Of a stretch of 64,000 nucleotides of DNA, positions 1-64,000 are shown piece by piece (within the stretch, counting starts at the first letter, position 1; the number at the start of each line of letters is the position of its first letter). Made by a program: the position numbers and the translations under genes. The notes under the pieces are model-generated. The model was not told the DNA's origin. It made no database searches and saw only the letters and a program-made list of their open reading frames with translations. The stretch is from an uncultured Anaerolineae bacterium. Lineage in GTDB: Bacteria; Chloroflexota; Anaerolineae; JAFGEY01. The stretch is from assembly GCA_964449465.1 (NCBI GenBank), contig CAYVBK010000015.1, positions 1-64,000 of the forward strand. The letters run 5' to 3'.

Positions 1-38
1 GTTGCCAAATTCCAGTTATATCATTTTTAACGAGCGTT

Positions 39-299
39 TCAGGGTAATGCTAGAACTGCACGGACATCAAAGTTTCTGGCGTCGCATTTGAACGAGTACG
101 AAGGAGAACAGTTCGGGATGTTGTCATGCCAACAACTTGCATAGCAGCTGCTGGCACCGATGACAGTCCCCCAGCATACACCGGCATGCACAGGTTGTGC
201 TGGTATTGCAAGAAATGCCAGTGCGCCGGCCACCACTGCTGCCACCGATACACACCAAGAAAGCGTCTTGAGCAGTATCCACTTGGTTGAAATTGCCAT
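39..299 (-). CDS. Small secreted Cys-rich protein, 87 aa, with an N-terminal signal or anchor and 5 Cys in the mature part.
   Basis: ORF 39..365 was trimmed to the ATG at 299, which sits 6 nt after a strong GGAGGAAAGGAG SD. Hydrophobic segment LSWCVSVAAVVAGALAFLAIPAQPVHA is followed by GVCWGTVIGASSCYASCWHDNIPNCSPSYSFKCD. No family recognised. Confidence 0.45.
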   Translation of the reverse strand: MAISTKWILLKTLSWCVSVAAVVAGALAFLAIPAQPVHAGVCWGTVIGASSCYASCWHDNIPNCSPSYSFKCDARNFDVRAVLALP

Positions 300-1004
300 A
301 AGAATCTCCTTTCCTCCAAAAACCCGGTTTGTACAGCCAAATTTCATATGAAATACAAATTCCATTATATCATCACAAGTGCGTTTTGTGCCTTACAGCA
401 TCCTTACAGTTTTGGGGCTTCCGCCAGCAAATACCCTTTGCCTTTGACCGTCATCACCACCTCCGGTCCAAGCTTGTTCTTGAGGCGGTGAACGGCCGTC
501 CAGACCGCATTGAGATCGACGCAGGACGCGCAGCCCCACACCTCGCGGCGCAGCGTCTCGAAGGCAACCACCTGTCCCCGGCGGCGGGCCAGGCACGCCA
601 GCAACGCGGTTTCGAGTGAGGTCAATGATATGGTCTCGCCTTCGCGAGTCGCCCGGCCGGTGCGCAAATCGGCGAGCCATTCACCCACCCGAAACTGCTC
701 TCTGACCTGCCGCGCCGCCCAGGCCTCCTGCACGGTCGCCCAGACTTGTTTCGGTTGGAACGGTTTGGTCAAATAGTCAAACGCGCCCCGTTTCATCGCC
801 TCCACTGCCTGCGCCACCGTCGCAAAAGCGGTGAGCAGAATCACCTCCGGCGCAGGGTCGAGCGTTTTCAGCCGCTCCAGCAGCTCGATGCCCGACAGCC
901 CCGGCATGACCACATCCAGCAAAACCAGGTCTATATTGTTCGTGCTGGCTAAATGCCAGGCTTGAACGCCATCGACAGCCGGCCATACAACACACCCATA
1001 ATGG

Positions 1005-1140
1005 ACTAGGAGCGTGCTGAAAAACTCCCTCACTACCAAGACACAGAGGACACAAAGCATTTCTAGCGACTCAAAAGTATCGTAAACCTTTGTGTTCTCA
1101 GTGTCCTTTGTGATGGAAACCGACTTTTTCAGCGGCCTCC
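1005..1140. mobile_element. MITE-like ~135 bp element (copy A), inserted into the response-regulator copy 1 coding sequence.
   Basis: Terminal inverted repeats CTAGGAGCGTGCTGAAAAA ... TTTTTCAGCGGCCTCC and an internal inverted repeat (acaaaggacac...gtgtcctttgt). Same family as 30605..30738, 33455..33605 and the 61954..62360 array. The uninterrupted paralogs read cataatgggccaggtacg across the insertion point. Confidence 0.75.
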
Positions 1141-1249
1141 CAGGTACGTCGCCAGAATATCCCGCGTGTCGGGGTCGTCGTCGGCCACCAACACGCACGG
1201 CGCGCAGCCGATCATTTTCCGCCTCCGCCAATGAACCTGGATGTGCTCC

Positions 1250-1277
1250 ATTATATGCAGAGTGAGGGGAGGGGCAA
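1250..1277 (-). promoter_or_regulatory. Sigma70-like promoter (TTGCCC-N16-TATAAT) of response-regulator copy 1.
   Basis: On the minus strand reads TTGCCCCTCCCCTCACTCTGCATATAAT. The same module is conserved upstream of all four regulator genes in the window. Confidence 0.4.
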
Positions 1278-1450
1278 ATGACCGGATGAAGGCGTTGGCT
1301 GGCAATGAGAAAAAGATTGCGACAAGACGTCACGTGGTGCTTTGACGACACGATCACAGATGAAGAAAAAAAGCCGGAAAGCACAACAATGCCTCCCGGC
1401 CACTCGGCAGTCCGATCATATCAGTTTTTCTTGAACTCAAGCCGTCCGAT

Positions 1451-1732
1451 CTAGTTGCACATCCAGAGACAGTTGTTCATTTCATAACCGCTCAAAAAAG
1501 GGCCATACTGGCTGATTTGCCGACGTGTTTCAGGATCGTACAAAAGTTCATGCTGAATTTCATAAACAATCCAGGCACTGTATCCATTCCAGTAGCTTCT
1601 ATAGCACACATTTACCACTCCAGTAGGAACGCGTCCGCACTGCGCAGCTACAAGCATAATACCAGTGATGAACAGGGCCACCACTATCATCATTGAGCAA
1701 ATTAACACAAACCACCGATTCTTGATGGTCAT
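1451..1732 (-). CDS. Small membrane-anchored Cys-containing protein, 93 aa.
   Basis: ORF trimmed to the ATG at 1732, which follows SD AAAGGAGAA and lies 14 nt after the stop of the upstream lipoprotein gene (translational coupling). TM segment FVLICSMMIVVALFITGIMLVAA is followed by a W/Y/C-rich tail. Confidence 0.45.
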   Translation of the reverse strand: MTIKNRWFVLICSMMIVVALFITGIMLVAAQCGRVPTGVVNVCYRSYWNGYSAWIVYEIQHELLYDPETRRQISQYGPFLSGYEMNNCLWMCN

Positions 1733-1746
1733 AAACCATTCTCCTT

Positions 1747-4305
1747 TCAGTCTACTAGCTGCTGAGCCTGCTGCTGTGCTTCCGCCAGCACCGACGCTGC
1801 TTGCGCGCCGGACAGAATCTCGGCAAAAGCCCAATCGAGCCATTTCAGTTGATCGGACTGTTGAGCAGTGGGCCAGGGAACGGGAATGTATTCCAACACG
1901 GCGCGGTAGGTGTCCAAATCCTTCTCTTCACCAGCCCATATCTCAACATCGAGTTCCCAGCCCGAGCGTCGAGCCGGCATGCGTCCGGGAAAGAGGGCAT
2001 AATCGCTGGCGAACTTGATCCATTCCCAGCAGGCCTGTGCGTGCAGAGTCTTGTCGCTGATGAACAGGCCAGTGTAGATAAACTGCGCTGCCGAAGCATC
2101 CGGCGAGACCGGCAGCGGCGCGATACCCACCGGCATTGCAGCTGGCAGGGCCAGATCGCGGTCGATGCCGGAATAATCTGTCCACATAGCGACACGCCCC
2201 TGCCGCACCAGCAGACTGAGCGCAGCCTGGCTATCGGCCTCCGACAGGTTGGCGGATAAAACGGGCAGCACGTGGTGCTGCAACGCCAGGTCGGCAAACC
2301 ATTGCACCGCCGTGACCACGTCGGGCGCATCGAAGCGTGGCTGGCCTTCCGCATCCCACAATTCAACACCCTGCAATGCCAAAAAGGCAGGCAGGTTAGC
2401 AATCTGACCATTCAAAAAGGCCAGGCCGTACTGCTCCAGAGCCGGATCGGTCGAGGTCAAGGCAAGCGCTTTACCCACCAGATCGTCCGTCGTCCAACCC
2501 GGTTCGGGGTAGGCGACACTGGCCTGGTCAAACAGGGCACGGTTGAAAAAGACAACCCGGGTCTCCGCGCACACCGGCAACCCCCACAGTCCATTCTGAT
2601 GTCGAAAAGCATCCACAAAATACACATCTTGCAATGATAAGGTGGGATCGGCGTTAACGAACGGCTGGAGATCGAGCAGCCCCGCGCGGGTATTGCCGCC
2701 GGCCGCCGAAGCAAACGACCGAGCAGAACAGTCGGCGGCGACAGGAGCAGCGTCGTCGACTAACTCGACCCAAATGCGCTTTTGCGCTCCGTTAAAGATC
2801 TCTATCGTCTCCCGCCAGACATTTTTTTCGGTCACATCACAAGAAAAGCGAACGGTTGTCCGTGTCCCGACGCGATCCGGCTGGTTTGAGGCGACAGCCG
2901 GCGGCGGGACGGGCGTAGCCTGCGAGAGAGCAGCGAGCGATTGGGACGCCTGCATCTGGGCTGTGCCCAGAGCATCCTGAATAGTCTGCCCGGCCCAAAC
3001 CGCCTCGACGGCAGACTGAAGTGCGGTAGCAATCTGGGGATAAAGCGGCACTCGGGCATGATCGAGCGCGTACCGGATCGCCGCAGCATCCGCTTCGTCC
3101 CACTGCATCCAATAGCCGGACTGCCGGGCAACCGAGACGCGGGCAGGGAGGCTGTACGCCGAACCACCCGTCACACACTGGCGGCTCAGGAATTTGAGCC
3201 ACCGCCAGCTTGCCTCGCGATACGCAGTGCCGCTGCTGATCAGGTAGCCTTGCACGTACAGGGGATTGGCGTTTTGCTCGCCCAGCGGCAGGGGCGCTAC
3301 CCCGACCCGCCGCTCGCCGGTCTGTCCCATGACGGGCAGGCCGCTCAACAAGTTGATCCACATAGCGGCCCGGCCGGTGTTGACCAGATCGTACAGCCAC
3401 ATCTGCCGGGCGGGTGCGCCCCGCGACGCCTGAGCGTTCGACCATTCCTGCGGTATCCGGGCCGGATCGGGCATCACACCGTGCCAGAGCGCCAGATCGA
3501 CATACCATTGCAGCGCAGCGACGGTCTGCGGCGTGTCCAAAAGCAGCCTGGGCGGTTCGACCGAATCGTCGACCAGGCTGCCGGTCACGCCCTCGACAAA
3601 GGGCGCGACTTGCATACTGACATCGACCAGTCCGTAGCGCTGAATTTCGTTTCCCTCGCGTAGGGTCAACTGCTGTGCCGCGACAAGCAGGTCTTCGCGG
3701 TCCCAACCCGGCTGAGGATAGGGCAGACCGGCGGCGTCAAAGGCATCTTGATCGTACAGCATCACGATCAAGTCCGCCTGGGCCGGCACGCCCCAGACGC
3801 GATTCCCCTGCACCATGCGCTTCCACAGCGCGGGGTAAAAGTCGGCCTGCTCAAACTCAGGATCGGCCTCGATCAAGGGAGCGAGGTCGAGCAACAAGCC
3901 CTGCCTGATCGCGCCGGGAGACGGCATCCAATAGGCGGTGTCCGCCGTCGAGACGATTTGATAGGCGATTTCGGCCTCAACCTGGGCTGCGTTCTCGGAA
4001 GTCAGCCTGGACAGATCGGCTATTTCGTTCAGAGTCACGATGCGAACGCGGACGTCCGGGTTGTCCTGCTCGAAAACGCCAGCCAGGCGGACAAACTCGG
4101 GCTTTTGCCACTCGTAGCAGGCAAACGAGATCGTGATCGGCTGGGGATCGTCTACCTGGACAGCGGCGCGGGTTGGCGCGACCGTCGGTGAAGGAGGCAC
4201 GGACGATAGGGATGCGGTAGACAGATTAACCGTTTGGCAGGCTGGCACAGTGATGATAAACAAAGTCAAGGTGATCAAGAAAATGAATCGATGTCGATAG
4301 TTCAT
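1747..4305 (-). CDS. Large lipoprotein with two tandem extracellular solute-binding protein (SBP family 1-like) domains.
   Basis: Start ATG at 4305 follows SD AAGGAAGGA. Lipobox LFIITVPAC. Two internal repeats resemble periplasmic-binding-protein N-termini (ITISFACYEWQKPEFV.. and TTVRFSCDVTEKNVW..). No permease or ATPase gene is adjacent. Confidence 0.65.
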   Translation of the reverse strand: MNYRHRFIFLITLTLFIITVPACQTVNLSTASLSSVPPSPTVAPTRAAVQVDDPQPITISFACYEWQKPEFVRLAGVFEQDNPDVRVRIVTLNEIADLSRLTSENAAQVEAEIAYQIVSTADTAYWMPSPGAIRQGLLLDLAPLIEADPEFEQADFYPALWKRMVQGNRVWGVPAQADLIVMLYDQDAFDAAGLPYPQPGWDREDLLVAAQQLTLREGNEIQRYGLVDVSMQVAPFVEGVTGSLVDDSVEPPRLLLDTPQTVAALQWYVDLALWHGVMPDPARIPQEWSNAQASRGAPARQMWLYDLVNTGRAAMWINLLSGLPVMGQTGERRVGVAPLPLGEQNANPLYVQGYLISSGTAYREASWRWLKFLSRQCVTGGSAYSLPARVSVARQSGYWMQWDEADAAAIRYALDHARVPLYPQIATALQSAVEAVWAGQTIQDALGTAQMQASQSLAALSQATPVPPPAVASNQPDRVGTRTTVRFSCDVTEKNVWRETIEIFNGAQKRIWVELVDDAAPVAADCSARSFASAAGGNTRAGLLDLQPFVNADPTLSLQDVYFVDAFRHQNGLWGLPVCAETRVVFFNRALFDQASVAYPEPGWTTDDLVGKALALTSTDPALEQYGLAFLNGQIANLPAFLALQGVELWDAEGQPRFDAPDVVTAVQWFADLALQHHVLPVLSANLSEADSQAALSLLVRQGRVAMWTDYSGIDRDLALPAAMPVGIAPLPVSPDASAAQFIYTGLFISDKTLHAQACWEWIKFASDYALFPGRMPARRSGWELDVEIWAGEEKDLDTYRAVLEYIPVPWPTAQQSDQLKWLDWAFAEILSGAQAASVLAEAQQQAQQLVD

Positions 4306-4442
4306 AGTCCTTCCTTGAGCGATAGGTAGCATAGAATAAACAAAACACCAATGGGCAGCGCTCAGTCCATTGGCGTTTTCAAGGTGCGGTCAAACACCCT
4401 CTATTATATCATCACAAGTGCGTTTTGTGCCTTACAGCATCC

Positions 4443-5120
4443 TTACAGTTTGGGGGCTTCCGGCAGCAGGTACCCTTGGCCTTTGACCGTCACCACTATT
4501 TCCGGGCCGAGCTTGTCCCTGAGGCGGTGAACGGCCGTCCAGACCGCATTGAGATCGACGCCGGACGCGCAGCCCCACACCTCGCGGCGCAGCGTCTCGA
4601 AGGCAACCACCTGTCCCCGGCGGCGGGCCAGGCACGCCAGCAACGCGGTTTCGAGTGAGGTCAATGATATGGTCTCGCCTTCGCGAGTCGCCCGGCCGGT
4701 GCGCAAATCGGCGAGCCATTCACCCACCCGAAACTGCTCTCTGACCTGCCGCGCCGCCCAGGCCTCCTGCACGGTCGCCCAGACTTGTTTCGGTTGGAAC
4801 GGTTTGGTCAAATAGTCAAACGCGCCCCGTTTCATCGCCTCCACTGCCTGCGCCACCGTCGCAAAAGCGGTGAGCAAGATCACCTCCGGCGCAGGGTCGA
4901 GCGTTTTCAGCTGCTCCAGCAAATCAAGGCCCGACAGACCCGGCATCACCACGTCCAACAGAGCCAGGTCTATGCCATTGATCATCGCCAGCTCCCAGGC
5001 CTGCTTGCCGTCGGCAGCCGGCCATACGGCGCACCCATAATGGGCCAGGTACGTCGCCAGAATATCCCGCGTGTCGGGGTCGTCGTCGGCCACCAGCACG
5101 CGCGGCGCACAACCGTCCAT
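4443..5120 (-). CDS. OmpR/PhoB-family response regulator (receiver + winged-helix), copy 2, intact.
   Basis: MDGCAPRVLVADDDPDTRD..LLDVVMPGLSG..KRGAFDYLTKPF receiver, with a C-terminal trans_reg_C-like domain (..VWGCASGVDLNAVWTAVHRLRDKLGPEIVVTVKGQGYLL). GGAGGTG SD lies 7 nt before the ATG at 5120. Confidence 0.85.
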   Translation of the reverse strand: MDGCAPRVLVADDDPDTRDILATYLAHYGCAVWPAADGKQAWELAMINGIDLALLDVVMPGLSGLDLLEQLKTLDPAPEVILLTAFATVAQAVEAMKRGAFDYLTKPFQPKQVWATVQEAWAARQVREQFRVGEWLADLRTGRATREGETISLTSLETALLACLARRRGQVVAFETLRREVWGCASGVDLNAVWTAVHRLRDKLGPEIVVTVKGQGYLLPEAPKL

Positions 5121-5154
5121 TCCCCACCTCCGCCAATGAATTTGGATATGCTCT

Positions 5155-5182
5155 ATTATATGCAGAGGGGGGAGAGGGGCAA
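5155..5182 (-). promoter_or_regulatory. Sigma70-like promoter of response-regulator copy 2.
   Basis: Minus strand reads TTGCCCCTCTCCCCCCTCTGCATATAAT, identical to the copy 3 promoter. Confidence 0.45.
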
Positions 5183-5292
5183 ATGATCGGGGGGAGGCGA
5201 AGGCGGCGGAGAGAAAACTGCTGTAAAACACCCGCGCCGACGCATGACGTTGATACACCCAGCATCGGCGATTCATCGTCTCTCCTCGCCCT

Positions 5293-7746
5293 TCAGGGCA
5301 CCATTTGGGCCAGCGGATGCGCCTGGTCGGTCTCCCGCACGCATTTGCCCAACGTGGACGGCTCGACCCCGGCGGCTGCACTCATGCACGCCGCAAACTG
5401 TGCTGCCTTGTCTTGAGCCTGCAACAAGGCGGCCTCCAGCCCAACGCCCGTTTGCCGCAGCGCCGTCTCGAACCACCACAAGGCCACGTCCTGGACCATG
5501 GCCGCGTCGTCCCGTCCAGGCAGATTTTGGCCGCGCTTCAGGGCGGTCAAGTATGCGGCGCGCAAATCGCGGTTTGAAGCGGCCTGCGTCTCCCAACCGT
5601 CAAGCAATGTCCGGTTGGCCGGAAGCGCGTCTGAAGCGGGCGGAAATTGGTGGGCCAGCGCAGCCCACTCCCAGGCTATATTGGCGTGTTGGCTGCCGCG
5701 AACGACGCCGGCAAAAGTGACCTGGATGGGCCAGCGGACGCCGGCACGCGGCACGATCGCCACCGCGTCCATCGGCTCGCCCCGGTAATGCTGTATGCCG
5801 AAAAAGCCGACCGGCAACTGCATCACCGAGGCTGAAGTGGTGGGGGCGAGAATTGTCCCGCTGGCTTGCAGCGAGCCCAGCCATTCGAGCGCCTCGATGA
5901 CCAGGGACGAGACAAACTGCGGGGTGAGGCGATCCGGCTCGAACAGCGAAATGCCCTGTTGTTCCAGGACAAAACGCACCTCGCTGCCGGAAAGCGGCGC
6001 ATAGCCGATCAGTTTGGGGTTCGCCGCCCGGATCTGGGCCGCCGCCGCCAGCACGTCGGCGACCGTCCAATCGGAAGCGGGGGGCGCGATGCCGAGTTCG
6101 GCAAAAGTGGCCGCGTGATAGTACAACACCAGCGGGCGCATCGACAGGGGAACGCCCAGGACGCAGCCATGCCACGAAACGACCTGCAGCGCCTGTGCAT
6201 CGAAAGCATCAGCGTCGAGATTGACCTCGCTCAGCGAGCTGACCGCAGCCATATTTTGCTGCGCGTAAAGGAACACCAGCCAATCGAGTGGGTTGGTATC
6301 CCAGACCAGCACGTCCGCCTGTTGGCCGGCAGGGCCTACATCAGACACCTGAACGCTCCAGTCAGGATGCTGCGCCGCGAACGCTGCCGAAATGGTCTCA
6401 TAGTCCGGCACGTTCGAATTCATGTTCATCACCGCCAGCGTTTCTTTGTCCTGGCTTGAGACGACCTGCGGCACGACGGCAAACGGCTCAAACTCGGTGT
6501 CGTACTCGTACCACAAATCTACCGCCGCCCGCGCCGACTGTTGCGCGTGGACCAGGGCCTCGCCGGGCGGCACATCGGCGTAACAGGCTTCGAGCATAGC
6601 TTTGATCAGCGCCAACCGAAATCGGTTGACCAGTTCGCGCTCCGTCCAATCAGGCAGGTACGCCTGCCCGTCGAGGATAGTCTGCACCCACTGCGCGACC
6701 TGCACATCCATCTTGTCCCAGCTACGGGCTAGGTCGGCCACCGACTTGCGCGCAGGCAAGTCGGCACTGGCATTGGGCGGCAGATTTTGGCTCAGAAAAC
6801 GGACCCAGGCCCAGGCGGCCTGGACGTTTTGCGTGCCCCGGCTGATGCTCAAAACGCCATCCGCCTTGATCTCTTGAAACAGGTTGGGCTGTGGGTACGC
6901 TGTCATCGCCAGGCTGACAAAGTCTTGCTGCTGGGCTACAAAGTCTCGAATCAAGACCGTTGTCATCGCGGCCCGGCCTTCGTCGAGGTAGGCCAGAGGA
7001 CGATAGCCTGCTGGTGGACCGACTTGCGGATCGACGGCAACGGACAATTCGGGCAGAAAGCGGCACACGTCGGATAGGGAGGCTTCCAGTTCGACCGCGT
7101 TCAGCGCAGGCACAAGCTGTCCCTCAATATAGGTGTACAGTGGCGATTGTGCGTGCAGCCAGTTGAACAAGACAATGCTGCGATCCAGGTCGTCGGAGAA
7201 CGCAGCCGTTTGTTCCGGGCCTGGATGGCTCATATTGACCGCGCGGGCTATATCAAGCAGTGTTTGCCATGACCACGCAGACGACGATAAATCGATCCCC
7301 GTTTGAGCCACGAGATCGCTGTTATAAACCAGCGCCTCAAACTCCAGCCCGATTGGGATGCCGATCAAGCGGTCGTCGACCCGCGTGTAGATGGTCTCAT
7401 AGCCGGTGGCCAGCGCACCTGGATAAAAATCATCGACCTCAAACTGAGGGTCAGATTTGATCAACGATTTGAGATCGATGAGTAGGTCGGTCTCATAGGG
7501 GGTGTGCCATAGCAGCGCGGCATCAAAGTGGAGAGGCCAGTCATCGGGGATATTGTACTGATAGGTAATGTGAATTTCATACCCAGGGAAACGCTCCTCA
7601 AAGTCGGTTATGTACTCGTTCAAGTCGAATGCAGGGTGGGCAACAAAATAGATCGGCGTGGGGGCGGCGGGGGTCAGATTTATACAACCAGACAGACAGA
7701 ACAAACTAAAGATTATTAGCCATTGTGTTTTATTTAAAGAGATCAT
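5293..7746 (-). CDS. Large lipoprotein with tandem SBP-like domains, a paralog-type partner of 1747..4305.
   Basis: ATG at 7746 follows an AGGA SD. Lipobox LFCLSGC. Two SBP-like halves in 817 aa. Same architecture and neighbourhood as 1747..4305. Confidence 0.65.
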   Translation of the reverse strand: MISLNKTQWLIIFSLFCLSGCINLTPAAPTPIYFVAHPAFDLNEYITDFEERFPGYEIHITYQYNIPDDWPLHFDAALLWHTPYETDLLIDLKSLIKSDPQFEVDDFYPGALATGYETIYTRVDDRLIGIPIGLEFEALVYNSDLVAQTGIDLSSSAWSWQTLLDIARAVNMSHPGPEQTAAFSDDLDRSIVLFNWLHAQSPLYTYIEGQLVPALNAVELEASLSDVCRFLPELSVAVDPQVGPPAGYRPLAYLDEGRAAMTTVLIRDFVAQQQDFVSLAMTAYPQPNLFQEIKADGVLSISRGTQNVQAAWAWVRFLSQNLPPNASADLPARKSVADLARSWDKMDVQVAQWVQTILDGQAYLPDWTERELVNRFRLALIKAMLEACYADVPPGEALVHAQQSARAAVDLWYEYDTEFEPFAVVPQVVSSQDKETLAVMNMNSNVPDYETISAAFAAQHPDWSVQVSDVGPAGQQADVLVWDTNPLDWLVFLYAQQNMAAVSSLSEVNLDADAFDAQALQVVSWHGCVLGVPLSMRPLVLYYHAATFAELGIAPPASDWTVADVLAAAAQIRAANPKLIGYAPLSGSEVRFVLEQQGISLFEPDRLTPQFVSSLVIEALEWLGSLQASGTILAPTTSASVMQLPVGFFGIQHYRGEPMDAVAIVPRAGVRWPIQVTFAGVVRGSQHANIAWEWAALAHQFPPASDALPANRTLLDGWETQAASNRDLRAAYLTALKRGQNLPGRDDAAMVQDVALWWFETALRQTGVGLEAALLQAQDKAAQFAACMSAAAGVEPSTLGKCVRETDQAHPLAQMVP

Positions 7747-7856
7747 TATGTCCTCGAAAAAGGATAGTGCCCCTTAACAGGTTTCGTACTGTCATCGGTT
7801 AAAAGACACTACCAAAAAACGGCAGAAAAGGCTTATCCGACGTCAAATCAGCAGAA

Positions 7857-8237
7857 TTATACGCAGAAAACCAAAAAGTAATAAGTCACACAGTTGATGT
7901 CTCTCGTAGCTCCGGTTGGAGAACAAGAAGTGCCACCAGGACCATTGATGCAGTACCATTCTGCCTGCTTGTCACAAATCCTTTCGCACTTTGGTCCTAA
8001 AAGACCACAATCCCAACAATACTTTGATTGCCCGGCAGGTCGCCACTCAAACCATTCGCCAATCGCATATACGGTGCTTGGCATCGCAACGACAAGAACG
8101 GTCAGCACAAACGACGCAAGTAACATCCCTGACAACACTTTGTACATACTTTTTAAATCGAGTAACTTGAGCATTTTTCCTTGCGATTCGCTCATTTTTT
8201 CCAGAGTTCTTGAAATTGCCCGATCATATTTGACCAT
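7857..8237 (-). CDS. Small Cys-rich secreted protein, 126 aa, with a signal or anchor and 8 Cys.
   Basis: ORF on the minus strand. Hydrophobic MLLASFVLTVLVVAMPSTVYA is followed by ..YCWDCGLLGPKCERICDKQAEWYCINGPGGTSCSPTGATRDINC... Its first 17 codons lie inside the duplicated 361 bp element. An alternative ATG (MLKLL..) follows an AAGGAAAA SD. Confidence 0.45.
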   Translation of the reverse strand: MVKYDRAISRTLEKMSESQGKMLKLLDLKSMYKVLSGMLLASFVLTVLVVAMPSTVYAIGEWFEWRPAGQSKYCWDCGLLGPKCERICDKQAEWYCINGPGGTSCSPTGATRDINCVTYYFLVFCV

Positions 8238-8548
8238 AGCTTTTTATGTCAAGGGGGCCAGCCCCTTGACAAACCCCGTCGAGGGTGCTTTGCCCCCCGC
8301 CCCCCCCCGAAAACCGGGGTGTTTTCTGTCGTCGCAGACCAGGCAAAGGCCATAGCCAGACATACGAACGACTTGTGCCTGGTTTTCAGCCCCTGCCGAC
8401 AGAATGTGGGCGGCTTTTGGGGGGTCTGGGTGGGCGCAGCCCCCTACAGTGAAATGGGCATCAGTCCTTTTTCAGACGGCAGTTCATAAAACATCGTTTT
8501 TAATCTAAAAGGTTTTTATATGTCCATCAAAAATGAACGAACTAAAAG
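8188..8548. repeat. Duplicated ~360 bp structured non-coding element, copy 1.
   Basis: About 90% identical to 40293..40654. Contains a perfect hairpin TGTCAAGGGGGCCAGCCCCTTGACA (8247..8271), a poly-C/G hairpin ccccccgaaaaccgggg, and the first 17 codons of the small-ORF start (MVKYDRAISrTLEKMSE). Confidence 0.6.
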
Positions 8549-8573
8549 TTTTTCTCCTCATTCCTTTGCAATA

Positions 8574-9215
8574 CTATTTGCCTTTTCTGCCATCTACGAC
8601 CAGGGTCATCATCTCATTCTCTGTGTGCACATACCCGGCATTAATAATAACGCCTACTTCATCTATCATATAAGCAAATGGCACACTATTTATCTGATAA
8701 TTATGTGCAACTTCTTGCTGCATCTCTGAAACGTATAGCACCGGAAAATTGAAGCTATTTGTTTGTGCAACACGTTGAGCCTCTTCTTGTGTACCCAGCA
8801 GAATCATCGCTACTTGCACATCCTTCCGACTATGGCTGAATTTATCCAGTTCGGGCCACATCTCAACGCAGCTACTGCACTGTGGGGATGAAAAAACCAA
8901 GACCAATGGCTTTCCGGCAAAATCAGTCAATGATATCTGGGACCCAAGCGTGTCAGTTAAAACAAAAGGCGGAGCATCAATACCAATTTCTAACCCTGTT
9001 CCGTGCGCCGTTTGCGAAGATTGTTTCATTAATTCGACCTGATTTTGTGCTAGCGACTTGAGCGGGGCCGCAGCCGCCAATACCTCTTGGTGTACTTGAT
9101 TCATCCGCACGAACAGGCCAATGATGGCCACCATCAACAGGATGACGATGCCCATCAACATCATCAAGAGCGTTTCCAGGCGCGCTTCATGGCGGGTATC
9201 CGTTGTCTCGGTCAT
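8574..9215 (-). CDS. Membrane-anchored thioredoxin-fold thiol-disulfide oxidoreductase (TlpA/redoxin-like).
   Basis: ATG at 9215 follows SD AAGGAGA. N-terminal TM segment, then a thioredoxin-like core with a CSSC motif (FSSPQCSSCVEMWPEL). Confidence 0.65.
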   Translation of the reverse strand: MTETTDTRHEARLETLLMMLMGIVILLMVAIIGLFVRMNQVHQEVLAAAAPLKSLAQNQVELMKQSSQTAHGTGLEIGIDAPPFVLTDTLGSQISLTDFAGKPLVLVFSSPQCSSCVEMWPELDKFSHSRKDVQVAMILLGTQEEAQRVAQTNSFNFPVLYVSEMQQEVAHNYQINSVPFAYMIDEVGVIINAGYVHTENEMMTLVVDGRKGK

Positions 9216-18298: not shown

Positions 18299-20233
18299 TT
18301 ACATTCGCCCTGTCTGCGAGTGAGGGGCGCGGCGAGGCATCCGATTGCGCCAATAGGCAAACCATTCCAAGAGCAACACGCCGAGCGCGGCCAGAGCCGG
18401 CCAGCGCCACCACTCGCGGCGACCAGTTTCGCTGTGCGTCTGCCCACCAAGCGGCTGCCGATTGACCTCGATGGCGGATTGGGGGGCAATGGCCGATTCC
18501 AGTTCGCTGAACAGGTTGACCGCAAAGGCAGAGCGCAGCGTCTCGCCGGAGCGGGCCTGCTCAACTGTATAAAGGCCGGGTTCGTTCGTCTGAGCAAACG
18601 GGATGGGCTGGCCGTCGGCGGGTTGAAAGGCATATCGCTGCCCTGATGGAGTGGTGATGGACAGCGACTCGACGCCCATTTGCGGGCGCACCTGCACCGG
18701 CATGCCCGGCGACAGGACAAGCTGCTCGTTGGCAGCGTCTATATCACCGGTCGGGGCCAGCCAATGGGTCAGGTTGGCTACCAGAATGGGAAAGGCGATC
18801 TGCAAAGGCAGGTCCGATTGATGCAGGTCAAAGGTCAAGACGGCCACCCGCCGCCCGCCCATCTCGCCGGCCAGCAACAAAGGGCCGCCGGCGGCCTCGA
18901 TCAGCGTTTGCGCCCACGTCGGCGCAGACACGGCGCGAGCGCGGGCGATATGCACCTGCTCGCGCAGGGCGGCAGCGTCGAGGTAGCGCAGCAGCGGCGA
19001 TTGAGTCTGCACCTGGACGATCTGCGTCTGGGTGATGCTGCCGCTCACCTGAATCCAGTCGTTCGAGGCCGGCGGATTGATCAGCCAGAGGTTGGCGTTG
19101 GCAATCTGAAACCCCGATGGCGAGACGCCATCCAATACAACCAGCGTGGGCGGGGTGGGCGGCATCGAGAGGGTGGTCGTGTCGGTCACGCGCACGCTGA
19201 TCAGGTCGAGTTGGGGCATCAAGGCCAGGGCGCGCTCTAGAAATGCATTGCCTGGCGAGATGAGCATGGCTGTGGCCCGCTGCGACAGCGAACGCACCGC
19301 CCAGGCACGATTATCCAGGGGCAGAGCATCGTCGGGCAGGTGCACCTCGATCTGACGGGTGTCCAGAGGCAGGTGGGTCAGCGACAGCCCGCTTTCGCCG
19401 TGCGCCTCCAGGTTGAGGACGCGGGCGTCGAACAAGGCCCCGTTGACCCAAATCTCGACCAGTGGCGCGGCCGGCCGCTCGCTATGGTTGGCCACTCGCA
19501 GATAAGCCTGCGGCCCGGCTGCGCTCTCGCGGATGGCCAGGGCGGCCACAGCCAGATTTTCGCCGCCGACGCCCACCGGCACATAATTCACCCGGCCCGG
19601 CAAAGCTGGCAGCGGTTGATCGGCGGCAGTCGAGGTCAGGCCGCCGTCCGACAGGATGACGATGATATTTTCCGACGATTGTCGTGCACTGGACGCCGCC
19701 AGGATGAACGCTGCCGACCAGTCGGCCTCGGTGTTGGAGACCTGGGCCGCGGCCGAATCGGGCGCAAGAGCCTGCCGCAAAACCGATTTGTCGTTGGTCA
19801 GCGAGGCCAGCACGCGCGGCATGTTGGCCACGGCGATCAGGGTCATGGTGTCGTTGGGCCCCAGGCTGTCAATGATCTGATGAACCCGACTGCGCGCCAC
19901 CTCAAAACGGTTGGGAGCCACATCGGTGGCCTGCATGCTGGCCGAGGCATCCAACAGCACGATCACGTGTCCTTGAAAGACCTTTTCAATCTCGCTGTAA
20001 GGGCGAGCCAGAGCCAGCACCAACAGAGCCAGCAAAAGCAGTTGCAGCAAGAGCAGCAAATTGCGGCGCAGCTTTTGCCAGGGCGAGTTGGCCTCACGGT
20101 CTTGCAGCACTTGCTGCCAGAGCATGGTGCTGGAGATGGTTTGCTCGTCGCGGCGCAGCTTGAGCATGTAAAAGATGAGGATAGGGATGCTCAACCCGGC
20201 CAGGGCCAGGGCCAGGGGGGTCAATAAACCCAT
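18299..20233 (-). CDS. BatA-like membrane protein with an N-terminal double-TM region, a von Willebrand factor A domain, and a C-terminal TM.
   Basis: ATG at 20233 (MGLLTPLALALAGLSIPILIFYML). BatA-type N-terminus, then a VWA core VIVLLDASASMQATD...TLIAV..VILSDGG. A C-terminal TM is present (WRWPALAALGVLLLEWFAYW). Confidence 0.7.
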   Translation of the reverse strand: MGLLTPLALALAGLSIPILIFYMLKLRRDEQTISSTMLWQQVLQDREANSPWQKLRRNLLLLLQLLLLALLVLALARPYSEIEKVFQGHVIVLLDASASMQATDVAPNRFEVARSRVHQIIDSLGPNDTMTLIAVANMPRVLASLTNDKSVLRQALAPDSAAAQVSNTEADWSAAFILAASSARQSSENIIVILSDGGLTSTAADQPLPALPGRVNYVPVGVGGENLAVAALAIRESAAGPQAYLRVANHSERPAAPLVEIWVNGALFDARVLNLEAHGESGLSLTHLPLDTRQIEVHLPDDALPLDNRAWAVRSLSQRATAMLISPGNAFLERALALMPQLDLISVRVTDTTTLSMPPTPPTLVVLDGVSPSGFQIANANLWLINPPASNDWIQVSGSITQTQIVQVQTQSPLLRYLDAAALREQVHIARARAVSAPTWAQTLIEAAGGPLLLAGEMGGRRVAVLTFDLHQSDLPLQIAFPILVANLTHWLAPTGDIDAANEQLVLSPGMPVQVRPQMGVESLSITTPSGQRYAFQPADGQPIPFAQTNEPGLYTVEQARSGETLRSAFAVNLFSELESAIAPQSAIEVNRQPLGGQTHSETGRREWWRWPALAALGVLLLEWFAYWRNRMPRRAPHSQTGRM

Positions 20234-20343
20234 AAAATTCCTTTCAAACAAGCACAAATTCACTAGAGTGAAACGATGATCCCACTGAAAAAACTGGTAG
20301 GGGCAGAAGCAAGCCCTGCCCCTACCAGACGCCGATTTCCCAA

Positions 20344-23300
20344 TCAGGGCGCGCTGCGCAGCACCAACGGCAAATAGACCTCTTGCAAGCCAACAGCGAA
20401 CAAGGCGCCCTTGTTGTTGCTGCTGCTGACATTGCCGGCGCGGTCTACCACCTGGATGATGGCCTGTACCGGCGTGTTGAGCGGCGCGTTGACGGTATAT
20501 TCCCACAAACCGGTGGACAGATTGGGGCTCATCTCGATGGTGTGCCAGGCCGGCCCGCCCCAGTTATAGGTACACCACACATGGGCAATGCCCGACTGGT
20601 CGTCGCCGGCATCCACGCTAAAGCGAGTTTGCGTAGGGCCGAGTAGTTCGCTGTTGACCGCCCAGATCGAAGGCGGGATATAGTCGGTGCTGTCGGTGAA
20701 ATAGACGCGCACGGTGATCTCGGTATACAGCCGCTCGATCTGATCGTCAGCCAGATATTGAGCAGGCACCAACACCAGGGTATCCTGACCGCCCAACCGG
20801 TTGACGGCGGCAATATGGATGGGATACCAGCCCTCATAGTCAAAGGGCGGCTCGCTGACGGCTGTATCGGTGACCACGGCGGCAATGACCGGATCGAAAT
20901 TAGAGATCGAGGTGATCTGGCTGCCCGACACCACGACACCGCGGGCGATCAGGCCGGACTGCGGCGGAGTGATGGGCAGGCTGATCAACGGCTGTATGGG
21001 CCGCCCGGCGCCGACCTGGGTGGTATCCAGGCCGTCTATGGTGAAAAAGGTGCCGCGTTCGGGGACGGTGTGCGGGATAAAGTGGAATCGGCAGCGATAA
21101 ATGACCTCGCTCCCGACGGTAGAAACATCACAAGGATCGGCGGCGGCACGCAGCGGCGGCGCCGGGTTTGGCACAGACACCTGGAACATGGGCAGGCCGT
21201 ACAGGGTGGCCTGGATCATGACCTTTTCGTCATAGCGGCTAAACCCGCCGGCCGGGATGGCCTCGACATAGCGGTGTTTGGCCCGCATCAGGGCATCGCC
21301 CACAGCGACGCCGCTATAGCGGCCCAATTCCTGGCCGAAAAAGAGCATCAATTGTTCCGAGTAGGCCACTTCGGTGCTGTCGCCCAGCCCATAGCCGGTA
21401 TTGCCCACAAATGCCCCGGCCTGCCGCCGCGCCAAAGCCTGAGCAAAATCCAGGGCGGTAGTAGGGTTGTCGCTGTCGGCGTCCGGCACTTGATAGCCAG
21501 CATGACAGCCCACCGACCAGACCACATTGCCCTCTTGGGGAGAACTGGCCCCTTCAATGTCGCTGGGGATCAAGTAACCCTGGCTCTCGTTGGGTGGGAT
21601 AGCCGCCCAGTGCGACATATGGGCGTTCAGCGAGACCAGATCCTGGTCGGTGTTGTTTATCCATACATCTCGCAGGTTGTCGGCGTGCCAGGTTTCGCCG
21701 ATCAGGGTTTGGGTGATCAGGCCAAAGTCGCCCATTTGGGCGTTGATAGCGGCCGCACTGTCACTCAAAAAGTCATAGCCGGTGGTGAGGGAACGAACGG
21801 CGTTAAGCGCATGATAGCCCATGTTATAATACTGCAACATGTTGATGATCTCGTCCGGCGTTTCAATCAAGCGGCCGACGGCCAGTTTGGGAATATACAG
21901 GCCATGGCCACGCCAGAACCTGGGCGCCGGGTCGCCGTAAAAATTGTCGGTCAGGATGAACCCCCAGGCCAGCGCCGACCAGGTGGCATTGCCACTTTGC
22001 AGGTAGGCCGACGGGATGTACTCGCGCTCGTTGGCGATAAAAGAAGTGTCTGGCACGCGATAAAACGGGATCATACGATCATCGCCGACCAGGACAATGT
22101 AACGGATGTTGGGATAACCAGACAGGATGGGATGGACAATCTGCTCAAAAATCGCCTCGGCCACCCGGTTGGCGCGGTGAGGATTGCAAAAATCGGCATC
22201 CCACTCGTTGTATTGAGATTGAACTGTCGCATTGTTGTCTATGACATAGACGATGCCGTTGACATCAGGGTCTCCGGCCAGAGTGTACAGCTCGGTAGGA
22301 ATACCGGCGGTATCGGTGACGCCAAAAGCATAATCCAGCCGCTGCTTGTTGACCAAGATCAGAGTATGCACGTCGGTGTACGACACGGTCGGGTAAAAGG
22401 AGGTCATAAAATTTGAGTTGCTATAGTCAAATTGCGGTGTGCAGCCGCCCACATATGCGCCCAATGTCTCAGTTTGCGTGACCAGGCCATAGGCGTGGTT
22501 GGGATCGTACTCGCCACCATGCCCGATCACCAGGATATAATAGCGGCCCGGCCGCAGGGCCAGAGTGGTGGCCGTTTCCCAGGCCTGACCGGGATTGGTC
22601 GAAATAGCTGTCATCTGGCCGATAGCCGTCATCTGGCCGATAGCCGTCATCTGGCCGATAGCCGTCATCTGACCAATAGCCGTCATCTGGCCGATGGCCG
22701 TCATCTGGCCGATGGCATTCACATCCGAGTTGTCTTGCAGGTCGCCGAGCAGCGCGTCACCGCTCAAAGAGGGCGCCTGGCTCAAATCGGCAAACACGGC
22801 CAGGTCATAATCGGCGGGCAGGTCTTTGAGGGTGACGGTGAAAACAGACGGCGTATCAATTTCCAGGTAATACCAGTCCACATCATCTTGCCAGCCGATC
22901 TTGGCCCATACTGTGTTGTTCAAAGGCAAGGGGGCGGCTTCCATAGCCGAGTCGTTGGACTCGAACGAGTCGTTGCCTTCTTGTTGGCGACTCACTTGCA
23001 GTTCAGCCAGGGCAGTCAACAGAGTGTCATTTTGATTTTTGATGATGGCCGAACCGTAGAATGTGCGCCCCAAAGCTTCCATGTCAATCTGGTTAGAGAC
23101 ATAGACCTGGCCGGGGTTGAGAGAAATGTCCTGAGCATAGACCATGCGACCGCCGGGGTCATGAAAATAGATGGTAAAAGTGTCGGGAATATCACCAATA
23201 TTTTTCAAGATGATACGTGAATTGCGCCCGGCCGCGCGCACAATGTGCGGCAGCACGGCGCTATAGGTGATCGAGTCGGGCGGCTGATAGGCCTCTACCC

Positions 23301-24483
23301 GCTCGTCGGTGGTCTCGGCATGAAAAACCACCATATCCAGGTTGGCGCCGCTGGCATAGATGCGGGCGGTGGCCATCTGCATCGGAGACAGCACCAACGG
23401 AAACGGCCCGGCTTGCTGAAATGGCTCGATTGTGCCGGCATTTTCGGTGGTGATTGGCGCGCCGTTGAGTGGGTTGGTATAAGAAATCAATGCCGTGGCC
23501 GCGGTCACACGGGTGTTCAGCAGCCACATGCTGGTGTCCCAACCCATGTGCTGGCTGTAGACGATGGGAATATCTTGTAACGAGGGCGCCGCCGGGCGAT
23601 CCACATACGCGCTGATGCGCCCGCGCGCGCTGTCCCAATCCAACACCGCCACCTGGATGGGCTGATCCGAGACGACAGCGGCCGATCCGCGCAGATCATC
23701 GGGAATGCCGGCAATGTTGTGCAGATCGTACACCTCGCCGGCCAGCGGCGCCAGCACCAGGCTGTCGGCATAGGCCGACGTGCCATCGGGGTAATAGATA
23801 TGGATCGCCACATTGGCCTGCATCATGCCGACATTCATGATAAACAAGGTGCTGTTCCACAAACCACCGGGCAAAACGCGATTTTTCTGAATCAAAGGCA
23901 GCGCCGATGATGTGCCGCCGCCGGGAAAGGCCGTATAGGAGGCCAGGCCATCGCCTTGCAGGGTAGGATTGGACACATCTACGCTGGCGGCTATTTGCAT
24001 ATAAAATGGGTCGGACACCTGAATGTGACCCACCGTATACAGATGGTTGGGAATGTCGGGCAAAAAGCGCAGGTTATAGCTGCGGCTACCCAGATGCGGA
24101 ATGGTATCGCTGATGAGATAAACCATCGCGCCGGCGCTGTCGTACAATTCGATGGTGATGCCAACCGGTTCTTCCAGGTCATGCCAGGCCGAAACGTGGA
24201 TGACGCTGAATTGATCGTTCATGTTGCAAGGCAGCAATGGCAAAAAGAGTTCGGCGGCATAATCAGTGGCCTCATAGATTGACCCGGAAACGTTGACGGT
24301 GGACGAGGCGGGCCAGAGCGGCGCAGCAGCAGGTAGAGCCGCAGCGGCCGGCGCCGCCGGCGCGCTCCATACCGTCGGCGAGCCAGAAGCGGCCAGGAGG
24401 CACAAAAGGGCAAAAAGACACACCCAGACAGAGCGAATATGACGAAATTGAGCGACAAATGGGGAAACAAGACAGTTCTTCAT
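20344..24483 (-). CDS. Giant secreted protein (~1380 aa) with a PPC domain, a (MTAIGQ)x6 repeat and a putative caspase-like (gingipain-type, clan CD) cysteine peptidase domain.
   Basis: ATG at 24483 follows SD AAAGGAG (the track ORF begins at TTG 24489). Signal peptide present. PPC-like segment ..NDSAMEAAPLPLNNTVWAKIGWQDDVDWYYLEIDTPSVFTVTL... His and Cys lie ~30 aa apart (AHMSHWA ... VWSVGCHAGY), reminiscent of clan CD. The peptidase assignment is tentative. Confidence 0.55.
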   Translation of the reverse strand: MKNCLVSPFVAQFRHIRSVWVCLFALLCLLAASGSPTVWSAPAAPAAAALPAAAPLWPASSTVNVSGSIYEATDYAAELFLPLLPCNMNDQFSVIHVSAWHDLEEPVGITIELYDSAGAMVYLISDTIPHLGSRSYNLRFLPDIPNHLYTVGHIQVSDPFYMQIAASVDVSNPTLQGDGLASYTAFPGGGTSSALPLIQKNRVLPGGLWNSTLFIMNVGMMQANVAIHIYYPDGTSAYADSLVLAPLAGEVYDLHNIAGIPDDLRGSAAVVSDQPIQVAVLDWDSARGRISAYVDRPAAPSLQDIPIVYSQHMGWDTSMWLLNTRVTAATALISYTNPLNGAPITTENAGTIEPFQQAGPFPLVLSPMQMATARIYASGANLDMVVFHAETTDERVEAYQPPDSITYSAVLPHIVRAAGRNSRIILKNIGDIPDTFTIYFHDPGGRMVYAQDISLNPGQVYVSNQIDMEALGRTFYGSAIIKNQNDTLLTALAELQVSRQQEGNDSFESNDSAMEAAPLPLNNTVWAKIGWQDDVDWYYLEIDTPSVFTVTLKDLPADYDLAVFADLSQAPSLSGDALLGDLQDNSDVNAIGQMTAIGQMTAIGQMTAIGQMTAIGQMTAIGQMTAISTNPGQAWETATTLALRPGRYYILVIGHGGEYDPNHAYGLVTQTETLGAYVGGCTPQFDYSNSNFMTSFYPTVSYTDVHTLILVNKQRLDYAFGVTDTAGIPTELYTLAGDPDVNGIVYVIDNNATVQSQYNEWDADFCNPHRANRVAEAIFEQIVHPILSGYPNIRYIVLVGDDRMIPFYRVPDTSFIANEREYIPSAYLQSGNATWSALAWGFILTDNFYGDPAPRFWRGHGLYIPKLAVGRLIETPDEIINMLQYYNMGYHALNAVRSLTTGYDFLSDSAAAINAQMGDFGLITQTLIGETWHADNLRDVWINNTDQDLVSLNAHMSHWAAIPPNESQGYLIPSDIEGASSPQEGNVVWSVGCHAGYQVPDADSDNPTTALDFAQALARRQAGAFVGNTGYGLGDSTEVAYSEQLMLFFGQELGRYSGVAVGDALMRAKHRYVEAIPAGGFSRYDEKVMIQATLYGLPMFQVSVPNPAPPLRAAADPCDVSTVGSEVIYRCRFHFIPHTVPERGTFFTIDGLDTTQVGAGRPIQPLISLPITPPQSGLIARGVVVSGSQITSISNFDPVIAAVVTDTAVSEPPFDYEGWYPIHIAAVNRLGGQDTLVLVPAQYLADDQIERLYTEITVRVYFTDSTDYIPPSIWAVNSELLGPTQTRFSVDAGDDQSGIAHVWCTYNWGGPAWHTIEMSPNLSTGLWEYTVNAPLNTPVQAIIQVVDRAGNVSSSNNKGALFAVGLQEVYLPLVLRSAP
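22607..22722. repeat. Perfect 18 bp tandem repeat (GCCGTCATCTGGCCGATA, about 6.5 units) inside gene 20344..24483, encoding (MTAIGQ)n.
   Basis: Read directly from the sequence. Units are near-identical, with one T/C variant. Confidence 0.85.
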
Positions 24484-24576
24484 GCGCAAACTCCTTTCAT
24501 TTTGCAGACACCCCCGAACAACTCGCCTATTTTTTATATCCCCGTAGGGGCAGGGCTTGCCCCTGCCAACTGATTT

Positions 24577-27500
24577 TTATTCATGACGACAGGCTGCGGC
24601 CATCGCCTGAGCGCGTTCCAGCTCGGGAAGGGCGCCCAGTTCGGCAAAAATACCCATCGCCTGCGCCAGGTCTTGCTCGGCCTGGGCCTGTAGATTTTGA
24701 CTTGAGCAGAGCATGCCGCGATGCAGCAAGACCTGCCCCATCTCGTATGGATTGTTGAGCTGCTCCAGGATGCCCAACGCGCTGTCAAGCAGATCGGCGG
24801 CCTGCCCATGCTTGCCGCGGGCAGCATAGACCTGCCCCAGCACGCGGCGGGCGATACCCTCTTCCAGCTTCATCTCTTGGGCGATGGCACAGTCGAGCGA
24901 CCGTCGTCCCCATTCCATGGCCCTGTCCAGATCGCCCTGCCCCAGACACACCTCGACCTGATGGCGATAGATTTCGGACAACAGGTCTTCGGTCTTGATT
25001 TGGGCAAACAGGGTCAGGCTGCGCTCCAGCAGCGCAGCCGCCTGCGCCCAGTCTTGCCGGCGAATCGCCACGACAGCCAGGCCGTTGCTGAGAAAGCCCA
25101 TCCCATAAATCGAACCCAACTCGGTCCAGGTTCGCAGGCTGGCGCGATACAACTCTTCAGCGCGATCCAGTTCGCCCTGATTCAGGTAAATTTCGGCCAG
25201 ATTGTTGGCCACCAGGGCGCGGCCATACACGTCGCCCATGCGCTCTTTGATCTGGAGAGCGCGGTCATAGTTCTGGCGCGCCTGCGGCCATTCGGCGCGA
25301 TTGAAATGCGCCACCGCCATGTTGATCAAGGCCTGACTCTCGCCGGCAATGTCGCCAATCTGCCGATAAATGTCCAGACTCCTGGCACAAACATCCAACA
25401 CCCGCTCGGCCTGACCATAGCGCAAATAGATGGCCCCTTGCAGATACCAGACATGCGCCAGCACACGCAGCCGCGCCGGATCATCGCCAGACAGGCGATT
25501 GGCAATATCGAGGCTCTGCTCACACCACTGCAAAGCCTGGCCATTGTCGCCCTGGCGGTGATAAATGCTGGCCCCCACCAGCCGGATTTGCGCCGCCTCC
25601 AGGGCCGCCTGAGGCGAGTCTCGCCCCTCCAGGGCCATCAGGCCGCCGCGTAACCAGTTAAACGCGGCCGCATAGTCGCTCTTTTTTTCGTAAATCGAGG
25701 CAGCCTTGCGACAGCGGTCGGCCAGGCGACAGGCCAATTGTTCGGGAGTGTCACTGATGGGCAGCACCAGCGACAGGGCGGCATCGTTGTGTTGAATAGC
25801 CTGATCGTACTCGCCGATGGTGATAAAAATCTGGCAGAGCCGGTCGTGGGCCAGCCACTGCTGCTCCTGACTACCCGGCACGTGAGCAGCCACCTGAAGA
25901 GCCTGACGATAGCGATGGATGGCATCCTGGTTGGCATAAATAGATTGGGCGCGCTGCCCGGCCTGAAGGTGATAGGGCAAAGCGGCGGTCCACTCTTCGG
26001 CCAGGCTGTAATGCTCGGCCAGCGATTCAACATAATCATCTATGTGAATGTCTTGCTTTTCGATGGCCTGAGCAATCCTACGGTGTAAATCGCGCCGTTC
26101 AGCATAAAGCAGCGTCTCATAGGCCACTTCGCGAGTCATCACATGGCGAAACAAAAAGGCCACCTGCACACCAGACGGATCGCGGTCTAGGATGGCTTTG
26201 TTGCACATGTCCAGCAGACTTTGGGTCATCTCGGCCTCGCTGGCGCGGTAAGGGTAGACCGATTCGAGCAGCCATTGCTGAAAGAGGCGGCCAATGGCCG
26301 AAGCCACTTTGAGCAGATTGCGGCTGGGTTCATCCAGGCGATCCAGGCGGCTCAAAATCACCCGGCTGATCGTATCGGGAGCCTGGATGCGCTCCAGGTC
26401 GGCGCGAGCGCGATAGACGCCGCCAGCCGGGTCGAACGACAGGTAATTTTCGATCAAAGCATGCGCCATCTCGACGATGAACAGCGGGTTGCCCTGGGCA
26501 TTTTTCAAGATGACGTTCTTGAGCGGCTGAGGGATGGGAGCCTGGGTGGGCAGTTCGCTGTTGAGCAAAGCCAGGCTGCCGTCGTCAGACAAGGGGACCA
26601 AAACAACGATAGTGTGAGGCGGCGCGGCAAGCTGCACCACCTCATCGGGGCGATAGGCCACACAGAAAAGCAGCGGAATATCCTGCGCATGAGTGACGAT
26701 GTGACTGAACAGGCTCAAAGACAGCTCGTCAATCCATTGCAGATCGTCGAGAATGATCAACAGCGGATGGAGCGCCGCCTCAGCCTGAACCAGACCGGCG
26801 ATCATACGTTGCAGGTTTTGCTGGCGCAGTTTGGGGTCGAGCGACCGGAGCAGGTCGCTTTCGGGCAACGGCGTCTGCGTCACCTGGGCTACCAGAGCGG
26901 CCCAATCGGCCCAGGTGGGCTGGATACTCCTCAGCCGCTCGATGATGCGCACCCCATCCGACTCGTCGGCGTGCAGGCCCAACATGTCTCGCAGAATGGG
27001 CGTCCAGGGAGCAAAGGGAGTGTGGCGATTGTAAGACAGGCTAGCCCCGAACAAGACCACGCCGCCGCGCTCGACCCAACGATCCATCAACTCTTCAAGG
27101 ATGCGCGACTTGCCCATACCCATCTCGCCATGCACATCGAGCAGGCGAGGCTGCCCCTGCAAGGACTGTTCGGCCACCTGCCAGATGGCCCGCCACTCGT
27201 CGTCGCGGCCGATCATCGGCGTAGGGCGGGCAATATGTCGGCCCGGAGCGCGCTCCAGGATGCCTTGCACATCATAATTGGGCACTGGCTGGCTTTTGCC
27301 TTTGACCCGCACCGGCTTTTTTTCGTCCAGCAAGAACTGTTTGCCGATCTGGGCGGCGGTGCTGGCGCTGATGAGAATCTGGCCTTCTTGCGCCGCCGAC
27401 ATGAGCCGCGAGGTCAGGTTGACCTGGTCCCCCATCACCGAGTATTCGTGCCGCGTGTCCGAGCCAACATTGCCGGCAAAGACGCGCCCGGTGTTGATGC

Positions 27501-28773
27501 CGATACGCTGCTTGAGAGTAAGCCCATCGCCAACCTGTCTCAAATCAGCAAAAGCCGCCATAGCCGCCTGCATCTCCCAGGCCACCCGCACTGCTCGTTC
27601 GGGATCGTCTACATGGGCACGCGGCGCGCCAAACATTGCCATAATGCGGTGCCCAACCACATAGCTGTCCACCTTGTCAATCACGCCCTCATAGCGATGA
27701 ATGATCTCGTGCATACGAGTAAAATGCTGGTTGAGAATCTCGGTGATCAGGGCCGCCTGCCGCGTGCCGAGATGGGTGATCAGTTCTTCGGTGCCGTAAA
27801 AGTTGGCAAACATGACCGTGACTGGACGGAATTCGCCCATGCGCCGCCCGGCCACACGCACCGGGTCAAAACGCAGCAGATCGAGCAAGCCAGGGGGAAG
27901 AAATGGCGTCAGGGCATCCAGTTGATCGGCAGCCAGAGACAGGTCAAGGCCGGCCGCGGGCCACCGCGCATCGGCCGAAACGGAAGCAATCAAAGAAGCG
28001 GCTTGCCGTTCATGGATGGCGACCAACTTGTAGCAGCCGTTACGCACCTCGCCGATCTCGATGCAAGATTTTGTCAGTTGAAAGGTGTTTTCATCAATAA
28101 AAATCTCGCCGCCCTCGGCCTGATCTTCGGCCAGAGCCATATTGGCCAGGGCCTCGCCCATCACGGTATACTCCATCTTGTCGGGCGTACCCAGGTTGGC
28201 CGTGAACAGCAACCCAGAGCCAAGCCCCACTGTCATCTTGAGGCGAAAGGTCTCACCCAAAGCCTGCACCTCGCTAAAGCGAACAATCGCCTGCTGCATT
28301 TCGACGGCGGCCAGGCAGGCATGCACGGCATGGTCTACCGTATCGGAGTTGTCATCACCGAAAAAAGCCACCAATAGCGCATCACCGCCAAACTTGAGCA
28401 AATCACCGCCGTGTTGGGCGGCAATGTCGAGCATACGGGTGAAATAACTGCCCACAATGTTGGTGATGGTCTCGGCGCCCTCTTCACCTTTCAGCGACAG
28501 CCGCTCCGACATGGCCGTAAAACCGGAAATGTCGGCAAACATGATCGTAGCCTCGCGAAACCGCCCGCTGACGCGCCCCGGACGAGGGTCACGCAATTCT
28601 TCACAGGCCAGGTAACGTGGCAGATACGAGGTCACAGCACGCAACAGTGCGTCGAGATGCTGCGCCGCCACTTGAATGTCCGGTCCAGCCTGCATCGCCT
28701 CGAGCAGCGGCGCGGGCGAATAGCGACGCAGGCGGTCAATCAGGTTGGGGAGCGAGCCGGGTTGGAGATTCAT
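24577..28773 (-). CDS. Multidomain signalling protein with two adenylate/guanylate cyclase catalytic domains, an AAA/NTPase domain and TPR repeats (1398 aa).
   Basis: First cyclase-like segment IMFADISGFTAMSE..KFGGDALLVAFFG. Second VTVMFANFYGTEE..INTGRVFAGNVGS. P-loop LDVHGEMGMGKSRILEEL. C-terminal third holds TPR-like repeats. No HTH recognised. Confidence 0.75.
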   Translation of the reverse strand: MNLQPGSLPNLIDRLRRYSPAPLLEAMQAGPDIQVAAQHLDALLRAVTSYLPRYLACEELRDPRPGRVSGRFREATIMFADISGFTAMSERLSLKGEEGAETITNIVGSYFTRMLDIAAQHGGDLLKFGGDALLVAFFGDDNSDTVDHAVHACLAAVEMQQAIVRFSEVQALGETFRLKMTVGLGSGLLFTANLGTPDKMEYTVMGEALANMALAEDQAEGGEIFIDENTFQLTKSCIEIGEVRNGCYKLVAIHERQAASLIASVSADARWPAAGLDLSLAADQLDALTPFLPPGLLDLLRFDPVRVAGRRMGEFRPVTVMFANFYGTEELITHLGTRQAALITEILNQHFTRMHEIIHRYEGVIDKVDSYVVGHRIMAMFGAPRAHVDDPERAVRVAWEMQAAMAAFADLRQVGDGLTLKQRIGINTGRVFAGNVGSDTRHEYSVMGDQVNLTSRLMSAAQEGQILISASTAAQIGKQFLLDEKKPVRVKGKSQPVPNYDVQGILERAPGRHIARPTPMIGRDDEWRAIWQVAEQSLQGQPRLLDVHGEMGMGKSRILEELMDRWVERGGVVLFGASLSYNRHTPFAPWTPILRDMLGLHADESDGVRIIERLRSIQPTWADWAALVAQVTQTPLPESDLLRSLDPKLRQQNLQRMIAGLVQAEAALHPLLIILDDLQWIDELSLSLFSHIVTHAQDIPLLFCVAYRPDEVVQLAAPPHTIVVLVPLSDDGSLALLNSELPTQAPIPQPLKNVILKNAQGNPLFIVEMAHALIENYLSFDPAGGVYRARADLERIQAPDTISRVILSRLDRLDEPSRNLLKVASAIGRLFQQWLLESVYPYRASEAEMTQSLLDMCNKAILDRDPSGVQVAFLFRHVMTREVAYETLLYAERRDLHRRIAQAIEKQDIHIDDYVESLAEHYSLAEEWTAALPYHLQAGQRAQSIYANQDAIHRYRQALQVAAHVPGSQEQQWLAHDRLCQIFITIGEYDQAIQHNDAALSLVLPISDTPEQLACRLADRCRKAASIYEKKSDYAAAFNWLRGGLMALEGRDSPQAALEAAQIRLVGASIYHRQGDNGQALQWCEQSLDIANRLSGDDPARLRVLAHVWYLQGAIYLRYGQAERVLDVCARSLDIYRQIGDIAGESQALINMAVAHFNRAEWPQARQNYDRALQIKERMGDVYGRALVANNLAEIYLNQGELDRAEELYRASLRTWTELGSIYGMGFLSNGLAVVAIRRQDWAQAAALLERSLTLFAQIKTEDLLSEIYRHQVEVCLGQGDLDRAMEWGRRSLDCAIAQEMKLEEGIARRVLGQVYAARGKHGQAADLLDSALGILEQLNNPYEMGQVLLHRGMLCSSQNLQAQAEQDLAQAMGIFAELGALPELERAQAMAAACRHE

Positions 28774-29000
28774 AGGGCTTGAAATTCCTGTCTTTTGTGC
28801 TGGGGTAGGGTGTAATTTCCTGTATTATACCACGAAAAAGGTGGAGCATGCAGAACGGTTGTCATACATCAAGCCGCCAGCCCGACACTAAAGCCGCCCT
28901 CTCTGCCGCCCGACGCTAAAGCGTCGGGCTGAAAGAACTACCGCCCTCTCAGCGCCTGCCTTGAGAAGCGCCGCACGCCCACGTGCGGCTATTTCAAGAG

Positions 29001-29028
29001 TTGCCCTTTTCCCACAAAGTGATATAAT
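29001..29028 (+). promoter_or_regulatory. Sigma70-like promoter for zur (TTGCCC-N16-TATAAT, with extended TG).
   Basis: TTGCCCttttcccacaaagTGaTATAAT lies ~40 nt upstream of the zur ATG. Same -35/-10 pattern as the regulator promoters. Confidence 0.45.
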
Positions 29029-29040
29029 AGAGCCAATAAA

Positions 29041-29055
29041 TGAAAAACTTTTTCA
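29041..29055. promoter_or_regulatory. Palindromic Zur-box candidate (TGAAAAA-C-TTTTTCA) overlapping the zur transcription start region.
   Basis: Perfect 7-1-7 inverted repeat between the -10 box and the zur RBS. Similar to the znuA box. Confidence 0.45.
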
Positions 29056-29069
29056 ACTAGGTCTATCTC

Positions 29070-29492
29070 ATGTCCGAACAAAATGAAATGACTCTGGCTC
29101 TGCGCAATGCTGGCTACCGGCTGACCCTGCCACGCCTGGCCGTGCTGCAAGTGCTGCAACAAAGCGATGAACAACTCAACCCGATGGATATTTACGAGCG
29201 CGGCCGGGCCATCTATAGCCGGCTGGGCCTGGTGACGGTGTACCGCACGCTGGACATCCTGGATGAGTTGGGCATCGCCCGGCGGGTACACACCGAGGGC
29301 GACTGTCATGGCTTTGCCCGCGCCCAAGATGAGCGGCACTATTTGATCTGTCGTCGCTGCCACCGCGTGGCCGATTTTCCCTGCGATGGCCTGGCCGACC
29401 TGATCGCCCAGGTGCAGCAGCTCACCGGCTATCGCGTGGATGCACACCTGGTAGAGTTGACCGGCCTGTGCCCGACCTGCCAGAGCAAATAG
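29070..29492 (+). CDS. zur: Fur-family transcriptional regulator, probably the zinc-uptake regulator Zur.
   Basis: Fur-like fold (..LTLPRLAVLQVL..HPMDIYE..VYRTLDILDELGIA..HxxC..CxxC..). Lies immediately upstream of znuACB. Confidence 0.75.
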   Translation: MSEQNEMTLALRNAGYRLTLPRLAVLQVLQQSDEQLNPMDIYERGRAIYSRLGLVTVYRTLDILDELGIARRVHTEGDCHGFARAQDERHYLICRRCHRVADFPCDGLADLIAQVQQLTGYRVDAHLVELTGLCPTCQSK

Positions 29493-29558
29493 GCTGTCTG
29501 GTCAGGCCAACCTGGATCTCGGTTGTTTGGGGTTGGCCTTGCTTTTCTGACCGGGTTA

Positions 29559-29575
29559 TTGAAAATTTTTTTCAA
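29559..29575. promoter_or_regulatory. Palindromic Zur-box candidate (TTGAAAA-TTT-TTTTCAA) directly upstream of the znuA RBS.
   Basis: Perfect 7-3-7 inverted repeat, AT-rich, lying 8 nt before SD AAAGGAG of znuA. Confidence 0.5.
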
Positions 29576-29588
29576 AAAGGAGTAGAAT

Positions 29589-30587
29589 ATGAGTCTATGG
29601 CGCAAGTGGGGAATTGGGCTGCTGGTACTGGTGCTTTTGGCGACCGGCTGCCAGAAATCGCAGGAGGAGCATCACCAGGATGCATTGCCCACCCTCCAGG
29701 CGGCGCGGTTGGGCCAGGGGCAAAAGCTTCAGGTGGTGGCCACCACCAGCATCGTGGGCGATGTGGCGCGGCAGGTGGGCGGCGAGTGGATTGACCTGAC
29801 CGTGCTGCTGCCGTTGGGAACCGATCCGCATGCATTTGACCCGACGCCGCAGGATGCCGCAGCCATCGCCCGCGCCCATGTGGTATTGATCAACGGGGCG
29901 GGGTTGGAAACGTTTATGGATCGGCTGATCCAGAGCGCAGGGGACAAGACGCCGGTAGTGCCGCTGTCGGCCAGCATCGAGTTGCTGATGACGGAGGCGG
30001 AACATGCAGACGAGCATGAGGGTGATGAGCACGAGAATGAGGAGGAACATCATCACGAGGGCGGCGACCCGCACGTGTGGTTTGACCCCAACCTGGTGAT
30101 GGTGTGGGTGAACAATGTCGAGCAGGTGTTCAGCGCGTTGGACCCGCAGCATGCATCCGCTTACCAGGCCAATGCGGCGGCCTATCGAGAAAAATTAAAG
30201 GAATTGGACGGCTGGATCCGCGAGCAGGTGGCTCTGCTGCCGCAGGCTCACCGCAAGCTGGTAACAGACCACGAATTGTTTGGCTATTTTGCGCAGCGGT
30301 ATGGTTTTGAGCAGGTGGGGGCGGTGATTCCGGGCTATAGCACGCTGGCGGCGCCGTCGGCGCAAGAGTTGGCCGAACTGGAAACGCGCATCCGCGAGTT
30401 GGGGGCGCGGGCTGTGTTGGTCGGGCAGACGGTCAATCCAGAGTTGGCCCGCCGCGTGGCCGATGACACCGGCACGCGCCTGGTGTTTGTGTATCACGGT
30501 TCGTTGAGCGAGCCGGGCGGCCCGGCGGGTGACTATGTGTCGTTGATGCGGTACAATGTATCGGCCATCGTGGACGCACTGAAATAG
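29589..30587 (+). CDS. znuA: Zinc ABC transporter substrate-binding lipoprotein (ZnuA/TroA family) with a His-rich loop.
   Basis: Lipobox LLATGC. His/Asp/Glu-rich loop EHADEHEGDEHENEEEHHHEGGDPH is typical of ZnuA. TroA-fold motifs present. Confidence 0.85.
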   Translation: MSLWRKWGIGLLVLVLLATGCQKSQEEHHQDALPTLQAARLGQGQKLQVVATTSIVGDVARQVGGEWIDLTVLLPLGTDPHAFDPTPQDAAAIARAHVVLINGAGLETFMDRLIQSAGDKTPVVPLSASIELLMTEAEHADEHEGDEHENEEEHHHEGGDPHVWFDPNLVMVWVNNVEQVFSALDPQHASAYQANAAAYREKLKELDGWIREQVALLPQAHRKLVTDHELFGYFAQRYGFEQVGAVIPGYSTLAAPSAQELAELETRIRELGARAVLVGQTVNPELARRVADDTGTRLVFVYHGSLSEPGGPAGDYVSLMRYNVSAIVDALK

Positions 30588-30604
30588 CGACCGCCAAAAC
30601 AGCA

Positions 30605-30738
30605 AGGAGTGTACTGAAAAACCCTTTTACCACCAAGACACAAAGAACACAAAGAATTTCTAAAAACTCAAAAGCATTGTAAACCTTGGTGTTCTCGGTG
30701 TCCTTTGTGGTAGAAATAGACTTTTTCAGCGGCCTCCA
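30605..30738. mobile_element. MITE-like element (copy B) in the znuA-znuC intergenic region.
   Basis: Same family (..ccaccaagacacaaagaacacaaag...gtgtcctttgtggtagaaatagactttttcagcggcctcc). Lies 18 nt after the znuA stop and 48 nt before the znuC ATG. Confidence 0.7.
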
Positions 30739-30786
30739 AGGGGGATATAGGTGTCCTCAATCCAGGATATTCAAAAGGAGCGTTTC

Positions 30787-31605
30787 ATGCCTGCAAACAA
30801 AGGCTCAAGACTGGCCGTACACGACCAGAATGCGCCGATTTTGGAGGCGGCCGGGCTGACGGTGCGCTATCAAGGGCGGACGGCGTTGGAAGCGGTGTCG
30901 TTTCGGCTGGAGCGGGGCGAGCGGGTGGCGGTGGTGGGGCCGAACGGAGCCGGCAAAAGCACGCTGTTCAAAGTGGTGGCCGGGGTGATCCGACCGACGG
31001 CGGGCCAGGTGCGGGTGGCCGGCTCTAGCCCAGGACGGCACATTTGCATCGCCTATGTGCCGCAGCGCAGCCAGGTAGATTGGAGCTTTCCGGTGACGGT
31101 GGCCGATGTGGTGATGATGGGGCGGACCGGACGGGTGGGCTGGCTGCGGCGGCCGGGTCGGCGTGACGAGGCGCAGGTGCGTGAGTGTCTGGCGGTGGTG
31201 GGGCTGGACAACCTGGCCGGGCGGCAAATCGGTGAATTGTCGGGGGGGCAGCAGCAGCGCATGTTTATCGCCCGCGCCCTGGCCCAAGAGGCCGACCTGG
31301 TGCTGATGGATGAGCCGTTGAATGGGCTGGATGTGCCGTCGCAACAAGATATTTTTGGCATTTTGGACGAACTGCGGCGACGCAGGGTGACGGTGATGGT
31401 GGCTACGCACGATTTGCAGCAGGCGGCCGAGCAGTTTGATCGCACCATGTTGTTGAACGGGCAATTGTTGGGTTTTGGGCGACCGGCCGAGGTGTTCCGC
31501 CCGGAACTGCTGCACGCTGCTTATGGCGGGCATTTGCACATGGTGCAAAACGGCAACGGCCTGATGATGTTGGGCGACACGTGCTGTGGACGGGATGAGG
31601 GCTAG
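30787..31605 (+). CDS. znuC: Zinc/manganese ABC transporter ATP-binding protein.
   Basis: ATG at 30787 follows SD AAAGGAG. Walker A GPNGAGKST, signature LSGGQQQR and Walker B LVLMDEP. Confidence 0.85.
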   Translation: MPANKGSRLAVHDQNAPILEAAGLTVRYQGRTALEAVSFRLERGERVAVVGPNGAGKSTLFKVVAGVIRPTAGQVRVAGSSPGRHICIAYVPQRSQVDWSFPVTVADVVMMGRTGRVGWLRRPGRRDEAQVRECLAVVGLDNLAGRQIGELSGGQQQRMFIARALAQEADLVLMDEPLNGLDVPSQQDIFGILDELRRRRVTVMVATHDLQQAAEQFDRTMLLNGQLLGFGRPAEVFRPELLHAAYGGHLHMVQNGNGLMMLGDTCCGRDEG

Positions 31606-31651
31606 TCGGTCGGCTGGTCTGGCCGAAGGAGGGTTGAGGGGAGGGTTGAGA

Positions 31652-32500
31652 ATGTCAATGTGGGACTGGTTGATCGAGCCGTTGAGGTATCCGTTTATGC
31701 AGCGGGGGCTGGTGGCGGCGGTGATGGTGGGTGTGGTGTGTGCGGTGGTGGGCGTCTATGTGGTGCTGCGCGGCCTGGCCTTTTTCGGCGATGCGCTGGC
31801 ACACGCCATTTTGCCGGGCGTGGCGGTGGGTTATCTGGTGGGCGGTGGAGCGCGCGGGCCGCTGTTTTGGTGGGGGCTTGGCACGGCGGTGCTGACGGCG
31901 TTGGGCATTGGGGCCATCGGCAAGGGGGCACGGGTCAAGGAGGACACGGCCATCGGCATTATTTTTGCGGGTATGTTTGCGCTGGGCATCGCCTTGATCT
32001 CGACAGTGCGCAGCTATGCGGTAGACCTGGCTCATTTTTTGTTTGGCGACGTGCTGGGCGTGTCGGCGGGTGATCTGTGGCTGACCGGCGTGTGGGGTGG
32101 TGTGGTCATTTTGACCATCATCTTGTTTTACAAGGAATTTCTCATCCTGTCGTTCGATCCGGTGCTGGCGGCGACTTTGCGACTGCCGCTGGGTCTGTTG
32201 CACAATGCGCTGCTGGTGCTGATCGCGCTGACGGTGGTGGTGTCTTTGCAGACGGTGGGGGTGGCCTTGATGGTGGCCATGCTGGTGACGCCGGCGGCGA
32301 CGGCCTATTTGCTAACCCGCCGCCTGCCAACGATGATGGTTCTGGCGGCGATCATTGGCGCGGCGAGCGGGGTGGTGGGGCTGTATCTGTCGTATTATGC
32401 GCGAGTGGCGTCGGGGGCGGCGGTGGTGCTGACCGCAACGGGGTGTTTTGTGTTGGCATTTCTCCTGGCCCCGGGGCGCGGTGTGGTGTGGAAAAAATAG
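31652..32500 (+). CDS. znuB: Zinc/manganese ABC transporter permease (ZnuB/ABC-3 family).
   Basis: ATG at 31652 follows GGAGGG. Polytopic membrane protein (MSMWDWLIEPLRYPFMQRGLVAAVMVGVV...). Confidence 0.8.
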   Translation: MSMWDWLIEPLRYPFMQRGLVAAVMVGVVCAVVGVYVVLRGLAFFGDALAHAILPGVAVGYLVGGGARGPLFWWGLGTAVLTALGIGAIGKGARVKEDTAIGIIFAGMFALGIALISTVRSYAVDLAHFLFGDVLGVSAGDLWLTGVWGGVVILTIILFYKEFLILSFDPVLAATLRLPLGLLHNALLVLIALTVVVSLQTVGVALMVAMLVTPAATAYLLTRRLPTMMVLAAIIGAASGVVGLYLSYYARVASGAAVVLTATGCFVLAFLLAPGRGVVWKK

Positions 32501-32585
32501 CCTGTCGTGCCGGTTTCGACAGGCTCAATCGGCGTGACAGGCTCAGGTTTCGACAGGCTCAATCGGCGCAAGGAATGGAGCAAAT

Positions 32586-33374
32586 TCAGGGCATCACCGT
32601 CCAGGACATCAAGACGCGGCTCTGGTTATCCAACAGGGTGAGCTGGCTGCGTTGAATTTGAAAACTGGCCGCCTGGCTCAGAGCATGGAGGACCTGCTGT
32701 TCGCGTTGATCGATCTCGCCAGAGCAGGCCATTTTGGTGGAGGCCAGGGGGCCGATCTGGATGGAATTGTCTTGCACCTGCACCGGGCCGGAAAAGGTGT
32801 TGCAACCGCCCAAGCCGCTGACCCGGTCGCCCTGGATAGTCAGGGTGATTTTTTCGTCGCCGACCATGCTCACCATGGCCTCGCCCTGGCTCACGCCGGC
32901 AAGCTGCCAGACGACACCTTGCAGCGACACAGAGCGGGCTGGCTGAAAGACCAGCACGCCCTCGCTGCCTTGCAAGGTCAGGCGGTCACCTTCCAGCCGA
33001 AATGTGGTGATGGCTTGAAACAGGCGCAAGAACTGATCTTCTTGCTGCATCTGTGGCGGCTCACACATCATCATGGTGACGGCAAGATCGGGCGATCCAA
33101 AGACAAAACGGTCGCCCTGGAGTTGATAGCCGCGTCCATAGTGGTTGCAGCCGGTGACGCCGCCCATCTTGCCGTCGGTGAAATCGAGCGTGGCCGGGGC
33201 GTTGGGCAGGGCTGGGGTCAGGGCATCGGGCTGACCATAGCCAGACAGGTCCCAACGGGTGCCGTCTAGCAGGTCGGCAGTGGAGGTCGGCGTGGGGGCG
33301 GCGCGACATGCACTCAACCCCAGCCATACAGCCAGCAGCAGGGCAAACGCGCGACTTGATAGATTGAATTTCAT
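32586..33374 (-). CDS. Lipoprotein with two META (HslJ-like, DUF306) domains.
   Basis: Lipobox LGLSAC. Two ..GCNxY/GCNTF.. META-type repeats. SD GAGGAG before the ATG at 33374. Confidence 0.65.
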   Translation of the reverse strand: MKFNLSSRAFALLLAVWLGLSACRAAPTPTSTADLLDGTRWDLSGYGQPDALTPALPNAPATLDFTDGKMGGVTGCNHYGRGYQLQGDRFVFGSPDLAVTMMMCEPPQMQQEDQFLRLFQAITTFRLEGDRLTLQGSEGVLVFQPARSVSLQGVVWQLAGVSQGEAMVSMVGDEKITLTIQGDRVSGLGGCNTFSGPVQVQDNSIQIGPLASTKMACSGEIDQREQQVLHALSQAASFQIQRSQLTLLDNQSRVLMSWTVMP

Positions 33375-33454
33375 GTTCTACTCCTCTGGTATTATGGGGT
33401 GTGCGCAAAACTTTTGCACATCCAAGACGCCAGAGGCAGCCATTGTGTTCCAAC

Positions 33455-33605
33455 AAGTCCGCTGAAAAAACTGGGAGCGTGCTGAAAAACCCTCTCAACA
33501 CCAAGACACAAAGGACACCAGGCATTTCTAAAAACTCAAAAGCATCGTAAACCTTGGTGTTTTCGGTGTCCTTTGTGGTAGAAATAGACTTTTTTTCAGC
33601 GGATT
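33455..33605. mobile_element. MITE-like element (copy C), with a short internal duplication of its left end.
   Basis: Same family. Left end reads gtccgctgaaaaaactgggagcgtgctgaaaaaccc, a partial duplication. Confidence 0.65.
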
Positions 33606-33611
33606 CTGTTT

Positions 33612-35339
33612 TTATCGCCGCAGCAGCCAGGCAGCCAGCGCGGCCAGAGACAGCAGCACGGCCGCCGATCCACACAGGCCTTTTTTAGGCTCAACAGGGG
33701 CAGGTGTATCGGTGGGGGCAACCGGCTGATCGGGTTTGGGTGTGTGGGTGGGTGCGGCCGGTTGGATGGGTTTGGGTGTGTAGGTGGGCGCGGGCTGGTC
33801 TGGCGGTGGCTGCTGGATGCTGCCGACGAACAGGCCTAGATCGTCTATCCACACGCTGCCCTGACCAGGGGTAAAGCTGAAGGACAGGCCGGTGATGCGC
33901 GCCGGGTCGAGTTGTTTCAGGCCGGCTTGTTCGGCCCACGAGGCCCGCACAAAGGCATCCCAGGGCAGCACTACCTCGCCCCAACCGCTCACATGCGAGG
34001 CGTCGGTGAAAAATTCGGCCTCAAAGGGAGTGGCGGCAGCCGGATCGCCGCTATACAGCACCAGGCGCATGGGATAGCCGGCCTCGCCGGCGTGCAGCCA
34101 AAACGACAGGCCAACCCCGCCGCTCCAATCCTGGACATCCTCAAACCCGGTGCTGGTGTCGCCCCAACCGCCTTCAACGATGCGATAGTCGCTGCGCAAG
34201 GAGGCATTTCCGCCATGTTTGACCGCCGTATCCACATCGGAAACCACCGTAGATTTGTCGCCATCGCCGCTAGAACCCCACCAGCTTTCGCCTTCCCAGT
34301 CTTCGATCACCTCGCCGGGCCGGGTGGGCAATGGGGCAGAGGGTGTCGGAGTGGGCTGCGCCTCGGCGGCCGGCGTGGGGGTCGCCGCCTGGGGTTGAGA
34401 GGTGGGGGTGGGCGCCGGCGCGGCAGGGGCATTCTTCCAGCGATTGTAGAACACGTTGAGCAGCGGCACAAATTCAGCAGTGGCTTTGGTATGGCCGGCG
34501 GTGCTGGGGTGACTGTCGTCGGTGGGATAAGCGGAAAAATTGCTTTTGTCGGCCTGAATGTGTTCGACCTGGCCGTTGCGCCACCAATGGTGATTGCCAG
34601 ACGCAGTCAGCACGTTGTAGTAATCAAAGACGGCGACGTTTTTGTAAGGATAGCCCTTGAGCCACTCGTTGACCAGCCAGTTGTTGAATGCGCGGGCATT
34701 GGCGGCACGGGCGGTCGTCGTGTCGCTCTTGCGCAGCGGCGGCGCGGTGATCACCACAAAGAGTCTGTCCTGGCGGGCCTGAAAATAGGTCAACAGGTTG
34801 AGATAAACGGCCTTGGCGTTGCTGACCGTGTACTCGTCATTGGGCGCCGCTGCCGGCGGGTCGTCGGGGCGACCTTCCAGGTCTGAATTGGGAAAGCAGG
34901 ATTTGAACATGATGATGGTGTTTTCGCCGCCGGGGTTGGTGGGCAGCCGCGACCAGGAGCCAAAATCGCCGATGTTTTGGCCATTTTCACGATATAAGGC
35001 GTTCAAATAGGTGTTGCTTTCGGGACCGGTGAACCATTCCGGCCAGTTGGGGATGTCGGTGCGATCGCCGATGGCGTCTGGCCCCCAGCCATAGTTGGTA
35101 GCGCTGACGTAATAGTTGTTGTCGCGCAGGGCGATACCCAGCCCGCCATAGGGTTGATCGTTGCTGGGATCGGCCAGCCAGTTGCCGCCGGTGGAGTGAT
35201 GGATGAAAATCAGCCTGACCGGAGCCGTGGGCGGATTGGGGTTGTCGGCTTGGGCGACGGCCGGTTGGACGGCCGGCAAGACGGCGAGCATCAACATCAG
35301 CCCCAATATGACACGATAGATGAGTTTTGGGATGCGCAT
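33612..35339 (-). CDS. Secreted hypothetical protein (possible hydrolase), with a C-terminal TM/Arg tail. Paralog of 35354..36670.
   Basis: ATG at 35339 follows SD AGGAGG (the track ORF was extended upstream). Signal peptide present. Conserved core NPNPPTAPVRLIFIHHSTGGNWLAD..YYVSATNYGWGPD..IIMFKSCFPNS is shared with the paralog. C-terminus ..EPKKGLCGSAAVLLSLAALAAWLLRR looks like a sorting or anchor signal. Confidence 0.5.
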   Translation of the reverse strand: MRIPKLIYRVILGLMLMLAVLPAVQPAVAQADNPNPPTAPVRLIFIHHSTGGNWLADPSNDQPYGGLGIALRDNNYYVSATNYGWGPDAIGDRTDIPNWPEWFTGPESNTYLNALYRENGQNIGDFGSWSRLPTNPGGENTIIMFKSCFPNSDLEGRPDDPPAAAPNDEYTVSNAKAVYLNLLTYFQARQDRLFVVITAPPLRKSDTTTARAANARAFNNWLVNEWLKGYPYKNVAVFDYYNVLTASGNHHWWRNGQVEHIQADKSNFSAYPTDDSHPSTAGHTKATAEFVPLLNVFYNRWKNAPAAPAPTPTSQPQAATPTPAAEAQPTPTPSAPLPTRPGEVIEDWEGESWWGSSGDGDKSTVVSDVDTAVKHGGNASLRSDYRIVEGGWGDTSTGFEDVQDWSGGVGLSFWLHAGEAGYPMRLVLYSGDPAAATPFEAEFFTDASHVSGWGEVVLPWDAFVRASWAEQAGLKQLDPARITGLSFSFTPGQGSVWIDDLGLFVGSIQQPPPDQPAPTYTPKPIQPAAPTHTPKPDQPVAPTDTPAPVEPKKGLCGSAAVLLSLAALAAWLLRR

Positions 35340-35353
35340 GTGAACCTCCTTTT

Positions 35354-36670
35354 TCAATTTGTCTGTTTCAAGACCAGCGGCAGGTTGATGTCGTGCCGCA
35401 TGTGCGAAATGGTGATATGATGCGTGGCCGTGATCGATCCAACACCGCCACAGTTTTGCACCCACAGGCTCAGTGTATAGGCGCCGGGGGTATCCCAGCG
35501 ATAAGCGGCAGTTGAGCTGTTCTGACCGCTGTAGGGCGGCGATGACCAGGTGTAGGTGATGGGCGTTGTAGCCGAGACGGGAGAAACGGCCGCCGTGAAC
35601 AGGGTCAGCGTGTTGGTAAACCCGACGGTCGGGCCATTGATGCTGAGACCGGCGACCGGGACACAAACGCTGCTATTTTTCCAGCGGTTGTAAAAAACGT
35701 TGAGCAACGGCACAAACTCAGCGGTGGCCTTGCGCTGGCCGTTGGTCATCGGGTGGCTGTCATACCAATCGGGACCGGCCGAGTAGGATGGATAGGCCGA
35801 CAAGTTGTTGTTGATGGTTTGCGGGTGGACGATCTGGCTGCCGTTCCAATAGTGATGATTGCCATCGGGTCGCCGGGCATGGTCATGAGGTTCGTCGGTC
35901 ACGCTGGGGTCGTCTATGCGCGTGGAACTGCCGTTGGAGGTGAGAACATTGTAATAATCAAACACAGCCACATTGTGATAGGGATAACCCGCCAGCCAGT
36001 CGTTGACCAGCCAGTTGTTGAACGCGCGGGCGTTGGCAGCGTTGGCAGCGGTGGTTTCGCCGGCGGCCAGCGGCGGCGCGGTGATGACCACAAACAGCTT
36101 GTCCTGGCGAGTTTGAAAATAGGTCAGCAGATTGATGTACACGGCTTGGGCGTTGGCCACCGAGTATTCCCAATCGTTGGGTTCGCTCAGCGGCGGGTCA
36201 TCGGGGTTGCCTTCCAGGTTTGAGTTGGGAAAGCAGGATTTGAACATGATGATGATATTTTCGCCGCCCGGATCGGCAGGCAGCCGCGACCAGGAGCCGA
36301 AACCGCCGATATTTTGGCCGTTTTCGTGGTACAGGGCGTTCAAATAAGTGGCGCTATTCTCACCTGTAAACCATTCGGGCCAGTTGGGGATGTCGGTGCG
36401 ACTGCCGATGCTGTCTGGTCCCCAGTCATAGTTGGTGGCGCTGACGTAATAATTGTTGACCATCAATGCCTGCCCCAACTCGCCGGCCTGGTCGTGTTCG
36501 TCTAGATCGGCCAGCCAATGGCCGCCGGTAGAATGGTGGATGAAAATCAGCTTGACCGGCGTCGCGGGCGGGTTGGGGTTGTCGGCCAGCCGATGCCCGG
36601 CGGCCGGCGCGCGGCCTGCAACCATCCACATCAACAGACACAGCAACACGCCTACCTTGAATTTGTTCAC
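35354..36670 (-). CDS. Secreted hypothetical protein, tandem paralog of 33612..35339, with a C-terminal PKD-like domain.
   Basis: GTG start at 36670 lies 8 nt after GAAGGAGG. Shares the NPNPPATPVKLIFIHHSTGGHWLAD core. C-terminal ..ITYTWSSPPYSGQNSSTAAYRWDTPGAYTLSLWVQNCGG.. is PKD-like. Confidence 0.5.
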   Translation of the reverse strand: MNKFKVGVLLCLLMWMVAGRAPAAGHRLADNPNPPATPVKLIFIHHSTGGHWLADLDEHDQAGELGQALMVNNYYVSATNYDWGPDSIGSRTDIPNWPEWFTGENSATYLNALYHENGQNIGGFGSWSRLPADPGGENIIIMFKSCFPNSNLEGNPDDPPLSEPNDWEYSVANAQAVYINLLTYFQTRQDKLFVVITAPPLAAGETTAANAANARAFNNWLVNDWLAGYPYHNVAVFDYYNVLTSNGSSTRIDDPSVTDEPHDHARRPDGNHHYWNGSQIVHPQTINNNLSAYPSYSAGPDWYDSHPMTNGQRKATAEFVPLLNVFYNRWKNSSVCVPVAGLSINGPTVGFTNTLTLFTAAVSPVSATTPITYTWSSPPYSGQNSSTAAYRWDTPGAYTLSLWVQNCGGVGSITATHHITISHMRHDINLPLVLKQTN

Positions 36671-36692
36671 CTTGTCAGCCTCCTTCAAGTAG

Positions 36693-38315
36693 CTATTCTG
36701 TTGGCGTCGCAGAAAGTATAATCCATTGAACGGTATACGCGCCGATTTCGATCGCTGCCTGCGCCGGTTCAAAAGAGCGATTCACCAGGCCAGCATCATC
36801 AACCTGACTCATAGCCGACACAGCAACAAGATGACCATCCGACCCAACAAGCTGCCACGAGACCGATGAGTCGGTAAGATTGGTCAGCAAGACGGCCGTC
36901 TCCCCTTGCTCGTTCTGACCGGCCAGTCCCCACAGCGAACAGCCTTTGGGTATGGTCATAGACAGACGTTCTGTATAGTTGCTCATCCTGGCCCACAAAC
37001 CAAAAGCCAGTGCCGTTTGCTTGGGACGTCCATCGGCGTAAAACAGGCCATAAAAGGTGGGAATGTCTAGTGCAGGGTCTATGCCGCGATACAGAGTCGA
37101 GGCTGTCACACCATGCTGTTGCATCACTACCCATGCTGCTGTCAAGATAGCCGCTCCTTTGCCACCGGTGCGCAGTGCCATCGCCTCGGCAGACCGGTCG
37201 CCTTCCTGAATGCTGGTGTTCCATTCGGTGATATGTAGCTCGGTGGTCTGGTATCCCCGCCGATCTAACTCGTGACGCAAAAATATAATCCCATTTTCGT
37301 ATTCATACGGATCGTTGGAATAGATATGAAAAGAGAAAAAGTCGAGTGGAACACTGCTCTGGCGCAGTGCATCGAGCAAGCCTAGCGTAAACTGCTTTCC
37401 TTGTGGAGAAATCACAGCCGATGGCGCCAGTCCCGGCCCACCGATGGACAGGTTAGGAAATTCAGCTTGGAGAGCGACGGCAGTGCGGACAAATAAATTA
37501 TAAAATTCCTGTGGCGTACCATCCCAAAACTGTTGGTGATTGGGCTCATTCCAGATTTCGACATGACGCAACACATTGGCCACGCCGGGCTTGCCCCACT
37601 GCGTTGGGTCGTTATAGTGACGCACCACATATAGAGCTGCCTGTATCCAATGTTCCGGATGAGTCGGTTTGCGCGGGTCGGCTCGAGGAAAAGATGGGCC
37701 ATTGTTCCAGGAATCGCCAATGCGCAGATATGGCTCAAATCCGGCCTCGATCAAGGCGCGAAAGGCCTGATCGCTGGCCTTAAAATCAAAAGAGGCCGGA
37801 TCGGTTGGATCTGCCGTTTGATCGGGATAGATGGTAGCCATGTCCAGTGGTCCATAATAATCGTGCGTGCGGATCATATTGATGCCGATCTGACGATAAG
37901 CAGCTACCAGGTCGGGGCGGCCGGGTAATTTGGCTGCGTCGGGCAGCACATTGATGCCCAGCAAAGGACGAATCGGCGAATCGGGCAGAGTCGGACCGAG
38001 AACCAACTCACAATCAGCCTGAACAGCCGCCGGCGAAGGAACAGCCGTCGGCGAAGGAACGGCCGTCGGCAGTTTGGGACAGTCCTGGGGACAAAGGGTC
38101 GGATTTTGCTTTTCTCGTTGATCGCACACACCGTCGCCGCACCGCCCCGGCGCAGATGTCGGTGTACTGGTTAGAGTACTTGTCGGTGCATCAACCGGTA
38201 CATGAAAAGGGGGGGCGGTTGGCGCACAACCTGAAAACACCCCAATTGCCCCAATCAACACTAGAATGTAGGATAGCCTTTTTATCCTGGTACATTTTGG
38301 AAATGCTATGGACAT
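36693..38315 (-). CDS. Glycoside hydrolase lipoprotein (clan GH-A TIM barrel; GH39/GH5-like).
   Basis: Lipobox VFSGC. Catalytic acid motif HVEIWNEPN and a downstream ITEWN (nucleophile region). SD GGGAGGT before the ATG at 38315. Confidence 0.65.
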   Translation of the reverse strand: MSIAFPKCTRIKRLSYILVLIGAIGVFSGCAPTAPPFHVPVDAPTSTLTSTPTSAPGRCGDGVCDQREKQNPTLCPQDCPKLPTAVPSPTAVPSPAAVQADCELVLGPTLPDSPIRPLLGINVLPDAAKLPGRPDLVAAYRQIGINMIRTHDYYGPLDMATIYPDQTADPTDPASFDFKASDQAFRALIEAGFEPYLRIGDSWNNGPSFPRADPRKPTHPEHWIQAALYVVRHYNDPTQWGKPGVANVLRHVEIWNEPNHQQFWDGTPQEFYNLFVRTAVALQAEFPNLSIGGPGLAPSAVISPQGKQFTLGLLDALRQSSVPLDFFSFHIYSNDPYEYENGIIFLRHELDRRGYQTTELHITEWNTSIQEGDRSAEAMALRTGGKGAAILTAAWVVMQQHGVTASTLYRGIDPALDIPTFYGLFYADGRPKQTALAFGLWARMSNYTERLSMTIPKGCSLWGLAGQNEQGETAVLLTNLTDSSVSWQLVGSDGHLVAVSAMSQVDDAGLVNRSFEPAQAAIEIGAYTVQWIILSATPTE

Positions 38316-38728
38316 GGATACCTCCCATTGTAAATCTCGATTTCGCTACCATCCTTGTTCAACCAGACCCCCAACGAATCGCCGATGGGGGTGCGGTAGA
38401 ATTCGGCCACCAGTTTGACCCGGCCCTGCGGTCCTGTGAGGTGGGTGGAAAAGCGGCCCTGGCGCAGCCCGCCGCCACTCTCAAAATACGATGTCCAGGC
38501 CAACAGACCCGGCTGCAATGGCTCACCGGCCACCTCTGCCACCGCCGCGCTGGAGCGGGCCACTTGCAGCACACAACGGTATTCGGGCGTGGTCTTGATC
38601 GAAAAGCCGAACACGCCCAGCAAGATCAGCGGGACAAAGGCAAACAGTGCGATAAAGACCAATATGCGCCAACAGCCACGCAGCGCGCTTTGCAAAGTGA
38701 GTTGGGGTTGCCCAGAGGCCGGGTTCAT
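38306..38728 (-). CDS. Hypothetical small membrane-anchored protein.
   Basis: ATG at 38728 follows GGAGAG. One TM segment (ILVFIALFAFVPLILLGVFGF). Overlaps its neighbours by a few nt, which suggests an operon. Confidence 0.4.
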   Translation of the reverse strand: MNPASGQPQLTLQSALRGCWRILVFIALFAFVPLILLGVFGFSIKTTPEYRCVLQVARSSAAVAEVAGEPLQPGLLAWTSYFESGGGLRQGRFSTHLTGPQGRVKLVAEFYRTPIGDSLGVWLNKDGSEIEIYNGRYPCP

Positions 38729-40233
38729 TGCACTCTCCACACATGCACCACCGGTTTGGCCTCATCGGCGAACAGTTCCAGCACGTACAGCAGACCGTTC
38801 TGCCGGTCATAGGCCACATCGCCGATGCGCGCCCGACGCTGATCGCCCCAACCCAGATCGATCTCTTCCCACTCGGGTGGGTTGAGGTAAAGGTGTTCAT
38901 CAATGTCAATCACGGCATACGGCTGCGGCCGCCACGGTTCAATCTCGCCGGCAGCAACGCGGGCCAGATCGTCCGGATCATAGAGGATAAACTGCGCATC
39001 AAAGCGAGTCGTCCACCACCCCCGATTGCTGACACACGTGCCTGCATCCTCATCACAGCACCCGTCAAAATTCTCCGATGGACAGGCAGAACCGTCGGCC
39101 TGACGGCAGGTAATAAAATCGGTCACATGGTCGTCCACGCAAGGATACTGCGAGCCGGCCGGGTTGATATAGCCGTACCAGTATTTCGTGCCAGCACTCT
39201 TGGTGCCGGCAAAAAGCACCGCCGCCTTGCCAGATGGAGCATCCATCCACGCTCCACCTTCCCAAGCATCAGGGTGTTGATAGCCATCCAGGCAGCGAAC
39301 GATATCTTGAGTATTGTAGGCATTTTCGTAGAGCAGCAAGGTCGTCTCTGCCAGGCGTGTGCCCGGCGGCGACGCGTCGCCGCCGGACAGCCAGGGACGG
39401 TAGGCAAAAAGAGATGGACCCATGCCACCCTGACCGCCATCGCGCATGCGGCCGGTAGCCAAAACACGACCTTGGGTGTGAGCATCGGCCCACTCGGCGG
39501 GGATATCAAACATGTAGGCGTTGGTGCTGTAGAGATTTTGACTACCGATGAACCACACTCCTTGCAGGTTGGGTGCGGCCAGGTTGGCACTAAACCAGGC
39601 ATGAGATGGCTCATTTTCGGGCTGAAGGTGCTGTCCCCAGCAAAGGTGGACCAGAGGGCCGGTGAGGGGATGGTTGAGATATTGCATCCCGACCTTGGGG
39701 ATTTCCTCCAGGTTGGCAAAATAACCGTGCGTGACATCGGCAAAGTTTTGGATAAAGGCCGCCTGGGGCAGATCGGCGGGGTTGCTGGCGATAACGGGAA
39801 TGGGGATGTTGACTTCAGCCACCTGATCACCGTCTGGCAGATCGCCATAAGGCTGCCGGTCGTGCCCGGTGATGAACAGCGAGCCGGGGTGCGTATTGGT
39901 TGTTGCCGCCGGGCCGTCGGGGTTAAAGGTTATGGCATTGCCGCCATAGGCAAACGTGCGCGGCGGCCCCTCGTCGCCGGGCAGGCGAAACGCGCCCAGG
40001 TAGGTCAGATCGGCAGGCATCACCCGACCAGGCGAATGGCTACGGGTCACGACAGGCAGGTACGTGGTGGGGGTCACAGTTTGCGCCGGCCAGATAGCAG
40101 TGGGAGAGGATCGTGCCACATCAACATCGGTTTCAGCAGGCAAAACGGGATCGCCCGACGCGCAGGCACAGATAGCCATGATCACACACAGGCCAAACCC
40201 AGACAAAACAGCAGGTAGATGGCGATGTTTCAT
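38725..40233 (-). CDS. Hypothetical lipoprotein, 502 aa, Cys-rich C-terminal region.
   Basis: ATG at 40233 follows SD AGGAGG. Lipobox IMAICAC. No family recognised. Confidence 0.5.
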   Translation of the reverse strand: MKHRHLPAVLSGFGLCVIMAICACASGDPVLPAETDVDVARSSPTAIWPAQTVTPTTYLPVVTRSHSPGRVMPADLTYLGAFRLPGDEGPPRTFAYGGNAITFNPDGPAATTNTHPGSLFITGHDRQPYGDLPDGDQVAEVNIPIPVIASNPADLPQAAFIQNFADVTHGYFANLEEIPKVGMQYLNHPLTGPLVHLCWGQHLQPENEPSHAWFSANLAAPNLQGVWFIGSQNLYSTNAYMFDIPAEWADAHTQGRVLATGRMRDGGQGGMGPSLFAYRPWLSGGDASPPGTRLAETTLLLYENAYNTQDIVRCLDGYQHPDAWEGGAWMDAPSGKAAVLFAGTKSAGTKYWYGYINPAGSQYPCVDDHVTDFITCRQADGSACPSENFDGCCDEDAGTCVSNRGWWTTRFDAQFILYDPDDLARVAAGEIEPWRPQPYAVIDIDEHLYLNPPEWEEIDLGWGDQRRARIGDVAYDRQNGLLYVLELFADEAKPVVHVWRVQ

Positions 40234-40292
40234 ACAAAAATCCTCCTATCACCGGGACAGACTTGTGCCAGCCTGAGCAGATCACTTGCAGT

Positions 40293-40654
40293 TCGCTCAT
40301 TTTTTCCAGAGTTTTTGAAATTGCCCGATCATATTTGACCATAGCTTTTTATGTCAAGGGGCCAGCCTCTTGACATACCCTGTCGGGGATGCTTGACCCC
40401 CCGAACCCCCCGAAAACCGGGGTGTGTTCTGTCGTCGCAGACCAGGCAAGGGCAATAGCTAGACATAAGAACGGATTTTCCCTGGTTTTCAGCCCCTGCT
40501 GACAGAATGTGGGTGGTTTTTGGGGGGTCGTAGGGGGTGAGGTTGCCCCCTACAGTGAAATGGGCATCAGTCCTTTTTCAGACGGCAGTTCATAAAACAT
40601 CGTTTTTAATCTAAAAGGTTTTTATATGTCCATCAAAAATGAACGAACCAAAAG
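40293..40654. repeat. Duplicated ~360 bp structured element, copy 2.
   Basis: About 90% identical to 8188..8548, including the MVKYDRAISkTLEKMSE start. Here the downstream ORF degenerates and runs into the 3' end of gene 38725..40233. Confidence 0.6.
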
Positions 40655-40661
40655 GATCAAG

Positions 40662-43600
40662 TTATGGATACTGTTTTGTGACCAGCGGTAAATAAAGACG
40701 GGAGCGGGTACTCAACGCAATGTTTTCGGCAGGTGTAGCTTGCGAATCATACAGCACATAGCCTACCACCACATAGTCCTCCCCGATGGCACCTGTCGTA
40801 TTCCAAACCGGATTAAAACTAATTTGCTGGCCCACACCAAGATTGACAAACTCGTGACTCAAATTCTGAATCCATGTTCCGTTCTCGTCATACACATGGA
40901 TGACGGCCGTACCACTGATCGGCACACTGCCATTGTTACGCCATGTCAGCGAAAGAGCCACAGTGTCACCGATACCAAAGAGCGTCGGAGCAGCAACAAG
41001 GGCCATCACCTCAACGGAGACAATGCCTATCCGAAATTCCACCGTCTCACGATCAAGCACATGACCGGCTGCATCTGTTATTTCGACCTCGATGGCGTAA
41101 TCGCCGGCGGCCGCGCCGCTACTGTCCCACTGGAGCGACCAGGAGGCTGTGCCAGTGAGATCGGGCAGCGATTGGAGCAGCAAACCATCTATTTGCTGGC
41201 CGGCCTGCTTTTTGACCACTGCCGCCACAATCACATCCTGGGCGTCACCGACATGTTCGATGGACAGTTCGGCAGAAACCTTGTCGCCCTGGTCATAAAC
41301 ACTTGCATCGAGAGTGATGTCGGCGATTTGGACGCTGGACGAAATGACCGAAACAGTCAGGCTGTAATTTTGATAAAACCACACATTGGTGGTCGCTGCA
41401 TTGTAATAAAAAGGATACACCTTGATCACACAAGTCTCTGAGCCGTCGGGATTGTCGCGCACCGACCAGTCCATCACCCAGTCTAGCGGTGGCCACCAGG
41501 CCGCGTCGGCATCCAGGTGCAGCGAGGTCACCGCCGGCGCAGCAAGGCTTGCCAGCGAATCGGTAGACACGCTGGTCATGGTCAGGCTCAGGCCGGTGGT
41601 TGTGGTCAGGCCAGAGCGAGCAGTCAACTCGACCCCCTGCACACGATAGCCCGGTGCGTAATCCACCTCGTACACCCAAATCGGCACGACCGGGTGGTCT
41701 TTTTCCAAAAGCAGGCTCCCCCCCTGTCCGGGAATGTAGGCTGTGTGTTCGCCTTGAATGGTAGATGTGACCTCGTAAGCAGGAACAATCAGGTTGATGG
41801 TCGTGATCGGCGCGGTAACGGCCATCGGCGCGGCAGTGCACAAACCCACCAGCGACGGTGTGAGATCGTATTTGGGGTCGCCATAGAGGTTATATTCGGC
41901 GGCCCAATACCAGCCTTCTGCGCCATCGAGGTGACGCCTGAGCGCTCGAAACGACTGCCCAATTGATTCGGAACTGTCGGCCCAGCGATCAAAGAACCAC
42001 TCTGATGAGGCATTATTCTGGCTGCGATTCGAGTTCTCGGTGGATCCGATGTAGACACCGGCCTCGTTTTGCAAAAAAGACTCGGCGATGCCGTTGGTGC
42101 CCAAAGCCTCGTACCGTCCGGCCTGACAGCAGCAGGCAAAGACAAACGGTTTACGCTCTCCGAAATTCAGAGGAAACTGGCTGGTGCCGATCACTCCCGA
42201 CCAGGCAAAGGCATTGCAGTGATCGCGATAATAGATCAGGTCTCGGCCCCCAGGCAAAATGCTGGTGGTAAAGACATGGGTCATGTTGAGGCCATCTACA
42301 TCCTCCACAATTCGCTTTTTGATCGCGGTGATATTAGAGACAAAGGGGCTACCCAGCGTGCGCAAAATACGCGCCACACGATCCAGGTTGCTTTCAAACT
42401 GGCTCACGCCATCGCCGCGCCCGCTCGCCAGCAGCGCCCGCGATTTGGTGAAATGATAGTCTGGCTCGTCGTGATATACCCGAATGCTGGTGCGCAACGG
42501 GGTGATCAACTCGCGCGCATTGTTTCCCACCACCCGCCCGACGATCAGCTCTGGGTCCACCCAGTCGCCGCTGGTGTTGCCATAGGGCAGGTCGGTATAA
42601 TTCACCGTGCCAATGTCGGGATGCCTGGATGTCCATGCGCCGAGTATCTCTACTTCGCCCACCAGCAGCAAATAGCCGTTGGACAGAAAATGGTCGGCCA
42701 GACTGTCGCTGCCGCGCATCCCATCCCCCCATGCCCGAACCTGCCCAAGTACACTGTCGGCATCTTGCACAGCCAGGTACCCCAAAACACCGAGCTTGAG
42801 TTGGGCCAACTCGGCCATAGTCGAAAGCAGTTCATCTACATCGTCGCGCGCGCCGGGGTTGTTCAAAATCAAATTTCTGGGATGCGTGACGATCAAATAA
42901 TCGGATGCGGCTCTGGCTTCACCCACCTCTGTTTCCAGTGGTTCAGGCCGGTCAAACCGCCAACGGCAAAAATCGCCTTGATCCCAGATTTTGACCTCAT
43001 CACGCAAACCGGCGCCATAGCCAAATGTGTCTGAATTGTCATACAAGATCGGCACGGCCAGGTAGGAAATGACCAACTCTCCACCGGGTGGCAGCATCAG
43101 CGGGCCGGCGCCGTCAAACACATCAATCTCGACATCGCAATGTTGAGTTTCGACCCAGTATTCGGGAACCACCCGATAGTGAGCCGAGTCGGTAATGATG
43201 GCCTGAAACCCGGACACGTTGTCGCGGATGTGAGTGAGGCCGGCCGAGCCGGTGCCCGAGTTTTCCAGCGTCAACGTCACCCGCACATAGTTATCCTGGC
43301 GAACCACGCTGCGGGTGAGGTCCAGGCTGGGCGTGCCGCGCACCACGTTCAACCTGCGCACAGTGCCCAGACTGCTGCCATCCTGGGCAAACGCCCGCAC
43401 CTCGATAGTGTGTGTGCCTATGCCTAAACCGCCCACATTCCAGGTATAAGTATGATCAAAATTGTGATCGGTGGGTGGACGCCAGGTATGCACCACCACG
43501 TCGCCCACCTCAAACTCGACCCGATCCACCGCATGTTCCACGTCGGCGCAGCGCATATCGTCGATCAAAGGCACCCATGAACATTCCCACTCGTCTTTTG

Positions 43601-45131
43601 AAGCATGCACCGAAATGTCCATCGTGCTGCCGGCCGGCAGCGTACCGCCGGCCGTGTCTACATAACGGGTACGGTCGTAACGCGGCCACACATCCAGGTT
43701 GATGTCGGGCGGTTCATAAGGGGGCATATAGAATACCGAGGTTTGAACCTGGCCGGCTGCGCTGTAGGCGCGGGCCATAAAGGTGTGCGTCACGCTGAAA
43801 AAACTCGAACGGCTCAGGTTCATTTTGGCCGGATTCAGAGCAACTTGAAACTGCGCCGCAGCCATTTCGGGCATCACACCATCACCCATCTGCGCCGCAA
43901 CCGGGCCGGGTGCATAGTCACTGCCGATCAGGTGACCATCCATATAAAATTCGACCCGGCGCGTCCCCAATGGGTTATTCACCCAAACCGACACGTCATA
44001 AAATTCTTTGGCTCCGGCCATTCGGCTGATGGTGAATGAGGACAAAGTGGGGCTTGTCACCGTCGAGGCCGCCGTTTCAAAGAATCTGTCGGCACTGATT
44101 GCCGTGTTGCCCGATGCGTCGGTAGATTCGACCCGATAGCGATACACCGTCGCCGGCACAAGGCTGGTGAGTTGAATCTGGTGCGTGGTGACAAAAAGGG
44201 CACCGCCGACCTGGCCCTCAAAAGTATCGGCGTAGCGGCCAAACCGCACCAGGCTGTTGCCGGGCTCCTGAGTCGTCCAGGAAATTGTAGCTCCGGTGGC
44301 GAGAATGTTTGAGGCATTGGGGCCAGAAATGATCTGCGGCGGAGTGGTATCGCAAGACCATGTTTCGGCGCGGTCATTGTTGTTCTCATTCCCCTCGATC
44401 ACCAGATTTTGCATATCGGTTTTTACAATCAGCGCATCAGCCGAGCCAGAACACTGCCAGGGGGGCGTAAAACAGCGGTTGATCCGCTCGCCTGGCCCCA
44501 GAGGGCTGCTCACCGTGTCACTCGCCCAGGATTGACCATCTACGCTCAGCGAGGTCAAGTGCCCTCCTGGCGCGGTTTGCTCGCCAATGTTCTGCACCTG
44601 GTAACAAATTTTGCCGCTCTCTGGCCACACATCTACCGGAATCAGATCAGGCGGCTCTAGCAGAGTTAGAGCCAGCGTATAGGATGCGCCCAGACTATAC
44701 GCATCCTGATTGCCGTAGACCAGCGCATAGTAATCGCCGCTGATGGTGGCCGTCGTGGTAATAGATTCGGCTGTTTTTCCGCCGTTTGTCGAACAAGCCA
44801 TTTGTCCCTGCGACGGATTGAACAGGCACAGGTTATAATCGTCGGGCAGGTTGTCGAGATCGAGTTGAATCTGCTCGCCCGCCTGAACCGAAAACTTGAA
44901 ATAATCTTCATCGTTGGCCGCGCAGATATAGCTGTTGAGCGCGCCCGGCGAGATGAACCAGGCATTGGCAAAGCCGTCATTCGGTTCATAGACATCCGGG
45001 CACTGTTGCAGCAGGTCGGTCTCTGAAAAAGTGAGGGCTGCTCCGGCCGACACACTCCAACTGCTCTCCAGCAGGACCAGAATCATCAAAAACCTCATCC
45101 CAAAACGGAATGGCCTGATTGCTTGCATCAT
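40662..45131 (-). CDS. Giant secreted protein (1489 aa) with an N-terminal PPC domain, a fibronectin-III-like domain and a putative caspase-like (gingipain-type, clan CD) cysteine peptidase domain.
   Basis: Signal peptide present. PPC segment YEPNDGFANAWFISPGALNSYICAANDEDYFKFSVQAGEQIQLDLDNLPDDYNLCLF. FN3-like PPQIISGPNASNILATGATISWTT. His/Cys pair ..DHCNAFAWSG..~30 aa..FVFACCCQAGRY.. is tentatively a peptidase. Confidence 0.55.
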   Translation of the reverse strand: MMQAIRPFRFGMRFLMILVLLESSWSVSAGAALTFSETDLLQQCPDVYEPNDGFANAWFISPGALNSYICAANDEDYFKFSVQAGEQIQLDLDNLPDDYNLCLFNPSQGQMACSTNGGKTAESITTTATISGDYYALVYGNQDAYSLGASYTLALTLLEPPDLIPVDVWPESGKICYQVQNIGEQTAPGGHLTSLSVDGQSWASDTVSSPLGPGERINRCFTPPWQCSGSADALIVKTDMQNLVIEGNENNNDRAETWSCDTTPPQIISGPNASNILATGATISWTTQEPGNSLVRFGRYADTFEGQVGGALFVTTHQIQLTSLVPATVYRYRVESTDASGNTAISADRFFETAASTVTSPTLSSFTISRMAGAKEFYDVSVWVNNPLGTRRVEFYMDGHLIGSDYAPGPVAAQMGDGVMPEMAAAQFQVALNPAKMNLSRSSFFSVTHTFMARAYSAAGQVQTSVFYMPPYEPPDINLDVWPRYDRTRYVDTAGGTLPAGSTMDISVHASKDEWECSWVPLIDDMRCADVEHAVDRVEFEVGDVVVHTWRPPTDHNFDHTYTWNVGGLGIGTHTIEVRAFAQDGSSLGTVRRLNVVRGTPSLDLTRSVVRQDNYVRVTLTLENSGTGSAGLTHIRDNVSGFQAIITDSAHYRVVPEYWVETQHCDVEIDVFDGAGPLMLPPGGELVISYLAVPILYDNSDTFGYGAGLRDEVKIWDQGDFCRWRFDRPEPLETEVGEARAASDYLIVTHPRNLILNNPGARDDVDELLSTMAELAQLKLGVLGYLAVQDADSVLGQVRAWGDGMRGSDSLADHFLSNGYLLLVGEVEILGAWTSRHPDIGTVNYTDLPYGNTSGDWVDPELIVGRVVGNNARELITPLRTSIRVYHDEPDYHFTKSRALLASGRGDGVSQFESNLDRVARILRTLGSPFVSNITAIKKRIVEDVDGLNMTHVFTTSILPGGRDLIYYRDHCNAFAWSGVIGTSQFPLNFGERKPFVFACCCQAGRYEALGTNGIAESFLQNEAGVYIGSTENSNRSQNNASSEWFFDRWADSSESIGQSFRALRRHLDGAEGWYWAAEYNLYGDPKYDLTPSLVGLCTAAPMAVTAPITTINLIVPAYEVTSTIQGEHTAYIPGQGGSLLLEKDHPVVPIWVYEVDYAPGYRVQGVELTARSGLTTTTGLSLTMTSVSTDSLASLAAPAVTSLHLDADAAWWPPLDWVMDWSVRDNPDGSETCVIKVYPFYYNAATTNVWFYQNYSLTVSVISSSVQIADITLDASVYDQGDKVSAELSIEHVGDAQDVIVAAVVKKQAGQQIDGLLLQSLPDLTGTASWSLQWDSSGAAAGDYAIEVEITDAAGHVLDRETVEFRIGIVSVEVMALVAAPTLFGIGDTVALSLTWRNNGSVPISGTAVIHVYDENGTWIQNLSHEFVNLGVGQQISFNPVWNTTGAIGEDYVVVGYVLYDSQATPAENIALSTRSRLYLPLVTKQYP

Positions 45132-45165
45132 CGCACCCCTTTCTTTCCTTTGAAACGAACCATAG

Positions 45166-45330
45166 CCGAGTCCACTGAAAAAACCACCAAGAACACCAAG
45201 TACACGAAGAAAGTCAAGACTTGCATTAATTATTTCAATATTTTATTTGAACAATTTCAAGCTCAACCTGAATTTTCTTTGTGGCCTTTGTGTTCTTTGT
45301 GGTTAAATCCACCTTTTTTCAGGAGAGTCA
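45166..45330. mobile_element. Divergent MITE-like element (copy D).
   Basis: Shares the ends ccactgaaaaaacc ... tttgtggcctttgtgttctttgtgg...ccttttttcagg with the family, but has a different AT-rich interior. Confidence 0.45.
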
Positions 45331-45714
45331 TAGCTTTTCTGAAAAAAAAGTCAATTTTAACGCCGAGATGCCGAGAAACAGAGCCTCAGAGGACGCTAAA
45401 GCATCTTGAATCTTTTTGAACAACATCAAAACCCGACGTCTCGGCGTTGAGTTTTTTTCAGCGATCTCGCCAGATGAACAGGGACCAATACTCAGACCAA
45501 CTTGGGGGCCAGGATGAGCAGTGACAACAAAGCAGTTTTTGTGCTGAACGGGGAGGGTGTTGGGTTGTTGAGTGGTCGGGTGTCTGTTTCCAAGTTATCA
45601 TGATCCATCATAACACAAAAAAACCTGCATGGCAAGGCTTGACCAAAGCAGCAATATTGGGGTAGAATGAGGTATTCAGCCCATGCGCAAATCTGGCGTC
45701 AAAAGGAGCAGGCC

Positions 45715-46707
<993 letters not shown>

Positions 46708-46773
46708 TACTTGTATTCTCCGTTATCATTATGACCTGCGCCGACCGAGATTGTCGGTGCAAGAAAAGGTGAA

Positions 46774-47763
46774 ATGAATTTGCCCTATACCCTCTCTGAA
46801 CAAGAAACATTTATGCGTCACGCTCTCGACGAGGCGCGGCTGGCCTTGCAAGAGGGCAATTTGCCCATCGGCGCGGTCATTGTGCGCGACGGCCAGATCG
46901 TCGCCCGCGGGCGCAATCACCTCTACTGCGACGGCGACCAGCCGGCCCATTTTTTGCGTCACGCCGAAACCGAGGCCATTGGTCAACTGGCACGCCGGTT
47001 CGACCGCCGTACCGAGCCGGCGGCTATTTTCACCACCGTCGAGCCATGCTGGATGTGCTATGGCACCATTCTAGTAGCCAACATTTCGCACATTTATTTT
47101 GCCGCTCCAGATGTCCACTTTGGTGCCGGCCAGATCCACCATGTTGGCCAATATGACCGCACGCGCATCCTCACCTATCAAGGCGGGGTGTTGGAACAAG
47201 AATCGTTTGCGCTGCTTTATGCTCACTCAGACTGGCACGCCCGGCTCTTGTTTGGCCCTCGTTTTGAAGAGATGATCAACCAGACGCCTGCCCTACACGA
47301 CAACCGAACCCATCTTGTCGCCGCCTGCGGCCTCTATTGTGGAGCGTGCTATCATTATCGCGCCTCGTTCCCCGACGGACAGCATTTGCTGCGGCCCGAG
47401 TTTCGCGGCGACCGTCCGCTGGAAGGATTCACCTGCCAGGGCTGCCGCTCCGACCGGCTGTACATTCACCCCGGCTGCGCCGACTGCGCCATCCGCCGCT
47501 GCGCCGACCAAAAAGGCATCGCCCATTGCGGTCAATGCGCCGGGTTGCCCTGCGAGCGGCTGCTGGCCTTTCAAAATGACGGACACCTCCACCATCTGCC
47601 CATCCTGGAACAGCTTGAGGATGTCCAACGTCAAGGGGCAGAGCAATGGCTGATCGATCAAGCGGCCCGCTGGACCTGCTCTTGCGGCCAGCCGTTTAGC
47701 TGGTACGAGACAACCTGCACCCAATGCGACTCGCCGCTCGACGGATTCCAACATCACCCATAA
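46774..47763 (+). CDS. Fusion protein with an N-terminal tRNA/cytidine deaminase-like domain (TadA family) and a C-terminal Cys-rich DUF3795-like domain.
   Basis: Deaminase motifs HAE(TEAI) and PCWMC. The C-terminal half has many CxxC pairs (CGLYCGACYHY..CQGCRSD..CADCAIRRC..CGQCAGLPC..). Confidence 0.65.
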   Translation: MNLPYTLSEQETFMRHALDEARLALQEGNLPIGAVIVRDGQIVARGRNHLYCDGDQPAHFLRHAETEAIGQLARRFDRRTEPAAIFTTVEPCWMCYGTILVANISHIYFAAPDVHFGAGQIHHVGQYDRTRILTYQGGVLEQESFALLYAHSDWHARLLFGPRFEEMINQTPALHDNRTHLVAACGLYCGACYHYRASFPDGQHLLRPEFRGDRPLEGFTCQGCRSDRLYIHPGCADCAIRRCADQKGIAHCGQCAGLPCERLLAFQNDGHLHHLPILEQLEDVQRQGAEQWLIDQAARWTCSCGQPFSWYETTCTQCDSPLDGFQHHP

Positions 47764-47809
47764 CCCTTATTCCTTATTCCTTATTCCTTATCCTATCAAG
47801 GAACATCTT

Positions 47810-49150
47810 ATGGAACTCTTGTGCATCACCAATCCATTCATCCCGGCCACTCACCAACGACACCTGGTCTATGTCCTGGCCCTGGTTCGGCCCGACGCAG
47901 AGCAGGCTGCCCCACCCGCCCCGCTCAACCTGGGGCTGGTGGTAGACGCCAGCCGCTCGATGCTGATCCCCATTCTGGGTGACCGCGAGTTTCAAGAACT
48001 CAAGCGCAAAGGTATGGCCAGGCAAGTTACGGTAGATGGCGTGCAGGTGTGGCAGGTCGAGGTGCCCAAAAGCGTGCATATTGACGCCCCTAGCAATATG
48101 GACTTTACCAAAAAAGCTCTGGCCCTCATCGCCGATATGCTACGTCACCAGGATCGCTTTTCGCTGGTAGCTTTTGCCCAAGACGCCCTGCTGATGGTGA
48201 GCAGCACGCCCGGCAGCGAGCGAGCCCGCCTCACCCAATCCATCGCCCGCCTGGATCAGATCAACCTGGGTGATGATACATTTATGGCTCGCGGTATGGA
48301 AAAAGGGTTGGAGCAAATGCGCGCCGGCCTTTCGCCCGACCGGGCCAACCGTATGATTGTGCTAACTGATGGCTATACGCAGGAAACAAGCCGCTGTTAT
48401 GAGTGGGCCCGGCAGGCCAAAAAACTCGGTATCGTCATCAGCACGGTGGCCCTGGGCCTGGATTTTAACGAGGACCTGATGATCTCGCTGGCCGATGTGT
48501 CGGGCGGACACGCGCACATGATCACCGATCCGCGCGAAATTCCGCCCGTTCTAAGCCAGGAATTGGTGCGCGCGCAATCGGTCACCTGGCGCGACCTGAC
48601 CCTCTCGCTGAGCATGCCGGCCGACATGACCCTGCGCCGCGCTCATCGCATCCAGCCCGACATGGCCGAACTCCAGGCTGCCGAGGGGGAAACGGTTGCC
48701 CGCACCCTGTCACTGGGCGACCTGGAGGCGGGTCAGCCGCCGGCAGTGCTGCTGGAACTGGTAGCCCCCCCCCGCCCGGCCGGCACGTTTCGGCTGGCGC
48801 AGGCGCAGCTCACGGCACGCAGCGCGCAGGGCCAAACCAACCTGAGCCAAGATATTGTGGTGCGCTATACCGAAACGCCCAGCCAGAGCAGCCAGACCGA
48901 CCCACAATTGATGGATGCGGTGCAAAAGGTCAGTGTGTTCAAGCTGCACAACCAAGCCATACAAGATGCCGAGCGCGGCAACACGGCCGGGGCCACCAAA
49001 AGGCTACGCCTGGCCGGTGAGCGGCTGATCGAGATGGGGCAGGAAAATCTGGGGCAGAGCATGATTGTCGAAGCCGAGTTGATGGAAAAAGAGGGGCGCG
49101 GTTCGACCGAAGGTACCAAAAAGCTGCGTTATGGTGCCCGCAAAATCTGA
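47810..49150 (+). CDS. von Willebrand factor A domain protein, likely a MoxR partner.
   Basis: VWA core LGLVVDASRSM...LVAF...MIVLTDGYT, with a long C-terminal extension. Confidence 0.8.
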   Translation: MELLCITNPFIPATHQRHLVYVLALVRPDAEQAAPPAPLNLGLVVDASRSMLIPILGDREFQELKRKGMARQVTVDGVQVWQVEVPKSVHIDAPSNMDFTKKALALIADMLRHQDRFSLVAFAQDALLMVSSTPGSERARLTQSIARLDQINLGDDTFMARGMEKGLEQMRAGLSPDRANRMIVLTDGYTQETSRCYEWARQAKKLGIVISTVALGLDFNEDLMISLADVSGGHAHMITDPREIPPVLSQELVRAQSVTWRDLTLSLSMPADMTLRRAHRIQPDMAELQAAEGETVARTLSLGDLEAGQPPAVLLELVAPPRPAGTFRLAQAQLTARSAQGQTNLSQDIVVRYTETPSQSSQTDPQLMDAVQKVSVFKLHNQAIQDAERGNTAGATKRLRLAGERLIEMGQENLGQSMIVEAELMEKEGRGSTEGTKKLRYGARKI

Positions 49151-49362
49151 TTCCAGAGGCTGCTGAAAGAGGCTATTTTCATCACTGAGGCACCGAGACG
49201 CCGGGTTTTGACGTGATCCAAGAAATCCTGTAATACTTGCGAGCAAAATGATCTCTGGCGTGGGATCGAGCGTTTTCAGCCGCTCCAGCAACTCGAGGGG
49301 CAAATGGTTAATAGAGATGCAGGTGATGGGGTGGACGGGGCAACAAAAATGCACAGACTCGT

Positions 49363-49839
49363 CTATTCAAGCATCTGGGGTATCCATCGTCGCCGGTAGA
49401 TAAGGATAGTCTTACCCGATTGATCGAACAGATCAAGTTCGACCAGACTGACTCGATAGGCAACGACATTGCTCAAAGCTTCCAAATACAGTTCTTCCTG
49501 TGTCATCAAATCAGGATTTGCACAAGCTAAATCAGTGGTATCAATTTTCTTTTTCCAGTCTGCAACACCCTTTTTGAAATAATCAAATGCAGCACCATAT
49601 CGGTTGCAAGTTGTCCAGCCCAAAAACTTGTGAGAATGAAAACGCAGTGTAATAAAAGAGCCTTCAATCAAATCCTGGTCGCGCAGTGAAACGAGTTCCC
49701 ACCCGCCTACGAGTAACACGGGATCGATTTGTTTGCTGAAATAACAAATAGTCCAAGATATGAGTGCAATAGCCAAGACTATGATGATGCCAATGCAAAC
49801 GACACGACTTGGGTATTTCGACACATTCTTTTTCGACAT
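49363..49839 (-). CDS. META (HslJ-like) domain protein, membrane-anchored. Lies in a lower-GC islet.
   Basis: N-terminal TM VVCIGIIIVLAIALISW. Motifs ..GWTTCNRYGAAFDY.. and ..LACANP... AT-richer than its surroundings. Confidence 0.55.
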   Translation of the reverse strand: MSKKNVSKYPSRVVCIGIIIVLAIALISWTICYFSKQIDPVLLVGGWELVSLRDQDLIEGSFITLRFHSHKFLGWTTCNRYGAAFDYFKKGVADWKKKIDTTDLACANPDLMTQEELYLEALSNVVAYRVSLVELDLFDQSGKTILIYRRRWIPQMLE

Positions 49840-49844
49840 GGCTA

Positions 49845-51019
49845 TCACCAGGTTCGCACGATCAAATAATGGTCGTTGATATAATTGATAGCCATGTAAT
49901 AAGCATCATTTCCCGATCCGCCATGATGAATTCCATAAGCCGTATAGGATTTGTACCATGGACATCCACTATCACCACCTGACGAGAGATCAACACCATC
50001 ACGATGTACTTGAATAAAAGTTGCTTCGTAATAACCAGATGGTCGAACTGTTTTGCTGGTAATGTAACCACATGTAAATTGGGTGCTGGCACCGTATTTA
50101 CAAACAAACTCGCCTATTTGTTGAGAATTTCTATCTTTTGTTCCGGTAATAGGTCGAGTGCCATTATTATCTCTTACTGAGGCTTGGGGGATATAACCGG
50201 GCGTTGCATGCCATTGAAAATCATAATATGCTGAATCTTGACCGCCTCTTCGCGGAAAAAAAGTGCCATTGTAATACATGTACGGGCCGGCATGCCCGGT
50301 GGTCAGTATTCCTACCTCTCCAGTATTCACATTCTGCACCGAAAAACCGGTTGTGGCCAGGTATGCATCACTTCCTATGTAAAAGTCACACCAAGCCCAC
50401 CATAAATATCTGCCTCTGGCTCGACAAGTTGATCCACTTGGAAAATTCGGACACGTTCTGGTAGCTTTACTTTTGCTTCTTGCAGAATTGCATCAACCAG
50501 GGCTTGATCGGTAACATAAAACTCTGCATAACTTTCAAGAATATTGATGTCAGAATAAAACTTGATACCCAGTTCTCGCCAGATATTGGCCATTTTGTCT
50601 TCAATACTCTGTAATTCAACAAGGGCAACGGGTACAGAATAAATCTGGACAAGATGGGACCAAGACTGATTATTGACATAAGACTGGACAGTTTCTTCTC
50701 CATCGGATGTACAAGCTATAACGATGCGAAATGTAGGTTGGTGCTGAAACCAGAGACCACCAAAAGTCTCTTCTTCCTTTGTAGACAGTTCTTTTTCGAG
50801 ATAGTCAATACCAATGTCATCCATCAGATCAAAGCGATAAGCAGCTTGATCCAAACCGATATGATTATCTCTGGCGTACTCGTGTATTTCAGCAAGTAAT
50901 GAGACATCCGCAAAATCAGAGGCGGATACGTGTTGTATCCCGACCGGTCGCGCAAAAGAAACAGCAATCAAACCAATGACAAACACGCCTGACAAAATTT
51001 GCAATATTTTTCTGTTCAT
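49845..51019 (-). pseudogene. S1-family (alpha-lytic protease/streptogrisin-like) secreted serine protease, apparently split by a frameshift between the propeptide and the catalytic domain.
   Basis: ORF 50375..51019 carries a signal peptide and pro-region and ends ..EADIYGGLGVTFT*. The catalytic part continues in another frame (..TTGFSVQNVNTGEVGILTTGHAG ... GDSGCPWY) as ORF 49845..50339. Both frames are open across ~50340..50400. This could be a real pseudogene or a sequencing error. Confidence 0.5.
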
Positions 51020-51113
51020 TTTTCATCTCCTTTATCGAGCAATTCACCAGAATCTCCAGAAACAGTACATCCAGGATACCACATTCTGCGCGCCTTGTCT
51101 TGAGTAAAATTAC

Positions 51114-51716
51114 TCATTTTGGGGCGACACTCGGGCAATGATGCCACTTGATCGCCGCCTGCACCCGGCTTTCCACCCCCATCTTGCTCAAAATGTTGCT
51201 GACATGGTTGCTGATTGTCCGCGCACTGACACCCAACACATCCGCAATCTCGCTATCCTTCTTGCCTTCGGCCAGCAGGCCCAACACCTGACGCTCGCGC
51301 GGTGTCAACGCGCACAATACTTTTGCCTCCTCTAGCCGCGCCTGCCGCGCCGCCCAGGCCTTGCCAACCACCTGGCGCATCTGGTTGATGCAGATAGGTT
51401 TGGTCAAATAGTCGGTCGCGCCTCGTTTCATGGCTTCCACTGCCTGCGCAACCGTCGCGTACGCAGTGATCAAAACAATCTCCGGCGCGGGATCCAGCGT
51501 TTTCAGCCGATCCAGCAACTCGAGCCCCGACAGCCCCGACATCACCACGTCCAGCAAGGCGATGGCAACCTCGCCAGATTGGGCCAGCGTCCAGGCTGTC
51601 TCGCCATCGCCAGCGATCAGCACCTCAAAGCCATCATAGGTCAGGCAGCCCGACAAAATATCGCACATATCCTGGTCGTCGTCGGCGACCAGGACGCGCG
51701 GCGCGCCACACTCCAT
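51114..51716 (-). CDS. NarL/LuxR-family response regulator (receiver + LuxR HTH).
   Basis: MECGAPRVLVADDDQDMCDIL..LLDVVMSGLSG..KRGATDYLTKP receiver. HTH LTPRERQVLGLLAEGKKDSEIADVLGVSARTISNHVSNILSKMG. The receiver is ~70% identical to the OmpR-type copies. Confidence 0.85.
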   Translation of the reverse strand: MECGAPRVLVADDDQDMCDILSGCLTYDGFEVLIAGDGETAWTLAQSGEVAIALLDVVMSGLSGLELLDRLKTLDPAPEIVLITAYATVAQAVEAMKRGATDYLTKPICINQMRQVVGKAWAARQARLEEAKVLCALTPRERQVLGLLAEGKKDSEIADVLGVSARTISNHVSNILSKMGVESRVQAAIKWHHCPSVAPK

Positions 51717-51754
51717 TCTCCACCTCCGTTAGAAAATGATGGTAGACAGGCTTG

Positions 51755-51782
51755 ATTATATGCAGAGGAGGGAGAAGGGCAA
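51755..51782 (-). promoter_or_regulatory. Sigma70-like promoter of the NarL-type regulator, homologous to the promoters of the OmpR-type copies.
   Basis: Minus strand reads TTGCCCTTCTCCCTCCTCTGCATATAAT. Confidence 0.4.
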
Positions 51783-51888
51783 ACGGTTGGGTAGAGGAGG
51801 CAGCGGCAGAGGGGGTAGAACGGCGGTAAAACATTCGCGCCGATACCGGCATTGGTACGCTGGTATCGGCGCGAGGAAAGGGGTAGAA

Positions 51889-52473
51889 TTATTGAGAGAA
51901 CGATTTGACCGGCAGCGCCTCGACAAGTTGCTCAAAAGAAGACAAGGTCTCGGGGGACAGCGGGCCGTTGACCATCAATAAAATCAACACATTATCTTGA
52001 ACGCCGCAGTACCAATACAGGCCATCCCCGCTCGATCCGGTCAGCAAGACGGCCTGCCCGCCGGGAACCTGGGATAGCAGCTTGCTCTGATGCTCGGCTG
52101 CTGCGTCGAGAAAGGCCTGCGCAGCGGCCTGAGCTTGAGATGAATCTATATAGCGATAGAGATAATTTCCAACATAGACACCCCGTTTCTGATCGAATCC
52201 CTGCACACGATAGGCCTCGCGATAGCTCAATACAACTCCATCCGCTTGCCTGGATAGCTCAGCAGCACTGCGATTTAACGGCTGCTCCAAATCATCTGCG
52301 CTAATGGGGCCAATCTGTAGCAATTCAGGCGTGTCGGTCAGAATGGTCGGTTGAATCGCCAGATCGGACAGCGCGATCTCAAGGCGAGCCTGCACCGGCA
52401 CACAAGCTGTCAATGCGCCCGAAACCAGCGTCAAGAGGATCATAAAAAGATTGAACTGACCTGATAGTTTCAT
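51889..52473 (-). CDS. Hypothetical lipoprotein.
   Basis: SD AAAGGAG before the ATG at 52473. Lipobox LVSGALTAC. Confidence 0.5.
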   Translation of the reverse strand: MKLSGQFNLFMILLTLVSGALTACVPVQARLEIALSDLAIQPTILTDTPELLQIGPISADDLEQPLNRSAAELSRQADGVVLSYREAYRVQGFDQKRGVYVGNYLYRYIDSSQAQAAAQAFLDAAAEHQSKLLSQVPGGQAVLLTGSSGDGLYWYCGVQDNVLILLMVNGPLSPETLSSFEQLVEALPVKSFSQ

Positions 52474-52519
52474 ACCGGACTCCTTTCTATCTCTGATATA
52501 CCTGGAATAACAGACAAGA

Positions 52520-52900
52520 TCAATTGATCCAGATTTCGGCCTGATAGTTGTAGGCCTTCCAACGATCTCCTATCCATGGCACCTGAGCGAGAAGCCAGTT
52601 TCCTTTTGGCACCAAGAGAACGCTATTGTTGTCTAGCCAGTTCCAGTTTGCGATACACCCTGCGCTGGAACCACAAGTTGCTGTGTTACCACCTGATCCC
52701 AAAAAGGTTATACTGCTGACATAACTGCCTGCAAAATACGCGCCATAATGCGGTTCGTACCAGGGATCCCAATGATGTACCTTGAAATCGTTGGCGGTAG
52801 CCGTAGCATACCAGGCCCGAGTTGGAACAACTGTCAGAACCATTCCTATTGCTGCTACGACCAGCACCACACATAACTGCCCATTACGTTTACCTGGCAT
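52520..52900 (-). CDS. Hypothetical small secreted protein, 126 aa.
   Basis: ATG at 52900 follows SD AGGAGA. Signal peptide LCVVLVVAAIGMVLTVVPTRA. W/Y/G-rich. Confidence 0.45.
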   Translation of the reverse strand: MPGKRNGQLCVVLVVAAIGMVLTVVPTRAWYATATANDFKVHHWDPWYEPHYGAYFAGSYVSSITFLGSGGNTATCGSSAGCIANWNWLDNNSVLLVPKGNWLLAQVPWIGDRWKAYNYQAEIWIN

Positions 52901-52955
52901 AGCTAATCTCCTGTTTGGACAACGCACCGGTCCTTCCGGCGACGACGTTCTCATA

Positions 52956-53052
52956 ATACCACATTTTGCGCGCTTTGTCTTGAGTAAAATTACTCATTTT
53001 GGGGCGACACTCGGGCAATGACGCCACTTGATCGCCGCCTGCTGCCGGTTTC
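52956..53052. repeat. About 95 bp remnant that duplicates the 3' end and downstream flank of the NarL-type regulator gene (51076..51172).
   Basis: Near-identical to ataccacattYtgcgcgcYttgtcttgagtaaaattactcattttggggcgacactcgggcaatgaYgccacttgatcgccgcctgc. Covers the last ~58 nt of the regulator CDS plus 38 nt of its 3' flank. Confidence 0.6.
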
Positions 53053-53224
53053 ACTCCCGGCAGCATTTCGATCCAGATCATTTCTGGGCAGGGGCCTGTT
53101 GCATGATCAAAAAATCGAGATACCGCCGACGAGACGGTATCTCGATTTTTTTAGAGGCCATTTTGGGACAGAATGCCGCCCTAACAATCCGACAAGGAGC
53201 AACAATTTCCAGGCCGATTCTGAA

Positions 53225-54349
53225 TCAGGCTTCGTCCAGCAGCCCTTCACGCAGCCCCAAAGGCAGCAGGGCCGGGCGCTCGCATGTGCTAGACAATTCA
53301 ACGTGCTGACCGCCGGTCGAAGCGTCGTGGATGGCGTGCATAATGTCCAGAACGTGATAGGTCAGGGCTTCGTTGGCGCGATGACGGCGCGTCTTGCCTT
53401 GCTGCATGGCCCGGAGAGTATAGGCCATATCGGCCAGGCCGAGGCCGCGGCTGTTTTCGGCATAGCCAAAGGCCAACGGTACCTCGCTCCACTCTTTGGC
53501 TCCGGAGCGGCGCAGCAGCACCGGCCCACCAAACGTGTTGGGGTCTGGCACCGAGAGCGATCCTTCGCTGCCGTAAATTTCGATGCGCGGCAGGTTGGCC
53601 GCCCACACATCAAAACTGGTGACGATGGTGGCAATGGCGCCGCCGGCAAAATCCAACACGCCAGCCACATGGGTCGGCACATCTACGATGATTTGGGTGC
53701 CATACTTGGGCTGGCTGGTGATCGTCCGCTCGGCAAAGGTGACGCGGGCCGAGCCAGTGACGCGGCGCACCGGGCCCATCAAATTGACCAGGGCGGTGAG
53801 ATAGTAGGGGCCCATATCAAACATGGGGCCGCCGCCGACCTTGTAGTAAAATTCGGGGTCGGGGTGCCAGCTCTCGTGACCGTGACAGGTCATAAAGGCA
53901 GTGGCCGCCACCGGCTGGCCGATCCAGCCGTCATCAATGAGCTTGCGGCAGGTCTGGATGCCGCCGCCGAGAAAGGTGTCGGGCGCGCCGCCCACCAGCA
54001 GCCCCTTTTCCCGAGCCATCTGGAGCAGCTTTTGGCCATCTTGCCGGGTGATGGTGAGCGGTTTTTCATTGTACACGCTCTTGCCGGCTTGCAAGGCCTT
54101 TATCGCCACCCCGGCATGGGCAATGGGGATGGTGATGTTGAGAACCATGTCAATGTCGGGATCGGCCAACAGTTCATCTACCGAGCAGGCTTTTGGCACG
54201 CCAAACTCGGCGGCGCGGGCCTGGGCGCGTTCGGGGATGAGGTCGGCGCAGGCTACAATGTCAAGGATGTCGAATTTCTTGCCGGCCTTGAAATAGATGG
54301 GGCTGATGTTGCCGCAGCCCACCACACCGATTTTCACTTTTTGCACCAT
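53225..54349 (-). CDS. Gfo/Idh/MocA-family NAD(P)-dependent oxidoreductase.
   Basis: N-terminal Rossmann motif [11 protein letters not shown]. Family-typical ..EKPLT.. motif. SD AAAGGAGAAAA. Confidence 0.85.
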
Positions 54350-54421
54350 AGTTTTTCTCCTTTGAAAAAACGCAGCGGTTGAATTCAGGTCTTTAGATAT
54401 TTTGCGTTGGCGATCCCCGGT

Positions 54422-55000
54422 TCAGGATCGCTTCATCAACTTCCAACCGGCAGGCAGCACGGCAGCAGCCAGGGCAATCTTGAGCAGGTCGCCGGCCACA
54501 AAAGGCAGCAGTCCCAGTGTGAGGGCAACGCCGCCGACATACAGGCTCAGCCAGGCCAGGCCCAGAGCATAGATGACGACGTTGCCGATCAACATGGCCA
54601 GAGCCGCCGAGAAAACATGGCGATCCCAGCCATACTCGGCCAGCCGACCGGTGGCCCAGGCGGCGGCAACAAAGCCGATCAAATAGCCACCGGTAGGCCC
54701 CAGCAAATAGGCCAGGCCCGATGCACCGCCGGCGAACACGGGCAGCCCGGCCAGGCCTTGGGCGATATAGGCCAGCACGGTCAGCGCAGCGCGGCGACGG
54801 CCCAGCAGCGCACCGAGCAGCAGCACAACCAGGGTTTGCGCCGTGATCGGCACTGGGCTAAAGGGCAGGCGCACGGCGATCTGGGCAGACAGGGCGATGA
54901 GCAGGCTGCCGCCGACAATGAGCAGGGCATCGTAGGCCAAAGCAGCGCGTTTAGCAGCGGGGCGAAGCATGTCGGCATAGGTTGTTGCTTGAACGTTCAT
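54422..55000 (-). CDS. bioY: BioY-family biotin transporter (ECF S component).
   Basis: ATG at 55000 follows SD GGAGAAAAC. Polytopic membrane protein with BioY-like ..PITAQTLVVLLLGALLG.. and ..LGPTGGYLIGF... Confidence 0.75.
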   Translation of the reverse strand: MNVQATTYADMLRPAAKRAALAYDALLIVGGSLLIALSAQIAVRLPFSPVPITAQTLVVLLLGALLGRRRAALTVLAYIAQGLAGLPVFAGGASGLAYLLGPTGGYLIGFVAAAWATGRLAEYGWDRHVFSAALAMLIGNVVIYALGLAWLSLYVGGVALTLGLLPFVAGDLLKIALAAAVLPAGWKLMKRS

Positions 55001-55351
55001 TGTGGTTTTGTTTTCTCCTTGTTTGATAAAATAAAACACTCGACGCAGGCACGCCTCGTCGAGTGCACGGATGGGGATATTTTAGCCCAAGTGAGCAGGA
55101 AAGGCAATTTTGACCATAACCACTCGGCCTACCTTGCAGATCGCGTGATCAGCAAACCGATTTCGACGATAAAAGTCGGTTTCATCAACAAACTTGTGTT
55201 AAGCCTCTGCCAGAATGAGCAGTTACCCTGCCAAAAGATAAACGAACCAAGAGTCATAGTTGAATGAATACTTGCATCGTTTTTTTTTTGAATACAATAA
55301 TATACTAAAAGTCATATTTGCTCTATATCTTGTTAATGAAAGGGTTATAAC

Positions 55352-56230
55352 ATGAGTGAAAAGGTGATTTGTCCTAACTGTGGACATTCCGCTCAAGCAG
55401 GATCCAAGTTTTGTCCTGATTGCGCACATCCACTTGGCCAAACTTTATCTGCTGAGCCATCTGTGTCTGCGCCAAATCAGCCTGCTCAAGCAGCTCTGGC
55501 CAAACCCTCCAAAAAGATTCCGATTTGGTTGATTATCATCGGGATTGTTGTTTTGGGTGGTATCGCTATTTGTTGTATATCAGCTATTCTTTATAAACCT
55601 TCTCCAGAAACAGCAGCAGAATGGACGGTAACTGCTGATGCCAAAAATATTCGAAAAACTGCAACAGCATCGGCTAGAGAAACCGAAACAGCCAGACCAA
55701 CATCGACTCCAACCAACACACCTGCGCCAACCAACACACCTGTGCCAACCAACACACCTGTGCCAACCAACACACCCTTACCTACTGAGACACCTCGTCC
55801 AACTGATACTCCTGCGCCGACGAGTACACCTGGTCCGACTGATACGCCTATGCCAACGAATACACCAACTCCAACAATTACACCTACTCCTGTGCCACTA
55901 GCGCCAACCTGCTCGGAAATGTTCAAAACCAAATCGGGAATGACCGATGTGCAGTGGGATAACTATAAGAAAAATCTAGTTGGCCTATGGGTCGTAGACT
56001 GGAAAGCCAAAGTCCGAGAGGTGGGGGACAAAAGCATACTTGCTGGTGGTTATCCAGTGTATATAGATGTAACCAGTGATTGCAGTCTCTATTATGTTAT
56101 TAAAGATGTAGAAACAGCCCTGAAATTTTCCAAAGGCCAAAGTATTGTTATCACCGGACAGATTAATTCGGTAAATGAATTTTTTGGGATCACGCTTTAT
56201 CTGGAGAACAGTGCTGTCGAGATCAAGTAA
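55352..56230 (+). CDS. Membrane protein with an N-terminal zinc ribbon, one TM segment, a Pro/Thr-rich repetitive linker and a C-terminal globular domain. Low-GC gene.
   Basis: [18 protein letters not shown] zinc ribbon. [25 protein letters not shown]. Linker (PTNTPxPTNT)n encoded by 18 bp tandem repeats at ~55709..55790. Confidence 0.6.
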
Positions 56231-56268
56231 AATTTGTTTTGCAAGTTGTTGATATTTTGACGCGCCAG

Positions 56269-57276
56269 TCATCTCTTGGATGGCTGGCGCACTGTTTTTA
56301 AAAAATCCACCGTGCGTCGAGTGGCCTCGGCCATGTCAATCTGCGGACGGTAGCCCAGATCGCGTTTGGCCCGCGAAATATCATAAAAGTGATCCAGAGC
56401 CAACTCGCTGGCTAAAAAGCGGGTCAGGCGCGGCTCGCCGGGCAGGTTCAAGACGCGGTAAACCCATTCCATCGCCCCGCCAACCAGCCGGGCCGTCCAC
56501 AACGGCAGGCACAGCCTGGAAGGGGCTATATCAAGCTGGGCAAACAGAGCCTTGAGCCAACTCCACAAATTGACCGGCTCATCCTGGCTGATGAAATAGA
56601 TCGAGCCGGCTGCCGGCCCCCCCGGTCGCAGAGCGTCGGCGGCAAGAAGATGGGCGCGAGCAGCGTCCTCGACATAGGTCATATCCACCCTGTTTTTCCC
56701 CGCCCCCACCTGCGGCAGGCGGCCCGCCCGCGCTGCCGCAACCACGCGAGGCAGCAGATGATGGTCGCGCGGGCCAAAGATCAGGTGTGGGCGGAGCGAA
56801 CAGGTGAGCAAATTGGGTCCGTTGGCCTGAATGACCCTTTGTTCGCCCAGAGCTTTGGTTTCAGAATAGAAATTTTCGTATTTTTGCGGATAAGGATGAG
56901 ATTCATCTATGCCGGCCTGGGCGATGTTGTCAAAGATCACACTGGGCGAGCTGGTGTAGACCAGCCTGGGCACGCCGTTGGCACGGCAGGCGGCAATGAC
57001 ATTTTCGGTGCCGACCACATTGGCTTGATAGTAGGCTGTTCGCCCGCCCCAAAAGCCGGCTCGCGCCGCCACGTGAAACACCACATCCAGGCCGCGACAT
57101 GCCTCTGCCAAAGCCACCGGCTCTTGGAGGTCGCCTTGCACGGTTTTGGCTCCGGCCTGCTCCAGCTCGGGATAAACCGAGCGCGAGAACGAGATCACCT
57201 GGTCGCCTCGCTGTAACAACTGCTCGACGATATAACGGCCCAAAAAGCCACCGCCGCCGGTGACAAGCGTTTTCAT
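56269..57276 (-). CDS. NAD-dependent epimerase/dehydratase (3-beta-hydroxysteroid dehydrogenase/isomerase family).
   Basis: Motif TGGGGFLG. Short-chain dehydrogenase/reductase-extended fold with YxxxK region. SD AAAGGAG. Confidence 0.8.
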   Translation of the reverse strand: MKTLVTGGGGFLGRYIVEQLLQRGDQVISFSRSVYPELEQAGAKTVQGDLQEPVALAEACRGLDVVFHVAARAGFWGGRTAYYQANVVGTENVIAACRANGVPRLVYTSSPSVIFDNIAQAGIDESHPYPQKYENFYSETKALGEQRVIQANGPNLLTCSLRPHLIFGPRDHHLLPRVVAAARAGRLPQVGAGKNRVDMTYVEDAARAHLLAADALRPGGPAAGSIYFISQDEPVNLWSWLKALFAQLDIAPSRLCLPLWTARLVGGAMEWVYRVLNLPGEPRLTRFLASELALDHFYDISRAKRDLGYRPQIDMAEATRRTVDFLKTVRQPSKR

Positions 57277-57288
57277 TGAGAGACTCCT

Positions 57289-64000: not shown

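Follow-up and report, generated by a model that had tools for sequence, protein, structure and literature searches.

Organization of the response-regulator locus

Three response-regulator (RR) genes, 92-96% identical to one another, lie on the minus strand of the window, a term that we use for the whole 64-kb stretch of DNA analyzed (Table 1). The products of copies 2 and 3 match the full Response_reg profile in Pfam (positions 1-110) as well as Trans_reg_C. Each of the three genes is situated downstream of very large SBP_bac_1-duplicated proteins of 817-876 aa (window positions 1747-4332 and 5293-7746), and several such SBP_bac_1 genes are clustered here, as they are in two related genomes (L192 and L193). 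The orthologs of the regulator in these two genomes share 76-77% protein identity with it and have similar neighbors, namely large SBP_bac_1 proteins and an AhpC/TSA protein. Beside the regulators, no histidine kinase was seen.

The three paralogs are mosaics. All three are near-identical over codons 81-200 (pS 0-0.02); over codons 27-80, copy 1 is strongly diverged from copies 2 and 3 (pS 0.37-0.41) and resembles the orthologs from the other genomes; and in its 25 codons ahead of the insert, copy 1 is once more close to copy 2. This pattern suggests that gene conversion is ongoing among the paralogs. A fourth regulator, at 51114-51716, is a NarL/GerE-type RR with receiver-domain DNA 72-79% identical to that of the three OmpR-type copies, which suggests domain shuffling between regulator classes.

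Table 1 Features of the disrupted regulator gene, its paralogs and the repeat family (window positions).
Feature	Position	Strand	Remarks
RR copy 1, OmpR-type	404-1215	-	Three-paralog alignment, Pfam
5' fragment of RR copy 1	1129-1215	-	ATG, 25 native codons (MIGCAPCVLVADDDPDTRDILATYL), GGR from the MITE, TGA at 1131-1129
3' fragment of RR copy 1	404-1003	-	199 codons plus stop; Response_reg 22-110, Trans_reg_C; no native start codon
Promoter-like site of RR copy 1, TTGCCC-16-TATAAT	1250-1277	-	In sequence conserved among the three paralogs
MITE body in RR copy 1	1010-1139 (130 bp)	+	GAGCGTGCTGAAAAAC...GACTTTTTCAGCGGCCTC; 134-column gap in the paralog alignment
Left target-site copy, CTAG	1006-1009		Tandem array, MITE L065 and seven IS copies also flanked by CTAG
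Right target-site copy, CCAG	1140-1143		One transition away from the left copy; equals the empty-paralog sequence
Terminal inverted repeat, end variant 1	1009-1027	+	GGAGCGTGCTGAAAAAC(TC)
Terminal inverted repeat, end variant 2	1122-1140	-	GGAGGCCGCTGAAAAAGTC
Inner hairpin of ACACAAAG-type repeats	1040-1105		Arms 18 nt, 89% complementary (1040-1057/1088-1105)
ATG inside the MITE	1058-1060	-	Start of the 218-aa product P0362 in public gene calls; no Shine-Dalgarno upstream
RR copy 2, intact paralog	4443-5120	-	225 aa, empty site
RR copy 3, intact paralog	9338-10015	-	225 aa, empty site
Family copy c5	30603-30740	+	Fills the spacer between znuA-like and ABC-ATPase genes; CAAG flank at each side
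Family copy c6	33471-33606	+	Right end degenerate; intergenic, between two minus-strand genes
Three head-to-tail family copies	61954-62360	-	Units 61958-62087, 62092-62221 and 62226-62356

Anatomy of the insertion in copy 1

In a three-way DNA alignment of the RR genes, copy 1 carries a 134-column insertion (columns 631-764) at the point where copies 2 and 3 read an uninterrupted CATAATGGGCCAGGTA. In the orthologs from L192 and L193 the site is likewise uninterrupted, with TAT TTG ACC CAT spanning it. Because two paralogs and two orthologs are contiguous here, the extra DNA is best read as an insertion into copy 1 and not as a deletion elsewhere. Its junctions are base-precise, with 0 host bases lost, and the full layout is CTAG-GAGCGTGCTGAAAAAC...GACTTTTTCAGCGGCCTC-CCAG; an empty copy-1 site would read CATAATGGAC(T/C)AGGTACG. 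The net insert comprises a 130-bp element and one 4-bp target duplication or, equivalently, a 132-bp element and a 2-bp duplication.

The two target-site flanks agree at three of four positions (CTAG/CCAG), and on the coding strand the difference falls in the silent third position of a Leu codon (CTA versus CTG). At nearly every other insertion of this element clade the target is CTAG. Either the target in copy 1 was CCAG and the left copy was altered later, or it was CTAG and the right copy was altered later; since the RR paralogs are mosaics, the mismatch could plausibly have arisen when gene conversion from a paralog overwrote the right copy, the other possibility being mutation of one of the two. 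The duplication itself may comprise the 4 bp CTAG or, if the G and C are counted as part of the element, the 2 bp TA, two readings that cannot be told apart at any junction seen because the terminal G...C of the element mimics CTAG.

The element ends in imperfect terminal inverted repeats of 17-22 nt, the outer ones measuring 22 nt with 77% complementarity (1006-1027/1122-1143), and encloses an inner hairpin (Table 1). Folded as RNA, the whole element forms one long hairpin of -56 kcal/mol (z = -5.7 relative to shuffled sequences). At the Rfam gathering level the window gave no match, and the copy-1 insert is not a known structured RNA; at permissive thresholds the only matches were sub-threshold ones to generic hairpins (miRNA precursors), at 1029-1117. 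The 130-bp element contains open frames at chance level only and no transposase gene.

A repeat family in the window

Five other copies of the element are present in the window, 84-91% identical to that in copy 1 (E-values 1e-37 to 1e-51), and all five are intergenic. The left-end 17-mer occurs six times, as against 0.15 occurrences expected, and the core GCTGAAAAA is invariant across all copies. The element is a repeat family and not a chance resemblance. Three of the copies form a head-to-tail array of 130/131-bp units with single CTAGs between them and at both flanks. The array has a period of 134, equal to the net insert size in RR copy 1, and 134 is what an element plus one target duplication predicts; repeated insertion into a CTAG beside an existing copy would produce such a tandem array. 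The two target flanks match fully at c5 (CAAG/CAAG), in the tandem array (CTAG/CTAG) and in a MITE found in another contig, L065 (CTAG/CTAG). The recency of the insertion into copy 1 is not quantifiable, because the element there is 9-16% diverged from the other window copies.

In its size (<300 bp), its terminal inverted repeats and target duplication, its dispersed copies, its filled and empty sites and the absence of a transposase, the element has the properties of a MITE, and its terminal repeats are held in common with autonomous ISs (L111 and L151; see below).

The initial annotation had described a 136-bp element with terminal inverted repeats of ~19 bp at 1005-1140. The insertion itself stands, as does the statement that the paralogs read straight through the point, to which the orthologs in L192 and L193 can be added; the size has to be revised to 134 bp net, made up of the 130-bp body at 1010-1139 and a 4-bp duplication. 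The inverted repeats are real and imperfect, measuring 17-22 nt, and the target-site duplication for which an alignment check had been proposed is present in imperfect form (CTAG/CCAG). That reading had been staked on kinship between the insert and other MITE copies, which the identities of the five window copies bear out. Its further claim that the family is or was mobile finds support in the six copies at unrelated window sites, in the empty paralogs and orthologs, and in relatives in L126, L102, L132 and L192.

Hairpin repeats of 110-190 nt with the same architecture, CTGAAAAA..ACCACAAAG(G/A)ACACAAAG..loop..CTTTGTGTCCTTTGTGG..TTTTTCAG, were also seen at L004, L022, L039, L058, L057, L011, L019, L031, L050 and L051. 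The metagenome-assembled genomes (MAGs) bearing them are labelled Anaerolineae, Chloroflexota, Gemmataceae, Thermoanaerobaculia and Nitrospirae, and MITE-like hairpins of ACACAAAG repeats recur in MAGs labelled Anaerolineae, Planctomycetota, Acidobacteriota and Nitrospirae. JAFGOJ01, an Anaerolineae MAG, contains a family of ~190 nt whose ends read ATGACTCTACTGAAAAAAG. A separate repeat of ~370 bp (90% identical) is intergenic in the window at 8180-8548 and 40285-40654, and within each of its two copies a small ORF begins (MVKYDRAIS.TLEKMSE...).

Disruption of the regulator gene

RR copy 1 retains its promoter-like site, ribosome-binding site and ATG (1215-1213). The insert parts codon 25 from codon 27 and, since its 134 nt are not a multiple of three, shifts the frame; translation from the native ATG ends after 28 residues, at a stop three codons past the native 25. 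The 199 downstream codons hold the phospho-acceptor Asp, the remaining receiver domain and the OmpR-type DNA-binding domain, and are without a start codon, strand β1/α1 and the DDD acidic pocket. In receiver domains generally, the DDD acidic residues hold the Mg2+ needed for phosphorylation. The downstream piece matches the Response_reg profile in Pfam at positions 22-110 only, plus Trans_reg_C, and in no single frame of copy 1 does a complete Response_reg stand together with Trans_reg_C.

Removal of the 134 nt restores an open, intact 225-codon gene, and for this reason the insertion is the only visible lesion. Relative to its paralogs the restored gene has a pN/pS of ~0.33, and its copy-specific residues (VVWPAVDGVQAWHLASTNNIDL) match those of the orthologs P0002-P0004; because of these two features, we conclude that copy 1 was under purifying selection until the insertion. 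Judged from its sequence, RR copy 1 is most likely a young pseudogene, tolerated given two intact paralogs within 9 kb.

These results sharpen the initial annotation, which had the ribosome-binding site, the ATG and ~30 codons separated from the rest of the gene: the separation holds, with 25 codons in place of ~30. The loss of the DDD acidic pocket and the frameshift that it described are both borne out (Response_reg 22-110 as compared with 1-110; TGA at 1131-1129). As it also stated, the six-frame ORF at 404-1384 owes its continuity solely to one stop-free frame of the element. This frame is open in six of the six window copies and not in distant relatives. The annotation had predicted a copy 1 either inactivated or re-wired by a new N-terminus; from the sequence, inactivation is much more likely, the ATG in the MITE having no ribosome-binding site.

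Re-wiring would entail a restart at that ATG (1060-1058, minus strand) and would give a phosphorylation-independent protein of 218 aa, made up of a MITE-encoded hydrophobic N-terminus (MLCVLCVLVVREFFSTLLV), a truncated receiver and an intact OmpR-type DNA-binding domain. It has in its favor that one element frame is open and in phase with the downstream gene, that the 199 downstream codons are without decay and that the product, P0362, is already in public gene calls. However, beyond the missing Shine-Dalgarno sequence, the ATG lies inside the -56 kcal/mol hairpin and upstream translation stops 69 nt ahead of it; a receiver without β1/α1 (profile positions 1-21) is unlikely to fold; and, by our estimate, chance alone would leave about one frame in eight open over 43 codons. 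We therefore regard re-wiring as unlikely, and the P0362 entry in public protein collections, which starts in the MITE with MLCVLCVLVVREFFSTLLV..., is probably an annotation artefact of the open frame. A broader proposal would make the ACACAAAG-type hairpins between CTGAAAAA...TTTTTCAG ends a conserved RNA/DNA module used by the host, with copy 1 giving rise to P0362 as a MITE-initiated, phosphorylation-independent regulator isoform. If true, copy 1 would be an example of a MITE giving rise to a new regulator isoform; we think this quite unlikely.

Ends and target site shared with IS5/IS1182-type insertion sequences

The contig L111 holds a complete IS with the layout gctga-CTAG-GAAGGTGCTGAAAAAGTC...(541-aa ORF)...GGGGTTTTTCAGCACGCTC-CTAG-aggc. 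Its 541-aa transposase scores 306 bits against the IS1182 model NF033551 (cut-off 270), contains DUF772, DDE_Tnp_1 and DDE_Tnp_1_6 domains and has a homolog named 'IS1182 family transposase [Anaerolineae bacterium]' by NCBI; two other proteins, P0261 and P0275, pass the same model. Together with its CTAG, the left end of the MITE (CTAGGAGCGTGCTGAAAAACCC) matches one end of this IS at 24 of 24 nt, and GCTGAAAAAGTC in the right end of the MITE is common to the other end of the L111 IS and to that of six more IS copies of its clade in the long contigs L186-L191, four of which are identical copies at different loci in one sample. An IS5-type element, L151, has the same end as MITE variant 1, located 70 nt upstream of a transposase fragment that scores 148 bits against the IS5 model NF033581 (cut-off 140). 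CTAG flanks seven IS copies of the clade, one of them as CTAG...TTAG. The interiors of the MITE and the L111-clade ISs are unrelated; only the ends are alike. In a trap-plasmid study, the functional IS1182 member ISPse1 of Paracoccus gave 4-bp direct repeats (PMC3281130).

Because its ends match those of ISs that pass the IS5 and IS1182 models, and CTAG flanks both, we assign the 130-bp element by sequence to the MITEs of IS5/IS1182 type, with CTAG-like sites (C-W-A-G) as its target. A tblastn search of the 64-kb window with the L111 transposase gave no match. Neither an IS5/IS1182 transposase nor any longer element bearing these ends occurs in the window, which is a point against this reading; mobilization would have been in trans. 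Literature searches turned up neither IS1182-derived MITEs nor this MITE family.

The exact 31-nt core pattern had 0 matches among genomes sampled at one per species, and the hits of a looser core pattern were for the most part chance matches or hairpin repeats of other kinds. Searching metagenome contigs for the left terminal repeat gave 120 loci, also mostly chance matches, of which 11 are preceded by CTA when ~1.9 would be expected (Poisson p ~4e-6); the ISs in L111 and L151 came from this search. Diverged full-length relatives of the MITE, with 76% identity, are present in the metagenome contigs L126 and L102, and another relative lies in the related genome L192 (7927-8048). The ~185-bp MITE in L065 has the same ends, including GCTGAAAAAGTC, a different interior and CTAG at both flanks. 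A longer variant with the same ends occurs in L132 (7520-7693, minus strand; ~170 nt), where it has ~45 nt extra after the central CTAG and adjoins a sequence resembling a tRNA 3' end; the extra sequence might be another small element, nested within the first at its central CTAG.

A CTAG target with a TA duplication is typical of IS630, and the junctions described here are equally readable as a TA duplication inside CTAG. The element might in that case be an IS630/Tc1-mariner-type MITE like the cyanobacterial Nezha, inserted by an IS630-family transposase that duplicates TA within CTAG, and the size of Nezha, about 130-170 bp (PMC3184786), is similar. Against this, the ISs with ends identical to those of the element encode transposases that pass the IS1182 and IS5 models, IS1182/IS5 is the only type of IS found to have such ends and none is of the IS630 type, and copy c5 is flanked by CAAG, which would correspond to a duplication of AA and not TA. 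We hold an IS630-type origin to be decidedly unlikely and retain the IS5/IS1182 assignment.

An ORF beside a MITE end in L140 was considered as a parent transposase and rejected, as it belongs to a ~570-aa family (P0121 and relatives) of a different IS, which has its own ~45-bp terminal repeats and had integrated at a MITE copy's central CTAG. It looks like an unclassified IS of ~2.3 kb (L140 81-1285, L185 1-2564 and L180-L184), CTAG-flanked and with ~45-bp ends reading CTAG-CATTACCCTTGAAC...AACAACCGCATAATTGG. The product of its orfA (~170 aa) weakly resembles IS630 transposases in their N-terminal helix-turn-helix region (E 1e-6). The overlapping orfB (~570 aa) has no Pfam or NCBIfam match; D117, D193 and E302 are invariant in it, and its motif FRQRWxxQERxIRQM recalls the DDE enzymes of IS4/IS5. 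There are 454 homologs, mostly on contigs of 2-2.6 kb. A structure model of one protein of this IS, P0122, was poor (pLDDT 70, pTM 0.38, core <50), and a PDB fold search with it returned coiled-coil matches only.

Proposed origin of the disrupted copy

Taken with the anatomy of the insert, the shared ends and target make it very probable that a non-autonomous MITE of the IS5/IS1182 type, moved in trans, hit a CTAG-like site in RR copy 1 and gave rise to a young pseudogene. The two ends of the MITE are the two end variants of IS5/IS1182-type insertion sequences. A DDE transposase of this type, supplied from elsewhere in the genome, would have bound the 17-22-nt terminal repeats, and the element would have entered the CTAG-like tetranucleotide in codons 25-26, duplicating its target. 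The 134 added bases shift the frame, bring about the early stop and cut 199 codons off from their start, as can be read directly from the DNA. Copy 1 would thereafter have persisted as a young pseudogene, tolerated given the two intact paralogs.

Three gene copies of 92-96% identity and a multi-copy repeat are classic causes of misassembly, so that the repeat might have been wrongly joined into one of three near-identical genes in this metagenome assembly. We consider such an artefact very improbable, since the junctions are base-precise without loss of host bases, the insert occupies a duplicated CTAG/CCAG site in just the way that the other copies and the IS copies occupy theirs, and both flanks carry copy-1-specific substitutions. 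That the insert is an intervening sequence, removed as an intron or bypassed by translational hopping so that copy 1 still makes a normal protein, would fit its strong structure and the intact reading frames on either side, and is rejected as extremely improbable given the transposon hallmarks (terminal inverted repeats, target duplication and IS-like ends), the five intergenic occurrences of the same element, the lack of any Rfam match beyond weak generic hairpins and the absence of matching take-off and landing codons.

That a MITE should disrupt a redundant paralog is expected biology and not a new mechanism. The locus offers a clean example of an ordinary kind of event, with transposition visible at base-pair resolution, by a so far undescribed MITE family of an uncultured lineage that is tied to IS5/IS1182-type transposases targeting CTAG. 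For annotation, copy 1 should be listed as a disrupted gene and the 218-aa product should be dropped. The empty and filled paralogs are a ready-made substrate for testing excision and target choice.

Comparison with known mobile elements

With ISs of the IS1182/IS5 families (DUF772 plus DDE_Tnp_1) the element shares its terminal repeats, in 24 of 24 nt at one end of the L111 IS and in GCTGAAAAAGTC at the other, as well as the CTAG target and 4-bp-type duplication seen in this clade. It differs from them in its length of 130 bp, in having no transposase gene, in its unrelated interior and in the absence of an autonomous copy from the window.

MITEs are mostly intergenic, and intragenic cases are known (PMC10969869, PMC3184786). 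Rickettsia palindromic elements and their like (PMC3184786) resemble the copy-1 insert in being palindromic repeats inside a coding gene with one stop-free frame. Those elements keep the frame and the host protein, whereas the insert in copy 1, at 134 nt, is not a multiple of three and truncates the product after three more codons.

The Nezha MITE of Anabaena and Nostoc (Zhou et al. 2008, summarized in PMC3184786) is alike in size (~130-170 bp), in its stable hairpin and in sharing terminal repeats with an IS; the IS with these repeats is absent from the host genome itself, and the evidence for mobility is, as here, the comparison of empty with filled sites. Nezha differs in its ISNpu3-like parent and its cyanobacterial hosts.

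The closest documented parallel is MITEAba12 of Acinetobacter baumannii, interrupting hns (PMC6382973). It too is a MITE of ~110-130 bp with imperfect terminal repeats shared with a full IS, it interrupts a regulatory gene, and the arguments made for it are the same, namely repeat identity and target duplication. MITEAba12 differs in its 9-bp duplications, its AT-richness and its co-resident parent, ISAba12; its transposition was seen in the laboratory, with a phenotype (PMC6382973), whereas the element described here is known from sequence.

Follow-up and report, generated by a model that had tools for sequence, protein, structure and literature searches.

We describe a sequence of about 370 bp that occurs twice in a 64-kb stretch of DNA (hereafter the window) and is very probably a MITE (a small mobile element made of non-coding DNA) from a family that appears not to have been described. 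With a length below 500 bp and no transposase gene, it has inverted repeats, is flanked by direct duplications that differ between its copies, occurs as dispersed size variants and is polymorphic in its insertion; these are the features by which a MITE is recognised. The A+T-rich composition typical of MITEs, which is not a defining trait, is not found here, as the core is G+C-rich.

Extent and Sequence of the Two Copies

The two copies lie 32 kb apart and are 90.6% identical over 373 aligned columns (MAFFT, blastn), which bears out the duplication that had been noticed in the preliminary description of this DNA. Sensitive blastn detected no third copy within the window. The right ends given earlier (8548 and 40654) were reproduced; the left ends had been placed at 8188 and 40293, and the true starts are 8 bp further left at 8180 and 40285 (Table 1). 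Copy 1 is located between a TlpA/MauD-like redoxin gene and the gene of a small Cys-rich secreted protein. Copy 2 is located 2 nt past the stop codon of a 1489-aa gene and 52 nt before a 502-aa gene. The named homologues of the neighbouring proteins come from Chloroflexota and Anaerolineales MAGs, so that the host most likely belongs to the uncultured Anaerolineae.

Composition is as first described, with A+T-rich ends around a G+C-rich core that contains C6GC9 and G6 tracts. The identity between the copies is uneven: 96% in the left 77 nt, 88% in the 137 nt of the core and 99% in the right 110 nt. The higher identity of the ends (96–99% vs 88%) suits termini that are under constraint. The element cannot be read through in any frame shared by the two copies: each of the six frames is broken, and indels put the copies out of register with each other. 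A search of 5.8 billion proteins with the concatenated six-frame translation of the element gave no relative at E≤1.

Table 1. Positions in the window of the two element copies, their parts and the flanking gene of copy 1.
Feature	Position	Strand	Remarks
Element, copy 1 (369 bp)	8180–8548	+	Alignment and blastn with copy 2
Element, copy 2 (370 bp)	40285–40654	+	Alignment and blastn with copy 1
Left terminal inverted repeat, copy 1	8180–8199	+	CTTGCGATTCGCTCATTTTT; 13-bp core 8187–8199
Right terminal inverted repeat, copy 1	8529–8548	-	Reverse complement CTTTTAGTTCGTTCATTTTT
Left terminal inverted repeat, copy 2	40285–40304	+	CTTGCAGTTCGCTCATTTTT
Right terminal inverted repeat, copy 2	40635–40654	-	Reverse complement CTTTTGGTTCGTTCATTTTT
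Left target-site duplication, copy 1	8174–8179		TTTTTC; first base is the A of the minus-strand ATG at 8174
Right target-site duplication, copy 1	8549–8554		TTTTTC; read from sequence
Left target-site duplication, copy 2	40280–40284		GATCA; read from sequence
Right target-site duplication, copy 2	40655–40659		GATCA; read from sequence
Promoter-like site, copy 1	8223–8252	-	TTGACA-18-TATGAT, 11/12 consensus; towards the Cys-rich gene
Promoter-like site, copy 2	40328–40357	-	TTGACA-18-TATGAT, 11/12; towards the 502-aa gene
Hairpin	8247–8271		TGTCAAGGGG-GCCAG-CCCCTTGACA; perfect in copy 1, copy 2 equivalent 40350–40377
G+C-rich core	8282–8445		Imperfect rod, C-tract pairs with G-tract; least conserved part (88%), absent from the 49-bp derivative
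Flanking gene, small Cys-rich secreted protein	7857–8174	-	Outside the element; probable start ATG 8174, 105 aa, MLKLLDLKSMYKVL...

Terminal Inverted Repeats and Target-Site Duplications

Both copies end in imperfect inverted repeats of 20 bp with a 13-bp core, TTCGYTCATTTTT, and a terminal consensus CTTnnnnTTCGYTCATTTTT. The left terminus of about 20 bp reads CTTGCRRTTCGCTCATTTTT and the right one, reverse-complemented, CTTTTRGTTCGTTCATTTTT. The match is about 15/20 overall, the terminal CTT...AAG included, and it is best in the core: TTCGCTCATTTTT (8187–8199; 40292–40304) pairs with AAAAATGAACGAA (8529–8541; 40635–40647) at 12 of 13 positions in both copies. These best-matching 13-bp repeats are subterminal, 7 nt from each end of the element. 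With at most one mismatch allowed, the core is found four times in 64 kb, exactly at the four ends, with 0.12 matches expected.

Each copy is bounded by its own direct repeat. The repeats TTTTTC and GATCA differ between the copies, and both abut the limits of inter-copy similarity. We estimated how often such repeats arise by chance in an empirical test on the window that let each boundary shift by 0–2 nt. Flanking repeats 5 bp or longer are expected by chance at ∼0.012 per copy and at ∼1.5e-4 for both copies.

A hexamer, TGAGCA, is found just outside the left duplication of both copies. It was considered as part of the element and ruled out, as it is flanking sequence in the related strain described below.

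Insertion Polymorphism, a 49-bp Derivative and a Probable Further Copy

We looked up Logan short-read contigs carrying the flanking genes. One of them, L018 (SRR14149861), is 96.3% identical to window positions 45200–40659 and 98.3% identical to 40247–36522, a flank identity of 96–98% that indicates a conspecific strain. The 370 bp of copy 2 and the duplicated GATCA are missing from the orthologous site, and the 1474-aa gene of L018 is followed by a spacer and the 502-aa gene without the full element. The empty site is inexact (CT-TTT-TGCTC vs the expected CT-TGATC-TGCTC), so that an imprecise excision or deletion looks the same as a primary absence.

About 45 nt from this empty site, L018 carries 49 bp (4590–4638) that are absent from the window, CTTGCGGTTCGCTCATTTTTCAAGTTCTTCAAAATGAGCAAACCAAAAG. 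They consist of the left 20-mer with 1 mismatch, ∼10 nt and the right terminus, and they lack the G+C-rich core. This short copy is flanked by AGGGG/AGGAG (4/5 match), has no TGAGCA beside it and sits inside the Shine-Dalgarno region of the 502-aa gene. Window and L018 therefore differ by presence or absence at two sites within one species. The derivative, which by its sequence is made of termini only, suggests that it is the termini that count.

Direct observation is limited to two full copies and one mini copy. The contig L005 (ERR4510095) covers window positions 5155–8209 and ends exactly 30 nt inside copy 1, the distance k-1 for k=31. Since copy 2 departs from copy 1 at 8185–8187 and at 8209, the stop at 8209 indicates that the sample holds another copy, one that matches copy 1 at every position of 8180–8210. 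Judged from this contig break, the ERR4510095 sample would hold at least one further full-length copy. In two other contigs, L001 and L002, the first base is 40344, which lies 30 nt beyond a copy-2-specific T at 40314, as expected if all sequence after 40314 is shared between copies. Logan contigs with the deaminase gene end inside the MoxR gene, before reaching the element. The element accounts for the breaks of short-read assemblies of this organism at its copies.

Searches of other collections gave no further copy. An internal 21-mer of the element had no match in GTDB representative genomes, and the left 20-mer had none in IMG/VR; sensitive blastn against plasmids (PLSDB) and phages (INPHARED) returned no match to the element. 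In GTDB the terminus-gap-terminus pattern yielded one Bacteroidaceae locus (L003), internally unrelated and at chance level. The internal 21-mer had one match in JGI metagenomes, a chance match in an unrelated gene (L004).

Folding of the Core

A perfect 10-bp hairpin had been described for both copies. It is present in copy 1 (8247–8256 / 8262–8271, 5-nt loop); in copy 2 one nucleotide of the stem is deleted and a G-T mismatch disturbs it. A local hairpin had been proposed for the poly-C and poly-G tracts. We find a long-range pairing instead, of 8282–8316 with 8411–8445, which reaches across about 100 nt, is 71% complementary and closes the core. Predicted folds are stable (z-scores -3.5 to -5.4) and similarly so on either strand, as is to be expected where inverted repeats abound.

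We considered whether the element is a free-standing small RNA gene in two copies, the core rod being its functional product. The stable G+C-rich core between A+T-rich flanks would fit, and the two copies retain a consensus fold, with 2 compensatory pairs on each strand, a figure that comes from two sequences. We took the minimum-energy fold of one copy and followed the fate of the 37 differing columns in the other. Between 18 and 23 of the 37 fall in paired positions, roughly in proportion to the ∼65% of all columns that are paired. They touch 17–21 predicted pairs, of which 29–53% stay pairable and 47–71% break, with 0–2 compensatory changes; two sequences give this test little power. The differences are thus often pair-breaking, and the core, with its indels, is the least conserved part. 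Furthermore, the only strong predicted promoter points away from the core, one family member has no core at all, and a small RNA gene leaves the inverted-repeat termini and the flanking duplications unexplained. We regard this reading as very unlikely. The stable rod-like fold of the core would rather be a property of palindromic sequence than that of a selected RNA.

A functional role of the core within a mobile element, by which the 369-bp form would be something beyond a decayed insertion sequence, is unlikely, though less so. The G+C-rich rod (∼8282–8445) and the promoter may together be functional cargo, or the rod may be an RNA for an unrecognised recombinase. In one variant, a mobile expression cassette, the rod might act as terminator, insulator or RNase target for the upstream transcript, with the promoter restarting the downstream gene. 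If either were true, this would be an unusual MITE family in Chloroflexota.

Little credence can be given to a plain segmental duplication or gene conversion between intergenic regions without any mobility of its own. Many other stretches of the window are duplicated, for instance response-regulator genes in 3–4 copies, and only the two full copies are seen directly. Such an event does not account for sharp boundaries with a separate 5–6-bp direct repeat for each copy, for inverted-repeat termini, for presence and absence at these very boundaries in a conspecific strain, or for a termini-only derivative at another site; the contig breaks moreover imply a further copy.

The Open Reading Frame and the Cys-Rich Gene

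Both copies lie, in the minus-strand sense, upstream of an open reading frame beginning MVKYDRAIS(R/K)TLEKMSE, as the preliminary description stated, and these 17 codons are encoded entirely within the left 58 bp of the element. In copy 1 the frame does continue into a Cys-rich protein that had been given as 126 aa; its start is to be moved, probably to the ATG at 8174, which leaves 105 aa. In copy 2 the frame had been thought to run into the 3' end of a gene. It runs instead over the 5' end of the 502-aa gene, in a different frame; this gene starts at 40233, and the same ATG opens a 69-aa frame (40133–40342), a spurious one, across the gene start.

The revised start of the Cys-rich gene is supported by the reconstructed empty site of copy 1, which reads GAGGAGAAAAATG. 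With the element and one TTTTTC removed, the minus strand restores ...AGGAATGAGGAGAAAAATGCTCAAG..., with a Shine-Dalgarno sequence and the ATG at 8174, giving MLKLLDLKSMYKVLSG.... The restored N-terminus resembles in form that of a syntenic 89-aa gene, MIGLLKKRNLLMSAMG... (MIGLLKKRNLL...), on the contig L016 of a more distant relative, whose redoxin is 58% identical to that of the window. On L016 the order is redoxin, small Cys-rich signal-peptide gene and large SBP-like gene, and a spacer of 49 nt precedes the small gene. BLASTP did not align the 89-aa protein with the 105-aa one, and the two are alike in type only. The spacer between redoxin and Cys-rich gene measures 399 nt in the window, that is 369 nt of element, 6 nt of duplication and 24 nt; together with the gene order on L016 this indicates an insertion into a conserved gene order. 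From these sequence comparisons, the Cys-rich protein is most likely 105 rather than 126 aa long. The element thus explains why the Cys-rich gene was given a false N-terminal extension of 21 codons and how the spurious 69-aa frame arose.

It had been suggested that the conserved codons are part of a leader module or a leader peptide. They are element DNA that overlaps the -10 hexamer of the predicted promoter described below, so a transcript from this promoter would start downstream of their ATG, and this ATG (8237) has no Shine-Dalgarno sequence. The frame is neither short nor closed, as a leader peptide would be, and continues into flanking DNA that differs between the copies. Nor does a terminator-like site come after it on the minus strand within the element. 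The "conserved 17 codons" are simply element sequence in which an ATG is by chance followed by an open frame.

The same observations bear on the suggestion that the element is a cis-regulatory leader (riboswitch, attenuator or leader peptide) of the downstream gene, duplicated together with its first codons. In its favor, both copies are directly upstream of a gene in the same orientation, fold strongly and share an ATG-initiated frame start. A scan of the whole window against Rfam 15 yielded no match at gathering scores, and at E≤10 only chance-level matches (E 3.6–7.9) were obtained over 7800–8900. The downstream genes are unrelated, one encoding the 105-aa Cys-rich protein and the other a 502-aa protein without a Pfam domain. 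The two strands fold equally and the touched pairs of the two sequences give no sign of covariation, as detailed above; the ATG at 8237 lies upstream of the predicted -10 box; and neither target-site duplications, nor an empty site, nor a core-less 49-bp member would be expected of a leader. We consider such a leader most improbable. From sequence, and with the little power that two copies give, neither a riboswitch or attenuator nor a selected small RNA finds support.

Proposed Mode of Transposition

We return to the MITE as the preferred reading. Points against it are the shortness and imperfection of the inverted repeats, the G+C-rich core, the inexact empty site, the small number of copies seen, the negative searches and the TGAGCA hexamer beside both left duplications. 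Among the possibilities raised in the preliminary description, a mobile promoter module and an unrecognised element came closest, the promoter being a predicted one; the element is complete, with its own inverted repeats and duplications, and is not the terminal part of something larger. A transposase encoded elsewhere in the genome would recognise the termini, make cuts staggered by 5–6 bp and so move the element in trans. No transposase gene is present within the 64 kb of the window, and no autonomous element with matching termini was found there or in our other searches. The IS1634 and IS481 families make duplications of 5–6 bp, and IS1634 termini begin with C. The duplication size and, for IS1634, the C-starting termini would fit, which makes these families a possible lead.

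A non-autonomous element could also be moved by a site-specific or RNA-guided recombinase (IS110/IS1111-like or integrase-dependent), with the core as guide or recognition RNA and no DDE transposase involved. The subterminal position of the 13-bp inverted repeats, the large structured non-coding core and the TGAGCA shared by the outer sides of both left duplications would agree with this. The insertion sites TTTTTC, GATCA and AGGAG differ, however, and all three are present in duplicate, the pattern left by staggered-cut transposition; the mini derivative was able to insert, or at any rate to persist, with no core and with no TGAGCA beside it; and no recombinase gene is nearby. Such a recombinase is therefore extremely unlikely. 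A composite transposon bounded by the two copies is ruled out, as each copy is flanked by a duplication of its own and there is no match between the outer flanks, and a tRNA-derived and a tandem-repeat origin were likewise considered and rejected.

Predicted Outward Promoter and Possible Effects on Neighbouring Genes

In both copies a promoter-like site is directed outward through the left end of the element, at the next gene, an orientation to which two copies lend little weight. Its predicted -35 box coincides with the outer arm of the hairpin, and its predicted -10 box with the "Y D" codons of the supposed reading frame. Only four sites in the 64 kb match as well on either strand, two of them inside the element. 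One of the two others is located ∼100 nt upstream of an ABC-transporter operon, which suggests that the consensus is meaningful in this organism. Insertion of the full-length element may thus supply or change the transcription of the next gene through a predicted sigma-70-type promoter, and may in this way rewire the expression of neighbours.

Two of the three insertions are inside or adjoining ribosome-binding sites. The findings describe an apparently new MITE family of an uncultured Chloroflexota-like lineage; it includes size variants, and its insertions differ between strains. They leave the understanding of such elements unchanged, and their value is chiefly in annotation.

Comparison With Described Elements

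Prokaryotic MITEs include QMITE1 of Coxiella with ∼400 bp and Chunjie of Geobacter with 178–235 bp (PMC10969869). Like these elements, the one described here is below 500 bp, has no transposase gene, carries inverted repeats in the range of 4–30 bp and direct repeats, is intergenic and folds stably as transcript or single strand (PMC10969869). Size variants with conserved termini, here of 369, 370 and 49 bp, are also known from the QMITE and Chunjie families (PMC10969869). Bacterial MITEs are typically A+T-rich (PMC10969869); the present element is unlike typical MITEs in its G+C-rich core, in its very low copy number so far and in its host, an uncultured Chloroflexota-like bacterium. We found no described MITE family for Chloroflexota in the open-access literature, a search that cannot show absence.

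Small inverted-repeat elements upstream of genes are also represented by the Correia elements of Neisseria (CREE/NEMIS), MITEAba12, BrickBuilt and SonMITE_1 (PMC10969869). Sigma-70-like promoters able to drive neighbouring genes are an established feature of Correia elements and a predicted one of several other MITEs (PMC10969869). The outward TTGACA-18-TATGAT towards the next gene is a similar arrangement; promoter activity is demonstrated for Correia elements and predicted here. The element has no sequence similarity to these. Correia elements have ∼100–200 bp, 26-bp inverted repeats and a TA duplication, compared with 370 bp, 13–20-bp inverted repeats of another sequence and 5–6-bp duplications in the present element. 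Membership in the Correia family is ruled out by these differences in termini and duplication.

With REP/BIME sequences the element shares that it is repeated, intergenic and hairpin-forming. REPs measure 20–40 bp and lack target-site duplications (PMC3733652); the present element exceeds them tenfold in length and carries both terminal inverted repeats and duplications. A separate palindromic family of 134 nt, present in the same window, is closer to the REP/BIME type.

The Termini-Only Derivative and the Flanks of the Element

A conspecific strain, represented by L018 (Logan contig SRR14149861_23381), carries a 49-bp derivative of the element, located at L018:4590–4638 and consisting of the termini only. 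Bordered by AGGGG/AGGAG, it sits where the 502-aa gene has its Shine-Dalgarno region, which corresponds to about 40247/40248 in the window. Copy 2 is absent from the same contig. Directly outside the left target-site duplication, both window copies have the hexamer TGAGCA (8168–8173 and 40274–40279). As the empty site in L018 reads GGAGCA where window copy 2 has TGAGCA, the hexamer is flanking sequence. It is absent next to the 49-bp derivative. Its presence beside both copies reflects either chance or a slight preference for such targets.

The only genome match to the terminus-gap-terminus pattern was a 352-bp stretch in a Bacteroidaceae MAG (JAFZPZ010000070.1; L003:3081–3432). Its long inverted ends (ATTCGTTCATTTTTCC...CTACTTTTCCTTCTACT) have the 13-bp core in common with the element and nothing else. 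The stretch is probably an unrelated inverted-repeat element matched by chance.

Other Repeats and Genes in the Window

A second repeat family of ~134 nt, unrelated to the element, is also present. Internally this repeat contains a long palindrome (CACCACCAAGACACAAAGAACACAAAG ... CTTTGTGTTCTCGGTGTCCTTTGTGGTAG); its ends are inverted (GCTGAAAAA/TTTTTCAGC) and its flanks CCTAGG-like. Logan contigs break here as well, with contig L001 ending at 33565. The duplicated OmpR-type response-regulator genes, near-identical at 84–99%, are a further cause of assembly breaks. Since three of them adjoin large SBP_bac_1-domain proteins (1747–4332, 5293–7746), these sets look like tandemly duplicated modules.

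Positions of repeats, gene copies and promoter-like sites in the window
Feature	Position	Remarks
~134-nt repeat	994–1149, 30591–30741, 33459–33594	
~134-nt repeat	61953–62354	three tandem copies, opposite orientation
~134-nt repeat, possible diverged relative	about 45170–45310	
OmpR-type response-regulator genes	364–1300, 4403–5211, 9298–10106, 51397–51811	three to four genes
18-bp tandem repeats	55691–55888, 22586–22747	in-frame
11/12 sigma-70 consensus match	13972–14000	minus strand
11/12 sigma-70 consensus match	63252–63280	plus strand

Besides the element's, the window has only the two 11/12 sigma-70 consensus matches listed, and the minus-strand one is ~100 nt upstream of an ABC-transporter operon (start 13868). 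Both 18-bp repeat arrays are within large secreted proteins; one encodes PTNTP-type linker repeats and the other, on the opposite strand, GQMTA-type repeats.

Gene order is conserved between window 5293–9236 and L016:116–3631, a locus of a more distant relative: a TlpA/MauD-like redoxin is followed by a small signal-peptide protein and then by a large double-SBP-like protein. Many redoxin homologues carry the annotation "methylamine dehydrogenase accessory protein MauD". Cys, Trp and Tyr are abundant in the small protein, which may be a secreted peptide that is disulfide-rich or modified.

The window also encodes, on the minus strand at 15761–18211, an 816-aa vault-like protein, here in a bacterium. 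Pfam marks MVP_shoulder and Vault_3 in it (precomputed hits on contigs L006 and L007), and its neighbours are VWA/BatA and AAA-ATPase-like/PDDEXK_9 genes.
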